Source of the DNA: Malacoraja senta
Lineage: Eukaryota
DNA: 60,000 nt
Reading direction: 5' to 3'
Assembly (NCBI GenBank): GCA_038087875.1
Contig: CM075989.1
Span: 10,418,001-10,478,000, forward strand
Every line of letters begins with the position of its first letter. The first letter of the stretch is position 1. This document shows positions 1-60,000 of the stretch, one piece after another. Below the pieces are notes generated by a model, which made no database searches, was not told the DNA's origin, and was given only the letters and a program-made list of their open reading frames with translations. Both the position numbers and the translations under genes were made by a program.

Positions 1-29
1 GAAGGGTTTCTCCAGCATTTATGTCTACC

Positions 30-255
30 CATTCACACAAGTTCTATTATCCCACTTTCCTCACCCACTCCCTACACATTAGGGGCAAATTTACAGAGAC
101 AAGTTAACCTACAAAGCCAATGCGTTTTGGGATGTGGGAGGAAACCCACATGCTTGCAGGGAGAATGTGCAAATTGAACACAGACAGTGACCGAGAACAG
201 GATCGAACACAGATCTATGGCGTGTGAGGCAGCAAGTCCACCAGCTGTGCCACTA
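30..255 (-). mobile_element. HE1-type (V-SINE) tRNA-derived SINE
   Basis: Body aggggcaaatttacagag...ttaacctacaa...tttgggatgtgggaggaaacc...gagaatgtgcaaa...tgtgaggcagc, the reverse strand of the elasmobranch HE1 SINE as I recall it; a second copy lies at ~43190-43445. Confidence 0.6.
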
Positions 256-402
256 TATTTTGTTTTCCAACACACACAAAATTATACGTTGATAACTTTG
301 GTTACTAAAAAAAACCTATCCATTTTCATTCTTAAATCTCTAAGAGACGCTATGTCCCCCTTTACAGCTACTGTATGTTTTTGTATTTCAGTTCAAGACT
401 AT

Positions 403-565
403 GGGGCAGTACATTGGCCATAACGTTGCTGCCTAAAAGTGCCAGAGACCTGGAATTGATCCTGAATATGTGTGCTGTCTGTATGGAGTTTGCTCCTTTT
501 CCCTTTGATCGCATGGGTTTTCTCCGGGTGCTCTTGTTTCTTTCCACATTCCAAAGGTGTACAGG
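403..565 (+). mobile_element. HE1-type SINE, partial
   Basis: gttgctgcct...gccagagacctgg..ttgatcctg...gctgtctgtatggagtttgc...gggttttctccgggtgctc...ccacattccaaag; complementary to the 30-255 copy. Confidence 0.55.
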
Positions 566-574
566 AACTTTTTT

Positions 575-690
575 CAGACCCAACCCAAAATGTAATATTT
601 TCCTTTTGTCCAGAGATTCTGACCTGTTGAGTTACTCCAGCTTTTTGTGTCTATCTTCAGATTAAACCAGAATCTGCAGTTCCTTCCCGC
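575..690 (+). mobile_element. Penelope-derived short repeat fragment
   Basis: ccagagat..tgacctgttgagttactccagc.ttttgtgtcta motif shared with the Penelope 3' ends at 21090-21130 and 51930-51982. Confidence 0.5.
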
Positions 691-737
691 ACACACGATA
701 CTATATGATAGAACTTTATTAATCCTAGGAGGGAAAT

Positions 738-774
738 TGTGTGTGTGTGTGTGGGTATATATATATATATATCT

Positions 775-805
<31 letters not shown>

Positions 806-820
806 TTATATAGTTATATA
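738..820. repeat. Compound microsatellite (TG)n(TA)n(CA)n
   Basis: Seen directly. Confidence 0.9.
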
Positions 821-1750
821 TCTATATCACTAAAAGTCTGATCTTGACCACTTCCTGTTCTGTATATTGATTTTAGAAAAAACGCTGCCACTTATGGCTG
901 TGATCTTTTGCCATCTTACTCAGAGTCCCTCTCCGCTGCGCAAGACAAGAGGATTCTTCCCATCGATGAAAAATAAAAGAGTTATTAGTGTTTAAAAAAT
1001 GTTGAGATTCTCTCTCCTGACGGCCACGCCCCTTCCGGAGGGACTATAAAACCCGGAAGTGTTGAGTGCCTCAGTCAGTCTCTGCAAAGATGGGGTAAGC
1101 GAGAGGGTCACGTCTCTCAGTCTGAGCTGTGAATAACACTGAACACATGTCTACTAAACTGTGAGTGGTTTTACTGACCTGTCAGTGCGCTTAATGTGGT
1201 TTGGAAATGCTAAAGCTGTGTTGCCTTTGGTTTGGAAATGCTAAAGCCGTGTTGCCTTTGGTTTGGAAATGCCAAAACTGTGTTGCGTTTGGTTTGGAAA
1301 TGCAAAAGTTGTGTTGCCTTTGGTTTGGAAATGCTAAAGCTGCGTTGCCTTTGGTTTGGAAATGCTAAAGCTGTGATGCCTTTGGTTTGGAAATGCTAAA
1401 GCTGTGTTGCCTAATTAAAGTTGCCTAGCCTAATTAAAGTTGCCCTGCCTAATTAAAGTTTCCTTACCTAATTAAAGTTGCCTTCTTTATAATTAAAAGT
1501 CCAATCTTGACCTCTTCCTCTTTGCGCTTTATATTGATTTTAGAAAAAATGCTACCACGTACGGCTGTGATTTTTGGCCATCTTACTCAGAGTCCCCCTC
1601 CACTCATCAGGTGCCGAGGATTTTTCTCATCGATGAAAAATAAAAAAGTTATTAGTATTTTTAAAATGTTGAGATTCTCTCTCCTGTCAATCACGCCATG
1701 AAGGCCACGCCCATTCTGGTGGGAGGGGAGGGACTATAAAACCCAGAGTT
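821..1750 (+). mobile_element. Non-autonomous Helitron-like element, 3' end missing
   Basis: Starts A|TCTATATCACTAAAAGTCTGATCTTG, close to the 5' end of the complete copy at 36324; internal ~230-bp duplication (~833-1060 vs ~1495-1750). Confidence 0.5.
1197..1412 (+). repeat. 31-bp minisatellite, ~7 copies
   Basis: Unit TGGTTTGGAAATGCTAAAGCTGTGTTGCCTT; followed by short CCTAATTAAAGTT repeats to ~1500. Confidence 0.95.
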
Positions 1751-1759
1751 GAACGATAG

Positions 1760-1866
1760 GTGTCCCGGGTGCTTGCCATGCCGGGCAAAATGGCACGGCT
1801 TTTAGATTGCCTGGCAGGACCTTAGGTCGCCATTAGCACCTGGGCAACCGTTAATTTCGAGCCCTG
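1760..1866. mobile_element. Probable hAT-type DNA transposon terminus
   Basis: Ends TAATTTCGAGCCCTG (reverse complement CAGGGCTCGAAATTA, a hAT-like TIR); no partner end found. Confidence 0.35.
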
Positions 1867-3177
1867 ACAACGTATCAAATCTGGGATATTCCAGTGTAAA
1901 GGTCATTGTTAATTTTACAGTACACAATTTCATTCACATTATGCACAAAAGTTGATGTTATAATTATCAGTAGTTGTAGGTTTGCTTGTGGAAACCCCTT
2001 TACTGTGAACAAACCAAGTGAAGCAAAAAACGTTTTTTTTGTGTGTTTGATACTGGATTTGTACTTGTGTCATGGGACAAGGATACTGAGTAATACTTGC
2101 ACAGGAAATTTACAGTCCAAAGTGAAGATTCTTGTTGAAAATTGGATACTTTTCAACATATGGCCATGGTTGGCAAAGCCAGCCTTTATTGCCCATCCCA
2201 AATTTCTCTTAATCAATGAGAGAGTTAGAGTCAACCACATAGATGGTGCTGGGTCACATGTAGGTCAGACTGGGTGAGGACTGCGGATTTCCTTCCTTGA
2301 AGGATATTAATGAATCAGGTGGGATTTACAATTGAATATTTTTATAACTATTTCAATACTAACTTTAAAACAAAATCCTGATTTATTTAACTACATGTCT
2401 TTTAATTCCCTAGCTGCCATATTGTGATTTGATCTTGCATTCCAAGTCAAATAGGGACTCGCACTCACACGCCTTGGTGCAGTGGCTATATTAATAAATA
2501 GGTCAATCATTGCATGCAGAGCAAAATTCCACCACTTCAACTTGCACTTGTAGATTGCCTTTAAAATGGCCACAGTTTGTCACAACAGCATTTCATCTAA
2601 ATCTAACACCTATTCACATAAGGAGGCATCTTGAATAAAAATTCAGAAGGATCAGTGTATGTTTCTGTTTGCTGACAGTCTTTTCCTGTCTCAGTTATTG
2701 AAGCAAATGTAGTTTGTCCTGGGTTGAAAATAAGTGACCATAACCTGTTCAAGTTGTAAGTTTGAATGTTTAAAAGATAGATGGAGGCAGATATGTCAAG
2801 GTAGGGAATTCCTGTGACGAACTCCCAATTAACCTTTTATGGTGTTACTTATGGTAGCAATGTTACAAAATTTTGAGATTTAAAAAATAAAGTCTGCAAT
2901 TTATCCCATCAGATAAAGCATAAAAAGAAGTTTAATTTGACACCTAATTCACTTTCATATCTTCAGTATTAAAGAAGTTATGGCCATTTTCATACTCGGA
3001 AATTAGCATCTTGTTCCCTATTGCTTTTCCATTGACTTAACACAAAAGCTGTGATCGAGGACAGTTAAAAGCCCACAACTTTCTTAAAAATTAAGATAAC
3101 AAAGAATTTTTCAGTTATTATAGATTGAAGCATTCTGAAACAAATATGAAACAATCTTACTTAGAAGACATGAAAGT

Positions 3178-5734
3178 CTCCAATACTATCATAACCTTTA
3201 TTCAACTAAAACTGTAACACAAACAGAAGGAATAGCAGATTTTTTACTAAAATGTAATTTAAAAGGTTTAGATTCAAATGATAGAGAATTATTAGAAAGG
3301 GAGATTACGATAAAGGATATTGAGGAGTCTATTGGCTCTTTAAAAAATGGTAAAGCAGTAGGACCAGATGGTTTAGGCTCTGAATTTTATAATAAAAATT
3401 ATGACTTGCTCTGCCCACGTTTACAAAGGCTGTATGAGTATATCTATACTCAACAGAAACTTCCAGATACTTTAAATGAATCTATAATAACACTTATTCC
3501 TAAAGCTGATAAAGATCCGTAAGATCCGGGATCATATAGAGCAATTGCAATTTTAAATACAGATCAGAAAATATTAACTAAAATACGAGCGCATAGATTA
3601 AGTACAGTGATGAATAAAATAATACACCCTGACCAAACAGGCTTTATTCAGAAACGGTACTCATATTATAATCTAAGAAGATTATTTAATATTATTTATT
3701 CTAAGAGAATTATTAATGAAGATCTAGCAATAATCTCACTTGACGCTGAAAAAGCATTTGATCAGGTTGAATGGTCTTATTTATTTTCGGTGATGGAAAA
3801 TATGCAACTAGGGGAGAAATTCTGTACATGGATAAAACTGTTATATACAAATCCCACGGCTAGAATACTAACAAACCAAAGGTTGTCATCTAAATTCAGC
3901 CTATCTAGAGGTTGTAGACAAGGATGCCCGTTATCTCCATTATTATTTGCGCTTGCTATTGAGCCACTTGCAGAAAGAGTTAGGGGGCATCCGGAAATAT
4001 ATGGGTATATCACAAAGGACAAAGTGAATAAAATTTCTCTATACGCAGATGACGTACTAATTTACATTACAAAACCAGAAATTAGTATACCAAACTTATT
4101 AGAGCTAATAACCCAATTTGGTTCACTCTCAGGATACAGAATAAATTGGAATAAAAGTGAAATTATGCCAATAAGGGAACATAACAAACAGATAATACAA
4201 CAATTTCCATTTAAAATAGTAAATGACAAATTTAAATACCTAGGTATTTAGGTAACTAAGATATATACATCATTATTTAAAGCAAATTTTCCCCCATTAC
4301 TGAATAAACTACATAAGAATATTCAATACTGGAAAACACTTCCTATCTCAATGGTTGGCAAAATTAATGCCATAAAAATGATTTTTTTACCGCAAATATT
4401 ATACCTTTTTCAGACAATTCCGATATATTTGTCAAAAAACTTTTTTTTTAAATTGGACTCCATTGTTAATGATTTTATCTGGGATTATAAGAATCATAGG
4501 ATAAACAAAAGACATTTGTGTAAATCAAAAATAAATGGAGGTTTAGTTTTACCCAACTTTCTGTTTTATTTTTGGGCAGTTAATATTAAAAATATGAATT
4601 TCTGGTTGGAAGAAATAGATCAACAACCAGATTGGTTAAAAATGGAAAAGGAAGATTGTTTGCCTTTTGATATCGGTTCGATATTATTTGCTACATCTAA
4701 ATTAAACAAAAAAATTTATAGGGAAAACCCTATAATATTTAGTGCCATACGAATTTGGAAACAATTAAAAAAGACATTAAAATTAGATAATTTATCACTT
4801 TTTCTCCCAATTGTGAATAACCCTTTGTTTAAGCCCTCATGGTTGGACAGGGGTTTTACACAATGGAAGAATTATGGAATTAAAAATATGGGACAACTTT
4901 ATAAGGAAGGCACTTTTCTGACATTTCAGGAGTTGCAACAGACTTGTGGACTTCGAGGAAATGATTATTTCAGATATCTTCAACTCAGAGATTATGTAAA
5001 ATCGAATACTCAAAATTTTCGAATTAGAAATTCAGAAATTCTTGACGAATGTTGGAATAAACATCCTAATACAGAAAAATTAATATCTTATATATATAAT
5101 ATCTTATTAGACAGTGACATTCCATCGACGGACTTACACAGACAAACATGGGAAAAAGAATTAAATCAAATAATAACGAAAGATACTTGGGAAGAAAGTT
5201 TACAACACATACATCAATGTTCATTAAATGCCAGACATTCTTTAATACAATTTAAAGTAATACATAGGTTACATTATTCAAAAACAAAATTACATAACAT
5301 CTTTCAACATATCTCACCTATATGTGATAAATGTCAACATTTAGAAGCTACCTTATCTCATGTTTGCAAACTATAAAAATTAAAAAATTCTGGGTAAATA
5401 TTTTTAGTATAATATCTAAAGTGACCAGCACACAAGTGGACCCGGATCCAAAATTAATAATACTCGGAACATTAGAATTAAATCAAACATTTACAACAAC
5501 ACAAAGAAACTTTATTGATTATAGTATAATAACAGGAAAAAAATTAATTCTAAAATTTTAGAAAGGCGCTACGGCCCCCACAATCAAAATGTGGATTATA
5601 GAAATGACGGAGACCTTAAACGTGGAAAGAATCCGATTTTCCCTGTTGGACAAACAGGAATTATTCGTTGGAACATGGTCTCCCTTTATTGATTATTTAA
5701 AGGGTCAGAATGGTTCAGCACAGGAACCTGACTA
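3178..5734 (+). pseudogene. L1 ORF2 remnant (reverse transcriptase and C-terminal Cys-rich region) with in-frame stops and a frameshift
   Basis: ORFs 3607-4251 and 4351-5376 are in one frame, broken by stops near 3520 and 4249; CDKC...SH motif near 5325; frameshift near 5365. Confidence 0.9.
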
Positions 5735-6118
5735 ATGGGCGGGCTAAAGAATGGATGAAATGCTATACTCTGAAATGTATGAATATATCTCGAATGAAGT
5801 TTTTTATTTTAATAAATTTTTCCATTCTTCTTTAACCATCTTTTTTTTTTGTTGTTTTGTTTTTTTTCTTCTTTTTTTTCTGTTTTTTGTTTTTTGTTTT
5901 TTTGTTTTCTCTTTTCTCTTTTTCTTCTCACTCTTTTCTTTCTTTACTTCATCTATCTTTTTAGTTCTATCTAGTTTAAAAAAAAAAAAAAAGGCAAAAG
6001 GTATTGGAGACAATGTAATAATAATTGATAATATCAATTTAAAAATGTAAGACTGTAATGATGTTAATAGGTTGTGTACTTTTCTCCAATAAAAAATATT
6101 TTCAACAAAAAAAAAAAA
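3178..6118 (+). mobile_element. 5'-truncated L1-clade LINE
   Basis: 15-bp TSD AGAAGACATGAAAGT (3163-3177 and 6119-6133) at a TT|AGAA site; AATAAA at 6088 then poly(A); RT motifs QTGF, SLDAEKAFD, GCRQGCPLSPLLF, YADD, KYLGI. Confidence 0.95.
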
Positions 6119-7239
6119 AGAAGACATGAAAGTAAAGCATATAATTAGTTAGTTACCTAATTGTAGCTAATTACAAAATTCAATTACTAGATCTAAACAT
6201 CTATCAATTTCTTAAGAATAGATTAACATTTTTAAATAGCCTAAGTGTCCAAATAACATTCACACAATAATTCACAATATAACATAATTTTTAAATCTCA
6301 TTTTCATGAATTTACAGGCCAAATGGAACGAATTGAATGTTTAATACCTGTAAATTAATGGGCATTTAAATCATCTTGCGAGTGAGGATTTCTGGAACGC
6401 GATCATTTGGAACGTTCATTTGCGGTGAATTTAACCCCGTATTGGCATGAAAAATACTGCCATTAGTTCGGGGATTAAATCACCGTGTCGCATGAAAAAA
6501 TGTGAATTAAAGGCTTCTTAAGAAGCACTTTTATACATTTAAAGAAACCACTTTCGTTTACCTGTCCCGTGTGTGAAATCCGTCCCCGTTATCGGCGTTG
6601 ACGCTTCAGGAGCTGCTTTTAAAATTACTCTAGCGCTGACATTGACGATTTAATAAAAATAAAAAATTCACAAAACGCCACTAGGAACGATTTTTCAGCA
6701 AAAGGTTGTACTCCAACGAAATATAATTCAGGACAAGGGAGGAGAAACCGCGTTTTAACCCCGCCCCCCCCTTAAAGGCGCCAAAATCGTGCACACGGCC
6801 AGTGGCAGAATTACAGCGCGACTGAAGGTAAGTTTTGTAACATACCTACTTATGGTATGAATTGTTGATCAGACATAAAGAAGCCTCCAAGGACATCTCC
6901 AAGCTTCCATAGAATCCTTCTCATCTATTCAAACAGCATTTGGGGATCAGTTCAGTTAATAAATAAATGGCAGTGCTTCTGCCAACATAGTTGTATGTAT
7001 TAAGCAGTTAAAGCAAGTGAATCATTCTTGTGTGTTATACTCAAACTAGCAACTCTAATGCTGCAATCCTTGCCTTTTGTGGAGCCAAATGTTCACCTAA
7101 AGCTAAAGCATAAAGACCAAGCAAATAGACAAATCACCAGATCAGAAGTGCGCTTGACTTATTTTATGATGTTTTCTGAACATATTATGAACATATTCGT
7201 TTAGTCCTTGCCTGACACTGTGCTTGTGTTTAAAAGGTA

Positions 7240-7995
7240 CTCGACTAACTGGGACCAGTTGGGTCCCTGTCACACGAGAGGCTTGGTCCCCCAACGCAAC
7301 CCGTTCTCCAATGCAATATTCCACCACTCACCCGTTCCCCCAATGCAACCCATCCCCCCAACGCAATATTGCATCACTCACGCATAGCCCCCAACTGCAT
7401 AGGCACGGCTCATTTCCCCTCATCCCCAGCACTCCCCCCCCCTCCTCTTCACCCTCCCTCTGGTGGAGAAGATCTCCGACAAGGCTGTGAGCGTGAGCTA
7501 CCGCTACGGCGGTGGCGGAGGAGACGGACCCGGGGGGACCGGTAGGCGGGACCGCCATTGCTGCAGAGGGCAGGTGGGGGAGAGGGGTGAGTGATGAGGG
7601 AGAGAGAGACGGGACTAGGGCGAGAGACGGGACCTCCACTGGGCCTCCACTGAACCCCCCCCCCCGCGGCCGCCGCCGGTGGTGGGGGAGACGATAGACA
7701 AATTACTGTGAGGAGGGGAGAGAGGAGTTAGTGAGTGAGGCGGGTCAGGTCGCTGCCAGTGGGGCAGGAAGGGTCGTCGTCATCCCGGCCGTGGCATTGA
7801 CTGACAAGAGACTAATCTGCGTGGCGCTGACTGAAGGAATCTGCGCACGTGCGGTTTAAAAAAAATGTAAACCTTGATAACATTTACAATATACCACCGA
7901 TCGGAACAAAACTTGTTGCACTCGCAGCACAGGACAACGGGGAGTAATCTGCCGAAAAATCGTAGAGCTGTCGCGTACTGTTTTGTGCTATTTTC
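7240..7995 (-). mobile_element. Non-autonomous Helitron-like element
   Basis: Minus-strand 3' end GGGACCCAACTGGTCCC hairpin + AGTTAGTCGAG (degenerate CTAG); 7850-7990 is the reverse-complement homologue of ~36390-36530. Confidence 0.6.
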
Positions 7996-8185
7996 AAAAG
8001 ATTAGGCACCAGCAAGGTGCAAATTATTGAGAATATTATTCCTTCATCAGGATTTTATCCACGGATGTCCTTTCAGATACCATTTTGACAGCTGTGGAAT
8101 TAAATTCAGGCAATAATTTTGTATAAAATAGATTTATCAGTAATAGTAACCATGAAACTACTGGGTTGTTGGAATTTGAAATTTG

Positions 8186-8885
8186 GAACACTTTATTGTC
8201 ACATGTTACTGGGCCCAGCAAAATTCTTTGCTTGGATACCCAATGTATACAAATAGCGGCCACCTACAGCACTGACATAGTTAAAAAGCACGCCGGCTCC
8301 TCCTTTTGTTCTCCCCTCCCCCCCCCCCCCACGGCCACATCGTCGGTTCCCCCACACTGGGTCCCCATTGTCCTTTGTTCCTCCCCTCCCCCCCCCATTG
8401 TCCATTGTTCTCCCTTTCAGCGGTCCCCCCATGCCGAGTCCTCCATTCTTCCCCTACCCCTCACGGGACGACCCATGAGGCTTCACCTCCGCCAAGGCCC
8501 ATCGTCGCGAGACTTCACTGCTGCTGTTGCTTCATTGCCGCCGAGGTCTCACCGCTGCTGATGCCCCCACTTCGTGTGTCCGTGTCGTCCATCGGTCGGC
8601 GCCATCATCGGCCGCCGCACCAACCGCTCCACAACGCTGCCGCGTCGTCTCCTGAAGCCTCCGTGGTGCCGACCCGGGCCCCAGCCGCGGGCTCTGTCAG
8701 CCACTCCTCTGACCCGCGAGGCGAGGCTCCTCCGTCAGACCTGCAAGGCCCCGGCCGGGCTTCTACACGGCGATCCGGGAGGTATCGAGACCGTGGCGCC
8801 TCGATAAAGGCCTCTAGCCGCTTTCCCAGTCCACAGCCACGCCCGTCGGGAAGCTTTCTGGCCGTGCGGCCTGCCGGGAAGCTGG
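8186..8885 (-). mobile_element. GC/CpG-rich non-autonomous retroelement with Rex/L2-type tail
   Basis: Plus strand opens with actttattgtcacatg (minus strand catgtgacaataaagt), the tail type seen on Rex/Babar copies here; GC-rich body with no credible ORF. Confidence 0.4.
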
Positions 8886-9029
8886 GTAGTAAAGATCATT
8901 CTGATTCCATAAAGTTCTTGAAGGAAGGACATCTGCCAACTTTACACAGTCTGGCCTTCATGTGACTCCAGACATTTCAATGTGACTGATGCTTAGCTGT
9001 TGTCTTAAATTGCCCATTAAACCACTTTC

Positions 9030-9375
9030 AGGAGACACACAAGGAAATAGAGATGCTGGAATATTGCGTAGAACGCAAGGTGCTGGAGTAACTCGAGCAG
9101 TATCTCTGGGGGATATAGATAGGTGATGTTCAATGGTAGGGGGAGAAATGCTGGAAAAGTGGTGGAGCTGGCAAGGGCCTGGCAAATGATAGGTGGATAC
9201 AGGTGAGAGGGGGTTTGATTGGCAGATGGGTGGACAAATGTTACAGATGAAAAGGAGACAAATGGTGACAAATTGGTGTCAGATGAGGAGGGAAGCCAGA
9301 GGAGTTATAGGGGGAGGAGTAAAAGGGGGGCTGCAGGGTAGTGGGAGAAATGGGTGTGCCCCTGCCCCAGCTATG
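9030..9375 (-). mobile_element. Penelope-like element 3' region remnant
   Basis: cacaaggaa..agatgctgg...gtgctggagtaactc...tctctgg...gataggtgatgtt; reverse complement of the Penelope tail motif. Confidence 0.55.
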
Positions 9376-9809
9376 TATTTCTTGCATCCCTATCAACTCC
9401 CCTTTTGACTCTTTTGTCACTTATCTAAATAGAGGGGCAATATCAAGTAGCAATTTATCCAAATATCTTTAGACTATGAAGAACAGAGTATTCGTCAGAA
9501 ACTCCAGTGAGTATGGGAAAAACGTGCAACCTCCATGTAGACAATATCCGAGATAATGATTGAACTGGAGCTGTAAGGCAGCAGCACCAACTGTACATTA
9601 CTATAACCCTGATGAAAGAGTTATAGTGGAGGAGGGAGTCTGATGTGGGAGAAAAGTACAACCTTGCTCTCTGCCCCACCCTCTTTAGTGGCAGCCATGC
9701 CATACCTGATCGCTTCTGGGGCTTTTGGCTAAGATCGAGTGTAGGTGATAAGATCAAGTATATTGTGGACACGCATCTGTGAGAAGAGATGAGACGGAAG
9801 GAGAAATAC

Positions 9810-12800
9810 TAGAAAGGCTCTTCATGAGCAATGGCTGCCTGATGAGAGCACAACTAGAGAATGTAGAGATGGATGCATGTTGATTGGGAGACCAATCTAA
9901 CTTTTTCTAGCTTAAAGATCTGCTTTCACTGGCTCTACCAGAATGGCTGCTGTTACGAGTGCCCTGGGAAGACATGGGATTTGCAACTCGGTCAAGGTGT
10001 CGGTGAAAGGCCTCAGCAAGAAGGAACCCCTTCACCAGAGATCTTTACATTAGGAAGGACCTACTGGAAACCGACAAGTTTGAACCCAAGAATAATCTAC
10101 TGGCTTCATGATTTCCTGGATCACAGACACTGTCCCGAGGTGTCGCGTAGTAGAGGTTTTCCTGAGGTGCCGCGCGGCAGTGGGCTCAGTGGGCCGAAGG
10201 CTTGGCAGTAGGCAGGACCCGCCCAAAAGCTCAGCGGTCAGCGGGACAGGGTACCCGCCTAGAGGCTCGTAGGACAGCATATTCGGGAGGGAGCTGGAGA
10301 CATCGATGCGAAGAGCAAGGGCCGGTAGGAGGGTGAACCAGATTAATACCTCCAGCGCTTTTATGGCCAGCTGCAGGAGGCATCCAAAGGCTCGGCGGGA
10401 CCGCCTGTAGATTTGACAGTCTGCAGGACCCGCCCGAAGGCTCGTCGAACGGTGTAACTGGGAGGGAGCTGGAGACGCAAGGAGCATGGGCCTGTAGGAG
10501 GGTGAACCGGAGTAATGCCTCCATCGCCTTCAAGGCAGGAGGTGCCCTGTGACACAAAGATGGCTGGATGAGGAGAGGAGAGGGATGTTGGTTCGTGGGA
10601 ACTGCTCCAGTACCTAGAACGTGCGGGCCAACCGGACTTTTGGACTTTGAATAATGGCGTCAATAATGTTGATGCCAGCATGTGTAATAAATGCAAAAAT
10701 AATTTTCACTGTACAGCTGCATATGTGACAAATAAAGCACCGTTAAACCATTGAACTTTGATGTTACCTTCAAGAACCTATAGGGATGACAGACGTTGCT
10801 CCAGGACTTTTGGGACAAGGTGAATGAAGCTGTACTACAGATGCTCTTCATGAGCAATGGCTGCCTGATGGGAGCACAACTTGAAAATGTAATGATGGAT
10901 CCTTGTTGATTGTGGACCAATCTAACACCTCATTCCAGCCTAAAGATTGGCTGTCATTTGCTCCACCAGAATGGCTGCAGCTATGAGTGCCCTGGGAAGA
11001 CATGGGATTTGATGGTGAAAGGACTCAGTGAGGGGGAACCCCTTCACCAGGAAGGTCCCACTGGAAACCTACAAGTTTGAGGCAAAGAATATCTACTGCC
11101 CACAGGACTTCCTGGGTCACCGACACCATCTTGAGGTGCCTCGCCGTGGATGGCTCGAAGGTCAACGGGGCACGGAAAACGGCCAAAGGATAGTCGGTCG
11201 TTGGAGCCTGCCCGAAGGCATGTCAGTCAGTGGGATTGGGAACTCGGCAGTAGGCTCCTCGGTCGTCTGGGCCCGCACGAAGGCTTGTCAGTCATCGGGA
11301 CTGGGAAGCCACCCGATGGCTTGGCGCGACCGCCCGAAGACTCTAAGGTCAGCGGGATCTGCCCGAAGGCTTGACAGTCGGCCGGACATGCCCGAAACCT
11401 TGTTGGATGGCGTAACAGGGAGGGAGCTGGAGGGGTCAGATGCGAGGAGCAAGGGCCCGTAGGACGGTGAACCGGGGTAATGCCTTCACGCCTTCAAGGT
11501 CGTCTGCAGGAGGTGCCCCGGGAAACAATGATGGCCGGACGAGGAGAGAAGAGGGATGTTGGTTCATGAAAACTGCTCCAGTACATCAAGCGCGCAGGCT
11601 GACTGGACTTTGAATAATGGCATCAAAAATGGTGGCACCAGCATATGTAACATATGCAAAATGAATTTTACTGTGCAGTTGCACATGTGACAAATAAAGC
11701 ACCATTGAACTTTGACGTTACCTTCAAGCACCAAGCAGGATGGCAGATGTTGCTCCAGGACTTCTAGGAGAAGGGGAATGAAACTATACCAGAAAGGCTC
11801 TTCATGAGCAATGGCTGCCTGATGAGAGCACAACTTGAAAATATAGAAATGGATCCATGCTGATTGTGGGACCAATCTAACACGACGTTCCAGTTTAAAG
11901 ATCGGCTCTCACTTGCTCCACCAGAATGGCTACAGTTATGAGTGCACCTATGAGTGCCAATGTCAGTCGGCGGAACGAGGAACCCGCTCAAAGGCTTGGT
12001 GGGACCGCCCAAAGGCTTGTCTGTCGTTGGTGACCGCCCAAATGCTCATCAGTCGTCGGGGCCTGCCCAAAGGCTCATCAGTTGGCGGGACTGGGAATCC
12101 CCCCTAAAGGCTCGGCAGGACCGCCCGAAGCCTCGACGGTCAGCAGGACCCGCCCGAAGGCTCGTCGGACGGCGTAACTGGGAGGGAGCTGGAGATATCA
12201 GACGCATGGAGCAAGGGGTAATGCCTCCAGCGCCTTCAAGGATGGCTGCAGGAAGTGCCCCCGTGACACAGTGATGGCCAGATGAGGAGAGGAGAGGGAT
12301 GTTGGTTTGTGGGAACTGCTTCAGTACTGGACTTTGAACAATGGTGCCAAAAATAGACTGGGTTACCTACTGGCAACCTACAAGTTTGAGGCCAAGGACA
12401 GCTACTGCCTATAGGTCTTCCTGGGTCACCGACACTTTCCCGAGGTGCTGTGCTATGGAGATCTTCCCGAGTCACTGCGGAGGCATTCCCGAGGTGCCAC
12501 GCGGCGAAAGGCTTGTAGGTCGACAGGGCCTGCATGAAGGCTCGTCCGTCAGTGGGACTGGGAACCCGCCCGAAGGCTCAGCGGGACCCCACCAGTGGCT
12601 CGGCTGGACACACCCAAAGTCTCGGTCGGATCTGCCCGACGTCTCGAAGGTTGGTGGGACTCATCAAAGTCTCAGCGGTCAGCGTAACCGGCCCAAAGTC
12701 TCAGCAGTCGGAGAGAATGGGAACCCGTCTGAAGGCTCGTCAGATGGCGGGATCGGGGACTTGTCCAACGTCTCATCGGACGGCCAAACTGGAAGGGAGC

Positions 12801-14005
12801 TGGAGACGAGGAGCGGCGCGACTTTCGTTTGCAGCGGCCTCTGCAGTCCGTCTGTCTTTTTATTATTTTTGTCTCGTTTTTATGTAGTTTTTTATTTATT
12901 TTTTTGTCGGGGTATGTGTGTGGGGGGGGGGTGGGGTGGAGGTGGGGGGGGGAACTTTGAAATCTTTCCCCTGCACGGGAGACCCGACCTTTTCTTTGTC
13001 GGGTCTCCATTGTCGTTGGGGCTGGGCAACGTGGAGCGGCCTCCAGCAGGAACGACCTGGGGCTCCAGTTGTGGAGCTGCGGACTACTCACCGTCACGGG
13101 GCTGGCCGAGTCCGGAGCGGGTGGAGTTGTGGTGGAGCGCTGCTGCGACCCGACCCCCGGAGATTCGGAGGCTACAACCGCGGGTCTGGCGGACGGCAAC
13201 ACTGGAAGCCCGCGGGTCCCCTGGTGGGAGACCGCTTTTCGGGGCTTCCGCAGCGGCGACTTCTCCCGCCCGAGTTGCGGGGTTGAAGAGCACCTGGAGC
13301 GGGGCTTTATTCCCCCGCGTGGCTTGGAATGGCCGCCGAACTTTGCGGGCGCGCGCCGGGGCTCTAACACCAAGACCCGGTGCGCGACCCTGCATTAACC
13401 GGCGTGGCTTTAATGGCCGCGGGATAATCACCATCGCCCGCCGGGGGCTTTGACTTTGACTCTGACATCGGGGGGGGGGGGAGTGCAGTGGAGAGATACG
13501 TTTTTTTTTTGCCTTCCATCACAGCGTTGTGATGGATGTATGTGTAAATTGTGTTGTGTCTCGGGTCTTCTTCGTTTTGTATTGTATGGCTGCAGAAACG
13601 ACATTTCGTTTGGACCTCAAGGGGTCCAAATGACAAATTTGTCCAAAACACAAATAAATTGAATTGAATTGAATTGAATTGAATTGAATTGGTAGGAGGA
13701 TGAACTGGGGTAATGCCCCCACCTCTTCAAGGTCGGGTGCAGTAGGCGCTCCCAGGATACAAAGCCCCCAAACGAGGAGAGGGACGGGACGTTGGTATGT
13801 GGGAACTGCTCCAGTATATCAAGCACACCGGCCAACCGGACTTTGAATAAATATGCCAAAAATGGTGGCACCAGCATGTGTAATGTATGCAAAAATAATT
13901 TCACTGTGCATCTGCATATGTGACAAATAAAGCACTATTGAAATTTGACGTTACCTTCAATCACCTAGCAGATGTTGCTCCAGGACTTCTGGGAGAAGGA
14001 GAATG
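9810..14005 (+). repeat. Tandem array of a ~1-kb composite unit, 3-4 diverged copies
   Basis: CTCTTCATGAGCAATGGCTGCCTGATG at ~9818, 10844, 11798; GTGACAAATAAAGCAC at ~10725, 11686, 13920; GTTGCTCCAGGACTT at ~10795, 11749, 13974. Confidence 0.9.
12811..13690 (+). mobile_element. GC-rich non-autonomous retroelement with (TTGAA)n tail
   Basis: Collinear with 49240-50103 (gcggcgcgact...ctctgcagtccgtctgtc...gggagacccgacc...aaatgacaa); AATAAA then microsatellite tail; interrupts one array unit. Confidence 0.8.
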
Positions 14006-14229
14006 AAGTTCTGCTGTCACAGTTTAAAAATAAAGCCACTTTTCACCATCACTGCCCAGAAGGAACATGTAATTACAATGCACATGTTTAACCCACACCT
14101 GGCGGTCCTTGAAGTCCTCACCTCTCTGGTTTGTTTCATCGACGGAGCAAGAAGATGGGTGGTCATAAAAATCTGTTTGGGATCTGGATTAGCAAGTGCC
14201 AGGTCAAAGTGAAGCTGAGGGGGGGGGGG

Positions 14230-14487
14230 GGGGGTGACCAGACCAGACCAGACAAGATTCCAGACATCAACTCCAGCCCCCTTCCATAGAAGGAGAGTTC
14301 ATGGAAGAGGGTGTTGGGGAACGAGAACAAAGTGCGTGGCAGATGGTGGTGCTGAGGAATAAGCCGCAGAAGATGTCACCAACAGGGCAGCCAACATGAA
14401 GGACGCGTAGGGAAGGTCAACTGTCTAGATAAATATGGATATGTATTTTTATTACGAATAAAGTTTATTTTTGAATTTTAAAAAAAG
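14230..14487 (+). mobile_element. Possible polyadenylated 3' end of a non-LTR element
   Basis: AT-rich end with AATAAA at ~14457 and an A-run at ~14480; 5' limit unclear. Confidence 0.3.
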
Positions 14488-15114
14488 GTTTCACGCCCTC
14501 TATTTGATACGAAAGGAGAGTCTCTTGGAAGATGGCTTGATGAACACTCAATGAGGTGGAGCAACGCAGCACTGACCTCTTCTATAGGTGAAGTGTTTCA
14601 AAAATCTCCGGAGTAAATTTGCTTGGGTATGGGTGAAATGTCCTGAAAAATTGCTGCGAGTGTTTTAGTATTCTTCACAGATCTCAGTGCAGAGGCTGCG
14701 GAATGCTGAGTACTCCTATAAATGGTGATTATGCCTTTAAATATTGCTTGAAACTGACATCATTTCCAAATAACCGCTATTAGAAGTTAGCAGTAGGCCA
14801 AGTGGAACCACTAAAATAGCACTCAGCCTCTTGAATGAGTGCTTGCAGACATTTTAAATGCCAATCACTTGTTTAACTTGCCTTATGACAACCATTCCTT
14901 ACGTTCTTTCAAGTCTTGTATTGAAATGGCTTCTTACACTAAACTGGAATTTAAACTCAGAATCTCACTTGGGCTTTTCTTTAACAAAGGAAATATGACA
15001 AAAATCATCACTCCATGACATCCTCTGTGATTTTATTGCTGGATTTTTGTCTTCAGCATCAAGTAGAAGATTATCCTTAAGGTCTTGAGACTCCAGGATG
15101 TTCCTGGAGATTCA

Positions 15115-15434
15115 TAGCCCTGTCCCACGGTGCGAGTTCATTTCAAGAGCTCTCCTGAGTTTTAAAAAAATCAAACTCGTGGTAAGCACGGAGAATGAAC
15201 GTAGCGGGTACGTCGGAGCTCGGGGACGTCTCTTAGCGCTAACGGCAGATACTCGGGAAGACTCGCTAACGGCAGGTAAGCACGGGAAGACTCGTGAAGA
15301 TTGTTCAACATGATGAAAAATGTCCACGAGAGCCCCGAGTACCGACGAGTGGCCATTACCGTAAATCTCTGAGTTCGAATCAGGGCAAACTCGGGAGAAC
15401 TCTTGGAATGGACTCGTACCGTGGGACAGGGGTT
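15115..15434. mobile_element. PIF/Harbinger-like MITE
   Basis: Long TIRs CCCTGTCCCACGGTGCGAGTTCATTTCAAGAG / CTCTTGGAATGGACTCGTACCGTGGGACAGGG; 3-bp TSD TCA (15112-15114 and 15435-15437). Confidence 0.85.
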
Positions 15435-15499
15435 TCAGCAATTCTGGTGCAGTAATAGTCATATTAATTGTGGGGCCCATTGTGACTCTAAAATAGCCA

Positions 15500-16205
15500 G
15501 TTAAAAGAGGGCAGGGCTGGGGCAAGCACTTGTAAGTCAGTGAGGAGGGGTGAATTGAATCAGGTGGGGAGGGAAAGGTGGAGATAGCAACATATACCAA
15601 GAAGTAATGTGGGGAACAAAAGGCTTCAGATTCTGGAATCTGATAGGAAAGGAAGATGATGAAGAACTGATGAGTTGTGGCAGATGGGAACACAGGAGAG
15701 ATGAGTAATTGGGGAATGGGGTTAATGTGAGAAGCAGGGGATGTGAGAGATGACCAGGAAATGTAGGAAGGGAGAAAGGGATGGAGTGTGATTCCTGAAA
15801 TCAGAGTTCAGTGGTCATGCTGTTGGGTTATAGACTACTCGGGTGAAATATGAGATGCTGTTCATCTAGTTTGTTTGGCCTCACTCTGGTAGTGGAGGAG
15901 GCTGAGGACAAACACGTTTATGTGGGAATGGGAAGAGGAATTAAACTGCCCAGCAATTAGGAGATCCAGATGGTTACAATGGACAGGGTGCAGTTGCTAG
16001 GAACAGTGGTTACTTAGTCTGCATTCGGCTTGCTGATGTAGCGGAGGCCAAATTGAGAGTACTAAATGCAGTAGATGAGGTTGGAGGAGGTGCGGTTGAA
16101 TATCTGTCTCAACTGGAAGGGCTGTTTAGATCCTTGGATGGAGGTGAGGGAGGAGGTGTAGGGAGAGGTGTTACACCTCCTAGGTTACAGAAAAGTGCCT
16201 GGGGA
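15500..16205 (-). mobile_element. Penelope-like element remnant (GIY-YIG region and 3' region)
   Basis: Minus strand reads LIYCI*YSQFGLRYIS near 16030-16080, a decayed GIY-YIG motif; complementary to 16400-16640. Confidence 0.7.
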
Positions 16206-16209
16206 GATG

Positions 16210-17165
16210 ATATCAATCACATCTTCCCCTCCCCAGGACCTGCATGGACCATTCTGCGACTTCCTCGTTCTCTTATCCCTCCCACTCATTCCTTCACCCC
16301 TACAACTATAGGTTTAACATCTGCTCCTACACCTCCCTCTCTATCCAGGGATCTATACAGTTCTTCTTGGTGAGACTGAGATTCAGCTGTACCTCCTCCC
16401 GCCTCACCTATTGAGACCAAATGCAGACTAGGTGACCACTCGTGCCGAGCACCTGCGTTCCTTCCGCTGGATCTCCCAGTTGCCAACCACTTTGATTCCC
16501 CTTCCCCTCCCCACATTGACTTGTCTATGCTCAGCCTCCTCCACTGTCAGGATAAGGCCAATTGCAATGTAGAGGAACACTCTTTATATTCTGCCTTCTA
16601 CAACCCAACAACATGAACATTGAAATCTTCAATTTCAGATAAAACTGCACCCTCGCTCTCCTCCTATCTACCCTGATCCTCACATATCCCCCATTTCCAA
16701 CACCCGACTGTCCTGTGTCTTTTACCCCCCTCTCCCCACACTCCTTCCACTGGATCCTTTTCCTCCAATCCACTGCTCCCCTCTCCCCTCCCTCTGTTGT
16801 TCCCATCTGCCACCTCCCTTCATTCAGCTGCATTCTTCATCTTTTCAGATTTCAGAATCTGCAGCTTTTTGTTTTCTACAGCACTCCCCGGCTTCTGTCG
16901 CCATCGCTACCCTTCCCCTCCTTTTTGGTATCTGCCAATCAACACCTTCTCACCTGCACTTAATTTTTCCTTGCTAGCTCTTTCTCTACTAATTCACTCT
17001 TTACACAGGCTATTTCCCCTCTTCTTTTAGTTTAGATGAAGGATCTTGATCCGAAATGTCTACTGTCCGTTTCCCTCCATAGATGCTGCATGATCCATTG
17101 AGTTCCTCCAGCTGCTCTCCTTGTTTTTGCCTCAGATTCCAGCACCTGCAGTCTTATGTGCATCC
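16210..17165 (+). mobile_element. Penelope-like element remnant (GIY-YIG C-terminus, pyrimidine-rich 3' region, hammerhead remnant)
   Basis: IETKCRLGDH...EHLRS...DLPVANHFDSPS...LSLLHCQ; ends with AGATGAA-GGATCTTGATCC-GAAATGTC and the shared tail. Confidence 0.75.
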
Positions 17166-17669
17166 AATCTGTGCTTTCAGCAATTGTTCCTCAATTAGAC
17201 TAAACCCAATTCCAAGCAAATTAATTAATCAAAGCTGTTGCAGTTTCCATGGAGCCAGTAATCGTGAGACAGTCTACTTGAGACAGCCATTGTGACATTT
17301 CCTCCATATTTTGCAATCCTTTGATTGTTGCCCAAAAGCTAAATGTCAGTAGTTGATGCAATAATTGTATCCTGTTCTATCAATATTCACATAAAGGAAA
17401 ACACTAGCATGTCAAGCAATGTTTGCCTCCAAGGGAATAAGACCTATGTTTAAATTCCTTTCCCCACCTATGAATTATGAAGATGGTATCCCTCTATACC
17501 TTATACATAAGGAAATATGCAACACACATCAAGTTACACACCTGAGATGTGATGTGATAATCATACAGGTCTGACTAACCTAGTCATTAAGTGGACAGTC
17601 CAGGGAAGGGGAGTGAATACAGGCATTTTATAGAAAAAACAAATCAGTCAAGGCTTTTTAAACAAAAGA

Positions 17670-18230
17670 ATTGTGATTCAAGCCCCACTCTAGAGACCTG
17701 AACACAGAAAATACAGTCTGACATTCCAATACAATACTGCCCTACTGTTGTATTGGAAGTGCTGTCTGGTGGATAAGTCATTAATTAAATCAGGGTTTAT
17801 CCATTCTTTCAGGTGATGCAAAAAGACCCTATAGTTATATGTTGAAAAATAATAGGGTAGTTTTCCCATTGACTCAGCCAAAATTTATCCTGTAACCAAC
17901 GCATCAGATGAAATTCAAAGAACTGTGGGTGTTAGAAATATGATAAAGAGGATGTGCTCGTAACCCTTCTGATGAAGAATCATTAACCTGAAATGTTAGC
18001 TCAGTTCCTTTCTTTGCAGGCACTGCCTTGAGTATTTCCAGCACTTCCTGTTCTTATTTCAATAAACAGTGGATGTAGGCATTATCAAGTTTGCTGTTTG
18101 TGGGATCTTACCGTGCACACATTGATTTAGCATTTTCTGTGTTAGAGCATTGACCTCTTCAGAATGCATGGTAGCAAAGAGATTTGGGTTATCCCAGAAT
18201 GAATGGTAAACGGCTCTCCAACTGCATGTT
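17670..18230 (+). mobile_element. Old Deu-domain-type SINE (SacSINE1-like), interrupted by a Penelope fragment at ~17905-18060
   Basis: ttcaagccccactctagagac.tgaacaca...tcaggtgatgcaaaaagaccctat...aatttatcc.gtaacc...ttgctgtttgtgggatctt; matched from memory of the consensus. Confidence 0.45.
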
Positions 18231-19114
18231 ATGTTTCACATTTTACCTGTAGGACTCATCCAGAAAGGGTTGGTCGGTTATATGAGCCTGCCTTTGGTGG
18301 GCTGTATCATATTTTGTGTGACATCCTTCATTGCATGAATATTGTATTGGATCCATGAACTATGTCATCAGTGGATGGTTCTTGCTGCTACCCTTTTGGT
18401 TGTCTTTCTTTGGGTTGTGTAGAACCTACTATAAATTGGTGCAGGATGAAGACATCGTGACAGCTGTGGAACACTGAGCAAAGACCTGCATGTTGTGCTG
18501 TGTGTACCAGATACCAGATGGGAATTTATGGTGTGAGTTCCCTTTTGTTATACACAACAAGAAAGAACGTTTTTTTTTGCATTAGGGACCTACAATCCTT
18601 GCAATGCCACGTCTTTATGTTTTCTGCTCTCTGTCAGCGGACAATGAAACGTTAGTGGATATTTTGGAGTGGAGATCTTCACGGATCTTACTTTACCAGG
18701 TTGCAGATATCTCTAACTCTGGCATGGAAGTCTGAGATAATTAAGAACATACCCAGATTTCTATCCCAGTCTTTGCTCTTCTCTCAAGTTTCAGTGGGGA
18801 CATCAATATGGTTGAGATTCATTCATGTGAATTGCATCTTGAATATCAGGCCAACTCTCTCTTCTTCCTCCCTCTTCCAGCAACTTCTGCTCTTTGCTTT
18901 CCATTCATTCTCCCAGTCATTCAATGGGAATGAACATTAGAACTTAAGCAATTGAAATAGGGGCATGTATTTGACCCCTCATGCCTGCTCTTTCATCGGT
19001 AAGATCATGCTGATCTTTTATCTGCACTTAATTCCATGTTCTTTAACTCTAATATACAAAAAATACTTCTCCATGCATGCAAGTAATTGGTTTGTACTTG
19101 AAGTTCTTCTCTAC

Positions 19115-19264
19115 CTGGCAGGCTACTCCCTGGCAATCTGAGCAAGTTTCAAGCAGCAGTTGATTGATTCCTACTAGCAACAGTTTAAGTTCTGCAGGTT
19201 GACTGACCAGCATCTCTGGTACCTCATTGGTCACTTTTAGCCATAGTCCCACTACTTGATAGAC
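19115..19264 (-). CDS. Candidate internal coding exon of an unidentified host gene (VYQVVGLWLKVTNEVPEMLVSQPAELKLLLVGINQLLLETCSDCQGVACQ)
   Basis: ttcttaatcag|GTC...CAG|gtagag; 150 nt, phase 0-0, only one open frame, non-repetitive context; protein not recognised. Confidence 0.3.
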
Positions 19265-20131
19265 CTGATTAAGAACTCTAATTATCACTGGTCATGAACT
19301 GTAGCCACAAATTAGAGATTCAGAGACAAAGAATTCAAACAGTACAGTATACCCAACTACATATACAGTAATGAACTCAGTCAGTAGAAAGCAAATAACA
19401 TTCTAATTCTGATTTATCCAATTTATGTACAAATGAATCAACTACCATACTTGTTAACTACCTTACCAAGTTAACTTTTTGTTGAGAAAGATAGGGTGAG
19501 GTCTCATGATTATCCAATCTATCCCTCACCCAACATCACTGATGTGAATTATTCAATCATTATTTTCTTGCTGTTTATGAGGTATGAGATGCAGTAGCTA
19601 ATCCAAAATTATTTAATTGTTTGTAAAACACCCACTTGTCTACGCTCTAACCTTTTTCTCCCATTTTGGCAATATTGAGTCCTTTTTTTAAGCATTCAAA
19701 GGTATTGTTTGATGTAATTATAATAATGGACACTAAAACAGATGCCTTATAAACAGTAAAAATGTTTATCAAAATGCTGTGAGATCTTGATCAGCTGGGC
19801 AAGCGGGCTCAAGATTCAAGAGAGTTTATTGTCATGTGTCCCAGATAGGACAATGAAATTCTTACTTTGCTTCAGCACAACAGAATATAGTAGGCATGAA
19901 TATTGAGTATTTTTTTAAGCATTCAAAGGTATTGTTTGATGTAATCGATATGGTTATATGAGGAATGGTTAAAGAAGTTTAATTCAAATAAGTATGAGGC
20001 ATTGCATTTTGCAAAGTCAAACCATGGTAGGATGTTCACAGTGAATGCTAGGACCCTGGTGAGTGTTGTAGAGCAGAGGGATTGAGGTGTCCAAGTATAT
20101 ATTTCCTGAAAGTGGTGTAACAGGTGATAGA

Positions 20132-20505
20132 AGAAACAAGGAACTGCAGATACTGGTTTACAATAAAAAGAATACAGAGTACTGGAGTAATTCAGCGGGT
20201 CACATTGATTGTGTTTGTGGAGGGGTGGGGGGGAGGAGCTGGTAGAGAAGAGGGGCTGGACAAAGCCTGGCAAGTAATAGGTGAATCCAGGTAGGGTTGA
20301 TAGGCTGATGGTTGGACAAAGGACAGAAATTACAAGACAGGTGGCTGGTGTGAGACAAAAGGATTGGAGAGTTGTGAATTGTGAAACTAGAGGAAGGAAT
20401 GTAGGTGACAGGGGAGGGGAGAAATAGATGTCCAGAGGGGGGAGAACGAAAAAGGGCATGGGGAGGGGGTTGTAATTATCTAAAATTGGAGAATTCAATG
20501 TTCGC
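20132..20505 (-). mobile_element. Penelope-like element inverted 3' segment
   Basis: Reverse complement of 20670-21130 (ctaaaattggagaattcaatgttc vs gaacattgaattctccaattttag). Confidence 0.8.
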
Positions 20506-20994
20506 CATCCACCAAAACCTACTGAATCTCCCGGTTGCTAACCATTTAAACTATTCTTCCCATTCCCATACTGACGCTTCTGTCCTGGGCCTCCTACATT
20601 GTCAGAGTGACGCCACATGCAAACTGGAGGAACAGCACGTCATATTCCGCTTGGGAAGCCTACAACCCAATGGTATGAACATTGAATTCTCCAATTTTAG
20701 TTAACTACAACCCCTATCCTTCTTTTACCTCCCTTTATTTCCCCTCCTTTTCCCTGTGCCCCACCTAGACTCACCAATTTCTCCTTTCCTCCTCCCCTTC
20801 CACCTACATTCCATCCTCTATTTTCACAATTCCCAATTGTTCAATCCTTTTGTCTCACCTGCCTTTTCATTCTACTCTTTGTCCAACCATCTGCCTAACA
20901 ATCCTCCCTCACCTGCATCCACCTATTACTTCCCAGGCTTTGTTCCGTTCCTCCTCTCTTCATGCTTTTTCCACATAATTCCCCCCACCACAAT

Positions 20995-21030
20995 CAGTCT
21001 GAAGAAGGGTCCTGACCTGAAAAGTCACCT
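20995..21030 (+). ncRNA. Minimal type I hammerhead ribozyme motif
   Basis: AGT-CTGAAGA-A-GGGTC CT GACCT-GAAA-A-GTC-ACC: CUGANGA core, stem II, GAAA and GUC cleavage triplet. Confidence 0.65.
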
Positions 21031-21108
21031 ATCCATGTTCTCCAGAGATGCTGCCTATCCATGTTCTCCAGAGATGCTGCCTATCCATGTTCTCCAGAGA
21101 TGCTGCCT
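21028..21108 (+). repeat. 26-bp tandem triplication
   Basis: CCTATCCATGTTCTCCAGAGATGCTG x3. Confidence 0.95.
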
Positions 21109-22079
21109 GACCTGCTGAGTTACTCCGACACTTTTTTTTCACTGGTAGATAGAGGATGTAGAAGGCTTTTGGGCACATTAGCTTTCATCAGACAACTTAG
21201 GAGTAACTTAGCGGGCCCGACAGCTTCTCTTGAGAAAATTGATGAGTGATGTATTGGCGCGGGCCCCTTCTTCAGACTGACTGGGGCGAGGGGACTGGAA
21301 GCAATAAAAAACTAGGACAAAAATAGCCAGGCAACAGATGACCTGAGGCAGGGAGGTTCCCTGATAGGCTGATTGTTGGCTAGGGACAGTGTATTTCCAT
21401 GCGGGGTCCATCGTTGCTAACCGTGGAATTGGTTAACTGACTATTAGTTTGGGGGGGGGGGACGAGGGAGGGGGAGAAGGTGTTTGTAGGAATCCAGAAG
21501 TACTGGGCATAAGTTTAAGATGAGATGAGAAAGATTTAATCGGAACCTGAGAGTATCTTTTCCTCACAGCGGGTGGTGGTTATATGGAATGAGCTCCCAG
21601 ATGATGCAGTTGAGGCAAGCAGTCTGAGGAAGGGCTTTGCCCAATTCCTTTTCTCCAGAGATGCTGTCTGATCCGCTGAGTTACTCCAGCTTTATGTGTC
21701 TATCTTAGGTATAATAACAACATTGAAAAGACATTTGGACAGGTACATGGATATAAATGTTTAGAAGGATATGGGACAAATGCAGTAAGTGAAAATAAAT
21801 TCAAACTTGCCAGATGCCAAACAAATATCAACAACATCTACTTTCATTAACACAGCATCATCAATGTAGCAAAATCTCACATTGTGTTTCAAATTAGCGG
21901 TATTAAAATTGGTCAGCATGTATGGAACTTAGTAATAGTAAAGGGATAGATATTTTGATGGTGTTAGATCATAGGTCTCCCTTTAGATAGAAAGAATTAG
22001 AACAAATATGTATACGAATTGCAGAAATGATGTAAAAGCGATAGAGTTGCAATAGAAGGGTATTGACTGAAATTGCCTC

Positions 22080-23990
22080 AGAGCAAGGGGCTTGGATGAG
22101 AGGAGTAAATCGTAAAATACATTCAAGAGGGTTTTCTAAAGGAGAGTCCTATGAGGGAAGGGGCTATACTTGACCCTATCTTATGTAATGAGGACGGAAA
22201 ATGATATGAAATGGCAATGGAGGAACCCTTTGAGAACTGCCTTTGTTCCTTTGCCAAAGTTCCGTTGAGAACTTTCATTAACTTCAAGGTTGTTATTGAA
22301 AAATATAAAGTTAGTCCTTGAGTTAGGGAAAGGCAGATTTTGATTGTGTAAGGTAAGAACTGGGAGAGATAGACTAGAGCAGCTGCATGGGGGGAAAACA
22401 ACATCTGATACGTGGGTGGCATTTAAAAATGAGATGGTAGAAGTTCAGATTCAGCATGTTCCTATAAAGGTAAGAGGCAAAGATGGTAGGTGTAGGGAAT
22501 CATAATTAACAAGGACATGGAAGGTTTGATCAGAGAAAAGAAGGAAGAGTATATCAGGTGTAGGAAATTGTATTGAACAAGTTACTTGAGATTTATAGGT
22601 GATTCAGGAGCAAATTTAAGAAGAAAATTATGAGATGGAAAAGGGACAATGAAATGGAAATAGGATTAATAAGATTCCTAAAACCTTTTAGGAGTATATT
22701 GGAAGCAAAATGGTAACTAAGGAAGAAATCAGGGATGGTTTAATTGTTAAATGGTACTTTATTATCACGTGCACCTAAGCACAGTAAAATTATTTTATTG
22801 CATACAATTCAGTGACAATTCTACTATACATTAGGCAGAGGGCAATCTATGCGTTGTGTCAGGAACGAGCAAGATCATAAATCAATACTTCTCATTGGTA
22901 TTCACCGGGGAAAAGGGGACTGGGGAATTAAGGAAGCCGTACTCTGGAGGAAGAGCAAAGTATTGAAGCATTTTAGATTGGATACATCTACAGGCCTGAT
23001 GGGATCTATCCCAGGCTTTTAATAGAAGCAAGGAGATTGCTGGGGGTCTGATGGAGATTTTGTTTTGTATCTTCATTAAGCATGGAATAAAGCTAATGTC
23101 CCCTTGTTCAAAAAAGAAAGTAGGGGTAGGCCTGGAAACTACAAGGCAGTGAGCCTTACATCTGTGATTGGGAAGTTGTTGGAAAGTTTCTGAGGAGCAG
23201 AATTTATTTTCACTTGCAAAGACAGGGACTGATTAGGAGACAGCATGGTTTTGTGCCAGGGAAACCATGTCTCACAAATTGAGCATATTTGATAGGGTGA
23301 AAAGGAAAATTGACAAAGAAGTGGATGTAGTTCACAAGGGCTTTAAGGCTTTTGAAGTCCTGCATGGTAGGCTGGTCCAGACGTTTAAGGCACACAGGAT
23401 GGGAGGTATGTTGGCAGACTTGATCCAAAATTGTCTGGGAGATGGGAGGCAGAAGGTAGTGGCATGATTAGTGAGTTTGTTGATGATTGGAAAATTAGTG
23501 GAGTCATAAATAGTGTCATTAAGTATGTATAAAGATACAGCTGGACATTGATCAGCTGGAAAATTGGGTGGATCAGCTGGAAAATTGGGTGGAGTGGTAG
23601 CAGATGGAATTTAATCCAGATAAGTGTGAGGTCAATTGTAGGATGTACTGTATAAAATAAATGGCAGGGCTCTTAGGAACATCGATTTACAGAGACCTTG
23701 AGGTGCATGTTCATAGCTCCCTGAAAATGGCAGCATAAGTGGATAGGGTAGTGAGAAAAGCATTTGGTATGCTTTCTTTCATAGGCTGAGGCATGAAGAG
23801 TTGGGATGTCATGTTGTAATTGTATAAAGCACCAGTTAGACCATATATTAGGTATTATGTACAGTTCTTGTTGCTACACTACAGGAAGGATGGGGTAGAA
23901 ATAAACATACTGGTGAAGGGATGCATTAGTAATTAACCTGGAATAGAGAGCTGTAATTGCAAGGGAAGATTGGATAAGCTGGTTTTATTC
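22080..23990 (+). mobile_element. Decayed CR1 LINE ORF2
   Basis: Remnants ATLD.IL.NE, ANV.PLFKK, PGNYKAVSLTSVIGKLLE, QHGFVPGKPCLTN; many stops and deletions. Confidence 0.85.
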
Positions 23991-25079
23991 TCATGTGAAA
24001 AAACACACAAGGAAATAAGCAGATGACCAAATGCTCACACTCATAAAATCAGATTTTAAGTAGCATGTTAAAAGAGGAAAGTAAAAACTAGTGAGGCAGA
24101 GACATTTAGAGAGAGTATTCCAGAGCTGACAGTTCAAGTATCTGGAGGTGTTGGTGGAGAGAGAAAATGGGACAATTAAGGGGCTGGAATTAGAGGAGTG
24201 CAAAGATCTAGGGGGTTGCAAGACTGGGATGTTACAAAAAAGTGAGCAATGAGCTCATGGAGAGTTGGAACTGTGAGCAAGAATTTTGAAATGAAGGCAT
24301 TGCTCAACTAGGAGCCAAGGTCGGTCAGTGTGAATAAGGAGGTAGTTGGCTTGATAAATGACCTAAACTTACCCACGCAACAGTCACAACTATATGGTGC
24401 CAATTGCTGTGCGTGCAAAACTGTTTGGGAGGTTTCCCAAGAAATGTTACCGTAAGTCAAGTCCTTTCAGAGTAGGACACAAATGGAACAAAAACAAGGC
24501 ACACAGCAATGAAACAGAAATGTGTTTCAATAGAGAAGTATATCACAGTGTAACAGAGTTTTATTGGCATTAAAACTTCACTGGCATCAAACATGTATTT
24601 ACATTGTTGGCAACAACATTTTACTGGCACCAAAACTTAATTGCCTGTAAAAGAAGGTAATTGAAAAGCTAAAAAATGTAACCAATTTTCCAGTGTTTAG
24701 AAGATTCCAATAAAAATGGGATAACATCAGGTTCCATCTAATATCATACCAGATGCCATAAATTACTTGTCAATGCAGAGCCAGAAAGAAAGTAATTTAT
24801 GTGGAAAATCATCCCAAGTGGTTTCACAGAAGTTTAAGCAAAAAAAAAGACATCGATAAAGGAGATCCTTTACCCATTGTTCTGTCATTGATAAATAGAT
24901 GCTCGACTCCAGTTTGTATGGTGATCCTGCTGTTTTGGATATCATCATATAAAAGATATATTTCTGAGGGCAGATAAATGTATGAAACAATCTCCAATAT
25001 ACGATTTTGGAAAACCATCAAGGATGCCAATAGGAAATTCTGGACCAATCCCGAGTCCTTGGATAACCATGCATTGATG

Positions 25080-26895
25080 GTGACGAAGTGTACATGCTTA
25101 ATGGGCTACAAATTGAAGTGGAGCGGTATATCGCAGGTAACAATGTGTTCCATGTCTCACCCTGATGAGTTCTGCATTCTATGCTTGCTTTGAACAGAAG
25201 GTCAGTGGAATTACGTTATTTACCCCGACAGCCTCAGCTGCAAAGTAGACCAACAGTTGCTGTCGCAGATGTCAGATCGGCCTACCTGGGAGTGAACTCA
25301 GTAAGCAATTGGCCCAGATGGAATTCCCTGCTGTATCGCCAAGACTTATGCTGAGCAGTTGGCAGGAATTTTCACTGGCATCTTTAATCTCACCATGCTC
25401 CATTCTGAATTTCCCACCTGCTTTACGGAGTAACATCCTGGTGCCAAAGAAAAGCAAGGTAGAATGCCTTAATGATTACTGTGGCTCTGACATCCACCAT
25501 CATGAAGTGCATCAAGGTCATATAATAAGCCCTACCAGATATCCTTGATCCATTGCAGTTTGCCTTGTGCAACAGGTTCATACAGATGGCATCTACCTGG
25601 CTCCCACATTCATTGCTGGAACATCTGGATAATAAGGAAGAAAGGTGTCGACCCAAAACGTCGCCCATTCCTTCTCTCCAGAGATGTTACCTCACCTGCT
25701 GAGTTACTCCAGCATTTTGTGTCTACCTTGCGTAAGACTATTGATTGATAGAGATCCACCTTCATCACCATAATTCCAATCAAACTCATCTCCAAATTTT
25801 TGGACCTAGGGGTCATCCCCCTCTGCATTCCTCAACTTCCTGACCCGTAGACCACAATCGGTGAGGAAATTCAACAAAACATCCTCCATGATAATTCCCA
25901 ACACTGGTGCCCGCAAGGATGCATTCTCAGTCTCATGCAATATTCCATTTACACTCATGACTATGTGGCTGATTTCTGCAGATATCACCAGCATATTGCA
26001 TATTGGATTGGATATCGAACAATGAAGAGATGGAGTACAAGAAGGTGATAGAGAGCGAATAACATATCAAGACAATAACCTCTCCCTCAATGTCAGCAAG
26101 ATGAAGGAGCTGATGGTTGACATCAGGAAAGGAGGTGAAGTACATGTCCAAATAAGCTTCAATGGTCCGAAGTGGAGTTGGTCCAAAACCAAGATCCTAC
26201 GTGTAAATATCACCAACAATTTGTCGAGAACAAACCACATTGAAACTATGGCCAAGAAAGCAAACCCATTCCTCTCCTTTCCAAAAGATCTCGAATGTTT
26301 AGCACGTTTCTGATGATTCTTACCAACTTCTGCAGATGCATCATAGAATGCATCCTATCAGGATGATTTGGTGATAGCTGTGCCCAAGATTGCAAGAAAT
26401 TATAGAGAATTGTGGATGTAGCCCAGCTCTTCACTCAGACTAGTTTCCCTCTCCCCACCAACAACTCCATCTGCACTTGAAGCTGTTTTAGAAAAGCAGC
26501 CACCATAATTAAGTTTCATTTATATCCTGGTCATTCCCTCTTCTACCCTCAGAAGGTGCAAAAACTTGAAAGTAGGTATCACCAAATTTGGGAACATCTT
26601 TTCCCCCACTTTCATCAGACTGCTGATTGATCCTATGATAAGCTAACGATGTAGCCTCAATCTCGCAACCTACCTCATTGTGGCCCTCACATTTGTTTTA
26701 TTCTTTACTTTCTCTGTAATTGTATCGTTGTGGCACTCTGTTATTTTTGCAGTTATTTTTCTCTTTACACTACCTGTCTACCTGTTATACTTGTATATGA
26801 CTTGATTGTGCTCATGTATGTGGTTTGACAGTATAGCATGCAAACAAAGCTTTTCACTGTATCTTCGAACATGATAATAATAAACCAATACCAAT
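25080..26895 (+). mobile_element. Decayed Rex1/Babar-type LINE, with a Penelope-derived insert at ~25637-25728
   Basis: ILVPKKSKVECLNDY, LDPLQFA, NTGA.QGC.LS, N.LSLNVSKMKELMVD.RK remnants; tail ttttcactgtatct...atgataataataaacc. Confidence 0.8.
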
Positions 26896-26936
26896 ACTAA
26901 CACCACAGTCACACTCAGTGACAGTCAGGCTTAAAA

Positions 26937-27540
26937 TGATAAAGTTTGCTCCTAAAAACAGACAACAACACAAATGGTTAAAGGAAAACGAAGCCAATCT
27001 TTAATCGATCGTCAGACGGGAGTTGTGGAGTACACAACTTTGTCCAAATGTTCCCCGGGTTTCCACTCTCCGAACAAAGGAAGGTTAGTACAGTTATACT
27101 TATTTCCTATCAATAAAACACTCCTATCAAGTTTGAATATGGCATGACTGAAAGATTCTACAGCCTTTCAGAATACAAGAAAAGCTGGGTCTACATCAGG
27201 CTCCTCCAATAACAGGTTATTGCTTATCTTTGCAATGTCAGCTATATTTTGCAATCATGGCTCATAGTCCTTCTTCATGGCCTTGGACAAGCATATGTTG
27301 TTACTGCAAGCTTCCATCTTAATTTCTATATCAAAATGACAACTTTTTACTCCGTTTTGTGTTCTACATAATATCTGCAAAGTCAGCAACATTATACAGA
27401 CTTGGCACGGAGTCACTCTATTGTCCTTCATCAGACCATGCGTTCTTAGTTTCCATCTAAATTAGTAAGAAGAACGACTCCATTCTGTGAATTCTATTAG
27501 ATTTGACTGTATTAATTCTTTCATTCCCTCCTTTTTATCA
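26937..27540 (-). mobile_element. Probable solo LTR (604 bp)
   Basis: TGATAAA...TTTATCA perfect 7-bp inverted termini (TG..CA); 5-bp flanks TAAAA/TAACA; minus-strand ATTAAA (plus tttaat 27000-27005) ~65 nt from the minus 3' end. Confidence 0.6.
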
Positions 27541-28599
27541 TAACATGAAAACATTCACAGTCCTCAGTAGGTACACAATGCTCGCAAGCATTTAATAATA
27601 AAGAATAGAGCAATGATTAACAGAAAGATAAAACCATAATGTATCACAGTATCCCAAAGTCCACCGACCCAACTGTAACGCCACTTCATGATAAATTGGA
27701 ATCTTTGCCCCATGACCAAACCACGTGGAAAAGGATTACCTGGAAGGCACTGAAAATCGAAATCTCATCAGGAGCAGGTGAAAGTCATGGGATTATGGAG
27801 AATTACAACACAGAAGTAGGTTATTCGGCCCATTACACCCGAAAAGACAATCTCACCTTCCAGCCTGAGACCGGAAGCTATGCAGGTTATGGTTTTTCAA
27901 GTACACATCCAAGTACTGTTTACTGATGAGGGATTTTTTTTTTCCTATCTTTTGAAGCATAAAACATCTACCCCTTTCAGTTTGCTCTACCATTGACTAA
28001 CATCTTTTACCTTGGCTTGATTTTCTTTAACTATCCCAATAACCTTTGATTTTGTTAATATCCATAACCTATTGACATTTGTTTTGAATGACTGCCCTCC
28101 AAGGTTGAGAATTGTACAGTCACCACCCTCTGAAGATTTTTTTCTCATTTTGTTCTGAGACTGACCCTGGTTCTAGACCCCTCAGTCAGGCTGTCTAGCC
28201 CTGTAAGAATTATCAATGTTTTGATGGGATCATGTTTTATTTTTCTAAAGTCTGCTCGAGGTTGCCTTTGCTTTTTCCCTCCTTTGCTAATCCATTGGGT
28301 TGCCCTTTCTTGGTGTTCCTTGCTCTCCTAATCCCACTCAACTTGTGTCTTTCTCTAGATCTTATCCCATCTCCAGGCTTCCCTATTTAACTTAATTTTG
28401 CCCATGAGAATTTGAGGAGAGATTTGCGGAGGTTGTGGCTGAAAATAACACATGTCTAGAGAAAAAGGGAAGGAGGAAAAGGCCAAATTGGTCAGCACAG
28501 AGTTTGGATCATGGGAATTGTAAGGAAGAGTGAAGTCTGGATGGAAATATGAAAATGACATTGAGGAAAATGTAAACATTGGAACTCCAGCAAGCTGAG

Positions 28600-29290
28600 G
28601 TGGCTAAGCACGCGGACTGGCCCGATTAAAGTCCGTTCACTAATGATAAGGGGGGAGGACGTTATTACCTAGGATGGGGACATCTGGTATGATAACCACA
28701 GCGGAAAACAGGCAGTGGATCAGGGTCCCTACCTTTCCCCACCGACAGGCTTACGACCCCCACCCCCAATTGTCCACTCCTCCCAAGGCGGGGGCAGTGG
28801 CACTTAAGACAATGGGCCCTAATTATGTCCTTGTATGATAATGATTGGAATAATGAGAGTCCTGAGGACTGTGACTTTACTACCTCCCTCCTTTCTTATT
28901 TGGTTGAGACTGGCGCCTGGCATCAAGGGGGTGGCACTCCCGCTCTTGGGACTGACAGTTAAGGAATCTATAGGGACAGCCCTCAGTGCACTCGAGGGGT
29001 TGGACCATTTGATTGACCACGCCTCCTCGAGGCGACAAGTGAGGAGAATAGATGTTTCCATTCCCAGACCAGGGGGTGGAGCTAAGGGGCATCGATCCAG
29101 ATAGGAACTGTTTCTGGCCCTCCTCAGAGCAGGAGTGGATAAGGAACAGATAAACGGCGTTCCCACTAGCACCCTCTTTGTCCTTTGGGAAATACATTGT
29201 GAGAAAAAGGGGAATCATGGGCAGGATGAAGAAAACCCGGACCAAGACGAGAGCCCCCGGGAACGGAACGTGCTGGTTCCCCTAGACGAG
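28600..29290 (+). pseudogene. gag: ERV-L-like gag remnant
   Basis: IKVRSLMIRGEDVIT*DGDIWYD (28625-28693; cf. ERV-L KVRALIGKEWDPxTWxGDVWED) and ELFLALLRAGVDKEQINGVPTSTLFVLW (cf. LWxWLIxHGVPxxEIDxKPTxxLLxLY). Confidence 0.75.
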
Positions 29291-30480
29291 GGAAGTGGCC
29301 AGGGTCCCTTATCGGGTTTTATGGTGGCCCTTGCTCGACCGGGCGACCCTTGGCCTTATGCCCCTGTTACCCTCCCCGATGGTGTCGCTGTGTCCCACTA
29401 CATGCCTGAGAGGATGGTGGAACAGGCACTCCCGCTAGCTTTATGGCGGGAGAATGTCTCTTCTGAATTGCAGGTGTCGGCTACTCCTTGTGAGGAGGAG
29501 TGGAGTCTGTGGCAACAGCATGACGGACGGCGGACGAGTCTCTGCTTCTGGACAAAGACATTGCCTGATCCCGCCGCGCGATATTCGCCCTTTGAACTAC
29601 AGTTATTTGCATGTTACTTGGCACTCCTTGCTACCGAACACCTTATGGCGGGTGGGATAGTGGTTATGCGCCCTCTCTTACCTGTTATGACCTGGGTTAA
29701 GTCCGCCAATGTCTCCCATAAGGAGGAACACGCACAGCTCTCCTCTATTGTAAAATGGAAATGGTACATCTCTGATAGGGCTGAGAGAGGCCCCGAAGAT
29801 GTTAGCCGTCTGCATGAGGAGGTCATGGTCCTCCCTTTGTCCGATGACAATACTTCAGTCCGACTGTACACCGAATCCTGGGCAGTTGCCAACGGTATGG
29901 CTGTGTGGATGACACAGTGTCAGTCTCAGGGGTGGGGGATACATGGTCTGCACCAGCTAATGGCCGTGTATGGCACCACATGGGAGATTCAGTCTGAAAA
30001 CAGGTCCCACTTTACCGGTCACAAAGTATAACAGTGGGCAGTTAATAACGAGGTGCAGTGAACCCTCCGCATCTCGTATTACCCGCAAGCAGCAACGCTG
30101 GTGGAGCGTATGAATGGTCTACTAAAAAAGCAGATATGTACACTAACCTCCTCCCATACGCTCAAGGGGTAGGCCCTTGTGTTACAGCAAGCAGTAAACA
30201 ACTTGAACCAATGGCCTTTGGCAGGGGGAAACACCCATGAGCTGACATCTGGCTGTTGCAGTCAGGCCATATGACGCCACACCGACAAAAGAACATCAGG
30301 AAGACGCCCGGAAGGTGTGGGTTTCGGTCCCCGGTGGGGGACCCCCTCGCAAGGGGGAAGATGGACCCCCTCGCAAGGGGGAAGATTGCCGCAGCGCAGG
30401 GCAATACGCAGTGGCTTTTGGTGACCGGGGAGGATAAACCTAGATGTCTACCTTTACAGCACTTAACCAGGCGAGAGTGA
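29291..30480 (+). pseudogene. pol: ERV-L-like pro-pol remnant (PR start, RT sliver, tether, RNase H sliver, integrase)
   Basis: FWTKTLPDPAARYSPFELQLFACYLALLATEHL...RPLLPVMTWV...HAQLSSIVKWKWYISDRAERGPEDVSRLHEEV; LYTESWAVANGMAVW; IQSENRSHFT; YYPQAATLVERMNGLLKKQ. Confidence 0.9.
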
Positions 30481-30511
30481 GCCTGCTCCGTCTTCTCACT
30501 ACAGAACAATC

Positions 30512-30855
30512 ATGAGGCACTTCATGTGTATCGGACGATGGCATGGGCTGATACTTCTGGCAGTGCTGGCTGCTGCATCACCTGTCTGCACGGAATCAAA
30601 CACCTATCGCTTGCTCCTGCATGCGTACCTACATAAACTGATTTTGTGCGCTTGTCCCACATCACTGACAACAGGACCACTCTCGGGCTAGTAGAGGCAG
30701 GGCAGGCTATCCAAGCCCTGAGTGCTGAAATGGTGGCAATACGAACTGATCTTGGGAGTTTGGAGCTTGTGGGCATATGCCATGGCTGGTGACAGGGCTT
30801 GTTTTGGTGGTGGCATAATATTCTGCAATTGTGTGCTTCCTTACTGCCGTGTGAG
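30512..30855 (+). pseudogene. env: env remnant (signal peptide, heptad fragment, membrane anchor)
   Basis: Acceptor ctccgtcttctcactacag| at 30504; ATG 30512 MRHFMCIGRWHGLILLAVLAAASPVCTESNTY; then AGQAIQALSAEMVAIR; then WLVTGLVLVVA*YSAIVCFL in other frames. Confidence 0.6.
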
Positions 30856-31243
30856 GAGTACCAAGAGAGTGAAGGGGTGGTATTGAGCCTGTGGGCCGAA
30901 TGTAACGGGATTTGGGGTGTATGTGGTTAAGGTGAGGTGAAATTGTGTTCAAAACACCACTTTGCATGCTTGGGCTGATTAAAAGGGGCCAGTAAATCAT
31001 GGGGATGCTTGCAAGGCCATTGAGATAAGCTTTGCTTTCACAGAGACATCTGAAACTAGCTCGGTGTCTGATAGAACACATAACTCACGCCTTTATGGCA
31101 TGGATAGTTAGTTTGACACATAATCATCTCACATTCATAGAGATATAATTATTACACTGTACTTTTGATTATTATTGTTTGTATACTCATTAACATGTAG
31201 TTAGATGGACGCTAATGTAGACTGATGACTCCAAGGGTTGGAG

Positions 31244-31829
31244 TGTAGTGTAAGGGTTAGAGTGTAGTGTAAGGGTTGGAGTGTAGTGTAAGGGTTGAAC
31301 TAACAATTTCAGCTAAAATGTGAAATGGAGTTATCAGCTTAATTAGCAGCCATACATTCCACAGTCTACGAAAACAAGTTTATATCCTCGCACCTGCGAT
31401 CAGTGCATGGGAAAGGCTGCATTGGCGAACAAAATGTTTGAGTAGATGTTCCCAAACAATGTCTGGTTGAGCTGAGCAAAACAACAGCAATAGTTGGGTA
31501 GATCACCTGTGCCCCCTGCCGCAAGCACAGAAACGTTGCCGACAAGGAGGGCTTATGATTGGCTCGGGGAGGGGGCAGTGGCACGGTCTGCTCTGATAAG
31601 AATTGCCATAAAGATTGGTGTTGGGCGCCCTTTTGGGGAGAGAACCTCAGCCGTGGACTGTCGCGAACGGTGCCAGGTGATCTTGAACGAAACATCCTGT
31701 GGCGTGCTTTGCGAGTGCGTTCAGGGATATTCGGGGATACGGGAGTGTATGTGCCTTATTTAGGAGTGTAATTAAATACTGAGTGAAACAAAACTGTTAT
31801 CTGAATCCAGTGATTTATCAAACACAACG
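31244..31829 (+). repeat. 3' LTR of the ERV
   Basis: Begins TGTAGTGT after the PPT-like tract; three ATTGG (reverse CCAAT) boxes; TGATAAG TATA-like box near 31594; ATTAAA near 31771; ends ACACAACG, an imperfect inverted repeat of the start. Confidence 0.65.
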
Positions 31830-32189
31830 TGTGTCAGGGAGGACCAGTGTGATGGATTAATATGACATTGGTGAGGCAAGGCGTATTAGATTGTGGAGAG
31901 TCCAATTTGCAAAGGAATAAATGAATCTTGTAAGTGGTTACTAGACTAAACCCCCAAATTGTTGTTTCATATTCCAGCTGAGACTTGAGAAATACTGTCG
32001 TCTCAAGAAGATCTGACTTTTAAAATATTCGTTTACATGATTTGAATGTAAGCATTTAAGAATGATAGCATTTATAGTTCAACCCTAATTGCGTTTCAGG
32101 AGGTGATTTTGAGCCATCTTCTTTGACTGCTGCAGTCTTCCTAGTAAATGTACACTCGTAGTGCGGATGGGGAGAACGTTTCGGGATAT

Positions 32190-33045
32190 CGATATAGTGA
32201 TGTTTTCCCCAGTGAATCTTAATAACTTCTACAGATGCACTGTAGAAAACATCCTATTGGGTGCTTCCCAACTTGGTTCAGCAAATGCTCTGCCCAAGAC
32301 CGCAAGAAACCGCAGAGAGTTGTCAAGAGTGTTTTATTGTCACATGTCCCAGATGGAACAATGAAATGAGAAAAAAAGTTCAGTGTATACACATAACAAA
32401 CAATAATAGTGCAATAATAACAATCATAGTCTATGTTGTTCAGAGCTCATGAGGTTGTAGTGTTTAATAGCCTAATGGCTGTAGGGAAGAAGCTGTTCCT
32501 GAACCTGGACGTTACAGTTTTCAGGTTCCTATACCTTCTTCCCGATGGCAGGGGTGAAATGAGTGTGTGGCCAGGGTGGTGTAGGTCTTTGATGATGCAG
32601 TCCAGTCGATCTCGCAAACCAGGCTCCCCCACATTGACTCCATCTATACTTGATGCTGCCTGGGCAAAGTGGCCAACATAATCAAGGACTTCAGTCATTT
32701 CCTCTTCTCCCTCAGTCGTCCAGAAGAGAATACAAAATCTTAAAAGCATGTACCATCAGATTCAGGAACAGCTTCTTCCCCACTGTTATCAGGCTATCGA
32801 CAACCTCTCATAAGCTAGCCCTGAGCTCTCAACCTATCTAATTGCTACCCTTGCACCTTTTCTTTTATCTGCATTCTCACTGTAGCTATGGCTATATTCT
32901 GCACTCTGGTTATTATCCTCTTTGGACTACTTGTAACTGTGCACAGATTGATTGTACTCCATGTAATGTTTTGACTGGATAGCACACAAACCGGGTTTTT
33001 CCACTGTGTCTTGGTTTACATGACAATAATAATCCAATACCAATA
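32190..33045 (+). mobile_element. Rex1/Babar 3' remnant with an inverted Rex-type 3' piece at ~32322-32600
   Basis: NFYRCTVENIL; TIRFRNSFFPTVIRL; minus-strand LPSGRRYRNLKTVTSRFRNSFFPTAIRLLN. Confidence 0.8.
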
Positions 33046-33639
33046 TTAATGATGATGAAGGAATGGTAATATGTTTCCAAGTCAGGATTATGTACGACTT
33101 GGAGTGGATCCTGCATGTGGCAGTGTTTTCCTGTACCTGTGGCACTGTTGAGCATGACAGTTCCTTTTGGCGCATTAATTAATTTTGTTACCAAAAATTT
33201 GTTACAGCTTTGTGTTTTATTCTCTCTTCTTGCTGCCTCTGACAGATTCCTCACCTTCCCTTTGAAACGGATGGCTCCTTGCAGGATTTTGTTGACACTG
33301 CTCTGCAACTTTTCAAATGTTTTCCTTCATTAACCAGCTCTGAAATTGGTTGTAGGTAACTTGACCAAAGTCACAGACAAGGTCAATATCTCTTCAGCAA
33401 AAGAAAAGCCGCCAGAAGAACACAGTAGGTCAGACAGTATTTGCCAGACCTAATGCAAGGTCTAAACGTGAAAGACGATTATCCTTTTGCCTCCACAAAT
33501 GTTGTCTGACCTGCTGAGTTCTTCTAGCAACTTGATTTTTTACTCTGGAGTTACAACATCTTCCACCTCTAGTGTCTCAATTTATCATCTTTCACCACTA
33601 TGCGCATGTTATGCAAACACATGCCACAGATGCACCATA

Positions 33640-33905
33640 CATAAACACACACAGAGGAAAACACAAAATGCAATATTTGCATTCACACCATATATACACA
33701 TATAAACACAAAACACATATAGACACAAAACACAAACATATCGCTCAATTCAGAAACAAGTTACATAGAAAAGAACATATACACAAACCGCACATATACA
33801 AATGTACATAAAATAATCACATATATGCAGAGAAAAACACAAATACACAAGCCACTTACAAGCACAAATGCACAAAACGTGCACAGAAAATGCACAAACA
33901 CACAC
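33640..33905. repeat. CA/A-rich low-complexity tract
   Basis: Seen directly; decayed (CA)n. Confidence 0.8.
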
Positions 33906-35257
33906 TTCCTATATGAGCCACTGGTTATTGATCAACAGCCAAAACATTGACCAATATTTCACCTCCCGAGCTCAAGGACGCTGAGGCCAATTATAAGTTT
34001 TATCTCAGGTTGTAGCCATGCAAAGCAGGCACGCATCTGATTAATGGCTGCTTTACAAATGCTGATCTGCTAATTGGCTGTTTAAATAGGTCAGCTGAAC
34101 ACCTCATTACCTCCCAGCTGCTAGTCACAAGGTCTGTAAACGTTCACCCATCTGCTCCACACTATCCTATTACTGCAAAGGCTTCAGAATACATTAGTTT
34201 GTGAACGACATCATGCTTTGCAGAAGATGACTGTTTATTGATAATTGATTTGCATGGAATTTTGGATTGGGGCCATTTTCATTTATATTCCCAAATTGCA
34301 GCCCCTGCATTCAAGGGAGTAATGATCCAAGACTCTGCCAATGTGATAAGAAAGCAGATCCACGCCAACAAGAAAAGACTTAATCGCCTTTCCCATGATC
34401 CAAAGTTGAACCAGTGTAATTCCAAAAATGTAGAAAACCTTTCCTGATCATCTACTCAAATGCAGAAGTATTTAACCACAATTATGGAAATCTGTTTATC
34501 ACTTGAAGGGTAAGGTACTGTATCTCCTTCAATAAAGTATCATTATTGTTCCTGGTGGAAAGTCAGGCTTTACAGAAAGGAATGTTTACTGCATTTAGGC
34601 TCTAATGACATGGCTGTGCCACTGAACTTAATGACAATCAGATGCTTGCAAGAGAGCTGGAGTTGCCCTCATTAAAAGCACATGAGTACCTTAACCCTTT
34701 CACTGACTAACCCCACAGACACAGGCTAAGTGTTTGGATAAAATAATTATGTTCAAGGTTATGTAAGTTGTTAACAGTGGTGTGTGATAAGGCCGAAGAA
34801 GGTGATTGATTGATGACCATCTTCTGAACTAGTCCTTTGGATTGATGGTGACTTACTTCCACTAGGATTCAGTGGACTGGTGAGGCTGGCTGGTGCAACG
34901 ACGGGAGACTTTGCCACAGGTGGGGATATTTGTGAATATCATCCACACTTTTGTTTCAGAGTCAAGAAATGCTCAATGATTCCTCGATTCTCTTTTTATT
35001 GTGAGCAACATGGGACAGACTGCAACAAGTCGCTGGAAACGTTACATCTTTTTAAGGAGATTTTGTGAACATTCTTGAAGCATTTTCTTTAACTGCCTGC
35101 CAAACTCTTTTTGCAATGGAGCTCTGAATACAGTTCCAGATTTCCGAGTTGGGCATGCAGATGATGTGACGCACCCACCAGACTGGTTGACCATGACTAG
35201 AGCATCTGTGCTGCGGATGATGGCTTGGGGGAGGTTAGTTCACATATTGTTCCAATT

Positions 35258-35917
35258 AGACAATAGATGCAGGAGTAGGCCATTCAGCCCTTCGAGCCAG
35301 CACCGCCATTCAATATGATCATGGCTGATCATCCACAATCAGTACCCTGTTCCTGCCTTCTTGCCATATCCCCTGACTCCGCTATCTTACGAGCTCTAAC
35401 TAACTCTTTCTTGAAAGCATCCAGAGAATTGTCCTCCACTGCCTTCTGAGGCAGAGAAATCCACAGATTCACAACTCTCTGTGAAAGTTTTTCCTCAACT
35501 CCGTTCTCAATGGCCTACCCCTTTTTCTTATCTGTGGCCCCGGTTCTGGACTCCCCCAACATCTGGAACATGTTTCCTGCCTCTAGCATGTCCAAACCGT
35601 TAATAATCTTATATGTTTCAATAAGATTGCCTCTCATCCTTCTAAATTCCAGAATGTACAAGCCCAGCTGCTCCATTCTATCAACATATAACAGTCCTCA
35701 TCCCAGGAATTAACCTTGTGAACCTTCGTTGCACTCCATCAATAGCAAGAATGTCCTTCCTCAAATTTGGAGACCAATACTGCACACAATACTCCAGGTG
35801 TGGTCTCACTAGGGCCCTGTACAACTGCAGAAGGACCTCTTTGCTTCTATATTCAACTCCTCTTGTTATGAAGGCCAACATGCCATTCGCTTTCTTCACT
35901 GCCTGCTGTACCTGCAT
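35258..35917 (-). mobile_element. CR1 LINE 3' end
   Basis: QVQQAVKKANGMLAFITRGVEYRSKEVLLQLYRALVRPHLEYCVQYWSP; terminal tcgaagggctgaatggcctactcctgca. Confidence 0.9.
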
Positions 35918-36323
35918 GAGTTGATGGGTTTTATTTGGCAAGGTTGTTGGTGTTTCTTAATGATTTGAGGTGCCTGCTGCAGAATGTTCATATCTCTGGA
36001 CCTCCTAAAAGCACTGAGAGAGTTTGAAAATCTCTGCTGCTTGGCAGACCATAAGCTTGGTGGTGCATTTGTAATCTTAATCGTCAAGCACCTGTCTCCC
36101 CAGTTGACCGAAGGCTATGTTGCTGAGGTGGAGGTTAATTTCTTCATCAATGTCAACTCGTGAAAAAAATGGCTGTCAAGATATGGAAATTTGTTCTCCG
36201 TGATCTACTCATGGATGTTGACAATCGGAGTCATACATCACGGAAACAGGCCCTTCGGTCCAAATTTGCCCGTGCTGACCAAGATGCCCTAGCTACGTAT
36301 GCCAACTGTCTGCATTTGGTCCA

Positions 36324-36709
36324 TCTATACATACATAACTAAAACTCTGATCTTGTCCTCTTCCGGTTTTGCTTTTTTTTCTATTTGCGCAAGAACGGTA
36401 CACAATAGCGCTACGATATTCGCCACCTTGCTCACCATTCTCCTGTGCTACAAGGGCAACAAGTTTTGTTCCGATCGGTGGTGTATTTTAAAAGTTATTA
36501 AGGTTTAGAAATCTTAAAATCTGCACATGCGCAGATTGGTCTCCTCTCCTATCATCGCCGTCACGCAGATTGGTCTCCCATGAAGAGGAGGGGGAGGGAG
36601 TGCTGGGGGATGAGAGGAAATGAGCTGCGCCTGCGCAGTTGGGGGCTATGTGTGAGTGGTGTAATATTGCGTTGGGGGAGCAGACCCAACGGTTCTGCAT
36701 TTAGTCTAG
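36324..36709 (+). mobile_element. Complete non-autonomous Helitron
   Basis: 5' A|TC, 3' hairpin GCAGACCC-AAC-GGTTCTGC (36680-36698) then CTAG (36706-36709); no TSD; splits a CR1/SINE tail ttggtcca|(t)atccctctaaacc. Confidence 0.8.
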
Positions 36710-38920
36710 CATCCCTCTAAACCTATGCATGTGCCTGTCCAAAAGGTTTTTAAATGTTCTAGTGGGGCAACGGGGAGGCATGGTGAGGACCTATGTTTTC
36801 TGGATATTTGGTGTATGGCCCATTCCTTTGCACTGTTCAGTGTTCAGTGGAGGAGTTAATGGTGACAGAGCTCAGTCTATGAGTGCCTGTGTATGCAGAT
36901 GTCTGCACATTGTGATAAATGGTTGGTAGATCTTGACTCGATACCTAAAGTTGGAGAATTCAATATTCATGTTGTTGTGTTGTAAGCTACTGAACTAGAA
37001 ACTGTCTTGATTGTATTAGAGATTGGGGACTGAAGAAGGGTCTCGACCAGCACCGTCACTTATCCATGTTCTCCAGAGTTGCTGCCTGACTGGCTGTGGA
37101 AAGGAGTGCACTACAGTGGTGACGGAGTGGGCTGCTGGAGGTCCTGCAACAGCTTGGTGTTCGACCAGACACGGCTTACAACGGTGGAGCAGCAGCGGCA
37201 GAGGACACCATGGCTATGCTTGCCAGGCATATACTGCAACATTGCCAGGACAATGGGCCTTCATGGTAATTTGGGAGTTGCAATTCTGGTGGTATCGTAT
37301 AGGCAGTGAAAAAGGCTGATAAGAAATGAGGAGCAATGAAACAGCCTCTCTTGACCCCAGTCTGCACTGAGACCTGACATCAGCATATTCTTTATGATCA
37401 TGACTTGCACTTCATCCCATAGCAGATCAGGATGGAAACAAATTTCCAAGGGCAGCTCCATTAGTGAAGTTTTCTTCATGAACCGATGATGTCAATAACA
37501 TGATGTGAAAAGACCATTTACAGTGTTGCATTACCGCAACTGAGTTAGATAACTTGTCATCATATCTCGTGGGATAAGTACCTTCGAAGATAAAAGGGTA
37601 AATCTACTAAAATTTTCACTCTTTGCTATCCTGCTAGTAGATGTTCAGGTGGAGGAAGGAAATGAGACGCAGTTTAGAAACTGCGGTCTGACAGGTGATA
37701 TTAGATATGCTGTCCATTAATTGCAGATTTCCCTATTTTCAATTGAAGTAAAAAACTGTTCAAAGTATAACCTCCTTGTGTGCAAGTGTCAGATGAACCT
37801 GGAATTAGATTTGGCAGTGATATCTTGTAAAACATTTATTTCCACAATACCTTTGCTCTCAGGACATCCCAGAGCTGTTAACAGCATGTCATGTTATATT
37901 TCCCCAAGTGTAGTCTCATTGGTAATGGAGAAACAAGGCTACCAATTTCTGCACAACAGGCTTCCACAAACAGCAGTATTACAGTATAATGTTCAAAAAG
38001 CAAAGTGCTGGATGAACTCAGCAGGCCGGGCAGCATTTATGGAGGGAAATGAGCAGACAGTGTTTTGGGTTGGGGCTTCAGCCTGATGGAATAGAGAGGA
38101 GAACATTTGAGGTGGAGGGGTGGGGCTAGAACATATCTGTCCATATCCCTTCACATGTACAGCCTGGCCTCTGAGGTCTCCCAACACTGTTTTTGGCTCA
38201 AAATTCCAGTATCTGCAGTCACTTGTGTTCCTAATATTATTATGATGTACTATTTTATTTGTCACTGCTGTTTTCAGATTAATGTTGGCAAGTGTACTTC
38301 AAAGAACTCCTGTGAAATTCCTATAGATATGACTGCCTTTCAGATTAGATGTTTGACATCTCAGATGGATGTAAAGATTACAAAGAAACATTTTAAAGAG
38401 CAAGGACATTATCCATAGTGATGTGGTCAATACTTGCAGGCAACATCACTGAAAAACAAATTAGCTGTTGTCAAATTCTGATGAAGGGACTTTGTAATGA
38501 ATTTTTTCCATTGGAGCTAGCATTTTGTGATCCTATTTCAAATTTCCAGCATCTGCATTTATATGAGGCTTGCTTTGTTAAACAACCATCCATGAGGTCT
38601 TGTTGGTTGGTTGTCATATTTCTTATTTAACAAGATTAACTGCGCTTCAAATATATTATTGCTTGTGAAAGACACGGTAGACATGCAAAACTTTGTTACA
38701 ATTAACTGCAACTTTCATGAGAGTTGTCATGACACTTGGATTCTCAAGTCTGCATTAAGTGGTCACACCTTTTTCTTGGACAAATGTCCTTTAGGATAAT
38801 GAATATCATTAGGATCTCGCAACATAAATTTGCTAATGGAAAACAAATGAGCTTCTCCATTGTATAAACCTTAACACCAATAACCCATAAAATTCCATCA
38901 CATCATACTATCCTTTTTAC

Positions 38921-39018
38921 CTGCAATGATTTTGGATAAGCAGTTGAATAAATCCCTGCTTCATTTACTTTGATGGCTTGCTTCAACATTTCTGCATTTT
39001 CTGATGAATGGTACCTTG
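38921..39018 (-). CDS. Candidate coding exon (xRYHSSENAEMLKQAIKVNEAGIYSTAYPKSLQ)
   Basis: ttatgctcctttag|CAAGG...TTGCAG|gtaaaa; 98 nt, one open frame; protein not recognised. Confidence 0.25.
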
Positions 39019-40509
39019 CTAAAGGAGCATAAACCACGTTAAATACACTTCCCTGTGGGGGTCTCTACTCAGCAGTTATAAATGGTGTGGTGACCACCTT
39101 GAAATTTCTTGCAGTGTCATGAAATTTCTTTCAGCATTGTTCCAGCCTGCCAGCCTCCACTTTTGGTAAGCTTGCAGGATTCTTGCTTTCCTGAATCAAA
39201 TGACCTAACTCCTGAATTAATCAGAAACTGGCTCTCACGGCAGCTATAAAGTGTATAGTCGCTAGTTGGTCTCCCTGAGGACTGTGCCTTTAAGACATCA
39301 TGAATCCTTCTCAGACTGCTGTGCAGTACATTTTTTGGAGATGTGCAAAATTGGATGAAATCCCACTTTGGTGTTTGTTTCTGAGCATAAACCACCCAAA
39401 CACTGTTTCAAATTGGATTTAGGCCAATTTTGTGATTTTTTGTGTGTTCTTTTACAGGGGACCCAATTGGGAGTAGGTATTAAATGTAACCATGTTTAAA
39501 GAACCAAAAACTGGATGCTCTCCCAGATTTTAGGCATATGTGCTTCAGCATTTATAGACATTATTTTAGTGGCCTGTATTGATTGCATGTCCTTTCTTTG
39601 AGATGCTTTTTTTGGAGAAGGATGGGGGATTCCAGTCATGCTGTGCCTTGAAATCAATGGTGCTCAATATCAAAGCAGTGTCTATTTAACAGTAAATCTG
39701 CCCACCTGTTTTGTAACACTGCCCAAGTCAAATGTCATCCCATATCTCAGGGAGGATTGCCAGTATTGGCTAGTAATTTACCAGGAACATCCATCACATG
39801 ACCTACCACCTTAAATCATCCCGCTCTTAATGCTATGGGTCAATCATCTTCTCAAAGCCAATAGGAATGCAGGCTGACTTTATTAGCCAATTGGATTCCC
39901 CTTGATTGTTAATGAGTTGCCCATCGCCAGCAACCTTAGAACCAAAAATAAGTTTTCAAAGTAAATGAAAACAACACAGTTTTTGTTTAATAATCCTGGT
40001 TTTTTTGGCCTGTTTTTTTCTTCTGGCAATGTTCAAGTGTTTAATCTTCAATTCTTGGAAACTCCAGGATAATCTTGGAGTATTGGCAACTTAATTCAGA
40101 GGTGTGCCAATTTTTCCATCAGTCTCTACTTTACAGAAAATGACTTGCAGTTCACTGACGCATGCCAAAGAAAAAATGGAATTTGGAGACCCCATTATGC
40201 CATGGTCAAATCCCAATTTCTTCAAATTCATAATTTCATTTTTTTCCAACTCCTAATTGCTTTTGATCTGGGTACTTGATAGGATGTTTCATAGGGCATT
40301 TAAGAGCCAACCGCATCATTATCTCTTTGCCAATTCCAAGCTATGTGCCATTAAGCAAGGACTGAATTAGCACAAACCACAGACTCACTAAAACTATTGC
40401 ATGATGAACTTAATGGCCTGGCATTGCTGCTGATCCTAATGCATCCACTGGTATGTACAGTTTGATTACTGATGAACAAATACAATTTGTTAAATCAGTA
40501 GTCCAGTTG

Positions 40510-41085
40510 ATGCACAAGAGCAACTTCGAGTAGTGCCACTTGTAGATAGGGTGGTGAGGAAGACTTTTGGCATGCTGGCCTTCCTCAGTCGGGAAACCCA
40601 GTATTAAAATTGGGAAGTTATATTTACAAGATGTTGATGAGACCATACTTAGGATATTTGGATAAAGTTTTTGTCACCCTGCTACAGGAAAGATTCCATT
40701 ACGCTGAAAAAAAGTGCAGAAAAATTAATGAGGATGTTTCCGGGATTTGAGAGTGAGCTATAGGGAGAGGCAGGCTAAGATTTTATTCCTTGGAGCTGAA
40801 GGCTGAGCGGTGATCTTATGGAGATGTGTGAAAACATGAGGGGAATAGATGAGGTAAATGCACAGAGTATTTTTTACAAGGATGAGGGAATCAATAAGTA
40901 GAGGGTATAGGTTTGAGGTGAGAGGGGAAAGTTTTAATAGGAAACCGGAGTGACAGTTTTTTAACGCAGACAGTTTTGGATTATGGATCAAGCTGCCAGT
41001 TGAAGCAGGTACAACAACGACATTGAAAGGACCATTTGTGAAGGTACATGGGCAGGAATGATTTATAATTGTGCTGAATGGCCGG
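40510..41085 (+). mobile_element. Decayed CR1 3' end
   Basis: gtagatagggtggtgaggaag.cttttggcatgctggccttc...tgagctatagggagagg...aaagttttaataggaa. Confidence 0.8.
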
Positions 41086-42658
41086 TTTCTATTACTATGA
41101 GTGCGATGGGGACCATTGCCCAAGCCGTAATGAGATGGGCAGAGCATTGCATACATTGAATAAAAGTGAAAAAAAATTGCAAAGCAAGTTCAAGTGTCTG
41201 GAGTGTCTGGTGTCTATTATGCAGAAAGCTGCTGAGGTAAACTCTGGGGAGATGTGGTGCCAAGTTGGACTGGGGAGTTGCCACTCCAGCCGTTCCAATT
41301 ACAACCACACCCAGGCTGGGACTGCCAGGGACACAGCTCTTCAGCAGACACTGCTACTGAACAGATGTTTGGGCTATGTTCATTGTAGAGTTTGCCTTAA
41401 AGGATCCATTACAATAGACTCAAAGAAGATGCTTCCACTTTGGATGGTGTGTGGGGAGTGGTGGAATATTCCAATGAGGATGGTGCAGGAGGTGAATACA
41501 AATAAACAAACATAAATTTTAATAATATAAATTTTAATAATTTTACAATAATATTTGATTTGCGCTCTAGATATGTTCTGAGAAAATTGAGTGCTAAACG
41601 TGATAGTTTTACATGGGTCATTGTAACATAGCATAAATGGAGATGTGACCCTGGGAAGTTATTTTTAACTTCCTTATTGTTTACTGCTGCTAACTCTATA
41701 CGTGTTTCCACAATGTTTACTTCTGATGTTTACCCGTTTATTCCATCTCCATTCATGGCTCCAGAATAAAATGTGTTGTGAAACAACGGACACCCGATTC
41801 CCCGACCGGAGCTTTGATTTCCCTCCCCCGCAGAGTTATTGCGTTAGATTTAGAATCCAATGTCACATGAATGTGATTCCAGCATGACTCAAGTCTTTTT
41901 ACAAATCAGGGTTGCTTTTGGCGAGGTCTACCCGCTTCTTACAGGCAGACGGATTCTGGGAGCAAGTTGGATTGAACTTTTTCTCTGCTTTGTTGTAGTG
42001 TGCGTGAGAGATAGAGAGGGGCACAGGAGGGAGTCAACTGGATTCAAGGATGAGTTCCAGAGAAAAGTTGAAGTCTTTCTTGGGCTCTTTACACTCCTTG
42101 TTAGACAAATGCAGAAGAAGTCCTCTAGATCAACTGTCACCTATATTAAGGTGTTGACATATGAAGAAAGGTTGAGCATATTAGGCCCATATTCAAGTTT
42201 AGAAGAATGAGAGATGATCATATTGAAACATACAAGATTTTAAAGAGAATTGACAGGGTGAATGTTGAGAAGTTGTTTTCTCTGGTATTCCATTTCTGAG
42301 TCTTGTATGTGTTACCAATCTTGTGACTCTGACTCTGACTTTGTCAATATTGCCTTTCTTTAGTTTTCTCGGCACATTTGCTATCTTTGCCGTCCCTATA
42401 CTCCCATCAAAGATCGAAAACAGGCTTTAATAAACTCATTTGGGTACAAAGGTAATGATACATTAATTGCTTTGTTATGCTGAAATCAGTGGTAGAGTCT
42501 GGCATAGTGTGGTATTTAGCAAGAAGATGACCATTTAAATCTAGAGAAACTGAAATTGAATGCATTCTTTGAAGCTCCTCTTAACACCCATATACAGTAT
42601 CTCCATGGTTTTATTGAATGTGAGATATTAACCGAGGAGTCAGTCAATGTGTGATGTT

Positions 42659-42780
42659 CAAGAAGGAACTGCAGATGCTGGAAAATCAAAGGTAGACAAA
42701 AGTGCTGGAGAAACCCAGCGGGTGCGGCAGCATTTATGGAGCGAAGGAAATGGGCAATGTTTCGGGCCGAAACCCTTCTT
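42659..42780 (-). mobile_element. Short Penelope-derived insertion carrying a hammerhead motif
   Basis: Minus strand (T)TGAAGA-A-GGGT TTCG GCCC-GAAAC-ATT; flanked by CAATGT(G/T)TGATGTT at 42645-42658 and 42781-42794. Confidence 0.75.
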
Positions 42781-43189
42781 CAATGTTTGATGTTGTACAT
42801 TGTTAAATAAACTAAACTGAACTGCTTGAATCTCTCAAACAATTGCAATGTGAATTGTATTCCATTGCTGAACTCTATTTCTTGTATTCCAAGCATTGCA
42901 AAGATGCACAATAATTCTTCAAATAGTGTCATACAAATACTCATATGTCTGGCTTCGATCCAATTTAAATATGCATTGAAAAGGATGAGGAAATTGTCAT
43001 TTTCTGTTTGACAAAAGTTTACATGGCTTCATTGGAATGTTGAATTGACCACTTTCATGGTGATATTGTGTTTTGGGTGATTTGGTCTGCAATGCTGGCA
43101 AATTCTGCACATGGAGCCATTTCTTCCAAATTCTTAGCAATATTTGGCCTTTACAGTGACAATTGGTTTCATGTTGATGATTAATTGAT

Positions 43190-43445
43190 TGAAAGATACA
43201 ACAAGGAAACAGGCCATTCCACACCACCCATCAATCGCCAGTTCACACTAACTCTATGTTTCCCACTTGCTCATCCACTTCCTACACACCAGGGGCAATT
43301 TACAGAGAGGCCAATTAACCTACAAATCCACAGGTCTTTGGGATGTGGAAGAAAACCACATGGTCACACAGACAGCACCCAAGGTCAAGATCAAACCTGA
43401 GGCTTTGGCATTGTGAGGCAGCAGTTCTATCAGCTGAGCCACCGT
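43190..43445 (-). mobile_element. HE1-type SINE
   Basis: Homologous to 30-255 (ggggcaatttacagag...aattaacctacaa...tttgggatgtgg...tgtgaggcagcag). Confidence 0.65.
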
Positions 43446-43669
43446 GAGGCCAGTTTAACTTGCGTGTATTTTGGTCATGATCTGTCTTTTGACGATTTTT
43501 CAATACTACAATTTGTTCATTTCAAATAACTTGTTTCCTTGATAATTCAAAACTTCCGTTGCAGAATGGTTGCAAACCTTTATTTGGACATCACGCTACT
43601 TTACTCTGAGCGCGAGTGCATAGGCTTGCTTCAGGATAAAGCAAATCATCCGATTATCGATAATGGGTT

Positions 43670-45580
43670 TCGACAAGGTGGAATTTATTAAATGTTTCCA
43701 AGAAAACTTCCTTAATCAATATGTAGAGGGGAAGCAACACTGCCTCCTGTTTGGGAACGAGGTTGGGCAAGTGACTCAGTGGGGAAGCACTTTGGGACCA
43801 GTGACCATAATTCTGCAAGTTTTAAAGTAGTTACAAAGATAGTACTGGCCTAGAAGTTAAGGCCTTATATTGGGGCAAGCCCAATTTGGGAGGTATTTGG
43901 CAGGTACTTGCAAAGATTAATTGGGAGAGTCTGTTTGCAGGCAAGTGGATGGCTGGCAATTGGGACCCTTTCAAAAGTGAGATAGCAAGAGTACAGAGGC
44001 AGCATATTCCTATTTGGATGAAGGGCAAGGCTGTCAATTTAGGGAATCCTGGTTGATGAAAGATGTTAACGCTTTGGTCAGGAAAAAAGGAGGCATATGC
44101 CAAATCCCTCCACAGGTATAAGAAGTACAGGAGTATGCTTAAGAAGGCAATAAGGAGGTCAGAAAGAGGCCATGAAATGGAGCTGGCAGACAAGGTAAAG
44201 CAAAATCCTAAGAGATTCCACAGGCATATCATGTAAAAGTGCAGCTGGGGAAAGAATGGCTCCCCTTAAAGGTCAGAGTGGTTGTCTTTGTGGAGAGATG
44301 GGGGAGATACTAAATAACAACTTTTCATACTTCAAATCATGCAAGATAAGAAATTGAGGAATAGGAGTTGTAATATCTTAGGTCAGATATGAATTGCCAA
44401 AATAGGGAATGGGGGTTTTAATGCACAATAAAATGGATACATTTCTTGGGCCTGACTAAGTGCATCTTAAGACATTGTGACAAGTTAGGGGGGTCATTGC
44501 AGTGTTTGATGATTCTGAGCCTGTACTTTCTGGAGTTTAGAAAGATGAGGGGGTGGGCGGGGAAATCTCATTGAAACCTACTGAATAATGAAGGGCTGAG
44601 ATAAAGTGGGTGTACAGAAGATGTATCCAGTAGTGGGAGAGTCTAGGACCAGAGGGCACAGCTTCAGAATAAAAGGATGTACCTAGAATTAAGATAAATA
44701 AGATTATTTTTTACCAGAGGTTGGTGAATACCCAATACCCATAATTGGGTATTTTTAAAGTGGAGATTGATAGGTTCTTGATTAATAAGGGGGTCAAAAG
44801 TTACAGGGAGAAGCCAGGAGAATGGGGTTGAGAGGGGAAAATAGATCAGCCATGAATGAATGGCAGAGCAGATTCGATGGGCCAAATGGCCTAATTTTCC
44901 TAAGTCTTATGATCGTGTTGGTATTTGGTAACTTGTTAGAGGGGTTTCTTGGGACAAGATTCACCAGCAGTTGGATAGGCAAGGTCTAATTGGGGAAAGT
45001 CAGCATGGGTTTCTGCATGGAAAATCCTATCTCATAAATTGGGTTGTTTTTTGGAGAGGTCACCAAGAAGATTGCAGAGGGCAAGGTAATAGATGTTGTG
45101 CACATGGACTTTAGTAAGGCCTTTGAATAACTCCCACATGGTAGGATAGGTAGGAAGATTAGAGCACACGGAATGGAAGGTGAGCTAGTTCATTGGATTA
45201 AAAATTGGCTTGGAGGAAACAGTAAAAAGTAGTGGAGGGTTTTGAGGCTTGTAACCAATGGAGTGCCAAAGGGATTGGTACTGGGTCCATCGTTGCTTGT
45301 TATCTGCAATAACAATTTGGATGAAAATGTAGTTAACATTGTTATTAAGTTTGCAGGTGACATCAAAATTGCTGATATTATTGATAGTGAAGAAGGATAT
45401 CTAAATTTACAACATAATCGAGTTCAGTTGGGCAGGTGGACAAAGGAATGGCAAATTGAGTTTAACACTGACAAGTGTGAGGTGTTGCACTTTGGTTTGC
45501 CAATCCAAGGCAGGACTGACACAGTAAATGGTAGAGTCCTGGAGAGTGCTGCAGGACAGAGATCTGGGAGTACAGGTGTC
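43670..45580 (+). mobile_element. Decayed CR1 ORF2, with a nested CR1 3' piece at ~44505-44905
   Basis: GKHFGTSDHN, QHGFLHGKS.L.N, VDVVHMDFSKAF-like, GVPKGLVLGP, KFAGDIKI, FNTDKCEVLHFG. Confidence 0.85.
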
Positions 45581-47062
45581 AGTTAAACAAGACATGTTAA
45601 TATTCCTCCCAATGCGCCTTTGCTTGATGACTTGCACTGCGTTTCAGTTAAACAAGACCTCATTTTAATATTCTTAGCCTGTCTTAAAATCCTTCTTATC
45701 ACCCCTCCCTCTACTTGTAATTTTTATCAGCCTTGCAACACCCTGAGACATTTGTGCTTCTCCAATTCTGGCCTCTGATCATCCGTAAGTTTAAACGCTC
45801 CACAATTAACGGGCGTGCCACGAGCTGTCAGGGCTCTGAGCTCTGGCATTTCTTCCCTTAGACTCTCTGCCTTCCAACCTCTTTTAAAATACTCCTTAAA
45901 ATCTGCCTTCATGACCCATCTCTGGCTTGTTTGTTCTAATATTTTGCTCTGTGACTTGCCATAAATATATTTGATAGCGTCCATTAGGAATTTATGCTCT
46001 GTTATGCTGTATGAATGCAAATTCTGGTATTTGAAAACAAAGGCAAGAAACTATTTTAGTGGCATTCCTCAAAGAACTGAAAGATTATGTTGCATGAAAA
46101 TGTGATATGTACAAAAACGAAATGTGCAGAACCATGATGGAGCTGATAATCAACACATGGACCCCTTAGCTAGTCTCAGCTACTCTCCATCTACCAAAGA
46201 TTCCAATCTGTGAACGGGCTCAATAGCTATATGGTCCATCCAACAATCCCTTGTCATATTTCCGACCTGATTTCTCTCACTCTTATGACCTTGTTTCAAC
46301 CTAAACATACTTTATTTTTTTGAGCAGAATAAGCATTTTCATAAAGAAAATTACCTGCAGGAGTTGAGAAATATATTGTTTTAAAAGGGCATCACAAAAT
46401 ATTGGTGGATTTTGTATGGACTTGTCAATAGTTGCAATTTTAATATGTTCTTATAACCTCCCCCACATAAGTCTGTCTGTGAATGCAATGCTGCAGTGTT
46501 GTTAATATATTAACCATCTTTCCATTCCTAAATTAGCCTAGGTTGCCATTCTAACCTGTCTGACTGGAGTTATTCAAATGCCTTCCTAGTGCCTGAAACT
46601 GCAGAAAATATAGAAATTGCATTTGCAACAGGTGTAGATAATTATTATTTCCAACAACTTGAATCTAACCACCTACTCTTGATATTCAATGAATTTCCCA
46701 CCATGAAAACTTTGAGGCCCCCAATATTAAGCAGAAATTTAAAAGAACCAGTTGCATGAATAATACTGTGGCCACAAGAGTAGGTCAGAGACTGAGTATT
46801 CTGCAACAATTGACTCACCTTGTGACACTTTGAAACTTTCCACTAAGCACATGTCAGGAGCCATCACTTCCAGAAATATTTTTAAAAAATGCAGAAGTAG
46901 GCCATTCAGCCCTTCCAGCCAGCACTGCCATTCAATATGATCATGGCTGATCGTCCAAAATCAGTACCCCGTTGCGGCTTTTTCCCCATATCCCTTGATT
47001 AAGAGCTAAATCTAACTCTCTGGAGCCCTGGTTGAAATTTACGAGTCGTCCTTAAATACAGG

Positions 47063-48016
47063 CATTGGTGAAAATCCCAGGGGGGATGTGGGGGACACGT
47101 CCCTCCCATGTTTTGAGAGGTGGGGGGCAATCCCCCCCCCCATGTTTTGTAATCCAGATTTTGAAATTTGGTGAATAAAATCTATTAAAATCTCCGCTTT
47201 CCGCGAGACAGTGGGGGTGTCATTGTTAAGCGCTTGTTAAATGTCTCTATTAACATTGTATTAACACGATGTGTCACCAATTGTGTGTTTGACCTTCAAG
47301 TATTACTGAAGGTATTCATGGAGAATTTCCTAAAGCTGTCTGATGCGGGTACAATTACCATTTGAACTAATTGGATGTATTGGTGGATGGGAAAGATTTA
47401 AACGGGTATCGGATAAATGGGTCAGGTCATTAAGGGCTCCGGTCGAATGGGTTTCCTGGCTGGCTTGCAGGTAAGTCCCTCATTCACAGTCACTCACGTT
47501 ATTTAGTATTTTTTCCCATCTCTCTCTCTCTCTACCACCTCCAAGGTTAGTTTTTTCTGTTTGCCTTTATCTGCTTTAGTTTTATTTGTTTAAGTGTTAT
47601 TTATCACATTGTAACTTTTGAAAGATTCAAGCAGGTATCAGACGCTTTCTAAGGGCCGAATCGACCCGTTTGCGGGGGCCTTTCATAGCCCAGTGCAGCT
47701 TAAAATCAAATTGCTGCATCGAGGCGATCGAGGCTCCCGATGTTGAAGCTGCCGCCGGCCGATTTTATGCCGCGCCGGGCGATGAAAGGCCCCGCGAACG
47801 AGCCGATTCAAGTCCCACGATTCGGGACGGACGAAGCTGCTGTTGCTGGAGTTTGGAGTCGGTCACCAACCAGTTTAGCTCCCGATGTTACTGTCCACAG
47901 GGCCCACGGCCAAAGCCTCGCGTGTGTGTGTATGCGCGTGCACACGGCCACCAAGAAACTGTGCCCCCCCCACAAATTGTGTCCCACCCATATTTCGATA
48001 GTGATTTCCACCCCTG
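47063..48016. mobile_element. Non-autonomous hAT-like DNA transposon
   Basis: Termini CATTGGTGAAAATCCC / GTGATTTCCACCCCTG (imperfect inverted); 8-bp flanks AATACAGG / GGGACAGG; cleanly splits the CR1 ORF2. Confidence 0.65.
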
Positions 48017-49239
48017 GGGACAGGAGAGGTGCCGGAAGACTGTGGGGTGGCAAATGTACCTCTATTCAAGAAGGGCTGCAGGGAAAATGCTGGGAACTAT
48101 AGGCTGGTGAGCCTAACATCTGTGGTTGGTAAGTTACTGGAGAGTGTTCTGAGGGATAGGATATACAGGCATTTGGATGGGCAAAGGCTGATTAGGGATA
48201 GTCCGCATGGATTTGTACGTGGGAGGTCGTGTCTCACAAATCTGATCGATTTTTTTGAAAATGTGTCCAAAAAGGTTGATGAGGGCAGAGCTGTAGATGT
48301 TGTGCACATGGACTTCAGTAAGGCGTTTGACAAGGTTCAGCCTGGTGGGCTGCTCTGGAAGGTTAGATCGCATGGGATCCAAGGAGGGATAGCTGAATGG
48401 TTAGCAAATTGGCTCCATGGAAGGAAGCTGAGGGTAATGGTAGAAGGTTGCTTCTCGGACTGGATGCCTGTGACTAGTGGTGTGCCGCATGGTTTGGGCC
48501 CATACTGTTTGTCATCTACATCAAGATTTGGATGAGAATATACAGGGCAAGTTTGCTGATGATACAAACGTTAGTGGTTTTTCAGATAGTGAAGATGGTT
48601 GTGAACGATTGCAACAGGATCTGGATCGATTGGCCAGGTGGGCGGAGGAATGGTTGATGGAATTTAATACAGAGAAATGCGAGGTGTTGCATTTCGGGAT
48701 GTCGAACAAGGGCAGGATCGAGACAGTAAATAGTAGGCCTCAGGGTGGTGTTGTAGAGCAGAGGGATCTAGGAGTAAAGGTGCATGGTTCCTTGAAGGTC
48801 GAGTTGCAGGTAGATAAGTTGGCCAAAAAGGCTTTTGGCACTTTGGCCTTCATCAGTCAGAGTATTGAGTATAGAAGTTGGGAGGTCATGTTGCAGTTGT
48901 ATAAGACGTTGGTGAGACGGCATTTAGAATATTGTGTTCAGTTCTGGGCACCATGTTGTAGGAAAGATATTGTCAAGCTTAAAAGGGTTCAGAAATGATT
49001 TACGAGGATGTTGCCAGGACTATAGGGTGTGAGCTATAGGGAGTGGTTGAGTAGGCTGGGTCTCTATTCCATGGAACGCAGGAGGATGAGGGGAGATCTT
49101 ATAGAGGTATACAAAATCATGAGAGGACTAGATCGGGTAGATGCAAGAGTCTTTTGCCCAGAGTAAGGGAATCGAGGACCAGAGGACATAGGTTCAAAGT
49201 GAAGGGGAAAAGATTTAATAGGAATCTGAGGTGTAACTT

Positions 49240-50103
49240 GTATACGTTGGTTGGCGGCGCGACTCACGTTGCAGCAGCCTCTGCAGTCCGTCTGTCTTTT
49301 TTATTTTTTTTGTTTCGTTTGAGTTTTGTATAGTGTTTTTTTATTTTTAATTTTTAACTGGGTATGTGTGGGGGGGCGTGGGGCGGGGGTGGGGAAACTT
49401 TTAAAATCTTTTCCCTGCACGGGAGACCCGACCTTTCTCTGTCGGGTCTCCGTTGTCGTTGGGGCCTAGCACCGTGGAGCGGCCTCCAACCGGAATGACC
49501 TGGGGCTCCAGTCGCGGAGCCTGAGGACTACTCACCATCGTGGAGCTGGCCGAGTTCGGAGCGGGAGGAGCTGTGGTGGCGCGCTGCTGCTACCCGACCC
49601 CGGAGATTCGGAGGCTTCAGCCACAGGTCTGATGGATGGTAACATCGGGAGCTCGCGGGTCCATGGTGGGAGACCGCTTTTCGGGGCTCCCGCAACGGCA
49701 GCTACTCCCGCCCGATTTGCGGGGTTGAGGATGACCTGGAGCGGGGTCTGGCATCGCCCGGCGCGGCATTGGTGGCCGTGGGACTTACTGGCGCTACCGG
49801 GGGTATACAACATCAAGACCTGGAGCGTGGCCTTGCATCGCCCGGCGCGGCTTTAATGGCCGCGGGACATATCTACAATCGCCCGCCGGGGGCTTTGACT
49901 TTGACATCGGGAGGAGAATGTGGAGTGCAGGGGAGAGATAAGACTTTGCCTTCGATCACAGTGAGGAGGAGATTCACTGTGATGGATGTTTGTGTAAATT
50001 GTGTTGTGTCTTGGTTCTTTTTACTTGTTTGTATGACTGCAGAAACAGAATTTCGTTTGAACTTAGGTTCAAATGACAACAAATAAATATCTATCTATCT
50101 ATC
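49240..50103 (+). mobile_element. GC-rich non-autonomous retroelement with (TATC)n tail
   Basis: TSD TAACTT (49234-49239 and 50104-50109); same family as 12811-13690. Confidence 0.85.
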
Positions 50104-51192
50104 TAACTTTTTCACACAAAGGGTGGTAGGTGTATTGAACAAGCTGCCAGAGGAGGTAGTTGAGGCAGGGACCATCCCATCGTTTAAGAAACAGTTCGAC
50201 AGGTACATGGATAGGACAGGTTTGGAGGGATATGGACCAAGCGCTGGCAAGTGGGGCTAGTGTAGCTGGGACATTGTTGGCCGGTGTGGGCGAGTTGGGC
50301 CGAAGGGCCTGTTTCCACACTGCATCACTCTATGACTTTCTTGAAAATGGACACCATCCAGGACAAAACGGCTTGCTTGAATGACTTTCAGTTTATTACC
50401 CTGAATATTCTCTCAGTCCAGCACCAATTTACTGTTATTCAACAAAGGTTCTTCAACAACAACACCCAAACTATGAGCTCCACCACAAAGGCTGAGGATA
50501 GTAGGCTCCCTTCATGTCATAAACCATCCTGACTTTCTGAAAATATCATTATCTCTTCATCGTTGTTGGGGCCTAAATCCTGGAAGACCCTGCACAGCTG
50601 TGTCACCACCTCACGGACCATAATAATTCATGGCAGCTACCAGCACAGGCTCATGAAAAATAAGGATGGGCAATGAGAATTGCTGGTGACAATCATTTCC
50701 AACAAAAATAAACCAACATGTCCTTATGCCTGCTTTCTCTCCCTGCTGGATCCTACTGGAATAGAACATTGAACATAAGAAATAGGTGCAGGAGTAGGCC
50801 ATTCGGCCCTTCGAGCCTGCACAGCCATTCAATATGATCATGGCTGATCATCCAAAATCAGTACCCCGTTACTGCTTACTCCCCATATCCCTTGATTACG
50901 TTGGCCCTAAGAGCTAAATCTAACTATTTCCGTTAGCCCTAAGAGCTGAATCTAATTCATTCTGTAACCCTAAGAGCAAAATTTAACTCAGAATGCTTGT
51001 CTGTGAGTCGGGCAATTAAATAACAGTAGACTAGACCCTGCAGAGAGGGAGAAAGTGCAGCAAAATTAATTATCAAGAAATATAAACATCAGAAATCTTA
51101 AAACGACTGACAGGAAACATTGTGTAAATTAAAAATGGTATTGCGTGTTAAAGCAATGTTGTTTGCTTCACTAAGCACAGGATGGGGCTTAC

Positions 51193-51320
51193 TATTTTTT
51201 CCTGATTTTATAATGGAGGTCCGTTGCTTCTGGAAGTGGGATAGTGACGCAATTAAATATTTTCTGCATCAACTGTGCAGCAAACAATTCCTGACCTCTG
51301 ATGTGCCTTTCCTTGTTTTC
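51193..51320 (-). CDS. Candidate coding exon (ENKERHIRGQELFAAQLMQKIFNCVTIPLPEATDLHYKIRKK)
   Basis: ttgtag|GAA...AATA|gtaagc; 128 nt, one open frame; weak pyrimidine tract; protein not recognised. Confidence 0.2.
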
Positions 51321-51887
51321 CTACAACTTTACAATATTAAAGAGATGGGTGTATGCAACTGGGAACTGGAGCTGATGCAGAGGGAGTTTAGGGTTAAGGA
51401 GAAAGGAGGCAGAACATGAATCCGTGAAAATGAGCTTGAGGGGAAAAAGGGGACGAAGGAGACAGAAGGAATAGGAAAGGAGAGGGAGAGTGTGGGGGGG
51501 AGGGGGGGAGACAGAGTAGGGAGGAGAGAATAGGAAAGAAGAGAGGGAGGGAAACATGGAAATGGGAATAAGGAAAGGAGGTTGAGAGATTTTCCTTGAC
51601 ATTACATTCTCTTGTTCTACTTGGAGCTTGGTGCAGTCGTTGTATTCAATATAAAACTGCGTCTCCAATGAGAATACCCAGGTATTTCATAGAAACAACT
51701 ATCGCATAACCAAGTTACAAAAGGGAATATTGCGGCAAAGTAGGCAGATGTTAAGGAGCTTTTTAAAATAGGGGAGAACATTTCCCTATAACCTTACAAT
51801 TCTTTTTATGTTCAATATGATCTCATTCCATCTAGATTCAATCTGCATTAACTGTCTCCAAACTTTAGACAGAATGTCAAATCTTTG

Positions 51888-51982
51888 TCTGAAGAAGGGT
51901 CTCGACCCAAAATGTCACCCATTCCTTCTCTCCAGAGATGCTGTCTGACCCGCTGAGTTACTCCAGCATTTTGTGTCTACCT
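51888..51982 (+). mobile_element. 95-bp Penelope-derived insertion starting at a hammerhead core
   Basis: CTGAAGA-A-GGGTC TC GACCC-AAAAT-GTC (G12 mutated); 14-bp TSD ATGTCAAATC(T/C)TTG at 51874-51887 and 51983-51996. Confidence 0.85.
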
Positions 51983-53819
51983 ATGTCAAATCCTTGGGTT
52001 TATACAGCTGGAGGGTGAACACAGAGATTACAGAGGGTTCAGAGAGAAATATGAGGTGGCTTCAGAAATAAAAGGCAAATATCTAGGAATGGAATTGGGC
52101 TGGATGATATTGGTGGTCAACATAAAGCCAAAACTAAAAATTTGAAGAACCGAGAAATTTTATTGCAATGGTTCTAAGAAAGACGGATTAAACTGTTAAT
52201 AGCTGGAACTGTTCTTGGAGGAATGTAGATTGACAGAGATGTACAAGACCTTGTTGATTGCTGATAAGGTCAGAGGAATGAAAGCTGATCCCATTAGCGG
52301 ATAGTTCAATGACCAGGGAGTGCAGAATTAAATTGACAGCCAAACAATTCAGTGGTGAGGTGTGGAAAATCTTTGATGTCTGGAGGTACGGTGACACAGA
52401 TTTAACCTGGTATTCCATAGGGAATTTGATAAATGTTGAAGGTAAAATAATTGTAGAGTTATGGGGAAAGAGTGGGCCAATGTGACTGACTGGATTATGC
52501 CATGAGAAACCAACATAAATTCAAAGGGCACATGGCGTCATTCTGTAATCATGATTCTAAGACAGTTAATGATGTAAACTGGTCAAAAAATGCTCCTTCT
52601 CGTCTGGTTGGAATAAGAATAAACAGGACATTCCTGTTGACAAATACAAATACATCCGGAACTGGTTATGGATGCAACAACCTGTTTATCTCAACAGTGA
52701 AAATCAAGACTGATAAGTGAACAGTCAGCGGTTGTAAAAAATAAACATCCTCCAAAACAGGCTGAATAATAGCAACACATGATCTTGAGGATAGTGGATG
52801 ACGCAACAGATTAGACATTGAGTCTCTCTCTTTTGGGGCTTGGGTTCAAATACTCCCCAGACACAGGATGGGAGACCCCTTATCTTTTATGTGAGTTGGG
52901 TTCCTAGTACTCCCAATAGGTCTGGACCAGATTAGGTTCTGAACATTAGTATGAAGTAAGAAAGCAAGGCTCAGGATACTCGGTGTTCTGTCCAACCAGT
53001 GAAACAACATATTGAAATATAGTCACAGCTGTGGTGTTGGAAACGTGGTAAACAATTGAAGCACAGCAATATCCCACAAACAGTGATTTAACAAATCGCC
53101 AATTAAACTTTTAATGTGATGCTGGTAAAGGGTTAAAATTTGGCCCTCTAATTCTCACCTTTTGGTCAACCCCCATTTTAATCAGTCTATCATGATCATG
53201 AGTAACTGTGTCATCAGCTGCCTGGGTCACAAGCTCTGGAATTATATCCCTAAGCACCTTATCTCCCATGACACCAGGTGTCTGAGGTTTCTTTTTTATA
53301 TAAGATCCATTCAAAGATAAGAAATAGGAATAATGTTAGGTTATTTGCATATTTGAGCCAACCCCACCATTCATGAAGATCATAACTCATCTAGATTACT
53401 ATTTTCTTTACCCATTCCATTATGCCTTGATTTTCTGAACAACAAGAAGTCTATCAGCCTGTTTTGAATGAACTCGGTGATTGAGCCTCCACAGACCTCT
53501 GGGATACAGAATTCCAAAGACTCACCACCCATTGAATGAAGAAATATTTATTTCCCTCACCCATAAACAGCTTTCCCCATATCTAAGATATGCTCTCTGC
53601 TTCTAGGTTCCCCAGCCTAGTGAAACATCTTCCCTGAAGGTAGCTTGTCAAGCACTGATGAAAATCTAATGAAGACCCAATGAAGCAGCTCAGCAATGGA
53701 GTGCCCTGCAGAAAGAATTGAGCAGTGACTCACTAGAGATCAAGAAAGAGAACAAATAATAGTTTTGATTACCAGGCTTTTCTGTTGGAGGAAAATGTCA
53801 CAGCTACAAATCTTTGCTC

Positions 53820-54500
53820 TCTTAATGAAATACTTTATTGGCACAGTTTCACTAAGATACAGTGAAAGACCATATGGTGTGCTTTCCAGGTAAATGATCC
53901 ATATATGATTACAACCAAACTATGCAGTATATAATGTTATAGCTACAGAGAATGTGCAGATAAAAGTAAAGATACAAGGGCTGTATCGAGGTAGATTGTG
54001 GAATCAGGAATGCACCTGAGGTCAATTCACGCGTCTTATAACAGCAGGTCATTGAATCTAGTGGTACATGCTTATACGTTTTTTTATATCTTCTGTCCAA
54101 TGGGAGAGGGAAGAAGAAGGAATGACAGGGGTATGAGTGATCCTTGATTATCTAGGTTGCTTTCCTGAGGCAGTGCAATGTGTAAAGTCATGGGGGAGAG
54201 GGGGGAGGGAGGCTGACGTGTGATGTACTGGTCTGATTCACAATTCAGTTGTCAAACTAAGCTGCGGTGGATCCAGATAGTATGCTTTCTATGGTGCTTG
54301 TGGAAATTGGTAAGAGTTATTTGAAACATGCTGAATTTCCTTCATTTCTGAGGAAGTAGAGACTTTGGTATGATATCTTGGCCTTAACATCCATTTGGTT
54401 GAACCAGAACATATTGTTGGTGATATTTATGCCTAGGAACCTGAAGCTCTCGACTATCTCCATTTCAGCACCATTGATATAGCCTAGGGCGTGTACTCTA
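53820..54500 (-). mobile_element. Decayed Rex1/Babar 3' remnant
   Basis: Reverse complement of the 55350-55830 motifs (cctgaagctctcgact; tttctgaggaagtag; tctttatt-type tail at 53835). Confidence 0.7.
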
Positions 54501-54514
54501 CCCCACTTATATTA

Positions 54515-55830
54515 GTGCGGATCTGCTGGCAGAGGTGTTCATAGACATCATTAATCTCTCACTATATTCTGTGGTCCTCACCTGCTTCATAAAGACCACT
54601 ATCATCCTGGTGCCAAAGAAAGGTAAGCTAACATGCCTTATTGAACCTACCCTCTAATGGCTCTGACATTCGCCATCATTAAGTGGTTTTGAGAGACCAG
54701 TGATGGCATACATTAACACCAGCCTCCCAGCCATCCTTGATCGACTGCAGTTCGACTACTGTCACAACAGGTCCACAGCAGCCGTTATCTCCCTGGCCCC
54801 ATACTCATCTCTGGAACACCTACACAACAAGGACTCCTACATTGGACTCCTAATTATTGACTATCACTTTGCCTTCAACACTATAATCTTATCCAAACTC
54901 ATCTCCATACTCAACCTAGAAATCAGCTCTCCAAATTCCGCGTATGTTGCAAAACATACTTGGCTAATAAAGTATGATTATGATAATGATGACTTTAGCC
55001 ACTGGATCCTCAACTTTGTGACTCACAGACCTCAATCACTGAGGATAGGTGACATCACCTCCTCCACAATAATTCTCAATATTGGTGATCCATAAGGATG
55101 TGTTTTCAGTTCCCTTATACACTGCTTATATATTCACGACTGTACGTCAAATTAATCTCTAATTCCATCTATAAGTTTGCAGATAACACCAGTGACAGGT
55201 CAAATCACGAACAATGATGAGATGGAGTATAGGAAGGGGATGAAGATATTAATGACATGGTGGCAGGCCAATAACCTCTCCATCTATGTCAGCAAGATGA
55301 AGCAACTAGTTGTTGGCTTCAGGAAGCATGGTGGAGTACATGCCCCTATTAGCCTCAGCGGTGTGGAAATGGTTGAGAGCGTCAAGTTCCTCTGCGTTAA
55401 TATTACCAATGATCTGTCGTAGACCAACCACGTAGGTGTGATAGCCAAGAAGGCATACCAATGCCTCTACTTCCTGTGAAACTGATGAAATTTAGCATAT
55501 CTCCAGTGACTCTTACAGACTTTTATAGATGCACTATATAAAGCATACTGTAGGGTTGCATCACAGCTTGGTTTGGGAATAGTTCTGACCAAGACTGCAA
55601 GAAAGTGCAGAGAGTTGTAACTTATAGCCCCATCCATCGCACAGATGAGATTTTCCATCATTGACTCTATCTACACTTCATGCTGCCTTGAAAAAGCAGC
55701 CAACATAACAAACAAATCATTCCTTCTCTTCCTGTGCCGTCCAGCAGAAGGTACAGAAGCTTGAAAACATTTACCATCAGACTCGAGAACAACTTCTTCC
55801 CTCATGTTATCAGGTTTATGAACTTCAAAT
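54515..55830 (+). mobile_element. Decayed Rex1/Babar LINE
   Basis: TTIILVPKK, LDRLQFDYCHNRST, LLIIDYHFAFNTI, WILNFVTHRPQ, NNLSIYVSKMKQLVVGFRK, PSSRRYRSLK. Confidence 0.85.
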
Positions 55831-57250
55831 TGTCTTCAATATTTAAAGTGGTTAATCCCGAATCAATTTGTAGCACCTTTCCCTTCCATCATGGATGGAA
55901 TCTCCAGAATGCTCATCAGTGGAAAATAATATTTGGGTAGGATGTAAAGTCAGTCTTCCACCTGAACCTGTGAAATTTACAGACCTCCAAAAACCATTTT
56001 CCAAGCATTTCCGTGGGTGTCCCACAGCTATAAAGCCAGTGTCCCATTGATCCTGTTGGATTCCAATACCTGTATAACTATTGTTCCTTCTGACATTGTG
56101 GGATTTCCACTCCTGTAAACTCACTGTCCTTCCTGATCCTGTAGGATTCCCACATTGTGAGTTGGCTGTCCCTCTGCCTGCAGTGGCCCTTTTAGTTAAT
56201 GCACTGAGTATTTTAGTTGTATGCGTTAATCCGCAGGTGGATTAACTTTCTGCTGGGTAAAGGGCTGATATGCTGCTGTCTACACATCCACCTCCCCAAT
56301 CATTTCCCATTTTCCAGTGAGGTCTTTAGAGAGGTCTGCTGAAATCGCTGGCGTCAGTCTGGCCTTGTTCACTCCCTTTTTCTTATTTTCACACGGGTGG
56401 ATACGCATATCAGTGGAAGTGTCTGTACAGATTGCTGAGCCTTGCCTGCTTAATCAGAGAGTGGCAGGGAAATAGCAAAGCAAGCTCCGAGTAACAGCTC
56501 AGTCTCCAGAATGCTAAGCAGACAAAGAAATAAATTCCAGGAGTGCGAGAAGCATTCTTGGGAATGAACTGTCATCATAGTCATTGCTCTTAATCGATGT
56601 GACAGGAATATGGCAGGCATTGCATCGCACAAATAAAACAGGGCGCCAGACTCTGTTAGACTTCCCTGGCAGTGTCCAGATCAGTACTGGCAAACCAATC
56701 CAGAGAAGTCCTCTCGAGATAACAAGGGTTGTTTGGCTCGAACATGCGAGCTGTAAGCCTCCACCCCTCCCCTCCTAATTATGAACAGAGAGACCCAGGC
56801 ATTTTATAGATAAACATTTTTTTTTAAGGTGGCTGAACTAGCTAAGGAGGCTGTTATAAGAAATGCAGCACAGGGAATTCTATGCTTTGTAAACCAAAGT
56901 GGTGAGCAGAGGCCTTGCTTCTGATAGTATGTCGTTGGAAAAAGCTGTAGGGCCAGAGGACTGACGGATAGCCAAAGTAATTTTTAAGAGGAAGAGAACA
57001 TGTCCAGGGAATTACAAACCAGTCAACCTAAGATTGGATGAAGGATGGTGGAAAACCAAAGGAGAGAGCTGAAGAACGTCTTGAAATGGAAAAACAAATG
57101 TTTTAAACTTAATGAACTTTTTGAAGAGGTAACAACGAGAATAGACAATGATAATACAGTAATTGTGAATTATCCAGATTTCAAGAAACCTTCAATTAGA
57201 TACTCCATAATAGAATATTGAAACAGCTCAAAAAAGTCACCAAATGGATT

Positions 57251-57372
57251 ATGAAAACAAGGAACTGCAGATCTGGTTTATACCAAAGTTGGAGTAACTC
57301 AGTGGATGAGGCACCATCTTTGGAGAGAATGGATAGGTGATCTTTCGTGTCGGGACCCTTCTTCAGCATTAG
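57251..57372 (-). mobile_element. Short Penelope-derived insertion with an intact hammerhead core
   Basis: Minus strand CTGAAGA-A-GGGTC CC GACAC-GAAA-G-ATC (57339-57366); flanked by CCAAATGGATT at 57240-57250 and 57373-57383. Confidence 0.75.
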
Positions 57373-57919
57373 CCAAATGGATTGCTGGCTGACCTCAGGA
57401 CAAAAGCAGACAGGTGGAGTTAAGAGTAGCTATTTATAGTGGAAGACAGTCAACAGTGGGGTACCCTATAGTAGACGGCTGCTGCTCACAGTTCACATAA
57501 ATGAATCGGGAACAATTTATAAATGTGTTGATGATGCTACATTGGAGGATGGATAGACAATATTGAAGGTGCAACAAATTTCTAGGAAGATGTTAGTAAA
57601 CTTGCAGGAAGAGTAAATAATTGGCAAATGAAGTCCAATATAAATGCTTGTGAGGCTGTATGTTTGTAAGGATCAATAGGGGCTCGGAAGAGGAAGAGGT
57701 CAGGTAGAGTATCAAATAGATCTTGGGATACAAATACACCAATTATTTAAGATTGTGCAGTGGGTTGGCAAGCTCATAAAAATGTTATCTGACCATCTGG
57801 AGCTCCTGGTTGCAAGCTATTTGAATTCCTCCTTCCATTTCAATTCCTCTTCTCATTCCCAATAAAAAGAAGAAGGATCTTGGTCTGAAAAATGGTGAAA
57901 GGAACTCTATTTTGAAATT

Positions 57920-58590
57920 GCTCTCCACAGATGCTGCCTGGCCTGCTGAGTTCTTCCAGCACTTAGTTTTTTTGCTCAAGATTCCATCTAATGCAGTCTC
58001 TTGCGTCTCTGACCCGTCTGTTCCCAGTCTATTTCCAGCCAAGGTGAGGCCACATGTAAACTAGAGGAACAGCGTCTCATATTTTACCTGGGAGATCTGC
58101 AAACCAATAACATAAGGATTGAATTCTCTAATTTCAAGAAACCTTCAACTCTTCATTGTCTTTCTTTCTCCTTCTACCCAGCCCCCCCCACACACTTTTT
58201 TCCATTTCCCCAGCCACTCCATATGTCTATCACCCACGTACTCCTCCCACAGTTACCATCTGCCATCCTACCACCCTTATTTGGTTCTATACTTTGTAAC
58301 CTATCAGATTTCACATCTGCTGCCCATGTTGCCTCCTATCACCTCCCAGCCTTTGTCACTTCACCATTCCCTCCCTCCTGGGTCCCATCTGCCAGTCAAT
58401 CCCCTTTATCTCGATCTACCTATAACTTGCCAGCTGTTGCTCACTTCTCCCCCCCCCCCCCCCCCCCGAACTATTTATTCTGGCTATCTCCCCTCTTTCA
58501 GTCCAGATGAAGGATCCTGACTTGAGACATCGAGTGTCCAGTTCCCTCCACAGCTGCTGCTTGGCTCTCTGAGTTTCTCCAGCTGACTTG
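57920..58590 (+). mobile_element. Penelope-like element 3' remnant with direct terminal repeats
   Basis: ctccacagatgctgcctgg..tgctgagtt at 57922 and a similar block at ~58545; EATCKLEEQRLIFYLGDLQTNNIRIEFSNF. Confidence 0.75.
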
Positions 58591-59438
58591 TATCAAACCC
58601 TGGCAAGACCACACTTGGAGCACTGTGTACATTTCTGATTGCTATGTTATAATGATATTGAGCCACTAGAGAGGGTTCAGAGAAGATTTCCAAAGTTGAT
58701 TCCAAAGATGAATAAACTATGTCTCTTATTCTTCTTGAGAAAGAAAGGCCTTGAAAAGTATCTTTAAAATTATGCAAGCTTTTGATAAAGTGTATACAAA
58801 AATAATGTTTCTACTTGTAGGAAAGAGCATACCTGAGTGTCAATATAAGATTCTCCCCAAGAAATCAAATGGGAATTAAGAAGAAATATATTTAGTGAGG
58901 GAATGGTAAGAATGTGTAACTTCTTTCCTAAGAAAGTTGTGGAGATGAAAAGTATAGATGTATTAAAGGGGTGGATAGTATGGAGCATAAGCACCTGTAT
59001 GAAGCTGAGTAATAAAGTGATTCACTTCTACTATGTCACATGTTCTGATCTGCTAGGAAACATTGCCCAGTTGTAATTAATTCTCCATCCAATGGCCCCA
59101 TAGAAAAATATCAATGCTTCAAAATAAGATCAAGATCAGTATGTAGGCGAGGCTGTTTTGTCACTGTACGCAGCTAGTACGAGACAATGGAAATCCACCT
59201 TCTGTTGCTTGTGATGAACGTCTGGTGTATGGGCATGAAACTCCAATTCTGAGGTCTGTGCCCTTTGCATGGAACAAAATTTGAAAGCTGAGTTTCCTGA
59301 ACTCATGTTATTATGACATACTTAATGCAAACAATTAAAGAAGATATCTGTTGTGTTGGCCCTTAAAACTAAATAAGAGAAACAACAATTGTAACTCGTT
59401 GCGTTTATAAGGCTTTTAAGTTGCAAAATTCCGCTAGG

Positions 59439-60000
59439 CATAGAAACATAGAAACATAGAAAGTAGGTGCGAGAGTAGACCACCAGGCCCATCGAGCCCG
59501 CACCGCCATTCGCTCATGGCTGAACACTAAACAGACACCCTTACCCACAAACAGTAGACACAAGACACAGAACACAAGACACTACCCTCCCCTTTATACC
59601 GCTATCACCCCTCTCCACCCCAAGAACCGCGTGATCTCCTGGGGGAGGCAAAAAAACGGATAAAAACCCAGGTCCAATTCGGGAAAAAAATCCGGGAAAT
59701 TCCTCTCCGACCCCAATCCAGGCGATCGGCACTTGTCCAGGAGATCACTCAGGTCTTACTATACTAACCATACCTAGGTCCATATCCCTGCCTTCTCCCC
59801 GTAGCCCCTTATCCCCTTGGCAGCTAAAAAACCATCTATTTTAGACTTAAATATATTTAATGTTTCTGCTTCCACTGCTCCCTGGGGCAGTGAATTCCAT
59901 AAATTAACCACCCTCTGGGTGAAGAAGTTCTTCCTCATCTCAGTTTTAAAGAGCCCCCCCTTATTCTACAACTATGTCCCCTAGTTCTAGTTTCCCCGAT
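59439..60000 (-). mobile_element. CR1 LINE 3' end, continuing beyond the window
   Basis: (CATAGAAA)n 8-bp tail; gaattccataaattaaccaccctctgggtgaagaagttcttcctcatctcagt. Confidence 0.8.

Follow-up and report, generated by a model that had tools for sequence, protein, structure and literature searches.

Organization of the retroviral remnant

The window analyzed here, a 60,000-nucleotide stretch of the Malacoraja senta genome (assembly GCA_038087875.1, contig CM075989.1, positions 10,418,001 to 10,478,000 of the forward strand), harbors what is, by sequence comparison, a remnant of a class III retrovirus of the ERV-L/ERV-S lineage, the parts of which follow one another along the + strand in the order gag-pro-pol-(env-like)-polypurine tract (PPT)-LTR. 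What survives is the 3′ portion of an old insertion, broken, internally deleted and with a single LTR. Missing from it are the 5′ LTR, the protease active site, nearly all of the reverse transcriptase (RT), the greater part of RNase H and one half of integrase, and it retains the equivalent of approximately 35% of its relative in the red stingray, Hemitrygon akajei. The label of provirus given to it in the initial annotation is too generous for a truncated, internally deleted remnant without intact genes; the motifs quoted there can nevertheless all be read on the + strand in frame +2, namely KVRSL..T*DGDIW at ~28625-28690, GVDKEQINGVPT at ~29132-29167 and the tether block at ~29580-29825, the last of which sits inside a stop-free frame spanning 29105-30031. 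When the window was searched by tblastn with a stingray Gag-Pol protein (P0002), two matches of 145 bits (E 2e-37) and 105 bits (E 5e-25) were recovered, and in a codon-shuffle control of 28400-31829 the maximum was 25.8 bits, with any match at all in 187 of 200 shuffles.

Of the two ends originally proposed, the right one at 31829 holds, as 6 of 8 bases agree when the LTR start is compared with the reverse-complemented LTR end, and the coverage by other copies falls beyond the bin ending at 31881. The left one at 28400 finds no such support: homology begins at 28622, the bin 28372-28605 is near single-copy depth in each of four sequencing runs (39/52/10/21 versus 1026/741/163/349 in the next bin), and to the left of ~28600 we found neither homology nor multi-copy coverage. 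No 5′ LTR or second LTR copy was detected within the window, sensitive blastn included. Six bases at 28345 that match the right flank were considered as a target-site duplication and rejected, because there is no LTR at that position and chance alone would produce roughly one match of this kind every 4 kb. Elsewhere in the window, tRNA and Rfam searches returned no match and no host gene was identified; a frame at 41078-41515 reads by eye as the antisense of a CR1-like piece and has no Pfam match above the cut-off. The Atlas returned only generic LINE clusters.

The Gag region is preserved in three pieces on the + strand. Gag piece A (28622-28780, frame +2), which contains the DGDIW block, matches residues 159-183 of P0002 (E 8e-4), with an extension to residue ~202, and resembles the mouse ERV-L-type Gag of locus L001. 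Gag piece B (28792-28917, frame +1) corresponds to residues ~362-407, approximately 160 capsid codons being absent ahead of it, and gag piece C (28913-29290) continues over residues 407-515 up to the gag/pol border; no Cys-His box was found in the Gag end of the window. The border codon itself (29288-29290) is read through in the window copy and is a stop codon in most of the other aligned copies in all four runs; gag and pro-pol lie in the same frame. The same border layout is seen in L001, and both MuERV-L and XtERV-S carry a stop at this position; the stop-free border of the stingray proteins may be an annotation effect, given that these are gene predictions. The long frame on which the initial annotation relied is thus partly an accident of the window copy: the stop-free frame at 29105-30031 is real, but the peptide of 29135-30031 is not one protein and reads instead as a mosaic of Gag, protease-start, RT-scrap, tether, RNase H and integrase pieces.

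Downstream of the border, the protease start (29291-29368, +) aligns with P0002 only as far as residue 557, and the catalytic DTG is absent. It is followed by an 11-codon RT scrap (29369-29401, +) ending at the YIDD motif, which we identified by local matching to 13 references: the YIDD region was the best local match in 11 of the 13, P0002 itself not among them, with a shuffle p <= 0.025 in 10 of 13. The window is deleted at the motif, and the stingray relative carries YIDD. The Pol tether, or connection, domain (29417-29839, +) is 51% identical to residues 963-1103 of P0002 over 141 aa and 54% identical to L001-L004 over 126 aa, and it matches Pfam RT_RNaseH_2 at E 0.0019, below the Pfam cut-off. 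A short RNase H piece (29855-29947, +; P0002 residues ~1210-1235) leads into the second half of the integrase core (29939-30241, +), which is 57% identical to residues 1402-1502; the integrase zinc finger and the first catalytic Asp are absent from the window. After a 24-bp tandem duplication picked up by repeat finding (30339-30386, +), the integrase C-terminal end and the pol stop (30385-30480, +) are read in frame +1, with 55% identity to P0002 residues 1547-1577 (E 5e-5). There is no dUTPase, as only 144 bp separate the integrase core from the C-terminal block, and the stingray relative is likewise without one.

All four pol deletion joints preserve frame +2, an arrangement with a chance of 1/81 by a post hoc count, which could be taken to mean that selection maintained an open frame for Gag plus truncated Pol as the shrunken family spread, whether for RNA stability, cis packaging or helper interference. 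We regard this as improbable: if the gag joint, which is out of frame, is included, four of five joints are in frame and p rises to ~0.045; the window copy has seven frame +2 stops between 28600 and 30241, at 28670 in gag piece A, at 28805 and 28820, at 29102 in gag piece C, and at 30029, 30059 and 30170 in the integrase core; and a search for homologs of 169-539 aa to the fused frame yielded none among 1199 candidates. Template switching at codon-phased microhomology can favor in-frame deletions and offers a neutral alternative to selection.

The pol end and the PPT are approximately 750 bp apart in the window versus ~140 bp in L001, a stretch which we take to resemble a shrunken gamma-type env. 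Within it, a candidate env remnant (30512-30930, +) opens with an ATG, followed by a hydrophobic leader (19-residue hydropathy 1.76), and contains heptad-like and Trp-rich pieces further on. It gave no match in Pfam, the PDB, the Atlas or pairwise comparisons, blanks that weigh little because the annotation of the Env-bearing reference is chimeric and offers no usable TM. The PPT (31233-31243) and the LTR start lie inside a 19-bp unit, and slippage has repeated this PPT/LTR border 3.4 times (31233-31297, +). The PPT abuts a TGT LTR start, and the border matches those of the mouse- and chicken-type class III loci L001-L006. The 3′ LTR (31244-31829, +), the only one in the window, measures 548 bp when counted from the last repeat unit at 31282, carries an ATTAAA at 31771 and is highly covered by other copies. 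Class III LTRs are described as ending in TGT...ACA (PMC8278194), a pattern with which the LTR start of the window conforms, the LTR end differing at its last base; the PPT is likewise of ERV-L type.

Placement within class III retroviruses

To place the element we relied mainly on its tether and integrase pieces and on the stingray relative. A search against longer proteins gave a single match among 2094 candidates, a 1520-aa H. akajei protein (E 3e-53) that carries domains for protease, RT, RNase H and integrase. Members of its cluster are annotated as 'Friend virus susceptibility protein 1-like', and Fv1 itself originated from an ERV-L Gag. The H. akajei Gag-Pol proteins (XP_072891825.1 and XP_072898008.1; P0001 and P0002) are colinear with the window through Gag, tether, RNase H, integrase and the C-terminus, but, unlike the window, they have full protease, RT, RNase H and integrase. 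Over the tether, the window scores 146 bits against the stingray protein, 139 against the mouse ERV-L cluster, mostly 95-140 against amphibian and fish relatives and at most 24 against class I rows, two of which were checked as MLV-like; the corresponding identities are 51% for stingray, 51-54% for mouse ERV-L-type Pol, 44-51% for most amphibian and fish relatives and ~30% for bird class III elements. The stingray protein is the best match by a modest margin, at 57% versus 40% for mouse over the integrase, with near equality over the tether. The proposed assignment to class III and the ERV-L/ERV-S lineage is therefore supported, as tether and integrase are closest to ERV-L-type Pol and class I is near background.

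Phylogenetic trees are in line with this placement. For an RT tree, 45 rows were chosen and 3 without RT dropped; the resulting 42-row tree includes the stingray protein as a proxy, the window itself being without RT. The proxy falls in a 23-row clade (support 96/93) that also holds the mouse ERV-L cluster along with elements from Xenopus and chicken and lies apart from class I. A white-shark protein occupies a separate RT subclade beside killifish, and this separation of stingray from white shark in the RT tree points to two or more distinct ERV-L-like lineages among elasmobranchs. The window's own pieces (24 rows) group weakly with the stingray (SH-aLRT 75, bootstrap 93), and in a tether-only tree (29 rows) window, stingray and mouse form an open fork. 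The rows of these trees comprise no foamy, snakehead-retrovirus, HERV-S or Gypsy sequences, and membership in a Gypsy, epsilon-like or foamy-like group was weighed from pairwise evidence. In the PDB, the stingray proxy matches the RTs of foamy virus and MLV best (189 and 183 bits, respectively), as would be expected of any class III element that has no solved structure, and Ty3 reaches 117 bits against the same proxy; no PDB chain matches the 308-aa window frame at E <= 1, though foamy, MLV and Ty3 Pol chains are present there; and the low class I tether scores, the YIDD of the stingray relative and the ERV-L-type PPT/LTR border all speak against such an affiliation, which we consider very unlikely. 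The best matches lie with ERV-L-type Pol and not in the Gypsy, epsilon or foamy groups named beforehand as the outcome that would overturn the assignment. Scans of viral contigs with P0002 and with alignment A1 returned no match.

Comparison with individual class III systems refines this picture. MuERV-L and HERV-L (mouse cluster P0175; L001-L004) share with the window the Gag W-D-G-D block, the tether, the in-frame gag/pol border and the PPT/LTR border, but they have a dUTPase after integrase and no env, whereas the window combines the lack of a dUTPase with a possible env; by the former trait it falls outside ERV-L in the strict sense. XtERV-S and ERV-S (PMC8278194) have in common with it a class III gag-pol, TGT...ACA LTR ends and a leader-bearing frame directly after pol, and differ in that XtERV-S possesses a dUTPase and a gamma-type env, the env of the window being a candidate only. 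Of a gamma-type env, recognized by CXXC, a furin site, an ISD and CX6CC, the window shows just the leader-like segment, and the 5′ leader, where ERV-S carries a serine tRNA primer-binding site, is missing from the window copy together with the 5′ LTR. Over the tether, the Xenopus protein that we compared reaches only 34% identity. A class III element with env in frogs is described by Yedavalli et al. 2021 (PMC8278194). Lineage relatives also occur in frogs, caecilians, lungfish, bichir, killifish, white shark, koala and lizards, so that the view of the lineage as best known from amniotes, from which the initial annotation argued, was overstated in light of its relatives in amphibians, bony fish and white shark.

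Shared deletions and age of the insertion

To examine other copies of the element, contigs from four runs of four organisms, likely sharks or rays (of 24 listed runs), were aligned on 26500-33500, which gave more than 123,000 pieces, of which 32 are listed; summed contig depth is not taken here as copy number. No RNA run was listed with a match to the window. The tether/RNase H and RNase H/integrase joints are both crossed by at least 8 pieces (8 of the 32 listed), at 84-94% identity and in all four runs, one of them an 87% paralog in run X1, which also contains exact window matches. The recurrence of these joints in all four runs indicates that the deletions belong to the family and not to the window copy alone. 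Of the 5′ pol joints (protease/RT scrap and RT scrap/tether), only the second is crossed with at least 31 bases on each side, by one piece among the 32 listed. Three further listed pieces of 82-83% identity (two from X3, one from X4) stop at the tether edges and continue for 104-524 unaligned bases, and on this alignment pattern they are candidate helpers or less-deleted relatives.

The site of insertion is itself shared. The flank joined to the LTR end (31830-32253) is present in X3, X4 and X5 on single contigs (31795-32233/32253) that differ from the window by 7-9% and span 35 bases of the LTR and more than 400 bases of flank at approximately single-copy depth. As this junction is common to three other organisms, the insertion is likely older than their split. 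With a flank divergence of 5-9%, the age would be 11-20 Myr at a rate of 2.2e-9 per site per year or 106-204 Myr at 2.2e-10, the latter being the shark rate assumed by Han 2015 and the former a mammal-like one (rates from PMC4422223).

A once-complete provirus may have decayed in place, its deletions then being spread by segmental duplication, gene conversion or one-locus inheritance; such a history would fit the presence of the insertion by descent in three other organisms, a joint-crossing piece of 94% identity that may be an ortholog, and the loss of the 5′ end, which points to post-insertion damage. However, several joint-crossing pieces per run are 84-88% identical, which is less than the 91-95% seen for the orthologous flank, and one joint-crossing piece of X3 lies at about four times single-copy depth, the flank bin being near single copy, and we hold decay in place to be quite unlikely. 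None of the short contigs listed shows a deleted copy that has both LTRs as well as a target-site duplication, and for this reason retrotransposition of the deleted form is inferred.

A probable non-autonomous family and its significance

We consider it probable that the window copy belongs to a non-autonomous family that relied on an intact class III helper for its copying in trans, and that it is now inert at this site. MaLR, ETn and VL30 are non-autonomous LTR elements mobilized in trans by a helper, and like them the present family kept its LTRs and PPT, has a crippled pol and exists in many copies; it differs in its independent origin and in keeping recognizable scraps of every pol domain. 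By analogy with these systems, an infectious or retrotransposing class III ancestor would have lost most of pol during replication, and the shrunken RNA, which would have kept the LTRs, the PPT and the packaging signal, could have been reverse-transcribed and integrated in trans by the helper. The window copy would afterwards have lost its 5′ LTR and gained stops and frameshifts, and it is likely inert apart from any putative promoter or polyadenylation effect of its LTR. A bolder version, in which we place little confidence, would make the family an elasmobranch counterpart of MaLR: an independent, long-lived non-autonomous class III family in which four deletions removed all pol catalytic sites and the frame was kept because a translated Gag-truncated-Pol aided spread or interfered with the helper, and which may descend from an env-bearing, dUTPase-less relative of ERV-L.

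An elasmobranch member of the ERV-L lineage has already been published, and the occurrence as such is not new. In the S2 Fig of Xu et al. 2018 (PMC6001957), the whale-shark Rh_ty_ERV3 of clade Huo stands beside No_fu_ERV1, HERVL, Murine_ERVL and HERVS, a placement taken from the order of the labels and not from the branching; its first 400 residues (S2 Data) contain by eye a late-Gag block like that of the window at 29096-29210, and it has an RT, which the window lacks. The main text of that paper contains no mention of Rh_ty_ERV3. This likeness of the whale-shark Gag, the best match to the stingray element and the short repeats of the window, which resemble those of skates and rays, all point to a shark or ray host, and an amphibian, bony fish or amniote host would be unlikely. 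In elephant shark, Han 2015 (PMC4422223) lists only SnRV-like and epsilon-like lineages. The bearing on the age and cross-class spread of class III retroviruses claimed in the initial annotation was accordingly too ambitious, as the lineage is known beyond amniotes and from the whale-shark element, and the present copy adds little on either point. For the deleted family itself, our literature search (including PMC6001957, PMC4422223, PMC8278194, bioRxiv 10.1101/2021.11.23.469661, PMC10435555, PMC4977317 and PMC10699275, with Dfam, Repbase and most subscription papers outside its scope) found no description in the sources it covered.

The contribution is thus a modest one: to a lineage already known from sharks, the locus contributes an insertion that is shared across species and can be dated, together with a probable non-autonomous family. 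The two or more elasmobranch lineages suggested by the RT tree would agree with published host switching, and if the in-frame deletions do reflect selection, the family would be a clear example of MaLR-like reduction that arose convergently outside mammals.

Additional repeats in the window and at a comparison locus

The window also carries an L1/Tx1-like ORF2 fragment (3523-5376), whose RT and zf-RVT-like parts share one frame interrupted by a single stop, so that the insertion is fairly young. Degenerate, GC-rich repeat units of ~1 kb each, 69-85% alike and containing 29-bp sub-repeats, are clustered at 9800-14010, and a dispersed GC-rich repeat of 860 bp is present in two copies (12813-13636 and 49254-50079) that are 79% alike; a Pfam search of the frame overlapping the latter repeat returned no match. 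A 31-bp minisatellite occupies 1197-1412 (n = 7 copies), and the repeat at 32320-32800 is extremely abundant, with a summed depth of >1 million in sequencing run X1 versus ~30 for unique contigs.

A second short class III element, besides that of the window, is found at comparison locus L009 (3276-7170), where LTRs 86-88% alike delimit a 3.4-kb span containing integrase pieces and an env remnant with an immunosuppressive-domain-like motif, the remnant being clearer here than the possible one in the window element. DNA comparison of the two elements revealed no similarity.

ERV-L-like lineages in stingray and white shark

In the RT tree, the ERV-L-like elements of stingray (P0002) and white shark (P0300) fall into separate groups, with the shark element nesting with killifish, which suggests separate invasions. 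Furthermore, several near-intact Gag-Pol copies in red stingray cluster with P0001 at ≤10% divergence (within 90% identity), and judging from these sequences the lineage was recently active there.
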